Assembly (NCBI RefSeq): GCF_963921235.1
Contig: NC_086097.1
Span: 168,890,001 to 168,954,000 of the forward strand
Direction: 5' to 3'
DNA: 64,000 bases
Origin: Mobula hypostoma
Taxonomy: Eukaryota
In this document: one piece after another, positions 1 to 64,000 of the stretch
Numbering within the stretch: position 1 is the stretch's first letter
Layout: every line of letters starts with the position of its first letter
Program-made: the position numbers and the translations under genes
Notes under the pieces: generated by a model
The model's database searches: none
Seen by the model: only the letters and a program-made list of their open reading frames with translations
Told to the model about the DNA's origin: nothing

Positions 1-2225
1 ATTGGCATGTCCCTAGAGTGAGGGGTTTAGATGGGGTGGAGTTTGTTAGGTGTGTTCAAGAAAGTTTCTTGACACAATATGTAGATAAGCCTACAAGAGG
101 AGAGGCTGTACTTGATCTGGTATTGCGAAATGAACCTGGTCAGGTGTTCTCAGGGAAATGTACGGAAGAAATGTGGCAGATGCTCAGGGGATATTTGCGT
201 GGAGTTCTGCATAGGTACGTTCCAATGAGATGGGAAAGGATTGTAGTGTATAGGAACTGGGGTGTACAAAGGCTGTTTTAAATCTAGTCAAAAAGAAAAG
301 AAGAGCTTATGGAAGGTTCGAAAAACTGGGTAATGATAGAGATCTAGAAGATTATAAGGCTAGCAGGAAGGAGCTTAAGAAGGAAATTAGGAGAGCCAGA
401 AGGGGCCATGAGAAGGCCTTGGCAGACAGGATTAAGGAAAACCTCAAGGCATTCTACAAGTATGTGAAGGGCAAGAGGATAAGACGTGAGAGAATAGGAC
501 CAGACAGTGGAAAAGTGTGTATGGAACTGGAGGAGATAGCAGAGGTACTTAATGAGTACTTTGCTTCAGTATTCACTATGGAAAAGGATCTTGGCGATTG
601 TAGGGATGACTTACAGGGAACTGAAAAGCTTGAGCATGTAGATATTAAGAAAGAGGACGTGCTGGAGCTTTTGGAAAGCATCAAGTTGGATAAGATGATG
701 AGATGTACCCCAGGCTACTGTGGGAGGCAAGGGAGGAGATTGCTGAGCCTCTGGTGATGATCTTTGCATCATCAATGGGGATGGGAGACATTCTGGAGGA
801 TTGGAGGGTTGTAGATGTTGTTCCATTATTCAAGAAAGGGAGTAGAAATAGCCCAGGAAAGTATAGACCAGTGATTCTTACTGCAGTGATTGGTAAGTTG
901 ATGGAGTAGATCCTGAGAGGCAGGATTTATGAACATTTGGAGAGGCATAATATGATTAGGAATAGTCAGCATGGCTTTGTGAAAGGCAGGTCGTGCCTTA
1001 CGAGCCTGATAGAATTTTTTGAGGATGTGACTAAATATATTGATGAAGGTAGAGCAGTAGATGTAGTGTATATGGATTTCAGCAAGGCATTTGACAAGGT
1101 ACCCCATGCAAGGCTTATCGAGTAAGTAAGGAGGCATGGGATCCAAGGGAACATTGCTTTGTGGATCCAGAACTGGCTTGCCCACAGAAGGCAAAGAGTG
1201 GTTGTAGACGGGTCATATTCTGCATGGAGGTCGGTCAGCAGTGGTGTGCCTCAGGGATCTGTTCTGGGACCGGTACTCTTCGTGATTTTTATAAATGACC
1301 TGGATGAGGAAGTGGACGGATGGGTTAGTAAGTTTGCTGATGACACAAAGATTGGGGGTGTTGTGGATAGTGTGGAGGGCTGTCAGAGGTTACAGCGGGA
1401 CATTGATAGAATGCAAAACTGGGCTGAGAAGTGGCAGATGGAGTTTAACCCAGATAATTGTGAAGTGGTTCATTTTGGTATGTCAAATATGATAACAGAA
1501 TATAGTATTAATGGTAAGACTCTTGGCCGTGTGGAAGATCAGAGGGATTTTGGGGGTCCCAGTCCGTAGGACACTCAAAGCTGCTGTGCGGGCTGACTCT
1601 GTGGTTAAGAAAGCATATGGTGCATTGGCCTTCATCAATCATGGGACTGAGTTTAAGAGCTGAGAGTTAATGTTGCAGCTATATAGGACCCTGGTCAGAC
1701 CTCACTTGGAGTACTGTGCTCAGTTCTGGTCACCTCACTACAGGAAGGATGTGGAAACTATAGAAAGGATGCAGAGATTTACAAGGATGTTGCCTGGATT
1801 GGGGAGCATGCCTTATGAGAATAGGTTGAGTGAACTCGGCCTTTTTTCCCTGGAGCGATGGAGGATGAGAGGTGACCTGATAGAGGTGTACAAGATGATG
1901 AGAGGCATTGATCGTGTGGATAGTTAAGAGACTTTTTCCCAGGGCTGTAATGGCTAACATGTGAGGGCAGAGTTTTGAGGTGCTTGGAAGTAGGTACAGA
2001 GGAGATGTCAGGGGTATGTATTTTATGCAGAGAGTGGTGAGTGCGTGGAAAGGGCTGCCAGCAATGGTGGTGGAGGTGGATGCAATAGGGTCTTTTAAGA
2101 GACTCCTGGACAGGTACGTGGAGCTCAGAAAAATCGAGGGCTGTGGATACCCCTAGATAATTTCTAAGGTAAGTACATGTTCGGCACAGCTTTGTGGGCC
2201 AAAGGGCCTGTTTTGTTCTGTAGGT
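1..2225 (+). mobile_element. CR1 LINE, decayed ORF2 (end of endonuclease, RT) and 3' tail; runs off the window start
   Basis: Broken ORFs contain QHGFVKGRSCLTSL, VDVVYMDFSKAFDKVPH, SGVPQGSVLGP, KFADDTK and [15 protein letters not shown]; ends in a ttctatgt-like tail. Confidence 0.92.
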
Positions 2226-2274
2226 TTTCTGTGCTTTCTATGTCTATGATACTTAAAATTAGGACTCACTTAAT

Positions 2275-3562
2275 TGCTTTAAGCAGCTGGTTATGAATCG
2301 CATTAAATCCCATCTTCCTGCTATGTTGGACCTTTTCCAGTTCACTTATCACTCAAATTAGTCCACTGATGATGCCATAGTTTCTGCACTCCACTCTGTC
2401 CTATTCCACCTGAAAAATGGTGTCTCATATGTAAGGATGCTGTTTATCGACTTCATTTCAGCTTTTTATATAATCATCCCTTTAGAAGTTGGTAGGTAAA
2501 CTCCTTGTTGGGTCTCAACACCCCTCTCTGTGACTACTTGACAGAAAGGCCACAGTCAGTCAGTGTTGGCAGAAACAGCCCCCCAGGCTGTGTGCTTAGG
2601 CCACTGTTGTTCACACTGCTGACACATGACTGCGCTGCCAGATCCAGGTCAAACTGAATCATCAAGTTCACTGATGACACAACAGTAGTTGGCCTCATCA
2701 ACGACAATGAGACAGTGTACGAAGAGGAGATAGAGCGGCTGCTAGAGTAGTGTGAGCACAAAAACTTGAGTCTCAACATGGATGAGACCAAAGAGCTGAC
2801 TGGATTTTTGGACAGTGCAGACTGACCACTCCTCCCTGCACATATACGGCTCAAACGTGGAGAGAGGTAGGAGCACCAAGTTTCTGGGAGTGCACATACC
2901 AGGCAGTCTCACTTGGTCCCCCAATACCACCACTTAGGTCAAGAAAGCACAACATTTCCACATTTCCTGAGGAGACTGAGGCACCCCCACCTCTAATCAC
3001 CATTCTAACCGATTTTTACAGGAGTACCATCAACCTTTGAGAGGGTCCTGACCAGCTTCATCATCGTCTGGTATGGGAATTGTAAGGCGTCTGAGCACTT
3101 GTCACTACGAAGTCTTGTAAGGACTGCTGAGAGGATCACAGGGGTCTCTATTCCATCCATCATAGATGTTTATCAGGAATGCTGCATACGCAGGACCCTT
3201 AATATTGTCAGTGATCCCTCCCATCAGTTTAACAATCTCTGACCTCCTACCGTCAGGCAGGAAGTACCTTAGCATTAGGATAAGAACTGTTAGGATGCAA
3301 AACAGCTTCTTCCCCAAGGCTGTAAGACTACTGAACTCTTTGCCACTACCCAGGTCTCACCACACATGAAGCACCAGTAGTGTTATGCTGTTACGTTTTA
3401 AACTTGTCATAAATGCACCTTATTTTTAATTTACTAATAGTAATACTACTTTGTGTGTCGTGTGTTAATTATCTGTACTGTGTTGAGTACTTTGGTCCAG
3501 ACCAGAGGAATGTTGTTTTGTTTGGCAGTATATGTTTGAATAACAGTAAACTTGAACTTGAA
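2275..3562 (+). mobile_element. Rex1/Babar-type LINE, 5'-truncated and decayed
   Basis: Remnants of LDPFQF...STDDAI...VRMLFIDF and KF(A/T)DDTTVVGLI; 3' tail aacttgaacttgaa. Confidence 0.75.
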
Positions 3563-6500
3563 GCAACTTATTTTACAACTTCAACATAACATTTCAATTA
3601 CTACTCAATAATTTATGAAAGCTGGAGTGCCTAATCATTGCTTTTTTCTCATTGTCTCTATGTAGCTGTTGATGAATTCAACTTCTATGTCCTTTTTTGC
3701 TTCTCCCTCAACCCTTGAATTCATTGGTCAGTCTGTTCACTAAGGTATTTCATTCCTTTGTCCTTCTTTATGTAACTTGTTCTCAAAATTCAATCCTTTC
3801 AAATCCTGCACCATTCTGTACCTTATCCAACATATCTTTCTATTACGGAGTCAAATTTCCATCAGTGGAGCCATCTTATTCAAGTTCCAGCTAAACCCCT
3901 ATTGTTGAGTTTGTCCTTTGGCTCTTTACTCAGGAAAGACTCTGCTTTTTGTATTTTTGTCTTAATTTATGCTTTCTAACATACTGCATAGACAGAAATA
4001 CTTCCACATTAGTTTTCAAGGTTGCATCTCATTAATCTGATTGTTATTTATTTTAGGAAGCTGTTGAGGTAAATGTATTATTAAACAATGTGTATCCAAA
4101 TCAATAAAAGTTGGGGAAATTACTTTATGCTGGAGTATTTAGTTTCTCTACTTGTTTAATTGTTGGCAAACCTGTCATTATTTTTCTTTTAGTCACTGAA
4201 TTTCATTGAATGAGTTGCCCTTGGTTACAGCCTAGATCATTTTGTTTTCTTTTTTGAGTGGTGTTAATTTAGAATGAAGCATGAGGTCTTCTAGTCTTTG
4301 AAAATGCCTCCTTGCACTTGTCAACTCTCCCAAGAGTTACCCTGCCAGTTGCTGGGCCATGTATTTGTTCTGGTAATGTTTGAGTATTTAATGCTGCCTT
4401 TCAGTTCCAAAATCTAAGGACACAGCTCAGAATCATACCTTCCACAGGATGAGAATTGGGGAAAATCTGCCTCAACAGACTATCAAATCTTGGAATTAGT
4501 GGCCTCTGATAGATTGTCAGTTGACATATTGGCTGAACATTTTAGGATTCAAGTTGGATGATGATCTATTGTTCTTCTGAATATTGACAAATGCTGTGTA
4601 TGAATGGGTTAAACTGTTTAATTAAGAACAATGCTTCTCCCTTTCAGAGTGATCGGCAATCCATGACTCAGCCACAGTGGAAGTTTCCAAGTTCTTGGCA
4701 ATTACTGTTTGGCAGTGGCATCCCACCCGCTCTCTTCTGATCTCACAGATTAAAAAAGTTGAATGTGGATTGTCCTTTAAAATGGTGTGGAGTTTTCAGG
4801 ACAAAAGACTAAATTATTTATTGAGTACTTCTCAGCAGAAGTCTGCTGCTATATTTAGAAGCTTACATGAACAGATAAAGTAAAGGGATGATATTCACTA
4901 AATGCTCAGTTACTTGCAAATGTGTAACAAGAGGAGTTTTCAGAAGTACTTACCATTGTTGCTGTGTACTTTTGTATTAATTTGTTCTGTTGCCTTGGTC
5001 TGTGATTTTAAAAATAAAATATTTTTGATGCCAAAGAGCCCATGATATTATTGATATTTTTCCCTAATTTTGATTGAGTTGGAAAATGTCAGTACTAAAA
5101 GTCAGACTTAAAAGAATGCTTAATACAAGTAGTGAAAAAATTTGAGTAGGATCCTGAGTGAGAACGCTTGATAAAGGCATCGCTGCAGTTGACTTTGAGA
5201 TGGCGGATTTCCATTTTGTTTTAATTGCATGATCACTATACTGATCTTAGGTAATCAATATCTATGTTCTTTAGGTACCTTATTGATATTAGGATCATGG
5301 CAGTTTTGTGACTACCACCTTTTAGCTGCAGTACCAAAGGAGAAATAAATAGCATAACCTCAGCATTTAGATTTGCATTCATGTTGTAGAATAATATCCA
5401 TATAGTGAAGGCATAAAATGCTGGATTAAATAGTTTAGCAACCCACTACTTTTTGAGGTGTTGGGGGAGAAGCAGGAACACCATAAGTAAACTCTACGAC
5501 AATTGAAAATTTTACTTTAGTACCGTTTATATTCCATACTAATTTTATGAGGTAAATGTTTTTTTCGGAGGTTGAAATCACAATAGAACCTTTATTTCAG
5601 TTGCATCATGCTACACTTGCCTTGGGGAAGGTGCAGAACTTTCATTTACCTCTCACTATTTATGCACTATTTGAAGAATCAAATGGTGCAGGGCCACAAA
5701 TTTACAGAATGGAAATTGGGATTGGGCAGAATAAATAACCTCTGTCATACATTTCCTTAAGATTAATGTAGAGAAAAGCATTTACTATTCCAACAGACTA
5801 AATCAAACTATTTTAAAAATCAGCAATGCAATTGAGATACTAGAATGGCTTTTCCTGTATTTAACATAATTAAAAGGTCTGAGTTCTTCACAGGCTTATT
5901 ATCAAAACAAAAGAACACAATGAGATGGGATCATTTGTGTAAATTAACATTCTTCAGTTTCATTTTAAACAACACACATAAAATGAAAGGGAAGCAGGAT
6001 TTTTTTTTAATTGCTGCAGTCTATCCACTATCATTTTTGACTACAACAGCTCATAAGCAACATCTTCTGTAAAGTATTATGATACTGGATCTGGGGTCTA
6101 TAAACTATGACAACAACATTGTTCACTTAAAAATAGGCAAATACACAAGTTTCAATCTTTTCTGTAGATAGTATTTACTGATTTCCATAATACAACCATT
6201 TGGTTAAAAAAAATTCCATACACAAATGTTGCCAATTTACTTTGTAGATGTCTAAGTAACAGCGTTGTTAACCTTTCTACCAGCATTCTTCTTGTGATAA
6301 AACTGTAAACGTGAGGAACATTCAGCTATTTCACATATTGCTGTACACACATCATTGGTTTCGTTCAGTAATTAAGAAAACAGTATATGATGGCTTGAAA
6401 GTTGCAGTAAAAAGTCCAGTAGCTGAGGCACCCAAGCTGGAATAAAGCCTGCCATCGTCCTAGAAGCTAGAAGGCTGGCAGCTGTATTTGAATATTTTAA

Positions 6501-6891
6501 TCTAAGCAGCACTGCTGTGTTTATAAAAAAGGGTATTCTAAATAAAAACTGAACTTGCATATCGTCACAAAGAACCATTAGGATACATTTTTTAAAAATG
6601 CTAACATTGCTTAACATGTTGTGCTTAGATAAGTTAATTGTACTTAGCATTCTTTTGTACAGGGATGCTAGTATCAATTGTTAAATTGTTCAAATGCAGT
6701 TATATTTCCTACATTTGAGGTGATTTTTATTTAAACCTTTATATTGTTTTTAGTTCCACTGTCCTTTACATCAAACATAAATAATAAGCAAATACTGAGG
6801 TCATACATGGTCACTCCTTTAGATAGGCCAGTGCTGTTTTATCCTCTTCCAAACCCAACCAGGGAGCTGGAGAAATAAATGTTATTCTACT

Positions 6892-8048
6892 AACACACAT
6901 TAAAGTTGCTGGTGAACGCAGCAGGCCAGGCAGCATCTCTAGGAAGAGGTACAGTCAACATTTCGGGCCAAGGCCCTTCATCAAGACTAACTGAAAGAAG
7001 AGCTAGTAAGAGATTTGAAAGTGGGAGGGGGAAGGAGAGATCCAAAATGATAGGAGAAGACAGGAGGGGGAGGGATGGAGCCAAGAGCTGGACAGGTGAT
7101 AGGCAAAAGGGATATGAGAGGATCATGGGACAGGAGGCCCAGGGAGAAAGAAAATGGGGAGGGGGGGGACCCAGAGGATGGGCAAGGGGTATAGTGAGAG
7201 GGACAGAGGGAGAAAAAGGAGAGAGAGAAAGAGAATGTGTGTATATAAATAAGTAACGGATGGGGTACGAGGGGGTGGTGGCATTAGCGGATGTTTGGGA
7301 AGTCAATGTTCGCGCCATCAGGTTGGAGGCTACCCAGATGGAATATAAGGTGTTGTTCCTCCAACCTGAGTGTGGCTTCATCTTTACAGCAGAGGAGGCC
7401 ATGGATAAACATATCAGAATGGGACGTTCTGTCCGCCAGAGGAAGCAGGATCTCCCAGTGGCCACACATTGTAATTCCACGTCCCATTCCCATTCTGATA
7501 TGTCTATCTACGGCCTCCTCTACTGTAAAGATGAAGCCACACTCAGGTTGGAGGAACAACATCTTATAATCCGTCTGGGTAGCCTCCAACCTGATGGCAT
7601 GAACATTGACTTCTCTAACTTCTGCTAATGTCCCTCATACCCCATCCGCTTATTTATATACACACATTCTTTCTCTTTCTCTCTCTCCTTTTTCTCCCTC
7701 TGTCCCTCTCACTATACCAGTTGCCCATCCTCTGGGTTTTCACCCCCTCCCCATTTTCTTTCTCCCTGGGCCTCCTGTCCCATGATCCTCTCATATCCCT
7801 TTGCCAATCACCTGTCCAGCTCTTGGCTCCATCCCTCCCCCTCCTGTCTTCTATCATTTTGGATCTCCCCCTCCCCCTTACACTTTCAAATCTCTTACTA
7901 GCTCTTCTTTCAGTTAGTCCTGACGAAGGGTCTCAGCCCGAGACATCGACTGTACCTCTTCCTGGAGATGCTGCCTGGCCTGCTGCATTCACCAGCAACT
8001 TGGATGTGTGTTACTTGAATTTCCAGCATCTGCAGAATTCCTCATGTT
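6892..8048. mobile_element. Penelope-like element in inverted (fold-back) configuration with GIY-YIG C-terminal remnant
   Basis: Arms about 6892-7423 and 7488-8012 are imperfect reverse complements. Encodes DLPVATH..STSHSHSDM...LEEQHLI.RLGSLQPDGMNIDFSNF. 14-bp TSD aatgttattctact at 6878-6891 and 8049-8062. Confidence 0.88.
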
Positions 8049-10248
8049 AATGTTATTCTACTCTTGCTTTCATCTGATCATTGCAATCTTGTAACTCAAA
8101 ATACGACCAACTAGAAATAAGTTAATTCCATAACGTTTAAAAATTTCTGGTTATGATCACTTTGGTACATTTGACAGGCTTTGAAACTGCTATGCAATTA
8201 TGAACTATTTGCTCTCTGATCTAAATACCAGCCCAGGTTTTGCCCTGTATCAACTTTGAAAACACCCAACATTCAGACCCAATTTTTTCATCCTGAGCTC
8301 TTCCTGCAGATGCCAACTACACTTCTCAGAACATACATTGACAATTTATGAAGGAAAAGTGAAGGACGCCATTAGAAATACTGAAGAACCATCAAATTTT
8401 TTGACTATTACCTTTCCTAAATTTTCTCTGCATTTAAAAGTGTTCAGCATTTTAAATGTTCCATTCAGTAATTAAAAGAACAAAAGAAATATACATCATT
8501 CTTTAAATCAATTCTGGTTCACTGGATGTGAATCAAATAAAAGACAAAACAAATGGTGAATATTCTATTGCATTTTAATGCTGACTTAATAAATCTTCAC
8601 TGAAAGATTACACTTACAATTGAGAATTTCCAAACCAACCATCTAGCTATCCCCCAATTAAGGGGACTATCATCAAGCTCAATATCTTTAGCTTTTTACA
8701 TTAACATTACAGGAGAATAATTTTTAAGAAAATAAACTAAGTAGATATTTTCATGTAATATTTTGCAAACTTTTGTTTACGAAAAGAGCAAAGCACGTGT
8801 AGGCATTCATAAATTTTATGCCATTGTTAAAATTTGTCATTTATACATTATCATACATTATAAACAATGTATTTTTCTACCCATTGGGTAGGATATGTGC
8901 ATAATATATTTAAGTTATATACAGCACCTTACAAATAAACATAAGAGACACAACAATAGAAGCACCATATTGTGAGGCACAACCAAGGTGGGAGTTCAGA
9001 GTGCGAGGGGATTCCTATATCAGCTCAAACCTGAAAATGAGGCACCTTATCTGCTCACATGCAAACCTCCTCAGAATATACATAGACCAGTTTCTACCAC
9101 AGCTAACAGAATAAGCAAAGATAGAAAACATGTCTTAGGATGTACCATATAATGATAAATAATATACAAATAATTAAAGGCGATTGCAGCAATAGAAGTA
9201 GCAACATCACAGGACAAGTTAAATGTCAATCACTGAAAATAATACAGCTTTCTTTACCAACAAAATTGCTCAAGAACCAAAGAAACACAGCAACTAAAAT
9301 TCTTTCATTCAAGAGTTAGACAGGATACTGCAAGGCATGAAAAAGGTCAAATATGAAATATCTTTTAAATAGCAAAAGTGCAATATTGCCTCGTGTTGTG
9401 AAAATGCAGCTGCAATAGCAAAGATAGCATTAAGTATTAAGGTTTCTCTTCTTGCAGGTTTAAGAAATTAAGCCTTGTCTGAGATTAGTTCCGACTTCAT
9501 GCCATTCTTTGTTTGAGGTTTTATGCAATGGGAGGAGGCTAAATTTGTAGGCAAGATTCTAAAAGGATCCTTCATAGCCCTTCAGAAAAAGTGTCTAAAT
9601 CCATGAAGATACTCTGAAAATACATTAATAGTTATACCTGTTATGTTATAAACATTACAAAGACACAAAAAAGCAAATCTAGGAAACTGTAAAAGGTGGT
9701 GGAATGACTTGTTGAATTTTAACCTCTATACAAATCTGCAGTTATCTAGATCAGTTATAGTAAATACCACTTTAATAATGCTTTACTTAATGGAAAAACT
9801 GCCTTAATATGTTGATTATACCTATATATACATAAAGCTTTTCCTTTGTGTACAAAAGGCAGAGTATTAGATATTTGGTGACATACGAAATGTACATTTT
9901 AGCCCAGTATGTTGTTCACAGCATAGTGATCATCATTCATTTGGACACACCTGCCCTCGCAAATGGTTCTTTTTAAGCACAACCATGCATTATGTGTGGG
10001 AAGGCTCTGAATCTTTGCTTGCCATATTATAGCTTCTGCATGGAGCAAGAGGAGGAGGGCATGTGACAAGATAGGAAAGTAATCATTTGGCATGTGGCAC
10101 AAGCAAAGCACTTTATAGTGCTAAACTGTAATAATTCATTAACAACACACTGATGCCATAATAGGGCCTTTGCTAAATTATTGGAAAGAAAACCCACCAT
10201 AATCTGCAAGAGTTGTAAGTTATAATAATGGAGTAACCATCTCACTTT

Positions 10249-10418
10249 TACTACACACACAAAATGCTGGAGAAATTCAACAAGCCAGGCAGCCTCCTGA
10301 TGAAAGGGCTCAGTCAAGGTTTATTCCCCTCCATAGATTCTGCCTGACCTGCTGAGTTTTTCCAGCATTTTGTATTGCTCGAGATTTCCAACAACTGCAG
10401 AATCTCTTCTGTTTATAG
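10249..10418. mobile_element. Short non-autonomous Penelope-derived fold-back element
   Basis: acacacaaaatgctgga...ccagcattttgt termini with a residual CTGATGA; TSD ctcacttt at 10241-10248 and 10419-10426. Confidence 0.7.
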
Positions 10419-12262
10419 CTCACTTTAATTTGTTTTGAACAATCATTTTATACTATTTCCATTTTTATAACCAACTATGAAGTGCATGTAAAGTCATCTG
10501 TAAGATACGAACTAATGAAGGTTAATATCTTCCTATTTCCATTCTCATCCATCAGGTAGTAATATGTAACCAAGAGTAGTGAAAATGTAAGCATTGCTTT
10601 TTGAATACATATTGCTTCCTGCTAAATATCATGTATCTCAGCATTCAGTCACTTTTAAAAGCTATTTTCTGAAAGCAGGACCATCTCTCAGATATTTTTG
10701 TTTTCCACGGACTGTAAAAGTACATAAGTAAAGTAGTGGGAAGAATAGCAGAATTTAATGACCTGCAGCTGTTCTGTGTTTTTAACTAAAACTTCTTTAA
10801 AGATTAAGGAAAATTGACTGTGAAAGTCGATAATATTTCAAGTATTTACAGGTAATTTCAAAAGTATTTTTGAAAATCAGTTAACAGTTTAGAATGGGTG
10901 CTGCACTCTTAAGCCACCTTTGGAAACTCCCAGAGTGGCTTTCAGTCTGCTCTTGGTAATATTTCATCTGATGCTAATTCATGCATATAAAATGATGATC
11001 ACATTGAAAATTTTATGTTCCGAATTCACTGGGAACAACATTGCTTTAGTGCTTTGCACATGTTCAACCTTAGTTTTTGATCAAAATAAGCTGTAAATAT
11101 CTGGAAAAATTCCCAAAACAATAGGCAGTACACAGCTTAAACGTGGTTGATACTTTTTGGAAATATTAATTTACATCTTCAGTAAAAAATAGCAGTAGAT
11201 CCATGTCTAAATTTAACATAGGTCTTAGTCACTGCATATCTAGACTGATCTAGAAATAATCTAAATACTAAGTTCCACCTATAGAACTTAAATCTGTTTT
11301 AATTTTTTCTCTGCAGAAATGGAACTGAATTGTTCCATCACATTTGCAAATATTAAGAATTTTTAAGTAATGTAAAGTTTATTTTGCAAACTTACATATT
11401 CTACACAATGTCTTTTAACTAATTCCAATGTATTGGGAGAGAAGAATAAGCAAGTGCAAATATGCAAATATCTTTGAGCAGTTGCAAATATCGATCACTG
11501 TTCATTCTAAGCTGCTGAAAACTTGGAACAACTGAGCATTAACCTTAAACCAGGTAGGTTTCATGATGAAAAATTTCATCATATTGGTATTACTTATATT
11601 TATTGCGATGACAGTTAGCATTTTGTGTCCCTGCATTTGCCATTTCCTGTGTTAGGTTGTCACCAGAAATCACTTCGGAAATGACTCCATCCTCTGAAAA
11701 TGCTATTCCCCTGTGTCCTTGGTAATTCTGTTCTGATCCACAGGTGTGAAGACAAAAGTGAGATTAAAGCTTGCCATAAAGCAATTTCATTCCCCCTCCC
11801 ACCCTCCCCAAACAAGAAAATAGTGCAATATTTCAATCTTTCACAAACAAGTTAAATCATTGTGTTTTGTTCTTCCACCTTTGTCATCAATCAAAAAGAA
11901 TTTAAGATTTTTTGTTTGATAATATCACAAAACTGGTCAAAAACTTCTTAATATAAATGCTTTAAGCATCCAGTTTGGGCAATTCAGTTACTAAAAATCA
12001 ACCTACAAGGCAATAGAAGAAATTGGTTATTAGGTATCTTTAAAATTAAATAATCCAGATAAAAAACAGTTTGCCAAACACTGCAATTTTGTCAAAGTGG
12101 AAGGTAAATTGTTAGGGTTAACATATCATGCACTCCCTTAAAGAAAACAACAGAATTTTGTGTTTGGTTTTACCAACCAATTCCCACAAAGGAACACCTA
12201 TGTCACTGAAGTCCAGACACACAATGCTCCACCCGTTTCAGTTAAAGCACTCACAGAGCTGG

Positions 12263-12799
12263 TCAAACCATTTTTCCCATATGTGAATCTTTTCCTTGAA
12301 ATGAGACGATTGTGTTGTCTTCATTGTTTTGCTGAAATTGGAGTCCATTGTCACCCTGTGGAGATGGTATATTGTGCTGGTGATGGAAGAATGCTGATCC
12401 TGGGTAGTGACCCATAACCTCACTGTAAGTGGGTGGTGGTCCTTCCATCCTCCTGTTGCTGCTGTAATTAGTTGCACTTATGCCAGAATTGCTGCTTGGC
12501 GGGCGTGGTCCTCCATTATACACAGAGATGTCAATCAAATCACTATCAAAGATAGTTCTATTAGGCGGTGCCCTGACAGACTCACGATTGAGTTCCATTT
12601 GCTGTTCTGGATCTCGAAGTTGCAGTGTGCACAGTCCCTGATATGGAGGAGGCTCCTCTCCATCTGATAGTGAAATAGTGGGAGGAAGATCAATTTCATG
12701 TTGCACATAAGGATACGTAGGTTGGAAGCGGCTAAAGCGCTCTCTCGGTATGAAAGATGGGGCTGAAAATCTGTCTCTTGATCTTGGAGAATACATCAA
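12263..12799 (-). CDS. LDLRAD4: LDLRAD4 last coding exon (178 aa + TGA) with PPPY and PPTY (PY) motifs and the PPNR Smad-interaction motif
   Basis: ORF 12263-12820 contains [35 protein letters not shown]...[15 protein letters not shown]...[14 protein letters not shown]. The C-terminus LQFQQNN...GKD....V is LDLRAD4-like rather than PMEPA1-like. Acceptor ctttcAG at 12801-12800. Confidence 0.95.
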
Positions 12800-13324
12800 C
12801 TGAAAGCAAGAAAAAAACATTTCAACACTGGATTTGGACTGAAGAAATGAGAACTTTTACATCTTTTTACAGCTTTGAAAATGCAATTGTTTAATGCACC
12901 TTTCAGCTTTACACAAAATAACATTAACCATATGTCCATTATGTTGAGCAATAGTACCATTATAAAAATAGTCAATTTAAAAAGAGAAAGTAGTAATCAG
13001 CTAATATCAAATCTATTGACTTGCGAGCTGCAGCCACCAACCACCAATATTATTTGGACTTTGCAATTACACATGGCACAAACTAGCTTTGGATTTGTAT
13101 CTGTTGTGGTAGATAGATATCACAACAGACTGATCCCAAAGGAAATTACAGTGTTGCAGTAACATTACAAGTGCACAGATGTACAAATATTAGAAGAGAA
13201 AAAAAGAATAAAAGAAGGTTACCTTAAAAATAAACACAAAATATTCCGCAGATGCTGGGGTCAAAGCAACACTCACAACACGCTGGAGGAACTCGGCAGG
13301 TCGGGCAGCATCCGTGGAAACAAT

Positions 13325-13362
13325 CAGTCAACGTTTCAGGCCGGAACCCTTCATCAGGACTG
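13325..13362 (-). ncRNA. Minimal type I hammerhead ribozyme motif (Penelope pLTR type), intact core
   Basis: Minus strand reads cagtc-CTGATGA-agg gttccgg cct-GAAA-C-GTT-gactg: stem I cagtc/gactg, both core boxes, palindromic ACGT stem III and a GUU cleavage triplet. Confidence 0.7.
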
Positions 13363-13384
13363 AAGAGGGAAGGGGCATCCTCTT

Positions 13385-13422
13385 CAGTCCTGACGAAGGG
13401 TTCCGGCCCGAAATGTTGACTG
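13385..13422 (+). ncRNA. Minimal hammerhead motif, second copy with stem III CpG decayed
   Basis: cagtc-CTGACGA-agggttccggccc-GAAA-TGTT-gactg. Confidence 0.6.
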
Positions 13423-13889
13423 ATCGTTTCCACGGATGCTGCCCGACCTGCCGAGTTCCTCCAGCGTGTTGTGAGTGTTACCTTAAAAATAAGATGTACA
13501 AGATCTACAAGTCGAAGATTACCAAGATTTCCATATTCACACTGATAAGATGGTAGTGCAAGAATTACTGCAATATTATACAGTAATGGGTGCACATTCA
13601 TACCATCCAGAAAAGAAGTAATGGTAGTATTGCCCAGGGTATCCATGATAGCAGGGTGTGGTAAACAAAAGTTAATAACAGCCTAACAGGATGTAATGCA
13701 GCAAAGCTCTGGATAACAGTAAATTATAGAGTTTTAAGAACAAGTTTTGGAGCTTTAAAAATGAGATGAAATGTAGCACGATTTATAGTATTGGAATAAA
13801 AAGTTACTTAAAGAGAAAGGTTAAATTACAAAAGATGAAAATTGAAAGCTAAAAGAAGATTAAAAACATGTAGTTATTCATTTTATTTT

Positions 13890-14560
13890 AAAAATCGGAG
13901 ATCCATATATTCCTTGAGACTGCTCTGCCACTCAGTAACACAGTGGGAATAAATAAGTCAGTGGGAATCTGATTAGCTGAGTGCCGGTAGCGTTAATGTT
14001 GGGCTCCCAACTGCTGATATTCTATGTCAATGATTTGGATAATGTGGTAAGTCATTGTATGCAAGTTTCTTGATGATATAAAGCTAGATGGCAGTGTAGA
14101 CTGTGATGAAAATTCAGAGAGGCTTAGGGGACATACAGATTGCGAATGGGAAATGACATAGGTGGAATATAAAATGTTACCTCATCCACTTCGGTAGATT
14201 TTTTTTAAATGAGTATTCTGAGTGTTTGAAAGTTGACCATGTTGAGAGAGGTCCAAATGTCCAAGTAAATGAATCACCGGCAGATTAAGTGCAAGTCCAG
14301 CAAGGAATTAGGAAGACAACAAATTATTGTCTGTTATTGCAAGAGGATTTGAGAATAAGAGTGGAATAGTTGCTGTAACTATACCAGGACCCAGTGAGAG
14401 TGTATCTCCCTATCCAAGGAACAATGTACATCACAGAGGAAGTGTAGCATAGGTTCACTAAACTGATTTCTGGGAAGGATGGGAGCAGCTCTTTTATTGA
14501 AGGAGAAATTCAGTAGACTAGGGCTGATCCTCTCCAGAGTTTAGGATAAGAGGCCATTAA
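13890..14560 (+). mobile_element. Old degraded CR1 fragments
   Basis: Remnants of ...tatgtcaatgatttggat..., aagtttcttgatgatataaag (KFADD-like) and gcaagaggatttgag. Confidence 0.55.
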
Positions 14561-14833
14561 TTATCTGTTTGTGTGATCATATGAGACAGCATGACTATTC
14601 TCTCACAAACACAATTAGAAATGTTGAGTTGTCAACCCAGAACGTGAGCTCATCTCTCCACAGATGCTGCTTGACTGTGAGTTCTGTTTTCCAGCTTTTC
14701 TGTTTTTGTTTCAGATTCCAACATCTGCAGCTTTATTTGTTTATCATTATTCTATCATGTTCCTTTGGTTCACACATTTTTTTGAACATATTTATTCCAT
14801 ATTCCCATTACAGAACATTTAGCTAGACCTTAC

Positions 14834-14890
14834 CTCAGAAGTACTGTGACAAGATACTGTGCTGCCGTTTGATGAGCATAGGCACCCTTC
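14834..14890 (-). CDS. LDLRAD4: LDLRAD4 short internal exon (57 bp, phase 0-0): EGCLCSSNGSTVSCHSTSE
   Basis: Read by hand on the minus strand: ttttaattAG|GAA GGG TGC CTA...TCT GAG|GTAAGG. Corresponds to the EGCLWPS...SE exon of LDLRAD4/PMEPA1 and joins both flanking exons in frame. Confidence 0.9.
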
Positions 14891-15709
14891 CTAATTAAAA
14901 GGATAAGTAGTTTACAATTGAGTAACATTTCACAAAATCAGCATATACAAAATGAAAATACTAGTCTTGTCCTTTTACAATTAGTTTTACTGGTGACAGA
15001 GTGAATGCCAGCAGTCTGCGGTCCAAATAGCAGTATTGTACTTGGATTAGGATCATTACATTCAAACTCAAACATTAAACAAATTGGCTCTTAGAAACAA
15101 TTAATTCATAAACAGATTGACACAACAAAGTAATTATATTCCATAGACCATTCTCTATTGATAGATGCTTTTTACAGCACACCAGTATTTCTTGTAATGC
15201 TAATTAGAACAAAATTAACTTAAAGCTTGAAATTATTTTCCTGTTATAATTACACAATAACTCTATTTACATGTAAATGTAAAAGAGCAAATGACTGTCA
15301 ATTACAAGAAATTTCAAATCAGTTTAACTTTATGTTTTAACATCTGAATTTAAAGGTTCATTAAATTTTAATCCATCATAAGTAATATCATTCGATGTAC
15401 ACAGTTGGCAAAAATTTACTAGCCAATTTTTTAAGCACTTCATAAGAAAACTTAAATGCCTTTAGTACACATATCATATGAATCACCCAGAAGTAAAAAT
15501 AAATCCATAGTATTTCAGTCACTTTCAATCAAAATTTCCATGTTATCTTTTTAGATTTAAGGACAGAGACGTAATAAAAGGACCTGGCCATCCTGATGGA
15601 AATACAAGCCCTACCACAGAAACAAAGGGTTAAACCATTGCTTACTATGGTCAATTTTGTCTAAGTCTTAAAGTGTTTCTCCATTCACAAACATTCAAAA
15701 TAATCATAA

Positions 15710-16000
15710 AGACAAAAAGAGATAAAGCATGTAAACAGGCTCTTTGGCTTATTAAGTCTGCATTGACCACTTGCACTTAAAATAAATTAATCCTTTCCAT
15801 ATTCCCCATATTCTCATCAATTTGCCCCAGAATCTACCACTCACTGAGGCAATTTACAGTGGCCAATTAACCTACCAATCAGCACATCGTCAGGATGTTG
15901 GAGGAAACTGGAGCACACAGAGGAAACTCACATGGTCACACATGGTCACACAGATCGAACCCGAGGTCAGGATTGAACCTGGGGCTCTACCAACTGCATC
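15710..16000 (-). mobile_element. V-SINE-like (HE1/HER1-type) SINE remnant
   Basis: Reverse complement of the V-domain-like segment (ggaggaaactggagcacacagaggaaactcacatgg) plus a B-box-like ggattgaacc. Confidence 0.55.
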
Positions 16001-16929
16001 ACTCAAAAATTATTACTATATATCTTTCCCATTAAAAATGTCCATTAAATAATTTAAAAATGAAATAATAATATTAAGCACTCACAATAAAAATATTTGA
16101 ATACCATCAATTAACAGGTACATATTTAAATAAATTAATTGAGAAACTGTAGCTAACTGGAACATTTTCTTTTCAGGATTTCCTTTGTATTAAGATGAAT
16201 TCGGAATAGGAGTGGACCCCTCAGCACCACAAACTTGCTCCGCTATTTCATAACATTCTGGATGAATTTATTGTAATCACAGCCCTGCATTTCTGAATAC
16301 CCATGTAATCTTTCCTCCCCTTGTTTTTCTCTACAGTACTTATTAGGCCACTAAAACCCAGATTTGAGATAGGTGATGATTAATATTTGTATGATATGTC
16401 TGACAAGAATGCATAAGCACCTCCTCCTGAAACACAATGGCATTAACATTACCAAATCACCACAGGCAGAAGTCCAGAAATTTAACAGGATTAACCACCA
16501 AAACCAGAACAGGATGGAAGTAGGTTAATCCATAAATGATTTACCCCCTAACTATCAGCTACAGGGCACATTGAGAGTGCAATGGACATCTCAGGAGCTC
16601 AGCACCATCCAGGACAAAGCAACCCCTTTGAGAGGCATTTCATCCACCCCTCAAATATTATGCTTCTCCATCATTGCAACAACATAGCTGTATTACATAA
16701 TTAAAAAAAAACAAAATGCTGGATATACTCGTGACATCAGGCAGCATCTGTGGGGTGAGAAATAAAGTTAGCCCTTCATATCATTAACCTGATACATTAA
16801 TTCTGGATTTTCCCTTCACAGATGGTGCATGACCTGCTGATATTCTGATAATTTTCTGTTTTTATTTTGGATTTCCAGCATCTGCAGGTTTTTACTTTTT
16901 GATAGCTACGTATAAAATTCACTATTTCT

Positions 16930-17400
16930 CATGATGTGCTGCAGCAGTTATATGGCTTCTTTCATGTTCACTATGTCAGCATTCAAAAAAGACAAAGTAG
17001 TCTTTTTTGTTTCCCATTTACAATTACAAACGGTCCTGATTTGGAAATATATTCCCACTTGTTCAAAATTAATGGGTCAAGATTCTACAAATCTCAACCT
17101 AACAGCCTGTTTGATGGATCTTTATCAAATGCTTTCTGGGACTTCATATTAACTACAGACATAGACACTCCTGTACCTAAAGCTGTAGTTAAATTTCTCC
17201 AAGTGGTCAGTCACTTGGATCCTTAATCATAGATTCTAGAAGCTTCCCCAGAACAGATTATAGACTAACAAATCTGTAATTTGTTAACACAGAATCAGAA
17301 GCATGTACAAAATCAGCCTCCTGCAGTAATGTCTGGTCAAAACAATCAAGTTAAGACATGGAAACAAAATGGCATGAGCTAACAATGGCAATTATCCAAT
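16930..17400 (-). mobile_element. Ancient non-LTR RT remnant (CR1/L2-like)
   Basis: Minus strand translates to ...SVVNMKSQKAFDKDPSNRLL..., a decayed DVIYLDFQKAFDKVPHxRLL motif. Confidence 0.45.
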
Positions 17401-17819
17401 AACTCTCCTTCTAATGAGACTTATTAAGTTGTAAATATTTCCACTACTTTAAAAGTTAGAAGCACAGTTATTGTAAATGTTTGTCATCCATTACCATGAT
17501 ACCATAAAAAGAATTTGCAAGTAACTTAAATTGGCAGTGCAACTATACTACTCATAGTCCATTGATTGAAGATGATTATGGTTGTTAGGAGTCAATCTTC
17601 CCAGAAGTTTCTCAAGGTAGTTGTCTTGTACACAGCTATTCTCAGATGTATCATCAACAACGTTTCTTCCACCACAAGGCTACAATTGTAGATTTTGCAA
17701 ATGATTACAGAATTTATCAGTTCCATTCAAAGTACCTAAGAGAATGAAGCATATCTGTATGTTGCAAGACCTGCACACATGAAGGAATGGGCAAATAATG
17801 GCATCCATGCCATAGAAAT

Positions 17820-18980
17820 CCCAAGCAATGTCCATCTGCACCAGTGAAGTCCCAGACGACTGGAGAGTAGATAGTGTTGCTCCTTTATTCAAGAGACACA
17901 GCAATAATCCAGCAAAGTATAGGCTGGTGAGCCTCACATTTATGGTAGGGAAGCTATTGGAGAGGCTTCTTAGGAATAGGACTTATTCACATTTGGAAGA
18001 ACATGGGCTATGTCAGCGTAGGTTTGTGCAGGGCAGATCATGTCCTAAAAATTTGATTGAGTCTTGAGGTGGTGACTAAGGTGATTGATAGAGAGTAGAT
18101 GAGACAGTAGTGTTTATTTGGAAAGTGTTCTACAAAATCCATTATGGTAGATAATCAAGAAGATTAAGATGTATGGGATCCACAGTGAATTGGTAGTTTG
18201 GATTCAAAAGTGGCTTACCCATTGAAGACATGAGTCGTGGTGGAAGATCTGTGGCAAGTGGTGTTTTGAAAAGATCAGTGCTGAAGCCTCAGTTGGTTGT
18301 GATGCATCTACATGAATTGAACAAAAATGTAAGTGGATTGGTTAGTAAGTTTGCAAACAAGACAAGAATTGGTGAAGTTGTGGAGGGTGAAGAAGGTCAT
18401 CAAAGGATGTAGTGGGACATAATTAAAATGCATTATGTGTAAGGTAACAGGAGATGAGATATTGCATCTTGGTAAGTCAGATATAAGGGGGAAAATACAC
18501 AGTTATTGGCAGGACCCTGAAAAGCGTTTACAGTATATACAGAAGGATCTCGGGGTCCAAATCCTTACCTCCCTGAAAGTGGAAATGTAAGTGCATAGAG
18601 CACGTTTACCCTGATCACGAGGGGTTCAGTCAGGAAGTCATGTTGCAGCTGCGTAGAATGTTGGTTAAGCAGACGTGGACTACTGTGTGCAGTTCTGGTT
18701 GTCCCATTACAGGTAGGGGCTAGCGGCTTTGGAGAGGGTTCAGAAGCTTTAAGTTGAGAGCTGGAAAGTTTAAAAGGGATGTGTTTTTTTTCAAGCAGAG
18801 AAGTAGTAATTGAAGCAGATATGATAATGGTGATCAAGGGGTTTTAAAATGGACAAATGAATATACAAAGAATGGAGGAAATGGGCTTTATGCTGGCAGA
18901 AGGGATTAATTTAATTCGGCCTTATGCTCAACACAGACATTGTGGACTGACATCCTGTACTGTAAAGATTCTACGTTCTA
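17820..18980 (+). mobile_element. Degraded CR1 LINE
   Basis: VPDDWRVDSVAPLFK...YRLVSLT..VGKLLE and VSKFANKTRIG; CR1-type 3' tail. Confidence 0.8.
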
Positions 18981-19249
18981 AGAGAGAGAATCTTATTTAA
19001 TCTTGAAAAACAATATCATCACCATTGTTGAGTCCCCACTTCTTGTGGATCACCACTGACCAGAAAATCAGCTGAATCAACCACATAAGCACTGGGTATG
19101 TGAGTGCACAAAGCTGGGCATCTGGCAGTGAGAGACACAAATTCCAACACACCAAGGATTTGCTGTCAATCTACAGGTCAGGATATTGATGGTATGGAAA
19201 CACCAATGCCCTTGAATGGAAAATCATACAAAAATTAGTGGATACATCA

Positions 19250-20280
19250 GAACATAAGAAATAGAATCAAGAGCAGGTCATCTGGCCCTTCGAGCCTGCT
19301 CTGCCAATCAATAAGATCATGGCTGTTCTGGCCATGGACTCATCTCCATCTATCTGCCTTTTCTCCATAACCCTTAATTCCCCTAATATGCAAAAATCTA
19401 TCCAACCTTGTCTTAAATATATTTACTGAGATAGCCTCCACTGCTTCATTGGGCAGAGAATTCCACAGGTTCACCACTCTTTGGGAAAAGCAGTTCTTCC
19501 TCATCTCCATCCTAAATTGACTCCCCTGAGGCTATGTCTCCTAGTTCTAGTCTCACCTACCGGCAGAAAACACTTTCCTACCTGTATCTTATCTATCCTT
19601 TACATAATTTTATATGTTTCTATAAGATCTCCTCTCATTCTTCTAAATTCCAGCGAGTACCGTCCCAGGCGACTCTATCTCCCCTCAGTCTAACCCCCTC
19701 ATCTCTGGAATCAACCTGGTGAACCTCCTCTGCACTGCCTCCAAAGTCAGTATATCCTTCTTCAAGAAAGGAGACCAAAACTGCACACAGTATTCCAGGT
19801 GTGGCCTCACCAGTACCCTGTACAGTTGCAGCAATCCCTCTAGCAAAAGTCAGTTAAATTCAATCCTTCTAGCAATGAAGGCCAACATTCAATTTGCCTT
19901 CTTGATAGCCTGCTACACCTTCAAACCAACCTTTTGCGATTCATACACAAGCACTCCCAAGTCCCTTTGCACAGCAGCATGCTGCAATCTTTTTTTACCA
20001 TTCAAATTGTAATCTGCTGTTTCATTTTTTCTTCCAAAGTGGATGACCTTGCATTACCAACATTGTACTCCATCTGCCAGACCCTTGCCCACTCACTTAA
20101 CCTATCTATATCTCTCTGCAGACTTTCCGTATCTTCTGCACAATTTACTTTTCCACTCCACTCAGTTTAGTATCATCAGCAAACTTAGATACACTACACT
20201 TGATAATTAATGTATATTGTGAACAGTTGCGTGCCCAGTCCCAGTCCCTGCGACACACCATTCACCATTGATTGCCAATC
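19250..20280 (-). mobile_element. CR1 LINE 3' portion
   Basis: Begins with the agaacataagaa tail; antisense to [15 protein letters not shown] and KFADD. Confidence 0.85.
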
Positions 20281-21745
20281 TTTGAACCAACTAGAGTAAC
20301 ACCCATGTTACATAAATTTACTTTGAACTTTGATAAAGTATTCCCAATCGCTTGACTGAGTGCAGATCATACAAGAAGCCCAATACCAATCATGAGAAAG
20401 TCTAATTGATTGGTACCCCATCCTCTAGCATCAAACTACGGTGACACTGGGTACTGTTTACAAAATGTACTGCCAAGGCTACTCTGTCAATACCTCCCAA
20501 CCTGTGACCATTACAATCATTGCTGGGTCCAAATCTTGGAGCTTTACTTTGGGAGTATCTTTAATAGTTAGACTTTTCAATGGCAGTTAGGGATAAACAG
20601 TATACTGATTTTGCCAATAGAAAAAAAAAGTCTAAAAATTGACCTGCATTCCTGAGAATATTTGAGGTTATTGGGATTTATTCACACCCACTATTCTACA
20701 TATCGTACTGCTAGACAATTTACTGATTATCATAAAGGTCCTCATACATTTGATATTTATACTGAATGGCCTACTCCTTTGTAACATTGCTATCATCACT
20801 TGCTGGAGTCAAGAAACTGGCCTAATATGCTCAGATGGTAACGTCATAAATTATAAATTTATTGTTCTTTCTAAATTCAAAGTTCCAAAAACATTTCAGT
20901 GAAACTAAAGTACGTTAGTAAAGACAAGACTGATAAATTAACAGTTACCAGATTAAATAACAAAATCATTAATGCAATGATATCCACTGTGGATACACAA
21001 ATAGATTGTGCTCATCCAAGGAAAAATATAACATCCTTAACTGACATAATTATGAACCCAAAGGAATTACTCCCACACAGTTGCTTTCTCTAAGAAAAAG
21101 CGCTGTAAAGTCTGAGTATGCATACCACCGTGCATTCTTTTATTTAATTAATTGGATTTTATCTGTGGACACTGCTTTTTGAGCATTTTACAGTTGCTTT
21201 AACAATAAAATGCTCATTAGGAGGATGTGAAGTTGAAGAAAAAGTATTTACATCAACAATAAACCAAATGCGGTTCCGTTTTTTAAATTTCTTATAAAAA
21301 GTTTTCATATCTGTTTTATAGTAAAAAAAATTTGGTAACTATAATACAAAATATAAATATTTTGTATTTTACTGATTCTTTTAATATAGAAGTTAAAAAT
21401 AAAACACTCAAAATGTGTACCAAATATATAATTATTTTGAATATTATTAGAACTGTGGAGTGAAAAGTTATGAGACTTGATCAAGCCACTTATAGAGCTA
21501 ATGAAGCTCAGCTTCTCTGGGACTGTAGATGACAGCCATCAAGAATATAACGTTATTCATCTATCACGGCACTTTTAACTCCACAACATTAACCTTTTCA
21601 ATCTTTTTCTAAAGTAATTTTTCCATTTCTCTAAGGTGGAGAAATTAATCATAGAATTAAACAGATGTATTATAATATCTATTTTTAAACATGTACACAG
21701 GTGAAAATTTACTGTAATTTACTTTGCTAAGTTTCAACTAAACTT

Positions 21746-21946
21746 TTCTCAGGCTTCCAGCCAGGTACAGGTATCGATTTTAACTGACGTTTCAATGACA
21801 AACTCTGCCATCTTCATCAGGGATGATGAAGACAGCAGAACTTGTCATCGAAACATTGGTTAAAATCGAAGCCTGTACCCACCCGGCTGGAAGCTCAAGA
21901 AGACTTTATTTATCATATACGCTGGTAAAGTACTAGATCCTTTCTC
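21746..21946. mobile_element. Palindromic element of a second Penelope-like family carrying a hammerhead motif
   Basis: Arms about 21746-21819 and 21824-21901 are reverse complements. Minus strand: cc-CTGATGA-agatggcaga gtt tgtcatt-GAAA-C-GTC-ag. Confidence 0.7.
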
Positions 21947-23670
21947 GTTGCCGTTTATTTTTAATATTCATATTCTTTATTATGCATTCACAATGCAAAA
22001 CATGTAAAATTGCTTTAAAATGTAAATAATTTATGGGAAAAATTTATGTTAGCTAATTAGAACAATATACCAAAGATGATTCGTAAACACAACCCGACTT
22101 TATAATTTTTAGCAGAGACGTTTATATAGAATCCAGAATAAAGAAAAATGTAGCATCCAACTTGAATGGTCTACACCCAGATTTGCACACTATGTGAGCT
22201 TCATCCCATTTTACTTGCTTCTTCTCATTTATCCCATAGACCTTTCATACACCTTTTCAACCAGATGCACATCATCAAATCTCTGTACCAATTGTGTGAA
22301 CTCTATTCCTGGACTCTGCTGGATTAAGGCACAGCACGTAGTTCGTGGATCCTGGTAAAGGTTTGCAAGAATTGAGCAGTTGATGGTTATGGAGAACTGG
22401 AACAGAGAATGATCAGCCATGATCATAATGAATGGTGGTGCAGGCTCGAACGGCCGAATGGCCTACTCCTGCATCTATTTTCTATGGTTTTTTTTAAGAG
22501 GGGTTGAAACCAGCATAGATCAGCCATGATCACATTGAATGGTGGGCAGGTTTAAGGGGCCGAGTGGCCGAGTCCTATTTTCTTGTGTTCTTATGGGAGG
22601 TTAGGAACAGATTTATAGACACAAGAGATTCTGCAGGTGCTGAAAATCTTAAGCAACACACACAAAATGCTAATGGAACTCAGCGAGCCAGGCAGCATCT
22701 ACGAGGGGAGTGGGTGGCGGTGGAATAAACAGTCAACCTTTGGGCAGAGACCTTTCATCCAGAAACTACATTTGCTTAGAGTAGACTACACAGAGAAAAT
22801 CAATCTTTGATTCATCTGATCTAAATGGGTGCTTAAGCCTCCTCCTTCCTTAATCATATGTATCCTTGTATTATTTTCTACATTACGTACTTGTATAATT
22901 TACTTGTTAATGCCTTTGCACAGTGAAACAAAATACAGGACGAGGTTACGTACCCCTTGGCAGCATTATGAACAGCAGCTGTGCAGCAGTGACAGCCAAG
23001 TGTGTGAAATGTCTCAACCAATACACTTCATAGTCACCAAACACGGAAACAATATGTTTAAAATCTGGCTTCTCCCATGTTGAATAATCACAGCTAGGAC
23101 AGCATCAAACATATTCACATCAGGTGAATGGTACATCATTCAGATGAAATATTCTCCCTCACCTGCCAAAATGTCTTGGCTCTCATTATGGAGAACTCCA
23201 GGCATTATTATGATCATATTTCTGCTCCAGGTTCAAAATAGGATGGTGCAATTAGATTGATCCATTTGTTGTTTGTTATTGCTTGTCTACATAGCCAGTG
23301 ATAGAAACTATTTAGGATAGGGAATGCTGGGAAGAACATGTCAATTAACTGAATAGCATTAAACTGGTAGAATACATTGTTGGATCAACAGTATCAAAGT
23401 GGCCTGGGCAAAGAAAACTTGAAAGGAGTTGCAGCAAAATCTAAATGGAGTGATATAATATCAAGTTGAATGCTGTGAGAAGTGATATAGTTAAAAAGGC
23501 AGTTCTGACATAGTAACATATGTGGGATGACTGTTGAGCTAGACCTAACAAAATAATAGAAGCATAGAGTGAGAGACAGAGAAAAAGAGAAACTTGGACT
23601 GAGAAAAACAAAAAAAAAGATAGATGGCAGAAGCAACACTGAACTATTCTGCCATATCTTATCCTAGTTG

Positions 23671-25981
23671 ACGCTTATCAGAGACGCTGTCTACACTACC
23701 GCCCTCGAACATCTCGGACCAGCAACCTGAAGAAACCAAGACTGGTTCAATGAGAATGATGAAGAAATACAGGCACTACTAATGGAGAAACATCAACATT
23801 ACAGAGCGCATCAGAACGACCCCACGTCACTAGCCAAGAAAGACGCCTTTACCAACGCAAGAAGAAAGGTGCAGAAAAAACTTTGCGAGATGCAGGACAG
23901 CTGGTTCAGCAAGAAGGCCGATGAAATCCAGGGCTATGCAGACAGCCACGACATAAAGCGCTTCTACGATGCGCTTAAGGCTGTATACGGACCCCAGTCC
24001 TCCGGCTCCTCACCCCTCCTCAACGCAGATGAGATGCAGCTGCTGACAGAGAAGAAGTAGATTCTGGATTGGTGGGCTGAGCACTTTAACAATGTCCTTA
24101 ACCGCCCTGCCGACATCAACGATGAGGCCATTGCCCGCCTGCCCCAGGTAGAGATCAACAAGAACCTCGACACCCTCCCCACAGTAGATGAAGTCAGGAA
24201 GGCAGTGAAGCAACTCTCCTGTGGCAAAGCGCCTGGATCCGATGCAATCCCTGCTGAGGTATACAAAGCAGGAGGCCCTGTCATGATGCAAAAGCTGACT
24301 GTACCCTTCCAGTCCATGTGGAAAAAGGTACAGGTCCCACAACAGCTGAAAGATGCCAGCATAGTCCACATCTACAAGAGGAAAGGCAACCGCCAGTCTT
24401 GCGACAACCACCGAGGCATCTCCCTCTTGTCCATTGCGGGGAAGATTCTGGCCCGTGTCCTGCTCAACCGCCTTCTCCAACATCTTGAGCAAGGTCTGCT
24501 CCCAGAAAGCCAGTGCGGCTTCCATGCTGAACGTGGGACTGCGGACATAATTTTTGCTGCGCGCCAACTCCAGGAAAATTGCCAGGAGCAACACAGCGAC
24601 CTCTTCGTGACCTTTGTCGATCTAACCAAGGCTTTAGATACGGTCAGCAGAGAAGGCTTGTGGAAGATCATGGAGAAGTTTAGCTGCCCCAGCAAGTTCA
24701 TCACAATCGTCCGGCAGTTCCACGACGGTATGATGGTGAAAGTTCTGGATGATGGCGACGAGTCGGAGACCTTCCCAGTGACAAATGGCGTCAAACAAGG
24801 CTGCATTCTTGCCCCGACTCTGTTCAGTATGGTATTCTCTGCCATGCTGACAGATGCCTTTCATAACTACAAAGAAGGAATCCACGTCAGGTACAGGACT
24901 GACGGCAGGTTGTTCAACCTTAGGCGCCTGCAGGCAGTTACAAAGGTGCGAGAGACTGTCATCAGAGACTTGTTGTTTGCTGATGACTGCACACTCAACG
25001 CCAGCACAGAGCAGGAGATGCAGCGTGAAATAGACTGCTTCTCACAAGCCTGCGACAACTTCGGTCTCACTATCAGCACCAAAAAGACCGAAGTTATGTA
25101 CCAGCCTGCCCCAGGAAAGCCATACCAGGAGCCGCGCATCACGGTGAAGGGCCAGAACCTCCAGGCAGCCGACAACTTCACCTACCTGGGCAGCAGACTC
25201 TCTCGCGCAGTGAACATAGACGCTGAGGTCAACAACAGGATTGCCAAAGCCAGCGCCGCCTTTGGGAGACTCCGTGAGAACGTCTGGGAGCGGAGAGGAC
25301 TCAGCCTTACCACCAAGCTGAAGGTCTACTGTGCAGTGGTCCTTACCACCCTCCTTTACGCCAGCGAGACCTGGACTGTCTACAGCAGACACGCCAAACA
25401 GCTCAACCATTTTCACCTGAGCTGTCTCCGCAGACTCCTCCACATCAGGTGGCAGGACAAGGTCCCCGACACGGAAATCCTGGAACGAGCTGGGCTCTGC
25501 AGCGGCTACACCCTCCTGCTGAAAGCCCAAGCCAGGAGGGCTGGACATGTGGTCAGAATGCCAGACAGCCGATTGCCTAAGCAGCTGCTGTACGGAGAAC
25601 TGTGTCAGGGCAAGCGCTCAGTCGGGGGGCAGAAGAAACGTTACAAAGACTGCCTGAAAGCATCCCTCAAAGGACTGGGTGTCGACATCAACACATGGGA
25701 GACGCCTGCCCTCGACCGTCCAGCTTGGCGCAGCAAGATCACCACAGGAGCCCGTGCAGCTGGAGTCAGGCGCAGCATCGAGGCGTAACGAAAGCGTGCT
25801 GTGCGCAAGGCCCGAGCAGCATCCACTGCCACGACAGCACCCACCCACCCACTTGTGTCCCACATGTGGGCGAGCCTTCAGGGCCCGGATTGGCCTCATC
25901 AGTCACCTCCGGACCCACAGCCACCAATCTCCCATTTGACTTTGAAGCCATGGTCATCTTCGACTACGAAGGACGAACAAC
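23671..25981 (+). mobile_element. RTE-clade (BovB-like) LINE, 5'-truncated, young, near-intact RT
   Basis: 527-aa ORF 24205-25788 with KAPGSDAIPAE, RGISLLS, LPESQCGF, GVKQGCILAP, LLFADD; C-terminal C2H2 finger CPTCGRAFRARIGLISHLRTH in a shifted frame; TSD atcctagt at 23661-23668 and 25982-25989. Confidence 0.93.
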
Positions 25982-26287
25982 ATCCTAGTCGGAAGAGATA
26001 CCTAAAAACTTAAAGTAATTAAGGCAGCATTGGATGATAGGAGCCTTCTGAAAATGAATGAACATGAAATTAGAAGAGGATTTGAAGAATCTCTGAATTG
26101 CGGATAACTTTGTGAAATAACTATAGTTTTTAAAAATCTGTAGTATGCCCCGTATATTCTTCTTAATCTCTTTGTGGTTAGCAATATCAATAGCAGAAAA
26201 GTAAAATGTTAACCAAAACTACTTTAAAAACTGCTTCTTGGTGTAGCAATAAAATACATTATACTTTATACTCTTTTAATATCATTC

Positions 26288-27010
26288 AACACACACAAAA
26301 TGCTCGAGGAACTTGCAGGTCAGGTGGCATCTATGGAGGGAAAAAAAACAGATGACATTTTGGGCCAAGACGTTCATCAACACCGGAAAGAAAAACATTA
26401 GAAGTCAGAAAAAGAAGCTAGGATAGGAAAGGAAGGAGCATGAGCTGGCTGGCAGATGATAGGTGAATGATGAGAGAAGCTGGGAGGCAATAGGTGAAAG
26501 AGTCAAAGAACTGAAGAAGGAATCTGATAGGAGAGGACAGTAGACCATGGAACAAAGGGAAGTGGATCCAGAGGGAGGAAGGTGAGGGCTAGGTCATGGG
26601 GGCAGGGAAGAGGAATGAGAAAGGGTACTCAGGGACAAGTGAATTGTGTGGGGAGAAGGGGTAGAGGGAGAGAGAGAAAAAGGGGAAGGGTTTCCAAAAG
26701 TGAGAAAAATCAGTAAGAGACTACCTCATTGCAATCACATTGACCTCAACATGGTAGTAAAGGCAGCCATGGACAGACATGTCAATGTGGAAATGGAAAG
26801 TGGAATTAAAATGGCTGGCCACCAGGGGATCTAGCTGTTGTGGCAGACAGAGCGAAGATGCTCAATGAAACAATCACCCAATGTGCATCTCAGGTACAGG
26901 AGATCACACTAGGAGTACCGGATGCACAATTGACACTTATAGATTTACAGGTGAAATGCTGCCTCACCTAAAGGGATTGTTCCTAGCTTCTCTCATTATT
27001 CCAGCATCTG
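26288..27010 (-). mobile_element. Degraded Penelope-like element
   Basis: Starts acacacaaaatgctcgagga..., then a purine-rich tract and decayed antisense GIY-YIG sequence (gtggaattaaaatggctggccaccaggg). Confidence 0.65.
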
Positions 27011-27192
27011 GACTCTCTCAAATCTCTGTAAGTGTTTTCCACTTACTCTTTGAGAATGTTAGAAGTGTTGTATGTAAAAGAGAATTAAAGTTCTTGTAGT
27101 AGGTTGTATGATTGTTGAGGTGAATAAAGGTGTAGGTTGGGGCATGAGGTTTGTCGAATTATACACAAGTGAAGTTGTGTATAGTTAGTTTT

Positions 27193-30100
27193 TTTTGTAA
27201 TTTATTTTTTATTGAAGTTCATCATCAAACAAACATTTCCATAAGATGTATTTCAGATATTGTACATATATATCATATAGTCATATATGCCACAAATCTC
27301 CACATAATATTTATCTGAGGTATACACCTATAGAAAGGTGAGGAAAGAAAGAACAAGCAAAAGGAGAAAACTATGTACAAGTAGGGAGTGATCTTTTTTC
27401 ACAACATATTCAGCGATTTGTGAGAATAAAATCAGGCCTATGAGGTGTTATGTAGTTTCCCAGTATGAATCAAATTGTTCCAACTGTGATTAACAGATGC
27501 TGTTATCTTCATTTTGTAAATGCCCATTGTAATTTCCATCCATGTGTTTAAAGTTGGGCTCTCCTGTGATAACCATTTCCTGGTAAGGGTCTTTTTACCA
27601 GCCACCAGCAGTATATTCATTAAATATTTATCTCTTTTCAACCATTCTTGAGGTACATACCCAAAATATATGGTCTTAATTTCTAAGGGTATTTCACATT
27701 TAAAAATATCTTGCAGGGCATTGTGTATCCCACTCCAATAGTCTTTGATAACGGGCCATTTCCAGAAAATATGATAATGGTTTGCATTTTGATTTCCACA
27801 ATTTCTCCAGCAAACAGGGAGGTTACTATCATAATGGGATTTCTGAGAGGGTGTAATAAAATATCTTATCAAGTTTTTCCATCAGAACTCCCATTTCTGT
27901 GAACTGGTACATTTCCATTGATACCTCCATATTATTGTCCATTCTTCCTCAGATATAATTATCCCTCCTTCTCCGATTTTGTTTTAATGTATGAAGTCGA
28001 ATGTGTTTTAAGATTTGACAAACCCTTATACACACTTGAAATTATTCTACTACCGTTGTCTGAATTATATGCTTTTCTAAATAGCTCTATCAGACATGTA
28101 CTAGTCTTGGTTGCATTTTTAACCATCCTATCAGCATACTGTCGCATCTGTAAATACCAACATAAGTCTTGTCTTTCTAATAAGACCATAAGACAAAGGA
28201 GCAGAAGTCGGCCATTCGGCCCATCGAGCCTGCTCCGCCATTTTATCATGAGCTGATCCATTCTCCCATTTAGTCCCACTCACCCGCCTTCTCACTATAA
28301 CCTTTGATGCCCTGGCTACTCAGATACCTATCAATCTCTGCCTTAAATATACCCAATGACTTGGCCTCCACTGCCGCCCGTGGCAACAAATTCCATAGAT
28401 TCACCACCCTCTGACTAAAAAAATTTCTTCGCATTTCTGTTCTGAATGGGCGCCCTTCAATCCTTAAGACATGCCCTCTCATACTAGACTCCCCCATCAC
28501 GGGAAACAACTTTGCCACATCAACTCTGTCCATGCCTTTCAACATTCGAAATGTTTAGACCATAAGACCATAAGACAAAGGAGCAGAAGTAGGCCATTCA
28601 GCCCGTCGAGTCTGCTCCACCATTTTTATCACGAGCTGATCCATTTTCTCCTATTTAGTCCCACTCCCCTGCCTTCTCACCATAACCTTTGATGCCCTGG
28701 CTACTCAGATACCTATCAATCTCTGCCTTAAATATACCCAATGACTTGGCCTCCACTGCTGCCCATGGCAACAAATTCCATAGATTCACCACCCTCTGAC
28801 TAAAAAAATTTCTTCGCATTTCTGTTCTGAAAGGGCGCCCTTCAATCCTTAAGTCATGCCCTCTCGTACTAAACTCCCCCATCATGGGAAACAACTTTGC
28901 CACATCCACTCTGTCCATGCCTTTTAACATTCGAAATGTTTCTATGAGGTCTCCCCTCATTCTTCTAAACTCCAAGGAATACAGTCCAAGAGCGGACAAA
29001 CGTTCCTCATATGTTAACCCTCTCATTCCCGGAATCATTCTAGTGAATCTTCTCTGTACCCTCTCCAACGTCAGCACATCCTTTCTTAAATAAGGAGACC
29101 AAAACTGCCCACAGTACTCCAAATGAGGTCTTACCAGCGCCTTATGGAGCCTCAACATCACATCCCTGCTCCTATACTCTATTCCTCTAGAAATGAATGC
29201 CAACATTGCATTCGCCTTCTTCACCACTGACCCAACCTGGAGGTTAACTTTAAGGGAATCCAGTACGAGGACTCCCAAGTCCCGTTCCATCTCAGAACTT
29301 TGAATTCTTTCCCCATTTAAATAGTAGTCTGCCAGTTTATTTTTTCTGCCAAAGTGCATAACCATACACTTTCCAACATTGTACTTCATTTGCCACTTCT
29401 CTGCCCATTCTTCCAATCTATCCAAGTCTCTCTGCAGACTCTCCGTTTCCTCAGCACTACCAGCTCCTCCACCTATCTTCGTATCTATCTTCGTTTCTAT
29501 GAGGTCTCCCCTCATTCTCCTAAACTCCAAGGAATACAGTCCAAGAGCGGACAAACGTTCCTCATATGTTAACCCTCTCATTCCCGGAATCATTCTAGTG
29601 AATCTTCTCTGTACCCTCTCCAACGTCAGCACATCCTTTCTTAAATAAGGAGACCAAGACTGCCCACAGTACTCCAAGTGAGGTCTCACCAGCGCCTTAT
29701 AGAGCCTCAGCATCACATCCCTGCTACTATACTCTATTCCTCTAGAAATGAATGCCAACAGCACTACCGACCCCTCCACCTATCTTCGTATCATCAGCAA
29801 ACTTAGCCACAAAGCCATCTATTCCATAAACCAAATCGTTCATGTACAATGTAAACAGAAGCGGCCCCAACATGGACCCCTGTGGAACACCACTGGTAAC
29901 CGGCAGCCAACCAGAACAGCATCCCTTTATTCCCACTCTCTGGTTCCTGCCAATCAGCCAACGCTCTATCCAAGTATGTAACTTTCTCGTAATTCCATGG
30001 GCTCTTATCTTGTTAAGTAGCCTCATGTAGCACCTTGTCAAAGGCCTTCTGAAAATCCAAATATACAACATCCACTACATCTCCCTTGTCCAGCATACTT

Positions 30101-31376
30101 GTAATTTCCTCAAAAGATTGTAATAGGTTTGCCAGGCAGGATTTTCCTTTGAGGAATCCATGCTGAGTTCTACCTATCTTGTCATATGCCTCCAGGTACT
30201 CCGTAACCTCATCCTTGACAGTTGACTCCAACAACTTCCCAAACACCGATGTCAAGCTAACAGGTCTATAATTTCCTTTTTGCTTCCTTGCCCCCTTCTT
30301 AAATAGCGGAGTGACATTTGCAATCTTCCAGTCCTCCGGAACCATGCCAGAATCTATCAACTTTTGAAACCTCCAGCCTCCCTGATGGCCACATCTGCGC
30401 CAGGTGCACCGAGATGCAGCTCCTCAGAGACCATGTTAGGGATCTGGAGCTGCAGCTTGATGACCTACTGCTTATCAGGGAAAGTGAAGAGGTGATAGAC
30501 AGGAGCTACAGGGAGGTAGTCATCCCTAAGCTACAGGAATCAGAAAACTGGGTGACTGTCAGGAGAGGGAAAGAAAATGCCCGAATAGTGGAGAGCACAC
30601 CACTATCCATTTAAAGAGAAATAAATATTAAAGAGAAATAAGTATTTCTCTTTAAGCATTTCAAAACTGAACAGTGTTCCTTCTTCCATTATATTGCAAA
30701 GAACTGTTATTCCTTTAGCTGTCCATTCCTTAATTCTAGCATCCAGTTTATCTGGCGTAAAATCAGAGTAATATGCATGCCATTTAAGGATTGCAATATT
30801 TCTCTCTAGTTTATATTCTTTTATAATAGTTTTCCATATTTTAAGAGTCCATTTCACCCATGGGTTATCAATAGTATTTATGTAACTTTGTAGGTTGTTA
30901 TCAGCCAAAATTGCCTGTATGGGGATGGGAAGTATCCCCTCCTCAATGTTTTTTCATTGAGTGTCATATAATGGGTTCCACCAACATATCACAGCTCTCA
31001 AATGTGCTGCAAAATAATAAGCTGTAAGAGAAGGTAGGCCCCATCCCCCCTTTTCCTTGGCTAATTGCAAAGTTTTGAGATGAACTCTAAGCCTTTTACC
31101 TTGCCGTATATATCTTGATAACATTTTGTTCCATTCATTGAATTGATTTTGATTAATCTCTATTGGTAGGATCTGAAAGAGATATAATAGTCTGGGCAGT
31201 ATATTCATTTTAATAGACTCAATCTTTGAACTGAGACTAAAAAAAAAGGAATTAGGTTCCATCTTGTTATATCTTCCTTAATTTTTTTTTATATATAGGC
31301 TGATAATTTGCATTCTGATAATTTTGCCAAATCTTTTGGCATAATGATGCCCAAATATTTGAAAGACTCTGTTTGG
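27193..31376 (-). mobile_element. L1/Tx1-clade LINE, 5'-truncated (27193-28178 plus 30643-31376), interrupted by a CR1 composite
   Basis: ORF2 pieces KIESIKMNILPRLLYLFQ, GGWGLPSL..YYFAA and zinc knuckle CWRNCGNQNANHYHIFW; poly(A) tail; TSD gtatagttagtttt (27179-27192) / gtacagttagtttt (31377-31390) ending at TTTT/AA. Confidence 0.88.
28185..30636 (-). mobile_element. Composite CR1 insertion: duplicated 3' ends, rearranged RT segments and an inverted ORF1 fragment (30368-30610, plus strand)
   Basis: Two (gaccataa)n tails at about 28185 and 28558; near-identical blocks 28937-29205 and 29494-29760; plus-strand HICARCTEMQLLRDHVRDLELQLDDL...WVTVRRGK is CR1 ORF1-like; aataag flanks both ends. Confidence 0.88.
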
Positions 31377-31732
31377 GTACAGTTAGTTTTAAAAGACAAC
31401 AAGTACCTCATTAATTGTAACCCAACATAACTTCATTTTAAGAATGTGGCAACAATTTAAAAAACTATTATCTCCATAAAGATAAAAACAGATGCCCACG
31501 ATCTGTTAACTTTTTTAAATTAATTGGGAGAAATTGAACTTATCTTCCTTTTCTTGGCTATCTATCCACAAAGGCATTTATTCAAACACTCCCAAATAGT
31601 TTAGAAAATAAAAATGTTCACAATAGCAATAGTGATGTTAAAAATCATAGGACTACAAATGTTTATGGATTAAGTTCAATCATACACAGAATTACAGAAG
31701 AAAGAGTCATTTTACAAATTTCACTTCATTTA

Positions 31733-31943
31733 TCCTGTGATAACCATTTTCTGGTAAGAGTCTTTTTACCAGCCACCAGCAGTATATTCATTAAACATTT
31801 ATCTCTTTTCAACCATTCTTGAGGTACATACCCAAAATATATGGTCTTAGTTTCTAAGGGTATTTCACATTTAAAGATGTCTTGTAGGGCATTGTGTATC
31901 CCACTCCAATAGCCTTTGATAACAGGGCATTCCCAGAAAATAT
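31733..31943 (-). mobile_element. Internal fragment of the same L1-like family (homologous to 27562-27772)
   Basis: Encodes IFWECPVIKGYWSGIHNALQDIFKCEIPLE...KKTLTRKWLSQ, nearly identical to ORF 27438-27872; no tail. Confidence 0.85.
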
Positions 31944-33072
31944 TAATGGAGGGAAGCACCTTCACAGATAACGCAAAACAAAATGAATAATGTAAAACAG
32001 CCCAGTAACCAGCCCCATCAAGATGAATGGTCAACACCTCAGTTTTCAGTAGCACTTTCCCCTGCACCCACTGAACAAAGCAATACTTTAGCAACTTGAC
32101 CATGATTCAAATCCACTTGAATACTTGAGGTTCTGTCCTCTTTTTACAAACTCACTTTGCACCTCTTCCAGGCTGATCATCAAAAACAGGAATCACTGGT
32201 AGAACCTTGCTTCACCGGTAGGACCACTGCTCATCACCCAATGATCTCAACAGCCGTCAAGAGCCTATCTAGTGTTGCCACTGCTTTAGGAATGTTGACT
32301 GGCCATCCGATAGCAATACAATATATATTTTTCTCTAACTACTCCACATGCAGGTGTGGGGCCATTCTGAAGACACTTACACATCCCCAGGACAATGAAA
32401 ATCCCACAGGAAATTTGAGATTAAGTACAGAGCAGGGATTTTGTAGTATTCCTGACAACCACCACCTGAAAAGGACCAAATCAGTCAACTGCAACTAAAA
32501 GAGGTAATGACAGTACTGCACGTTCCTACCAGCCACTGAGCCAGAAGTGTGAGCTTTTTCTTTCTCCCTCAAATGGTTAATCATAAAGCCAGTATATCCA
32601 GGACATGCCCTCTTCTCATTGCTACCATCAGAGAGGAGATATAAGAGCTTGAATATATCCAGTCAATGTTTTTAAAAGTTTTTTCCCCTCTATCAAATTC
32701 TGAACAGTCCATGAACACTACCTCTCTAATTGCTCTTTCTGCACTACATTTATTTTTAATATATCTTATTTTAACTAATAGTAATTATTTTATGTATTAC
32801 ACTTTTTGGTGCCACAAAACAACAAATTTCATTACATATGTCAGTGATAATAAACCTTATTCTGATACAGTAAATTAGCTTCTGGGTAATTAATAATTGA
32901 ATATATTTCTTAATTAGCATCCATCCAATTAACTCTTTGTGCACCGTTTGTACTTTAATTACCTGCCCAGACCACACTTTAAAACTCATCAGTTCAGTTT
33001 AACAAAAAGTTAATTCAGATTATTTGCCTCAAACACAGATTCCTAACCTAATGCAAACACTGAATTTTATGA

Positions 33073-33258
33073 GCCACGCACACAATATGCTGGAGGAACT
33101 CAGCAAGTTAGGCCTTTGTCAGGCCCTTTCATCAGTATCTTGGCTCAAAACATCAAACTTTTTATTCCTTTCCATGGATCCTGCCCGACTTGCTGAGTTC
33201 CTCGAGCATTTTGTATGTGTTGCTCAAGATTTCCAACTGCAGAAGCTCTTGTGTTTAA
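33073..33258. mobile_element. Short Penelope-derived fold-back element
   Basis: cacaatatgctggaggaactcagc...gctgagttcctcgagcattttg; flanked by tgaattttatga (33061-33072) and tgagttttatga (33259-33270). Confidence 0.65.
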
Positions 33259-33293
33259 TGAGTTTTATGATGTATGTTACCAGGAGGATTGTG

Positions 33294-33921
33294 CAGACAT
33301 CCCAACCTGCAAAAACTCACTTCAGGGAGGTAGCACCATCAATTTGCGGGAGACTCCCGGAACTTCCGGGAGAGGTGGGATGTCTGCAATAGAGTAGCTC
33401 CTTAGCAGCTAGCCAGCTAGTTTAAATAACGTTAGCTATGCTAATGAACGAATGACACCTGTTAAACTCACCTCAACATGTCTTTTACAGTCTTAACCCA
33501 CCATGGGCAATAGAAAAGTCACTGTTGCAAACAGTGCAGCGAGCAATACTGTCATTATTTTTGACCCCTATTAGGCAGGGGTATACTTTAGTGTAGTCTG
33601 GGGTGACGTGCATTTTATATTTTCTTTTTTTGGAACACTCTGCCACTCTGACTTTTTTTGGAACTCTCTCGCTCTTGCTTTTACTCTCTCTCTATCGCGC
33701 GCACGTGCTCTCGCGCTCTCTCTCGGTCGCTCTCACTCGCGCTCGCTCTCTCGCGCTTGCTTTCTTGCTCTTGCGCTCACTCTCTTGCTCTCACGCACTC
33801 TCTCACGCTCGGTCTCAAAAAAAATCAATTTCTGGGACATTGTATATAATTTGCGAGCATCAGGGAGCCACTATTAATTTGCGGGAGACTCCCGGAACTT
33901 CCCGGAGAGGTGGGATGTCTG
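33294..33921. mobile_element. Non-autonomous DNA transposon (MITE, hAT-like termini)
   Basis: 11-bp TIR cagacatccca...tgggatgtctg; 6-bp TSD attgtg at 33288-33293 and 33922-33927; no transposase ORF. Confidence 0.8.
33664..33812. repeat. (CT)/(CG)-rich low-complexity tract inside the MITE
   Basis: Repeated ctctcgcgctc / ctcttgctc units. Confidence 0.85.
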
Positions 33922-34343
33922 ATTGTGACAAGGCCCAGCAGCTTTATAATTGATATCTTGTATTTAAACATGGAGTTGTGCAATCTCTTCTCTTCAGAAG
34001 TTTCTACCTTTCACTTGTTATAGTTAGCACAAATTACATTAGAAACGTAGAAATTAATGTCCACTGTCAAAATGGAGATACATTTTGGAAAAAAAATGGA
34101 GCAATAAAGATTTTTAGAAGCAGCTATATTTTTGGCACATTTCAACATCCTGAGAATTAAGACGAGCTAATGCAAATTCATTCACTTAATAAAATTCAGT
34201 TCAACAATAGAATTACGCAGTAAATAAAAATAAAAATAATCATGCATTCAATAAATTTTTGAAATGATGTTTAAGCTATTTCTTCATTTTCATCTTGTGA
34301 AAATTGTTTCCATTTTGAGTATGTAAACACTTATTAAACTTAC

Positions 34344-34498
34344 AGGATGCAATGCTTCCTCTTGCCGTCTAGCTTGACTCTGCCGATTTATGAAAGACCG
34401 AGTTAGAAGTTTGTAATGGTTTAGCAGGCAAATGATTACAACCACCATCACAGTCATTACTGCAACAATGATGATTATCTTCACAAATTCTTGTTCAG
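34344..34498 (-). CDS. LDLRAD4: LDLRAD4 transmembrane exon (155 bp, phase 1 to 0): [54 protein letters not shown]
   Basis: Translation matches the PMEPA1/LDLRAD4 TM signature (E.EF..IIII...[18 protein letters not shown]). Acceptor tttcAG (AG at 34500-34499) and donor GTAAGT (34343-34338) on the minus strand. Confidence 0.95.
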
Positions 34499-35989
34499 CT
34501 GAAATGACAAAACACAAAAGAAAAAGTAAGTCATTTGCTTAGAACGTCACATCAGGACATTCAATTTTGAAAAAGAATTAATTAGCAAAAGCCCCTAACA
34601 TTTTCTTTGCTGTTTTAAAAACTGGTTATGAAATATTTAAATTGAAACAAACATTAAGACATTTCTCTTTTGCAAACCTTAACATTTGTATTATATTAAG
34701 GTATGTGTTATTAATTTTTCATCTGTTCTCAAAAGTCCCCATCTTGAAGATCAGGTGATTTTCCCCAGACACGTGGCCAATAATCACCACAAATCAACAT
34801 CACTCAAAACTAGTTATCTTTCCGTAGCAGTGTGGTGTGCACAATCTGATTGAATACATTGCAGTTATTTAATTGACTGTAATATACTTTGGGGTATCCT
34901 GAGATATTGAAAGATGTTAAAGATGCTAGTGTCTGTTTTCCTTTTACCTTTTCCCCAAATCCAGTCATTTGCTTGCCTGACCTTCACTGTGCTGACATTC
35001 AGATTATCAGTCTGCATGATAAAATGTGCAGTTTTACGATGTCGATCCAGCTGCCATTGAACGTGTTTCTTAGAGTTGAGTAACGCAGAGCTATGCGTTA
35101 GGCAGCATGAAACTTAAACAGCTTGATGAACTGCAGATATCACAAGTACCCAGGTGCTAGACTGAAACACTGTGGCATACAGCACAATAACCATGAATCA
35201 ACCGAAATCCGTGGTAGAGAATATACAATGTAGCAGGATGTTGCATGTGGAAACATAATTCTTGTAGACTTGCCCCTTTTGCTTGACAAAAGCTTTCTTG
35301 CGAATTGTTTACCTAAGTTAAATAAACAGGAAAAGAACTAGACACTTAAATTTGAGTCCTTCAGCCAGCTCACCACAAGAGAAACTGAACAAACTAAGTG
35401 TGGCTAACAAATGCATGGGACAACACTCAGCAGATCCAGAAAGTACTTTTCTTTTTACTTCTTGTCTTACTACCCTGACTTTTAAAATATCAGCTTGCGT
35501 TACACATTATTTGTCAATTTATACGGTAACAAGATCCCTTTATGTGGAATTGAAAGGAACACACAAGATAATACGACACATTTGAAGCTTTACATATTTT
35601 AATATAAAACATTCTTTGGCAAAACCCTGGGGAAATTCCAGTGCTTAAGAAATAAATGTTCAGTTCTCAAAAGTCACATTTAAAACTGCATGCCAATCAC
35701 AAAAGCGAAAAAGAATAAGCAGCGTTTCCTCAAAAAAAAATCAACAAAGCATTCACTTTAAACAGCTCTGCCTGCATATGGTCAGAATGAGGACTATGAC
35801 ACCATCTTTACTGAATGTGAATTTTTTCTTGACATCTTTAAGTTGAGTACAGATGGCACAACAAAACAAAAGAAATCAGGCAAATATAAAGTTGGTCATT
35901 TTGAAAAAAAAATTTCATTTAATACTAATACAATGTCATGAAAATCTTGGACACATTCCAATATTACATGATCTTCAAAATGAACAGCT

Positions 35990-37272
35990 CCCTCTCTCAG
36001 TATGTAGTATCCTCCTGCTTCAAATCATCCATCATTGTTGCTGTACCTAAGAAAACCAAGGTAGCACGCTTGAACAATCGGTGCCCTGTCACACTCACCT
36101 CAATTATAAGTTAATGCTTTGAAGGGCTGGTTAAAGACTACATCTGCAGCAAGCTACTACTCACGCTGGACCCCCTACAGTTCGCCTACCAATGGAACGG
36201 GTCTACCAATTACGCCATAGCCACAGCACTACACTAACCTGGTCCTCGCTAACCTGGAGAAGAGCAATACATACATTAGAACGCTGTTCCTGGACTACAG
36301 TTCAGTATTCTACACCATAATTCCCTCCAGACTTGAATGGAAGGTCAGATACCTCAGCCTGCACCCTGACTTGTGCAGCTGGATCCTAGACTTCCTATTG
36401 GATTGCAGACAGGTGGGCTCCCTCATCTCTGCTCCTCTGACCCTCAACACAGGTGCCCCCCAGTGTTGTGTCCTGAGTCCCCTCCTCTACTCCGTTTACA
36501 CCCACGACTGTGCTGCCACACACAGCTCCAATCTGCTGATCAAATTTGCAAATGAAATGACTTTGATTGGCCTTATTTCTAGCAGTGATGAGACAGCCTA
36601 CGGAGGAGAGGTTGACACCCTGACACAGTGGTGCCAAGATAACAACCTCTCCCTCAATGTCCAAAAACAAAGAGCTGATTGTGGATTACAGGACAGAGAC
36701 GGGCTCGGTCTGATCAATATCAGTAGGTCTGCAGTTGAGAGGGTGAGTAGTTTCAAGTTCCTCAGTATACTCATCACTGAAGATCTCACCTGGACTGTAC
36801 ACACCAGCTGTGTGGCAAATAAAGCACAGCAGCATCTCTTCCACCTCAGGCAACTGAAGAAGTTCAGCATGAGCCCCCAAATCCTCAAGATCTTCTACAG
36901 GGGCAGCATTGAGAGCATCCTGACTAGCTGTATCACCACCTGGTATGGGAACTGCACCAACCTTGATCACTGGGCACTGCAGAAAGTTCAGGCAGCCCAG
37001 CACATATGTGGATGTGAACTTCCCTCTATTCTGGACACTTACAGCAGCAGGTGCAGAAAGAAGGCCTGGAAGATCATTGTGGACTGTTTCAGCTGCTGCC
37101 ATCTGACAGAGACTACCACAGCATTAAAGCCAGGACCAACAGGCTATGGGACAGCTTCTTTCTACAAGCCATTAGACTTATACATTCACATATCTGTACA
37201 TTGTGACTGAGTCACAACACAAAGATTTTTACTCCCTCATGATGTGGGATTAATGTAAGATATAAATAAATT
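35990..37272 (+). mobile_element. Rex1/Babar-type LINE, 5'-truncated
   Basis: ORF 36371-37210: CSWILDFL...TLNTGAPQCCVLSPLLYSVYTHDC...IKFA..., KAQQHLFHLRQLKKF, FYRGSIESILTSCITTWYGN. Confidence 0.85.
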
Positions 37273-37502
37273 TAAATAATCAAATGTATTCATTGGAACA
37301 TCATAAATGAATATCAAATACTTTTTACATAACCTTTTTATGGTTTTTTAATCCTTTACTTTTCTATCAGTATATTCCCATGGTGCCAAAATAGATGACA
37401 ATAGTTGATATGCTTTTGTTAAAAGTTGCACTGACTACAAATGTTGCAGAGGCATAAAGATGTCTATTGCCACCAAGCTGCTAAATGCCACCTTGCAGGA
37501 AG

Positions 37503-38665
37503 TAAGACATAAGACCATAAGACATAGGAACATAATTAGGCTATTCAGCCCATCGAGTCTCCTCCACCATTTCATCATGGCTGATCCTAGATCCCACTCA
37601 ACCCCATACATCTGCCTTATTGCCATATCCTTTGATGCCCTGACAGATGAGGAAACGAGCAACATCCACCTTAAATATACCCCTGACTTGGCCTCCACCA
37701 CAGTCTGTGGTCGAGCATTCAACAGATTCTCCACTCTCTGGCAAATAAATTTCCCCCTTACCTCTGTTGTAAATTTTAAGGTTGTGCCCTCTAGTTCTGG
37801 ATACCTCCACCATAGGAAACATTCTCTCCACAACCACCCTATCTGGTCCTTTCAACATTCAGTAGGTTGCAATGAGATCCCCACACATTCTTCTAAATTC
37901 CATTGAATACAGGCCAAAAGCTGCCAAACATTGTATCATCCACAAATTTTGTCCACAAAGCCATCAATTCCATTATCTAGAACAATGTGAAAAGTAGCGG
38001 TCCCAATTCTGCCCCCTGAGGAACACCTCAATTCACTGGCAGCCAACCAGAAAAGACCACCTTTATTCCCACTTGCTACCTTATGTCTATCAGCCATTCC
38101 TCTATCCATGCCAGTATTTTTACAGTATTTTTCCTGTAATGCCATAGGATTTTATCTTGTTAAGCAGCCTCATGTGCGGCACCTTATCAAATGCCTTCTG
38201 TAAATGACATTCACTGCCTCTCCTTTGTCCACCCTGGTTGTTACTTCCTCGAAGAATTCTAGCAGATTTGTCAGGCAAGATTTCCCTTTACAGAAACCAT
38301 GCTGACTTTGACTTATTTTGTACCTCGAAACCTCATCGTTAATAATAGATTCCAACACATTCCCAACCACTGAGATTAGGCTAACTAGCCTATAATTTCC
38401 TCTCTTTTTCCTTCCTCCCTCCTTAAATAATCTTCCAGTCCTCTGGGACCATACCAGAATCAAGTGATTCTTGAAAGATCAAGACTAAAGCATCTGTAAT
38501 CTCTTCAGCAACCTCTCTTAGGACTCTGGGATGTAGTCCATCTGGTCCAGGTGACTTATCCACTTTGTCCTTTCAGTGCACACCTTTTCCTTTGTAATAG
38601 CAATGGCACTCACTCCTGCTCTCTGATACTCTGGCACACTGCTAGTATCTTCCACAGTGAAGACT
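37503..38665 (-). mobile_element. CR1 LINE, decayed, with an internal deletion
   Basis: (cataagac)n tail; antisense QHGFCKGKSCLTNLLEFFEEVT. Confidence 0.85.
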
Positions 38666-38909
38666 CATTTCTTCAGTTACCACTACAGGTTCAGTCAGAT
38701 ACTATTATGCTTAATTTATGAAACTGCCTGGTATTTAATTGCATCAAATAAAATTTGGCAAGCAAATCGTTCTCACATAAAAATAACACAAATAGGTGAA
38801 ATGAAGCATGAACATATTTTATGATACCAGCCTACATGTCTTTGGAATCTGGAAGGAAACGTGCAGCAATAGGGATAACATGCAAATTTCATATGGACAA
38901 CACCCAATG

Positions 38910-40680
38910 TAATCTGCTATTAACAAATGAGACAAGGCAGGTGACAGAAGTTGGTATAGAGGAACACTTTGCATCCAGTGACCACAATGCCATTAGTTTC
39001 AAAATAAATATGCAAAAAGATAGGTCTGGCCTGCGGGTTGAGATTCTAAACCGCAGAAAGGCCAATTTTGATGGCATCAGAAAGGATCTAGCAAGTGTGG
39101 AATGGGTAAGGCTGTTTTTTGGCAGAGATACTTGGTAAGTGGAAGGTCTTCAAAAGTGAAAGTTTGAGAGAGCAAAGCTTGTTTGTGCCTGTCAGAAGAA
39201 AAAGAAAAGATAATTGGTGTGGAGAAACTTGGTTTTCAAGAAATATTGAGGTGCTTTATAAGAAAAAAAAGAGGCATATTGCTGGTATAGGCAGATGGGA
39301 ACAAATGAGGTGCTTATAAAAAATGCAAAAGAACACTCAAGAAAGAAATCAGGAGGGCTAAAAGAAGGCCTGAGGTTGCCTTAGCAAACAAGGTGAAAGA
39401 AAATCTTAAGGGATTCAGCAGATGTGTTAGGAGCAAAAGGATTGCTCTTAACAATTATTCCTCTGGAAGATCAGAATGGTAATCCATGTGTGGAGCCAAA
39501 ACAGATGGAGGAGATATTAAGTGGATTTCTTTGCATCTGCATTTACTCAGGAGACAGACACAGAGTCTAAAGAACTGGGCAAAGCAGCATCAACTTCATT
39601 AACTCTATACCCATTACAGAGAAAAAGGAAGAGTTTGCTGTCTTGAGGCAAATTAGAAATGAATAAATCCCTAGGGCCTGACAAGGTGTTCCCTCGGACC
39701 TTTCAGAAGGTAAGTGCAGAAATTAACGTGGCCCTAGCAGAGATATTTAAATCATCCTTAGCAGCAGGTCATGTACCAGAGAATTGAAGGATAGCCAATG
39801 TTATTTCACTGTGGAAGAAAGGCTCTAAAAGTAAACCAGAAAATTATAGGCCTGTGAGCCTGATATCAGTAGTGGGAAAGTTATTGACAGATATTCTAAG
39901 GGACCGGATATATGAGTATTTCTATAGACATGGACTGCATTAAAGATGACCAGCATGGCTTTGGGCATTTGACCATGTCCCAAACGGGAAATTAGTCAAG
40001 AAGATTTATTTGTTTGGCATTCAAGATGAGATAGTATTTTCGATTAGACATTGGCTTTGTGGGAGAAGCCAGAGAGTGGTAGTAGATGGTTGCCTCTCTG
40101 ACTGAGGCCTGTGACTAGTGGAGTGCTGCAGGGACTGGTGCTGGGTTCATTGTTGTTTGTCACTTATATCAATGATCTGGATGATAATGTGGTTAACTGG
40201 ATCAGCAAACTTGTGGATGACACCAAGATTAGTGGTGTAGAGTACAGTGAGGAAGACTAGTGTGGCTTGTAGCGGGATCTGTACTAGTTGGAAAACGGCA
40301 GTAGGAATTTGATGCAGACAAGTGCAAGGTGTTGCACTTCAGTAGGACCAACCAGGGTACGTCTTACACAGTGAATGGTAGGATACTGAGGAGTGCGGTA
40401 GAACAAAAGGATCAGGGCTATAATTCATTGAAAGTGGAGTCACAGGTTGATAGGGTCACATTGGCCTTCATAAATCAAAGTATTGAGTACAGAAGATAAG
40501 ATGTTATATTGAAGTTGTATAAGACATTGGTGAAGCCTAATTTGGAGTATTGTGTGCAGTCCTGGTCACCTATCTACAGGAAAAATGTAAATAAATTGAA
40601 AAGATACAGAGAAAATTTACAAGTATTTTGCCAGATCTGGAGGATCTGAGTTATATGGAAAGATTGAATAGATGAGAGAA
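38910..40680 (+). mobile_element. CR1 LINE ORF2 remnant
   Basis: SSDHNAISF (end of endonuclease), NYRPVSL, DDTKI and LVKPNLEYCVQSWSP remnants. Confidence 0.85.
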
Positions 40681-40689
40681 GGAGAATCT

Positions 40690-42680
40690 ATTCAGGTGTA
40701 TCCATATCACGGTGGAGTAAAGGGAATTATAGAGGCATGAGAGAGGAGTTGGCCAGAATTGACTGGAAAAGAACACTGGCAGGGATGATGGCAGAGCAGC
40801 AATGGCTGGAATTTCTGGAAGCAATTCAGAAAGCACAGGATATATACATCCCAAAGAGGAAGAAATATTCTTAAGGAAAGATGACACAACTGTGATTAAT
40901 AAAATAAGTCAAAGCCAGCATAAAAGCCAATGAAAGGGCATATAAAAGAGCAAAAATTAGTGGGAAGTTAGCGGATTGGGAAGCTTTTAAAAATCAATAC
41001 AGGGCAACTAAAAAGTCATTAAGAAGGTAAAGATGGAATATTAAAGTAAGCTAGCCAATAATATTAAAAAGAATACCAAAAGTTTCTTCAGATATATGAA
41101 GTGTAAAAGAAAGATGAAAATTGATTTCCAAAAGCTGGAAAACAAATGCTGGAGAGATAATAATGAGGGACAAGAAAATGTCAGATGAACTGAATAAGTA
41201 TTTTGTAACAGTCTTCACAGTGGAAGACACTAGCAGTATGGTGGAAATTCCAGGTATTAGGGGTCATGAAGTATATGAAGTTACCATACTAGAGAGAAGG
41301 TTATTGGGAAACTGAGAGGTCTGAAAGTAGATAAGTCAACTGAACCAGATGGTGTACACACCAGGGTTCTAAAAGAGATGGCTGAAGTGATTGTGGTGGC
41401 ATTAGTAATGATGTTTCAAAAATCACTTAATTCTGACATGGTTTGGTAAGACTGGAAAATTGCAAATGTCACTCCACTCTTCAAGAAGGCAGAGAGACAG
41501 AGAAAGGAAACTATAGGCCAGTTGATCTAAACTCAGTGGTTGGGAAGATGTTGGAGTCGATTGTCAAGGATGTGGTTTCAAGGTATTTGGAGACCATGGA
41601 GTCTTTGGAGTCTTCACTCTCCAGGGTGCAGGCCTGGGCAAGATTGTATGGAAGACCAGCCGTTGCCCATGCTGCAAGTCTCCCCTCTCTACGACACCGA
41701 TATTTGTCCAAGGGAAGGGCATTAGGACCCATACAGCTCGGCACCAGTGTCATCGCAGAGCAATGTGTGATTAAATGCCTTGCTCAAGGACACAACACCT
41801 TGCCTCGGCTGGGGCTCAAACTCATGACCTTCAGTTCACTAGTCCAATGCCTTAACCACTTGGCCACGTGCCCACAAGGTATTTGGAGGCACATGATAAA
41901 ATAGGGCATAGTCATCATGGTTTCCTCAAGGGAAAATCTTCCTGACAAATCTGTTGGAATGCTTTGAAGAAATGACAAGCAGGATAGACAAAGGAGAATC
42001 AGTTGATATTGTGTACTTTGAATTTTTAGAAGGCCTTTGACAAGGTGCCACACATGAGGTCTCTTAACAAGCTATGAGCCCATGGTATTACAGGAAAGAT
42101 TGTAGCGTGGTTAAAGCAGTGGCTGATTGGCAAAAAGCGAAGAGTGGGCATATAGAGAGTTTTTTCTGGTTGGCTGCCAGTGACTAGTAGGGTCTGTGTT
42201 GGGACTGATTCTTTTTATGTGATATGTCAAGGATTTGGATAATGGAACTGGTGGCTTTGTTGCAAAATTTGCAGATGATATGAAAATAGGTGGAGGGGCA
42301 GGTAGTTTTGAGGAAATAGGGAGGCTACAGAAGGACGTAGGCAGATTAGGAGAATGAGCAAAGAAATAGCAGATGGAACACAATGTCAAAAATTATACGG
42401 TCATGAACTTTGGTAGAAGAATTGAAAGAGTTGACTATTTTCTAAATGGAGAGAAAATACTAAAAACTGAGTCACTAAGGCACTTATAAGTCCTTGTACA
42501 GGATTCCCTGAAGGTACATCTTCAGGTTGAGCCTGTGGTAAAGAAGGCAAATGCAATAGTAGCATCTCCAATTCAAGAGGACTCAAATATAAAAGCAAGG
42601 ATGAAATGTTGGGACTCTATAAAGCACTGGTGAGGCCTCACTTGGAGTATTGTGAGCAGGTTTGGGCCCCTTATCTTAGA
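40690..42680 (+). mobile_element. Second CR1 ORF2 remnant, interrupted by a SINE
   Basis: DELNKYFVTVFTVED, KGNYRPV, KFADD and [22 protein letters not shown]. Confidence 0.85.
41593..41874 (-). mobile_element. tRNA-derived SINE with a CORE-like segment
   Basis: Minus strand: A-box TGGCCAAGTGG, B-box-like GAGTTTGAGCCC, then gtgtccttgagcaaggcatttaa; 14-bp TSD caaggtatttggag at 41579-41592 and 41875-41888. Confidence 0.85.
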
Positions 42681-43184
42681 GAGCATCAACATCACCAGCT
42701 AAACCAGCAAACTTTCGTTCTTAGAAGGATAAAGTCATCAAAAATAATGAATGGCCATCACCCTGAAATGTTAGGCCTGGTTTTTAATGCACAATAAGCT
42801 ACCTGACCCGCTGAGTCATTCCAGCATTACCTGTTTTTATTTTAGATTTCTACTATGTGCAATTGCAGTTTTTTTTTACTTTTCACCTAAAAACAAAGGT
42901 GCACAAAATGAACAATAGAAGATTATCTATCAAAGTTCATTCTTTTTCTTTTATGCAGTTAATATAGCTGGTACCAGTATCTCAATAAAACTAGAACTAT
43001 ATGAAATTAAATCAAAATTCCTCACCCAAACATATGTTTACATTATATATAGATCTCTATATAAAAGAGGTAAACTACTTAACACCTGCTCAGTACTTTG
43101 GACACAAATAATAGCTACATAGCTCTATAGCATTGCAATCTCAGTCCCAAAGGAATTTTAGCACTAAATGTTAAGCTTATTTTT

Positions 43185-43660
43185 TATGTTATTGTGTGCA
43201 ATTCCGGTCACCCGTTACATTGTTTATATTTCTGTTTGCCCTTTTACAGGAAGAATGTGGAGACTTTGGAAAGGGTATAGAAATGCTTTACCCAGATGTT
43301 GCCTGGATTAGAGGGTACGAGTTATAAGGATGGGTTGGACGAATTGGGTTATTTACTCTGGAGAAACTAATGAGGGACCTGACAGAAGTATATAAAATTA
43401 TGAGAGGCACAGATACAGTAGGTAGTCAGAATCTTTCTCCCAGTACAAATGTCAAACACTAGAAGACATATAGTTAAGGTGAGAAGGGATGTTCACCTTT
43501 GCAAGGGATGTTTAAAGGAGATGTTCAGGGCAAGTATTTTTAAACAGTTATAGGTTGAACAGGCTGCCAGAAATAGAAGTGGAAGCAGATATGGCATCAT
43601 GCTTGGTGCAAGAACACTGTGGGCCAAAGGGCCTGTTTCAGCATTGAACTGTTTTATGTC
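43185..43660 (+). mobile_element. CR1 3' fragment
   Basis: tattgtgtgcaattccggtcacc, ttgcctggattagaggg and a gggccaaagggcctgtt tail. Confidence 0.75.
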
Positions 43661-45216
43661 TGTATTTTAAGAACTGGAATAGGCTGCAAATATTTCCATT
43701 GTAATTTACATCTACAAGCCTGTTAATGATCTTGTGGCAATTCCCAAAACAGTTTCCTGTTTCTTTAATATCAGGGAAAAATAAAATTAACAAATAAGAA
43801 GTGCCCTATGGGTATAAATACGTATTCAAAGCTGTAAATAATAAGTATGATTCAGAGATAGTAACATTTGGGATTGGTTGAGATTTCCATGCTAGTCCTG
43901 TTGCTAAATAACTTTAAAATGTTCAAGAATGAATTAAAATTGAAGGATTTGGAAAGGAAAGAGGATCATCCAGTCGGAGATTATGCAATTCAATTCTTTG
44001 CTAGACCAACAGAGAATTAGAAATACGGTATTTTACCTGCAGTGTAATTGTCACCAACATCAATTAATTTCTATATTTGAGAAGCTGTTTGCATTTCAGT
44101 TATGTAAATAGTCTTTCAGCTGTCAGCTGCCTTGTTTATTTCTGACCATATAATTAGAAAGTAATTCTCTGTGAAGTCCTAGTGATTACCTAAGCACCGA
44201 GAATATCCCAGGTGGAATTATGCCAATTTAACTGATCTTGCTCAATTCAACAGCAGAGGCACTACAGATGATATTCATGGAGTTTATAGAATCACTTTCT
44301 AATTACTATCCAGTTGTCAGCAATTCTTACATACGTGAATTAGGTAACATCTTAGCTGTGACAGAGAAATGGAACAAACACTATCGTCAAAATCTAAACA
44401 TCACATATCAAAACTGAGGTATGTGAGTGGCATTTTGGAAACCACATCAAGGAAAAATTCATGAATCAGAAAGGATTGGATGAAAGGTAGAAATCTAGCA
44501 AAAAAATCTATCTTCAGTGATTAAATATTTCAAAATCAGTTGGTTTGGGAAATGCTCAGTGGAGCCCATATTCTGAATGCTTTGGCTATCAATATGGATT
44601 AAATATTTGAGCAACAAAAACAATTTGGTGAGGACAATGAGATACTGATCTTTGTGCGGTAGTGCACTAGATAGGCACAAGCTGTTACAGTTGCCTGGAA
44701 GTCCAATAAAATGCTGGAAGAATTTAATAGTCTAGAAGCAACCATGCAGTGAACCAAGCAGGAAGTATCAAACTAGAAACCTTTAGAAATATTACAGCTT
44801 TAAACTAAAGACAGACAAGAGAAAATTGGGAGGGAAGAGCAAAAGAATCAGTGATAGGGTGGGAGATAGAAATGATTAATGTCAGAAATGAAAGTAGAAT
44901 CACGGAAAAAGACGGTGTTGATAGACATGGAAAGAAAAATAGGTCAACAGTTATGATTTGAAAGTGTTAAAATAAATATTGAGCTCAAAAGATTGCAGAA
45001 CACTTAATCAAAATGTGAAGAGCTGATCTTCAGGTTTCTGCAGAGCTAACCAGAACAATGCAAGAGACAGAGATCAGAAAGGAAGCTTGATCAATACTTT
45101 TAGAGAAATACTAGAAGAGAGTTTTGCCATGCAGCATGTCACCATGTAAAACACAGATAAGGAGGTTATGGTTTTGCACTCTAAGCAGAGACCTGTTAAA
45201 TTATGAGATTATTCAA

Positions 45217-45500
45217 GGGGGTAGCACAGTGGTGCAGTGACAGTGCTATTTCTCCACAGCTTTACAACCTTTGGTGCAGAGCTGTGTGGAGTTTGCATGT
45301 TCTCCCTGAGAGTACTTTGATTTTCCTCAGATGCTCAGATTTCCTCCACGTCCCAAAGAAATACTAATTGGTAGGTTAACTGGCTACTGTAAATTATCCT
45401 TTGTGAATAGGTATGAGATAGGAAAATTGGGAGGGGTTTTGTAGTTAACGATGCATGAGGGAGAGTAGATCAGTGGAACAGTTTCTTTCTGTGTCTTATG
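45217..45500 (+). mobile_element. V-SINE-like (HE1/HER1-type) SINE, decayed; a partial second copy lies at about 45638-45780
   Basis: tRNA-like head gtagcacagtggtgcagtg and V-domain-like gtgtggagtttgcatgttctccc...tttcctccac.tcccaaaga...ggtaggttaactgg. Confidence 0.65.
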
Positions 45501-45949
45501 AAAATAGGATACTATCAGCATAAGACTAAGTTAAAAGTACTAAAGATCTTGCTCACAATACCAAAAGATCTGCTGGCAAGCCTGATTTATGGGTATAAGA
45601 TTACTTCTTATCTTCTTTAGTCAAGTTGATGATATCAGATTTCTCACAATCCAAGGATGTACCAGTTAGTAGGTTAATTGGTCATTCTAAATTGTCCTGT
45701 GATTAGGCTAGTGTTAAGTAGGTGGGTTGCTGGGCCGTGCAGCTCGTTGGAACTGTTCCACACTAGATTGATGGATAGAAAGAAGAATCCAAGTAACCTA
45801 ATCACAATTCACTTACTTTCTTCTATTGATCTGGACAAAACCATATCTTCCTATAAAATGCAAAACTTTTAGTATTGAACATTATTAATAAAAATGTTTA
45901 AAATAAATTCACAATGACAAATTCAGGTGTTATTCCTGTTTTAGATCAT

Positions 45950-46960
45950 TTATAGAGCCATAGAACTGTACAGCAAAGAAATGGAGCATTTGGTCCATCA
46001 TGTTCACAATAATCTTTCTCCCCATCTACACCAATCCCTTTAGGACAAGATCCTTCTTTTCCTTGCCTATTTAACTGCTTGTCTAAAACATCTCTTAAAT
46101 GTAATAACTGCATCTGATCCCACCACTTCCTCTGGCAACGAGTTCTAAATATCAACTATAATGAGTAAATAAAAATACCCCTCAGATCCTCTTTATAACT
46201 CCCTCCTCTCACCTTAGACCCATATCCTCATGTTTATTTTCAAAGGATAAAAAATTCTATCGAAAATAACAAAAATGTTGAAAGTACTCATCAAGCTAGG
46301 CCACATCTGCAGAAAGAGAGAAAGAACGCTGATGAAAGATTTCAATCTGAATATTAGCTCTGTTTCTCTTCCCACAGATCTGCCCTGGCCTGTTTGGTAT
46401 TTTCTGTTTTTATTTTAGATTTCCAGTATCTGCAGTGCAAAATTTGATTTTCATTTGTCTATCTACCCCATCTATGCCTCTCATGATCTTATATCTATTT
46501 ACAAGGTCATGCCTCAGCTTCCTTTACTCCAAGGAAAACTAGCCCATCCCAACCATTCTCTCTCCATATTTAAGATTGCCCAATATATAGGTAACAGCTT
46601 GGTAAATCTCTGTACTACCCCAGATCAATCACATCTTTGTGGTGACCAGAACTGTACATAATACTTGCTCCAAGAACAGGTTAACCAGTGTTTTGTAAAG
46701 TTATACAGTACTTTATTCTGCCAATCCTTTTATACTATCCCCTGACCAGTGTAGGGAAGCATGCCATATACCTCTTTCACTTTCAAGGAACTATAGACTT
46801 GAATCCCAAGGTCATTCTGTTCATCACTACTTCTTAGTGTCCTACTATGTACTGTATATATCTGACTCCTATTTGACTTCTCAAAATGCATTATTTTGGA
46901 TTTGTCAGGATTAAATTTCATCTGCCAACACTCAACTCCACCTTCTGACTGACCCATATA
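45950..46960 (-). mobile_element. Degraded CR1 3' portion with a nested Penelope-derived element (about 46260-46450)
   Basis: Antisense WQMKFNPDKSKIMHF; catagaac tail; nested ctgatgaaag...ttccagtatctgcag. Confidence 0.7.
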
Positions 46961-47489
46961 TTCAGATCTGTCACAAGTCCAGTAGAATACTATTGCAGAG
47001 AAAAACAATAGCATTATGGAAAATCAGAGGCTGCTTGGAAGTGACTTCCAACAGGAATTTGTAATGTAGAATTGAACATCATAGCATAACAGATTCTGCA
47101 GATGCTGGAAATATTGAATAACACATGCAAAATATTGAAGAAACTTAGCACGTCAGGGCGGCATTTATAGGATGTCCACAGATGCTGTCTGACTTGCTGA
47201 GCTCCTCCAGCATTCTGCGTGTGTTGCTAAGGACTGATATATAACTGGTTTATTATTGGCACATATACTGACACAATGAAAAGCTTTTGTTTTGTGCACC
47301 ATCCAGATAGATCATATCATACATATTTACATTAGGTACGAAAAGAAAACAGAAAACAGTTACAGAGAAAATTCAGTGTGGGCAGACAAATGAATGCAAG
47401 AGTCAGGACTAGATAGATTTGGAGATTAAGACTTCAAGAGTTTGTTTCTTCTTTGTGTACAAAAGGTCCATTCATGAGTCTGATAACAA

Positions 47490-49140
47490 CTTTATACTTT
47501 ATTGTCGCCAAACAATTGATACTAGAATGTACAATCATCACAGCAATATTTGATTCTGCGCTTCCTGCTCCCTGGATTACAAATCGATAGTAAATATTAA
47601 AAATTTAAATTATAGATCATAAATAGAAAATAGAAAAATGGAAAGTAAGGTAGTGCAAAAAAACCGAGAGGCAGGTCCAGATATTTGGAGGGTACGGCCC
47701 AGATCCGGGTCAGGATCCCTTCAGTAGTCTTATCACAGTTGGAGAGAAGCTGTTCCCAAATCTGGCCGTACAAGTCTTCAAGCTCCTGAGCCTTCTCCTG
47801 GAGGGACGGGGGATGAAAAGTATGTTGGCTGGGTGAGTTGTGTCCTTGATTATCCTGGCAGCACTGCTCCGACAGCATGCGGTGTAAGGTGAGTCCAAGG
47901 ATGGAAGATTGGTTTGTGTGATGTGCTGCACCGTGTTCACGATCTTCTGCAGCTTCTTCCGGTCTTGGAAAGGACAACTTCCATACCAGGTTGTGATGCA
48001 CCCTAGAAGAATGCTTTCTACGGTGCATCTATAACAATTAGTGAGGGTTTTAGGTGACAGGCCAAATTTCTTTAGTTTTCTCAGGAAGTAAAGGCGCTGG
48101 TGGGCCTTCTTGGCAGTGGACTCTGCTTGGTTGGACCAAGTCAGGTCATTTGTGATATTGACCCCGAGGAACTTAAAGCTTTTGATCTGTTCCACTTGCG
48201 CACCACCGATATAAATTGGGTTGTGTGGTCCGCTACTCCTTCTGAAGTCAACAACCAATTCCTTCGTCTTGCTGACATTGAGGGATAGGTTATTGTCTTC
48301 GCACCATGCCACCAGGTTCTTAATTTCCTCTCTGTCCTCAAACTCATCATTACCCGAGATACGGCCTACAATTGTTGTGTCATCAGCAAACTTATATATT
48401 GAGTTTGATGGAAACTTGGCTACACAATCATGGGTGTACAGTGAGTACAGCAGGGGGCTGAGTACACAGCTTTGTGGGGCACCGGTGCTCAGAGTGATTG
48501 TAGAGGAGAGCTCGTCCCCTATTTTTACAGCCTGGGTCCTGTCTGTGAGGAAGTTGAAGATCTAGCTGCAGATCTGAGTGCTAAGGCCCAGGTTCTGGAG
48601 CTTAGGAATCAGTTTAGTTGGAATGATGGTATTAAAGGCAGAGCTATAGTCAATGAAAAGGAGCCTTACATATGCGTCTTTATTCTCCAGGTGTTCTAAG
48701 GAGGAATGTAGGACCAGAGAGATGGCATCTGCCGTTGACCTGTTGCTCCAGTAGGTGAACTGCAAAGCATCGAGGTTGACTGGTAGGCTGTGGTTGATGT
48801 GTGCCATAACAATTGCTCGAAGCACTTCATAGCAAGTGATGTCAGAGCCACAGGTCAATAGTCATTCAGGCATGCCATCTTGCTCTTCTTCGGCACTGGG
48901 ATTATCGTTGCCTTCTTAAAACATGAGGGGATCTTAGACTGAAGCAAGGAGCAGCTGAAGATGTCAGCAAACACTCCAGCTAACTCGCTTGCACAGGCCC
49001 GGAGAACCCGTCCCGGGACGCCATCTGGGCTGGTCGCCTTCCTTGGATTTATCTTCAGGAAGGCCCTTCTAACGTCCTCCTCGGTGACGATGAATCTCGA
49101 TGCCGCCAGGTCCGGTTCATCCGGAGGGAGCGGGACAATG
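47490..49140 (-). mobile_element. Young Rex1/Babar-type LINE nested in an older Rex1-like 3' end
   Basis: ORFs with [62 protein letters not shown] and KKAHQRLYFLRKLKKFG; tail caataaagtataaa; CpGs retained. Confidence 0.9.
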
Positions 49141-50229
49141 GGAGGGGAGCTGCTCTGGGGGTATGTACTCTCAAGATATTGTATCTTCTGCCCTTTAGGA
49201 GAGTGGAGAAGGCAGAATGATCGCATCCTTGTGTCTTGATCATGAGCTCTCAATCTAATTCCTTGATTTATTTTTGTCTACCTGCACTATACTTTCTCTG
49301 TAACTGCAACAGTATATTCTGCATTTTGTTTTTTTTTATTTTCTCGTAATAATGCATGTCATTTGTCTGGATGCCACACAACACTTTAACTGCATGAAGT
49401 ACATCTGATAATAAAAAGAAACAACGTTAACTCTGTTCCTCCTCCCACAGGTGCGAACTGATCTGTTGTTTTTGGACTGTCGTCCTCAAAAGGCTGTAGA
49501 GGCAGAGACTCAGTGTTTTCAAGGCAATGTTTTCAAGTTAGTTTGGGTAGAACAGAATGCAGACCAGGTTTATAATTTGATCATCCATGGAGAATTTGTG
49601 AGGGGCTGAGAGGCCTACTCATGCTACAAGATTCTAAGTTGTAAAAGAAGAAATCAATAGCTGACTTTACAATGTGCATAACAAAGTAGCAAATGATTAT
49701 GATCTACAAACTCTAGAGAAGGAGAATTCAAGGTTAGAAAAATGTGAATTTAATAAAATTGCAGGAAATGACCATGAAGTCAAAATTCACAAATGCATCT
49801 CAGTGAAAAGAACCTACAATCCCTACTCAGATAGGTCTTCACACATATTAGTTCCACCCTCCCTGGATGACTGTTAATACACCATTACATAGTCTAACAA
49901 CAGTAAAAAGAATCATTCAAAAAGATGATTCACGAGTTCCGTCTCAGAGACAAAATGTTGCCCCATATCCTGGAAACTGTTTGGAAAAACTACCAAGTAG
50001 TATCGATAAGGGAATTTACCAATAAACTTCAAAGAAAGTGAAGACATTATATACTGGCTGCATAAATCAAACAATTTATGACAGTTTTTGTTAAGAATAT
50101 CTTTGAATGTAAACATTTGGAAAAGTCTGTCAGGTATAAAAACTCAAAAGAAAAATGCAAGCTTTTAAAATTCATGTTAGCCTCAAATGTACAAGGCTAA
50201 TAAACACCTCCTTATAAAAATAATTAATG

Positions 50230-50712
50230 GGATGCAGGTGATATTGGAAAGGACAATTCTTATTGTTCAACCCAAATTTCTTCTGTATTTGAGCGGTTTG
50301 CTTGGTCACTCAGAAGGCAGTTAAGATTCAAAATAAGTCCATGGATTTACACAAACACGAGAAAATCTGCGGATGCTGGAAATCTAAAGCAACCCACACA
50401 AAACACTGGAGGAACTTAGCAGGCCAGGCGGCATCTATGGTAAAGAGTAAACGGTCAACGTTTCAGGTCAAGGTGAAGGGTCTCGGCCTGAGACATTTGA
50501 CTGTTTATTCTTTTCTACAGATTATGCCTGGCTTGCTGACTTCCTCCAGCATTTTATGTGTGTTGCATACACACCAGACCAGTAGATTTCCTTCACTAAA
50601 GGACATCAGTGAACCTGATGTGAATTTGCAATCCAATCATTGTAACTGGTGCTAGGTTTTAATTCCAGATGTATTCAGAATCATTAGTCCAGATCTCTGG
50701 ATTACCAGTCGA
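50230..50712 (-). mobile_element. Decayed shark Deu-SINE-like (SacSINE1-like) element with a nested Penelope-derived fold-back (about 50350-50566)
   Basis: agatttccttcactaaaggacatcagtgaacc and ttaattccagat motifs; nested aaacacgagaaaatctgcggatgctgg...ccagcattttatgtgtgttgc. Confidence 0.5.
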
Positions 50713-50734
50713 ATAAAATGATTAATCTAGGGTC

Positions 50735-52350
50735 CTAGAGTCATACAGCATGGAATTACGTCCTTTGGCCCAACTCATCCGTATGAACAAAGATGCCTTC
50801 TGAGTTAATCTCTTTGCCTGTTTATGGACCATATCCCTCTAAACCTTTCCTTTCCATGTATCTTAAAAACCAGGACTTTAAACATTGTAATTGAGCCTGC
50901 ATCTACTACTTCATCTACCACTATATACTCACTACCCTCGATGTGAAAAATTGCCTGGGAAAGCTCTTTCAAAGCTTGTATCCTGTGTTCCAATCCCTCT
51001 CCTTCTAGTCCATTTATGTTCTGAATCTTAGGCCCCACCCCCACTATTTCCAAGCTGCCACTCAGTTTCTTCTCCCTTCCCCAGTGATTCCATCTGCCCA
51101 CCCTTTCCTCCTTTATCTGGTTCTACTTATCACGTTAGTTACTACTCATATTCCAGAAGCTAAGCCTTTTGTTATATTCACTTATCATCTTCCTGCCTCT
51201 GATTCTACTTCCAGCCTTACATTCTGCCCACCTAATTTCATCCTTCCTTTCTCACCTGAATCCATCTATTATCTGCTAGTTCCTTCCTCGCTTTCCAAAA
51301 CCAGCTAACTCCCTTCTACACTCTCAGTCCTGATGCAGAGTCTTGACCCAAAATGTCAACTACTCCCCTGTATCCATAGATGCTACCTGACCCACTGAGT
51401 TCCTTTTTTAACAATTTGCTTTTTGCTCCAGATTCCAGCATCCCCACTTAAATCTTTCTCCTCTCACCTGAAACCTATTGCTTCAAGCTTTAGGGTTCCC
51501 TACTCCAGAAAAAAAAAGAGACTATGACCATCCACCTCATCTAAGCCTATTTCACTCCAAAGAAATAATTCCACACTATCCAGTCTTTCCAGACCAAGTA
51601 ACATCCTTGAGAATATTTCCTGTTTCTTTAGCTTAATCACATCCTTCCTATAGCTTAGCAATCACAATTGCTCATGATTCTCCAAGTGTGATTTCACCAA
51701 CATCTCCTGCAGGTGTAACATGGTGTCCCAACTCTGGTACTCAATGACCTGACTAATGAAGGCAGGCCGTCAGATATGTTCTTCACTACCCATGTCACTA
51801 CTTTCAGGGAATTATGTACTTGTATCCCAAGATTATGCCATTCACTGAGTATGTACTTTCATAGTTTAACTCACCAAAATACATCACCACATTTATCTGA
51901 GTTAAATTCCATCTGTCATTCCTTTGCTTCTTTTCAATTTCTTCTATATCCTGATGTAAATTTAACTAAACTTATTCACTGTCCACTATACCATCAATTT
52001 TGGTGCCATCTGCAAACTTACTAATCATGCCAGGTACTTTCTGATCTGAAATGTTAATATATATTTAAGACAGACAACAGGGGAAGGAGTACTGTCCTCT
52101 ATAGCACACCACTGGTCACAGGCCTCCACACTGAAATACAATCCTCCAACTACCACCCTTTGACTCCTACCACCAAACTAATTTTGTATCCAATTGGGTC
52201 CCATGTGATCTAACCTTCCAGATCAGCCATCTACATGAGATCTTGCCTAAGGCCTTGCTAAAGTCCATGTAGACATCTACTGTTCTTCCTTCATTGGGGA
52301 ACTCTTCAAAAATATCAAATCTGAGAGATGTGATTTCTCATGCACAAAAC
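50735..52350 (-). mobile_element. Degraded CR1 with a nested Penelope fragment (about 50970-51445)
   Basis: Antisense ttagtaagtttgcagatggcaccaaaat (SKFADGTK); nested cagtcCTGATGcagagtcttgacccAAAAtgtcaact, a decayed hammerhead. Confidence 0.7.
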
Positions 52351-52966
52351 CATATAACCATACCTCGTAAATTTGTGTTTAACCAAAAATCACTTCAAAA
52401 AATCCTATCTTTAATGCTTCAAAATTAAAATATCAATGTCAATTGGTATCTGTGATGTTGTGATTAAATTAAAATACATTTGTCTATGTGTGCTGCACTT
52501 ACCTCTGGGTTGTGAAGTCAAAGGACAATATTAACTTATTGTTCTATCCAAAGCTACACTAAATGGAATTTAAAGACACAATTTTCCAAAAAATGTTCAC
52601 AGCATCCTCTCCTATCACTTAGGTGAACTGAGAGAACCTGTTAAACACGATCTAGTTTTTGCATTCTCTGTATGTCAAAAGAGGAATGAAAACAAAATTC
52701 CAGTTGCACAAGTACTTAAGAGTTTTAGTTTTTTGTCTTAACATTACAAATATTCTGATTACAATTGGATATCTTTATATTGAAAGCAAAAATTATTGTA
52801 AATACAAGATGAATATTTTATTCAATTTAATCAACAGCATAACCTAAAATATCGTCCAATGAATTATATAATATTCATCTCATATGAACAACATCTTGAT
52901 TTATCTGAATAATTTATTTTTGCTGATCATTTTAATGTGAGTGGGGGAAGAGGTCTTTTTAAACAT

Positions 52967-53367
52967 AGAACATAGAATAGTACAGCACATTACAGGCCCT
53001 TCGGCCCACAATGTTGTGCCGACCCTCAAACCCTGCCTCCCATATAACCCCCCACCTTAAATTCCTCCATATACCTGTCTAGTAGTCTCTTAAACTTCAC
53101 GAGTGTATCTGCCTCCACCACTGACTCAGGCAGTGCATTCCACGCACCAACCACTCTCTGAGTAAAAAACCTTCCTCTAATATCCCCCTTGAACTTCCCA
53201 CCCCTTACCTTAAAGCCATGTCCTCTTGTATTGAGCAGTGGTGCCCTAGAGAAGAGGCGCTGGCTATCCACTCTATCCATTCCTCTTATTATCTTGTACA
53301 CCTCTATCATGTCTCCTCTCATTCTCCTTCTCTCCAAAGAGTAAAGCCCTAGCTCCCCTAATCTCTG
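52967..53367 (-). mobile_element. Young CR1 3' end (about 400 bp)
   Basis: LGELGLYSLERRRMRGDMIEVYKI...FFTQRVVGAWNALP; (catagaa)n tail; ttaaacat at 52959-52966 and 53387-53394 as probable TSD. Confidence 0.9.
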
Positions 53368-54142
53368 TTTAAAAATGTTTAATCCCTTAAACATTTATTT
53401 GTCAAGCAAATAATTATCTTAGAGTTCCTGTACATAGAAATATTGACATGTGTTGCTATGGGAGGCTCTCTTTATTTTTATTTACGTTTGGTTACCAAAC
53501 AATCTCAAAGCAAAGTTGTATAGCCCCAGAAGGCTAATGGATTGTCTAGACAGTCAGGGATTAGATACTCAAGCTGTCTGAATGTTATGAAAATCTAATT
53601 GTGTCATTGGCTGCTGTCTATGTGAAACAAGGAGTACGAGGTTCATTTTCATTCCACTCACAAGACCATGTTTGCATTAGTATTTGAGTGGCCAGCATAT
53701 TTGTCAGCTCAATCTCATCAAAGTTAACATAATTCCATAATCTATTGCATTTTGCAAGGTAGTGCAATACAAGTATTCAAGTAAGTTAATGGTTGGTATA
53801 GATACATAATCTTGAAATCTGTCAACCCTGTAGAAACCAGTTTTGATAAGATCATTGAGAACTCTTGAACAGTTTTATCTTTTAATCTTCTGTTACATTT
53901 CCTTGAACAATACCTAAGGAATTCATTTGAACTGGAAAACAAGGGTACAGTATTACTATTCTTTTTAGGCTATCTCTTGTGATAAAGGATAGCTAGCTGC
54001 TTCCATTCTAGTTCCTTGGATGTTGAGTTGAATGATAAGACCAATGAGGGACCTGTGACCATACTACAGATGAGCCAGGAAATGCGTGAAAGGGTGCACA
54101 AATGGGTAACTTGTGAGATGGTGCTTTCTTTCCACCGTTGAC

Positions 54143-55930
54143 CATAGGAACAGAATTAAGCCACTTGGTCCATCGAGTCTGCTCTGCCATTCCATCATGA
54201 CTGATTTATTATTATTCCTCTCTACTACATTCTCCTGCCTTCTCCCCTTAACTTTGACACCCTGATTAGCCAAGAATCTATCAACCTCCGCTTTAAATAT
54301 ACTCAATAACTTGGTCTCTACAGCTATCCATGGCTATGAATGCCACAGATTCACCACTCTCTGGCTAAAGAAGTTCCTTCCATTTCTGTTCTATTTGGAC
54401 ATTCCTCTATTCCTCTGGCTCTAGACTCACCCACTATAGGAAACAACCTCTCCACATCCATTCTATCTAGACCTCTCAATATTCAATGAGTTTCAATGAG
54501 ATCCCCCCTTATTCTTCTAAACTCCAGAGAGTATAGGCCCAGAGCCATCAAAAGCTCCTCATATATTAACGCTTTCAAACCTGGGATCATTCTTGTGAAC
54601 CTCCTCTGGCCCCTCTCCAATGCCAGCACACCTTTTCTTAGATAAGGAGACCAAAACTGCTCAAAGTGTAGTCTGACCAATGCCTCATCCTTTCTCTTAT
54701 ATTCTAGCCTTTTCGAAATGAATGTTAAAATTGTATTTGCCTTTCTTACCACTGACTCAACCTGCATGTTAATCTTTAGGGTATCCTGCACAAGGACGCT
54801 CTGGTCCCATTGCACCTCTGAGTATTGAAGTTTCTCCCCATTTAGAAAATAAGCAAAGACTTTATTCTTTCTACCAAAATGCATGAACATCTTTCCTTCT
54901 CCCCCACTTTCTGCTTTCTGCAGGGATTGCTCCCTGCACAATTCCCTTGTCCATTCATCCGTCCCCACTGATCTCCCTCCTGGCACTTATCCTTGAAAGT
55001 GGAACAAGTGCTACACCAGCCCATATACCTCCTCCCTCACCACCATCCAGGGCCCTAAGCAGTCCTTCCATGTGAGGCAACACTTCACCTGCGAGTCTGA
55101 TGGGGTCATTTACCGTGTTTGGTGCTCCCGGTGTGGCCTCTTGTACATCGGTGAGACCCGATGTTGATTTGAAGACTGTTTCACCAAGTATCTACGCTCC
55201 ATCCGTCAGAACAAGCAGGATCTCCCAGTGGCCATCCATTTTAATTCCACTTACCATTCCCATTCCACTAAGTCCATCCATAGCCTTCTCCACTGTCGTG
55301 ATGAGGCCACATTTAGGTTGGAGGAACAACACCTTATATTCCATTTGGGTAGCCTCCAACCGGATGGCATGAACATCAGTTTCTCAAATTTTCAGTAACG
55401 CCCCCCAACCCCATCCCCTTTCCCCTCTTTCTCCTTATCTCCTTGCCTGTCCACCACCTCCTTCTGGTGCTCATCCCCCCTTTTCTTTCTTCCACGTCCT
55501 TCTGTCTCTTTCACCAGTCAACTTCCCAGCTCTTTACTTCAACCTTTCCCTCCAGGTTTCACCTATCACCTGGTGGTTCTCTCTCCCCTCCCCCCAACAT
55601 TTGAAATCTGCCCCTCAGCTTTTTTTCTTCAGTCTTGTACATTTTTCCATACATACTGTCTGGCCTGCTGAGTTCCTCTAGCATTTTTTGTGTGTTGCTC
55701 GGATTTCCAGCATCTGCAGATTTTCTGTTGTTTGCAACGAACATACATTTTCCAACACTATATTCCATCTGCCACTTCATTGCCCATTCACCCAATCTGA
55801 CCAAGTCTTTCTGCAGACTCCCAACTTCCTCAATACTACCTGCCTTTCCACCTATCTTTGTATCGGCTGCAAATTTGGCCACAAAGCCATCAATTCTGTA
55901 AACCAAATCTTTGACATATAATGTGAGAAG
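54143..55930 (-). mobile_element. CR1 3' half interrupted by a Penelope element
   Basis: KFAADTKIGG...KWQMEYSVGKCM|HFGRKNK...RRFTRMIPG is continuous once 54891-55738 is removed. Confidence 0.85.
54891..55738 (+). mobile_element. Penelope-like element 3' part with GIY-YIG endonuclease remnant
   Basis: 55105-55161 translates to VIYRVWCSRCGLLYIGETR, followed by DLPVAIHFN...LEEQHLIFHLGSLQPDGMN; TSD gaacat at 54885-54890 and 55739-55744. Confidence 0.9.
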
Positions 55931-55984
55931 ATGCAGTACCACTAGTCATGCACAGCCATCCGAAATAGGCCCCCTTTATTTCCA

Positions 55985-57215
55985 GTGTCAGGGGGCAGAA
56001 GGGAGTGTAGTTACTATTACTAGGGAGGAGGTGCTTGCAGGGCTGAAAGGTCTGAAGGTAGATAAGTCACCTGGACTAGGTGAACTACCCTTGAGGGTTC
56101 TGAAAGAGGTATCTGAAGAAATTGTTGAGGCATTAGTAATGATCTTTCAACAATAGCTAGATTCTGGCATGGCTCTGGAGGACTGGACATTTGCAATATC
56201 ACTCCACTCTCCAAGAAGGGAGAGAGGAGGGATAAAGGAAATTATAGGCCAGTTAACCTGACCTCAGTGGTTAGGAAGATGTTGGAGTCAATAGTTAAGG
56301 ATGAGGTTTTGGGGTACCTGGAGGTAAATGATAAAATGGACCAAAGTCAGCATGAACCTCTTAAGGGAAAACCCTGCCTGACAAATCTTTTGGAATTCTT
56401 TGAGCAAGTAACAAGCAGAACAGACAAAGGACAACTGGTGGATGTTGTGTACAGTACTTGGATTTTCAAAAGGCCTTTGACAAGGTGCTGCACAAGTGGC
56501 TGCTTGGCAAGATAAGATTCCATGATATTACAGAAAAGATACATAGAACACAGAATAGTACAGCACAGTACAGCCCCTTCGGCCCACAATGTTACGCTGA
56601 CCCTCAAACCCTGCCTCCCATATAATCCCCCACCTTAAATTCCTCCATATACCTGTCTAGTAGTCTCTTAAACTTCATGAGTGTATCTGCCTCCACCACT
56701 GACTCAGGCAGTGCATTCCACGCACCAACCACTCTCTGAGTAAAAAAACCTTCCTCTAATATCCCCCTTGAACTTCCCACCCCTTACCTTAAAGCTATGT
56801 CCTCTTGTATTAAGCAGTGGTGCCCTGGGGAAGAGGTGCTGGCTATCCACTCTATCTATTCCTCTTAATATCTTGTATACCTCTCTCATGTCTCCTCTCA
56901 TCCTCCTTCTCTCCAAAGAGTAAAGCCCTAGCTTTACTTAACAGATATACAGAATTATTATTAATTACTTAGCTATACTAGCATGGATAGAGCATAGATG
57001 TGTTCTGCAGGGGTCAGTTTGGGACCGCTTCTTTTTATGTTGTAGTTCAATGATTTGGATGACTGAATTGATAGCTTTGTGGGCAAGTTTGTGGCTGATA
57101 CGAGGATAGGTGGAGGAGCAAGTAGTGTTGTGGAAGCAGGGAGGCTGCATAGGGATTTGGATAGGTTAGGAGAATGGGCAAAGAAGTGGCAGATGGAATA
57201 CAGTGTTGGGAAGTT
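55985..57215 (+). mobile_element. CR1 RT fragment interrupted by a younger CR1 3' end
   Basis: LKGLKVDKSPG, KGKPCLTNLLEFFE and KWQMEYSVGK. Confidence 0.8.
56540..56933 (-). mobile_element. Young CR1 3' end, near-identical to 52967-53355
   Basis: Direct sequence comparison; ERRRMRGDMREVYKILRGIDRVDSQHLFPRAP. Confidence 0.9.
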
Positions 57216-57369
57216 AGAGGTTATACTTCTAACTTCTCAAGCTTAAGTTCTAGCCTTTGCCTGTTCTCACCAAAACCTGAGCACTCTAAATAATGTCCAC
57301 TCCAACAATGGCCCCACCCTTGCTAAATTACTATTAACCAGAGCAATCTCCCGCTCCACAGTTAAGTCC

Positions 57370-57985
57370 TGACAAGCTGCATTTGCTTTTGAAAACTGGT
57401 GCATAAAGTCCACAGGAACTGTCTGCAACTCACTCCATGATCTCCCACTCTTCAGTTTCTTGCGGACATGTGCAGGGCAGTTGCCATACTAAGCTGTTAT
57501 CTGTCCAAGTGAGATGCTTTCTATGGTGCATCAATAAACATTCGTATGGGATGACACAGACATGCTGGACTTCCTTATAGCTTGTGGAAGTAGAGGTGTT
57601 GGAGAGTTTTCTTGGCTGTGTTACTATTGAAGCAGAGCTGCTGGCCTGCCTGCTTCATGATTGCATCAATGTGTTTGGCCCAAAATAGATCCTCTGAGAT
57701 GTTAATGCCAGGGAACTGGAAGCTGCTCACCCTTTCCACTGCTGACCCCCTCAATGATGACTGGTGTGCGTTCTCCCAATTTCCCCCTCCATTGGACACA
57801 ATCAATTCCTTAGTCTTGCTGACATTGAGTGCAAGGTTGTAGTTGTGATACTGCTGAACCAGCCAATTTTTCTCACTCCTGTATGCCTCTTCACAGCCAC
57901 CTGAGGTTCTGCCAACAACAGTGGTGTCATTGGAGATTTTATAAATAGCATTTGAGCTGTGCCTAGGCACACAGTTACTGTGTTA
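57370..57985 (-). mobile_element. Degraded Rex1/Babar-type RT fragment
   Basis: SNAIYKISNDTTVVG...LALNVSKTKELIV...VERVSSFQFPGINISEDL. Confidence 0.75.
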
Positions 57986-59569
57986 CAATCTCCTGGCTAG
58001 ATCATGAAACGATATATTTCACTTCTTTTATGGCTTTTATGTTTGTTTTTCATCTTGGATGTGATTCTGGAACTGCTGGAGCCTCTGCAGTCTCCAAGAG
58101 GATTCCAGGAGGCAGAGGCCGCATGCTCGAACCTCGTGGTGAACAAGCTGATGTGTGACTCAATTTCACCGATTAAAGCAATGAGGGAGATTAAAGCATC
58201 CAGGCAAGTGCAGAGGGTGAGCACCAGCTGCCTGTCGTTTGACCATTCTGCTAATGGAGAAGTGAAAGCCTGCTGCAGTGCCTGGAGACTGTTGCCCAGG
58301 TTTTCTGTGTTTTGGCAGTGGGCTTGGACTATAGACTTTATTCAGTCTTATAGTTATTTTTCACCCAATCTTTCTCAATGTTTGTACAAGGTGGAGGATA
58401 TGGGGGTCAGTGTACCTGCTCTATTTTTGTTCATTTTTTTGTGCAGGAGGAGGGATTTGGGGGTTGATCATGTTGCCTTTCTTTTCTTCCTTGGTTTTAT
58501 GCTACCTGGAGAAAAGATTTCAGAGTTGTATACTTCGATAATGAATGAGCCTTTGAACCTTTGAACAGTTAATAGCATATAACAACAGCTGGCAGTACGA
58601 TGCCAAAATGATGCATAACTATAATTGGCAATTTTATACAGTAGCCAAATAAAAAGAAATGGTCCATTCACAACAAGTTCCATCAAAGTACAATTTCCAG
58701 TATCTAATTTTAAACAAGGTCACATTTTTCTGATAAAAATGTAGTGGGTGTAATTCAAATATTCTGTTTCTATTAAAGGACTATTTCAAGCTCTATTTAT
58801 TTGGAAAAAGAATGGATCTAACTTGTTTAAAAAAAAGCATTAAGCCACAGAACTCAGTTGGACTATAGTGAAAGATCTTTATAAAGATGGTCGCTGCTGG
58901 CAGATCATCTCTTCATTTGTGGTGTGTTGATTCTGGAAAGCACATTGTTCAGTTTTCTTTTTTCAAGGTATATTTATTATCAAAGTATGTATACCAAATA
59001 CAAACTTGAGATTCATCTTCTTGCAGGTAGCCACAAAATAAAGAAAAACAATAGAACTATTAAAAACCCCCACACAAAAAAGACAGTTACACACCCAATG
59101 TGCAGAAAAAGAACAATCATGCAAACAATAAAAATAGGTAAACAAATAACACACAGAACACGAACTGCAGTGTCCCCAAGTGTGAGTCCCCAGCTATGGA
59201 GCCAGTTCAGTGCTGCAGTCGGTCCAAGAGCTGGATGGATGCAGGCCGCAAGGCTAGTTCATCACTGAGGTGAGTGCTGATAGTTGCAGGCCATAGCTGC
59301 AGAGTTCAGTACTAAGGCGGGTAAAGCCTCATGGAGTAGAAAGCTGAACACCGGTTCATCCTTAGCCCTTGGCCTCAATGCCTCGATCTTTTAATCGGGC
59401 TCGGTGTTTAAATCGGGTGAATATCGGTTAATTTTTTGCTCCTGAGCATGGCCCCACCACTTTGATCTAGCCCAAAGTCCACTCCAGTAATGGCTGCCAT
59501 GGCCATAATCTAATAATTAATCTATTAATTTATAATCAGCAATTATATATTAATGTGTCATTTTTGTAC

Positions 59570-59978
59570 ACCCCCACCATCCAAACCATGCTCTCTTCTC
59601 ACTGCTGCCATCAGAAAGAAGGTACAGGAGTCTGAGGACCTACACTATCAGGTTCAGGAACAGTTATTACCCCTCAACCATCAGGCTCTTGAGCCAGAAG
59701 AGATAATTTCACTCACCCCATCACTGAACTGTTCTCACAACCCATGTACTGACTTTAAAGGACTCTTTGTCTCGTGTTCTCAATATTTATTTTTTATTAT
59801 TTCTTTTTTTCTTTTGTATTTTCACAGTTTGTTGTCTTTTAACATTGGTTGTTTGTCCATCCTGTTGGGTGCAGTCTTTCATTAATTCTATTGTTTTTCT
59901 TGTATTTACTGTGATTGCTTGCCCACAAAAAATGAATCACAGGTTTGTATATGATGATATATACCAGTAATAATAAAT
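59570..59978 (+). mobile_element. Rex1-like LINE 3' end; similar tails at about 32580-32875, 58300-58566 and 58960-59200
   Basis: ccatgctctcttctcactgctgccatcagaaagaaggtacaggagtctgaggacc...caggttcaggaacagttattacccc followed by a T-rich 3'UTR. Confidence 0.65.
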
Positions 59979-60194
59979 TATTCTGTTAGAATTTGTTGTG
60001 TAAAGCAGATAATTTAGAAACTCATTCAACTGTTGGTCTCTTAGTGGAAGAAATTACTGCTTTGGATTCAGAAACACTAGCTGCATACCTTGCCAATGTG
60101 AATAATTGTTCAATGATTAATGGCATGAAAAAATATTCCTAACAAAGACACTGTGAGAGTTGTAGTATAAAATTACAGTTCATATGTCAATACC

Positions 60195-60890
60195 AAAAGG
60201 GGTGGAGGGGCAGGTATTGTTGCAGGAGCAGGGAGTCTGCAGAAGGACTTGGACAGATTGGAAGACTGGGCAAAGAAGTGGCAAATTGAGTACAGTGCAT
60301 ATGGTCATGCACTTCAGTAGAAGGAATAAAGCTGTAGACTACTTTCTAAATGGGGAGAAATTTCAAAAATTGGAGGTACAAAGGGACTCAGGATTCCTTG
60401 TGCAGGATTCCCTAAACGTGAACTTACAGGTTGAGTCGGTGGTAAGGAAGGCAAATGCAACATGTGCATTCATTTTGAGAGGACTAGGATATAGGAGCAA
60501 GGATGTGATGCTGAGACTTTAAAAGCATTGGTCAGACTGTCCTTGGAGTTTTATGAACAGTTTTGGGCTCCTTGTCTAAGAAAAGATGTGCTGGCATTGG
60601 AGAGGGTCCTGAGGAGATTCACAAGAATGATTCCGGAATGAAAAAATTAATGTATGAGGAGTGTTTAATAGTTCTGGGCCTGTACTTGCTAGCGTTTAGA
60701 AGAATGAGGTGGGGATTTCATGGAAACCTATCGAATATTGAAAGGCATAGAAAGTGTGGATATGGAGAGACTATTTCCAATAGTGAGTGAGTCTAGGAGC
60801 AGAGGGTACAGCCTCAGAATACAGGGACATCCACTTGAACATAGATGAGAAGGAATTTCTTTAGTCAGAGGGTGGTGAATCTGTGGAAAT
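60195..60890 (+). mobile_element. CR1 3' portion, ending in a Penelope-derived stub (about 60890-60955)
   Basis: MHFSRRNKAVDYFLNGE...QVESVVRKANA...YRSKDVMLRL. Confidence 0.85.
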
Positions 60891-62146
60891 GTCAACTGTT
60901 TATACATTTCCCTAGATGCTTCCTGACTTGCTGAGTTCCTCCAGCATTTTGTGTGAGCATCCTGTGTTACAAAAGTGAGTATATTTCATAAGAATCTCAG
61001 GGACTGAAACAATCTGACCCTGTGAAAGATGTTTTGATTGTGCAGGTCTTATTTGTTCACAGTTCACCAACATGAAAATCTATTCACATTATTCTATTTA
61101 ATAATTTTTTGCATGTTACATTCTTGCTAGATAGAAATATTATTTTATAAATCCAATCTCATCTCATAATTTATTTGTCATTTTGAATTGCTAAATATCT
61201 CCTAATCTCTGATGAACCCCGAGAATTAAAGTCACACAGGACACCAACCAGACATGTCTAGACACTTTGCATTTCAACTTTTGTATTATTTAGCATATTT
61301 GTAATTATACTGACAAATCCAGATCAGACCAGATAATGCTGAAGCAGAGACTTAATGCAACACTCAACACCTCTGTGTTTAGTTATTTCAAAGTGAATCA
61401 CGACTGCATATGGGTAAGATGGTAATGAATATAAACATAGCAATTGCACAGCTGGGAAGAGGAAAGACCTTCCACCAAATTTTCTCAACAGCATGTGTGA
61501 AACACTCCATCCATGATTTCACCCACATTTAAATTCTTAAGTTGCAATAATCTTCCCAAAGGTCAAATTTCTAATTTTACAATTATAAAAACAAAGCAGG
61601 ATATAATTGTGTAATAGACTGGCAATTAGTTCAAAAATAGGTAAACTTAGGTTAGAAACAGTATACTAAACAAGAGATAAACAATCCATTATTTTTCATA
61701 AAATGCAAGGTGAAAAGAATGACAAATCAATAGTGTTTAAATAAATTTCTCAGGATATATTTTAGTTTTGTATTACCTCAGTCGAACTGCAACTGGAATA
61801 CAGCAAGCCATCTCTTTGGCTAATATCCTATAGTTTGAGGTGATTGGAGAAAAAAATAGGCGGGATATCAGTGGTGGGTCTTCTAACACAGAGACTGGTA
61901 ATTGCATGGAATGCGCTGCTGAAATGGTGGTAGAGGAAGATATGTTAGGGACACTTAAGGGACTCTTAGATAAATATATGGAAGAAAAGAAAAAGTAATT
62001 CAGTTGATTGATAAGTTAGGCTTGTTGAATTAGTTAATAGGATTTGTCTTAACATTTTGGCCAATAAAATGCCCTGGGACATTCTGGAGGGTTCAAAGGT
62101 AGTCATTTTCTGGAGAGAGTGCAGGAATTTTGGAGGAAGAAAGAAA

Positions 62147-62181
62147 ATGGGAATGGAAATGGGAATGAGAATGGGAATGGA
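62147..62181. repeat. Short imperfect (GGAATG)n hexamer repeat
   Basis: aatgggaatggaaatgggaatgagaatgggaatgg. Confidence 0.7.
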
Positions 62182-63137
62182 CAACGAATAGTAGAAGTAC
62201 ATGAATTTATTTGTAAGGACAGATACTACCATTGGAAAATCTTCATGCAGACAATGGTCTCACAGAGAATGTGCAGATAACTTTTAGTTAGCTAGTTATC
62301 ACATGACCTTGGAGACAGTTTGACACTTTGTCCTTGGATGTTGCGTGGATATTTATTTATGTTTCGCTTGGACTGTGTTTTCAGGTAGAATTTTTCAGTA
62401 CCGTGCATAAATGAAGTGATGCAAACAGGATTGACTACATAACAATGAGCTCCAAAGATTATGTGCACACTATAGGCTAATTAATATATGTGTAATGGGC
62501 TTTTTAAAATTGTGTTTTTTATTTTAAAAATTTGATCAATAGGATATTAATCTTGGTTTAGACTGTTGTAAATTAAATTATTGCTTCCTGGCGAACAGGA
62601 AACATGAATGGGTGTGTCAATATTCATGCAAGTAACAGTCCTATTTTCCCTTAAAGGAATATTCAAACTTTTATATTTTGTGGTTATCTGAATCACATTT
62701 ACCCTAGACATGTTTGTTTATTGGAAATGGCCTTCTCATCATTATTCCCCATGCATTGTAGAGTTATCTTGCTGTTAGGTTGGATTTAAAGTGATAGCTA
62801 ACTCATTACGAGTCTATGGTGACAAGGCTACAAGTACAACTTTTCAAGACTTAATAACTGATTGTTCTTGCCAAATTTTTGTCAATTTTTATGTATTTTC
62901 AAAAACCTGATAATATAAGAAGGATGTACATAAATTACAATTCCATCCTTAAGAACACAAACCAGAGTGAGTATATAGCTTGGACATCAAGGCAAGATCG
63001 CACAGGATCAAACTTTAATTAAGTAATTCAACAATTTACTAAAGCATTCCAAACCTTCCTCAGCAAAACAATGCATTTGTTTAATACATTGGTGTAAGGA
63101 TTTCATTATTCCCCATGTCTGAATGAAGTATGAAGGG

Positions 63138-63675
63138 AACAAACTGAAGATTCTGCAGATGCTGGAAAACTTGAGCAACTCTGCAAGTCAGGCAGCATCA
63201 ATGGAGGGGAATAAAGGGTCGACATCTTAGACTGAGACATTCATAATGAAGACTTAATAGGTTTGTAAAAATAAACAACAAATCAATAGATATTAATGCA
63301 AAATGTTGGAAAATTGGGACAGGCAGCACCGGTGGTAAGGGAAACTGACTTTTGATTAGAAAACGTTTCAGATCACTGACCTTGATCTGAATTAGGAAAA
63401 GCTGGAAATCAAACATTCTTATGGAGAAAGGGGAAGAGTATAGATAGCAAATGTAATGTCTTTGGTAGGGTGGAGACCAAGAAAGAAGGAATGGCATAGT
63501 GGTGGTGATGGCAGAAAAAGGTTGATGTTGATAGCAACTGATCTGTCTGAGAAGATGAATGAGAACAGAAAGTAGAGAGAAAAAAAAACTGGAGCTGTGA
63601 TGTTAATTGTTTTTCTCCCTTCAGTACTTGCTGCCTGCGCAGCTGAATATTTCTATCATTCTTTTTCTGCAGTCT
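63138..63675. mobile_element. Cluster of degraded Penelope-derived elements
   Basis: attctgcagatgctggaaa...caggcagcatc...cgacatcttagactgagacattcataa and aaacgtttcagatcactgacc. Confidence 0.5.
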
Positions 63676-64000
63676 TGCTTATTAATTTTTTTTGTTCAGT
63701 TCAGAATTAAGTATTAGGGAACAGAATTGAAAATACTTATTAGGCTTGTAGAAATGTCAACTGTAATATATAAAAAAACTGCAAGGTGAATTTTACTACA
63801 GCATGATTCTCCTCACAAATGGGAAAACTTCCACAGAAATATGAAATGAATATTTTAAAGCATCAATTTTTCTTCACAAAAACACTTTGACTCACAGATT
63901 AATGACAGACATTCAATACACAAGAAGTTTGTCAACTGCACTGAAAGAACCAAAGCAAAATAAATTTTGTCCAAGGAAAACAAAGCAGGTATAATAGGTA

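Follow-up and report, generated by a model that had tools for sequence, protein, structure and literature searches.

A fold-back with two hammerhead motifs in the last coding intron of LDLRAD4 in a ray is probably a young Penelope-like insertion of a known pattern

The closest described relatives of the locus analyzed here are the complex insertions of endonuclease-positive (EN+) Penelope-like elements; PMC8557442 gives as their typical features a tail of 30-40 bp at one end and, beside the 5' end, a 5'-truncated copy in inverted orientation, and calls undefined the step on which two-start priming and self-priming would differ. The same inverted pattern with target-site duplications (TSDs) appears in PMC3846280, where self-priming on an antisense template is favored over two priming events and pLTR sequences are held to suffice for mobilization in trans. 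With the Anolis enzyme of PMC11167929, both strands are nicked and extended at A/T-rich DNA, two reverse-transcription start sites bound the tail, and the hammerhead is unneeded. As to hammerheads themselves, PMC4209133 gives the G-C pair at 10.1-11.1 as highly conserved, with no cleavage by a min-HHR monomer and low-level cleavage by dimers, and already describes paired min-HHRs on opposite strands, about 100-700 bp apart. Retrozymes are a further comparison: as outlined in bioRxiv 10.64898/2026.07.22.740005, the non-LTR kind forms head-to-tail tandem units with same-strand type I hammerheads, and the LTR kind has direct LTRs, a type III hammerhead and a 4-bp TSD. Finally, Penelope repeats are heavily edited in the lizard and in X. 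tropicalis, according to PMC5625713 and PMC10636886, respectively.

Against this background we analyzed a window of 64,000 nucleotides (64 kb) from Mobula hypostoma, in which an insert of 246 bp (13234-13479) lies between 16-bp direct repeats (Table 1). We hold it to be very probable that this insert consists of two head-to-head 3' ends of an abundant Penelope-like element, with one tail and a 16-bp TSD, likely made in a single integration, and that its hammerheads are passengers predicted to be inactive. It is an ordinary young remnant of the known Penelope insertion pattern: like the EN+ complex insertions of PMC8557442 and PMC3846280, it combines an inverted, 5'-truncated, head-to-head copy with a 34-nt tail at one end, a TSD of variable length, an A/T-rich site and a pLTR hammerhead; unlike them it is far more truncated, has neither an ORF nor a direct pLTR, and its arms meet across a 10-nt loop. 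With the min-HHR pairs of Schistosoma mansoni (PMC4209133) it shares opposite strands, close spacing, a bulge after position 9 and a palindromic 15.2-16.2, but its motifs are 20 nt apart and have a shorter stem II (3-4 bp) and a GUU triplet, and the host is a vertebrate. For Poseidon of Anolis carolinensis (PMC11167929) the proposed likeness lies in two start points bounding the tail, nicking of both strands, an A/T-rich target and an unneeded hammerhead; the ray relatives differ in carrying a CX4CxxC linker, and the ray family is known here from sequence alone. Animal non-LTR retrozymes, as portrayed in the preprint, resemble the insert in being non-coding and pLTR-derived with a type I hammerhead, whereas the insert is a single inverted pair on opposite strands in which an intramolecular dimer is impossible; from LTR retrozymes it differs in its inverted arms, type I motif and 16-bp TSD. 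The palindromic ADAR substrates of PMC5625713 (X. tropicalis Harbinger and lizard Penelope) are likewise self-folding repeats of ~200 nt with expected tight dsRNA, but those repeats are edited, whereas the ray palindrome arose from integration rather than from a palindromic consensus and its dsRNA is a prediction.

Table 1. Coordinates of the insert, its host gene and related copies in the 64-kb window
Feature	Position	Strand	Basis or remark
Tail, 34 nt, unpaired, left arm only; parent element's 3' extremity	13234-13267	-	Aligns with 3' ends of other family copies; agrees with the 30-40-bp tail in PMC8557442 and PMC11167929
Left arm, 101 bp; 3' part of pLTR, element sense on pre-mRNA strand	13268-13368	-	
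Loop, 10 nt	13369-13378	-	13369-13377, further parent sequence of left copy; 13378, one base absent from parent continuation
Right arm, 101 bp; inverted, 5'-truncated copy, tail absent	13379-13479	+	
TSD, left copy	13218-13233	.	Exact 16-bp direct repeat, 13/16 A/T
TSD, right copy	13477-13492	.	Exact repeat; first 3 bases overlap right-arm end
Minimal type I hammerhead motif, pre-mRNA sense	13324-13363	-	Descriptor match; isolated fold
Second hammerhead motif, antisense to LDLRAD4	13384-13423	+	Descriptor match; fold
Last coding intron of LDLRAD4, 2,034 nt	14833-12800	-	tblastn with P0008 and splice-site reading
LDLRAD4 C-terminus exon	12799-12266	-	Homology to Mobula cluster
Upstream LDLRAD4 exons	14890-14834 and 34508-34344	-	tblastn/splice-site reading
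Composites	6892-8048, 10253-10412, 13234-13479, 33072-33254, 47085-47228, 50355-50577		
Older composite built in the same way but larger, 1.16 kb	6878-8062	.	TSD of 14 bp, exact; only one arm with tail; arms ~540 bp and 93% alike
Single fragment of the family, longer: GIY-YIG coding region, decayed, then same pLTR end and tail	54874-55728	+	

The sequence-only reading had described a perfect fold-back of about 245 bp with arms of about 100 bp, few mismatches and a loop of about 11 nt. The fold-back is real and its arms, 101 bp each, indeed differ little, but it is not perfect: the arms match at 97 of 101 positions, the loop is one nucleotide shorter, and the 246-bp insert includes the one-sided tail, which that reading did not mention. 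All four mismatches between the arms are CpG transitions and 14 of the 18 CpGs in the arms survive, in line with the preserved CpGs and young age already proposed. The MFE of the fold-back was -211 and -226 kcal/mol on the two strands (z -25 and -32), and none of 200 shuffles on either strand was as stable. At 13295/13452 the two arms have G, although A makes up 94% of family depth there in run X1; this shared minority allele makes it likely that the arms came from one template or that one was copied from the other.

The host gene on the minus strand is LDLRAD4, with 98% identity to a protein cluster named for Mobula birostris. The earlier placement of the fold-back in the last intron of this gene, about 430 bp from a splice acceptor, held: it lies in the last coding intron, with 434 nt between it and the acceptor and 1,354 nt between it and the donor, and the 16-bp flanking repeat reported with it is exact. 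The flank at ~13131-13200 is another high-copy repeat, older and starting at a (GATA)n-like run (summed depth ~1e5), in or beside which the insertion occurred (13131-13233) and which probably corresponds to a LINE 3' end in antisense orientation. Orthologous flank contigs end at 13160 in organism B and at 13119 in organism C, where an older repeat starts or is about to start, and the flanks of organisms A and B show 5 differences in 311 bases. Set against these flank differences, the lack of any non-CpG change between the arms and the identity of the two TSD copies suggest that the fold-back insertion is recent.

Of 13 window regions with similarity to the insert that were examined, six are head-to-head composites (this insert and five more). 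In the composites one arm extends to the family 3' end or close to it, and the short arm, which has no tail, has its outer end at reference position 30-36 in five cases and at 22 in the sixth; the six centers are all different. Two composites have exact TSDs (16 and 14 bp), two have imperfect ones (9/10 and 11/12) and two have none that is credible. The arms of the four oldest are only 75-83% alike, and some of these four may be separate neighboring insertions. The composite at 6878-8062, which lies ~4 kb past the LDLRAD4 stop codon, contains, in both arms, the C-terminal end of a GIY-YIG ORF. The arm of the insert is 76-79% identical to the ends of 6892-8048 and 55635-55728, both of which follow GIY-YIG remnants. 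A further decayed Penelope-like GIY-YIG coding fragment was seen at 26982-26736.

Among proteins related to the family, P0001-3 have a YIDD motif, and Pfam GIY-YIG matches were obtained for three of five at E 5e-4 to 2e-3, slightly under the curated cut-off; their Atlas neighbors are GIY-YIG/HTH_animal proteins. Pfam applied to three ORF frames of the window returned 0 families. By these comparisons the insert's family is an endonuclease-positive Penelope-like element, with the link to an ORF running through the sister subfamilies to which the arm is 76-79% identical. A CX4CxxC linker, present in the sister-subfamily proteins P0001, P0002, P0003 and P0006, favors Neptune/Nematis, for which PMC8557442 gives CX2-5CxxC between RT and EN, over Poseidon, an assignment dropped because of this linker. 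No paper fitting this Penelope-like family in rays was found in open-access text. The public ray gene models P0005 (ATP synthase subunit C3-like) and P0007 (neuromedin-U receptor) include the C-terminus of the element's ORF, and are likely annotation chimeras or exonized repeats.

The sequence-only reading had proposed a search for other copies with the same central junction and had named their absence as a refuting outcome. Contigs of 4 public runs, out of 24 candidate runs, were aligned to 12850-13400; their summed depth, which is not a copy number and is affected by the poor assembly of palindromes, was 7-9 over the unique flank and 0.7-2.4 million over the arm. At the junction it fell from 280,297 in the loop bin to 82 in the next bin in run X1 (~3,400-fold), from 184,094 to 16.5 in run X5 (depth 0 at 13378) and from 170,350 to 0 in run X9 (depth 0 over 13382-13400). 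Past the junction, depth in X1 was 82-115 as compared with 9 on the single-copy flank, and at most 3 contigs lay beyond 13400. Contigs running over an end of the aligned interval numbered 4 of 22,012, 1 of 17,698 and 1 of 8,700 in X1, X5 and X9, and in every run the left-flank contig is among them. Behind 13377, 81, 45 and 21 contigs of the same runs entered the same purine-rich sequence (agreement 0.73-0.83); because they do so, nine of the ten loop bases are, on these alignments, sequence of the parent element, and the junction as read from them is the truncation point plus one extra base, with microhomology absent. Contig loose ends near 13231 and 13265 (agreement 0.34-0.39) were left out of the evidence on the tail boundary. 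At least 15 joints were seen in the contigs, six of them opposite-strand, all at different places and each in one contig at a depth of 5-19; three joints for which no joint type was stated were left out of the fold-back count. The junction of this locus was itself absent among the at least 15 contig joints listed, so the depth test has no clean positive control. With as many as 3 mismatches allowed, the junction motif matched the window once. The near single-copy depth past the junction, the differing positions of the other fold-back joints and the single window match speak against such sister copies, so that the refuting outcome largely applies; judged by contig depth, the junction is for the most part not a family feature, with X1 allowing a handful of copies.

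A minimal-hammerhead descriptor applied to both strands of the whole window gave 2 matches, both inside the insert, which bears out the two Penelope-type minimal type I cores proposed earlier. The pre-mRNA-sense motif has a 6-bp stem I, a CUGAUGA core, a bulged A, stem II, the ACGU palindrome and a GUU triplet, with the predicted cut after 13330. It had been described as having an intact core; its single-stranded core and palindrome are indeed preserved, whereas CpG decay at 13338 has left a G-U pair at 10.1-11.1. In the plus-strand motif the G-C pair at 10.1-11.1 is kept and the stem III palindrome is broken by CpG decay at 13414 (AUGU for ACGU). Both copies retain C3-A9, G12-A14, A15.1-U16.1, H17, stems I and II and the bulged base after position 9; neither joins G10.1-C11.1 with a palindromic 15.2-16.2, a combination that the ancestral state had and that CpG decay has since removed. 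Stem III of both motifs has no loop and a dimer is therefore required; the self-duplex energy was -5.7 kcal/mol for the ACGU copy versus -1.4 for the copy without the palindrome, and no second intact same-strand motif that could serve as a partner was found by the descriptor on either strand of the window. As isolated 40-mers, the motifs formed stems I and II with a probability of 0.66-1.0. An Rfam search, proposed in the sequence-only reading, returned no hammerhead family with E cut-offs of 5 or 10; miRNA-type matches were rejected as far below gathering scores and reflecting hairpin shape. Across 13 window copies, most of them decayed, pairing in the stems was kept in 68% of cells as against 24-39% in slid controls, a covariation not above that of shuffles (110/500). 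The GUU triplet was found in 72-99% of subfamily depth in contigs, a range open to mapping bias, and with that qualification seems to be what this subfamily has. At the cleavage triplet, other window copies, from older subfamilies, have a GUC-type sequence instead.

The head-to-head layout has the consequence that, on either strand, the antisense arm is transcribed ahead of the ribozyme. In context the hammerhead stems had probabilities of at most 4e-20 (minus strand) and 1e-19 (plus strand), versus the values given above for the isolated motifs, and stayed at or below 1e-19 at every transcript length tried; with the antisense arm removed, the hammerhead probability was 0.0025 in one context. 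These foldings are equilibrium calculations, with proteins and kinetics outside the model, and they predict that both hammerheads are held in an inactive state. The fold-switch proposed earlier is not predicted, because the antisense arm always emerges before the ribozyme; no kinetic window is predicted, and a ribozyme switch is not expected. What did survive is the proposal that read-through RNA forms a long hairpin, a 101-bp duplex with three G-U pairs and one A-C mismatch being predicted in the pre-mRNA sense, with an MFE far beyond that of shuffles. As an ADAR substrate in LDLRAD4 pre-mRNA this duplex is plausible. Contigs of run X15 (presumed RNA) aligned to the family arm and not to most of the unique flank, and are uninformative for this locus.

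We propose that the insert formed as follows. The element's GIY-YIG endonuclease would nick both strands of the A/T-rich site, 13-16 nt apart, and reverse transcription would start, one start per nick, at two known points of the element RNA, the tail end and the inner edge of the tail. Both cDNAs would end shortly beyond the hammerhead, at points 9 nt from each other, and host repair would end-join them with one extra base, after which there would have been CpG decay only. In LDLRAD4 pre-mRNA the antisense arm, transcribed first, would capture the emerging ribozyme into the 101-bp duplex, which would perhaps be edited by ADAR and would leave with the spliced-out intron. The main alternative, within the same element class, is a snap-back in which one cDNA or antisense template folds, primes itself and has the second arm copied from the first. 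Such self-priming would account for arms identical save for CpG decay and for the minority allele in both, and is what PMC3846280 argues for at inverted junctions; set against it are a junction with neither palindrome nor microhomology, a parent sequence that continues differently after 13377, and the need for copying to halt at the inner edge of the tail, as it would have done in five of the six window composites, an edge that two start sites explain directly. We regard self-priming as unlikely though well worth keeping in view, as sequence alone cannot choose between it and two-event priming.

A different possibility is that the fold-back formed once and was then moved whole by the Penelope enzyme as a small non-autonomous family, the MITE-shaped retrozyme of the sequence-only reading. 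The clean TSD, the young age and the presence of both priming ends would suit such a unit, as would the depth past the junction in X1, which exceeds that of single-copy flank, and the sufficiency of the pLTR for trans mobilization (PMC3846280). The steep loss of depth in X1 and its fall to zero in X5 and X9, the few X1 contigs past 13400, the scatter of the other fold-back joints and the single junction match in the window all weigh against it, and a 101-bp duplex would presumably be a poor template for reverse transcription. In MITEs, inverted repeats reach both termini, and copies are many and uniform in length and internal structure. Here the tail makes the ends asymmetric, the motifs lie on opposite strands and the junction stands near single-copy level in the contigs; since the junction is not common to the family, the insert is neither a MITE nor a retrozyme in our reading, and we consider a mobile unit very improbable. 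The same low standing applies to its boldest form, a young family whose 246-nt hairpin, carrying both priming ends and a pair of hammerheads that silence each other, would itself retrotranspose and seed near-perfect dsRNA into ray introns. Slightly less credible still, and to our minds scarcely to be entertained, is the view of the insert as a functional RNA element of LDLRAD4, either a ribozyme switch or a hairpin acting on last-intron splicing by way of editing or small RNAs. A 101-bp duplex so weakly interrupted, in a 2.0-kb intron and so close to the acceptor, could be read in its favor, together with the edited Penelope repeats of the lizard and X. tropicalis (PMC5625713 and PMC10636886); to be held against it are the order of transcription on both strands with hammerhead folds below 1e-18, the want of a second intact same-strand motif in the window, the G-U at 10.1-11.1, CpG changes of the neutral type only, and the failure of min-HHR monomers to cleave in PMC4209133.

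Read as two joined Penelope-like 3' ends, the single locus carries little weight, being one young copy of a known pattern. A copy so young and short nevertheless displays the signature of integration cleanly, in its tail, its truncation points 9 nt apart, its extra base and its minority allele, and ray genomes, rich in such junctions, could discriminate two-start priming from self-priming. The six fold-backs in 64 kb correspond to about 1 per 11 kb and, if that is typical, a large share of the intronic dsRNA of rays may stem from Penelope ends; no paper on Penelope-derived intronic dsRNA in rays was found in open-access text. Elsewhere in the window, LINE-type RT fragments are locally duplicated at 94-97% identity (28180-28941, 28938-29760 and 52963-53354 / 56541-56933), as tandem repeats of 380, 268 and 393 bp. 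An open frame of 575 aa at 24061-25788, antisense to LDLRAD4 within one of its introns, resembles what we take to be an RTE-type LINE reverse transcriptase.
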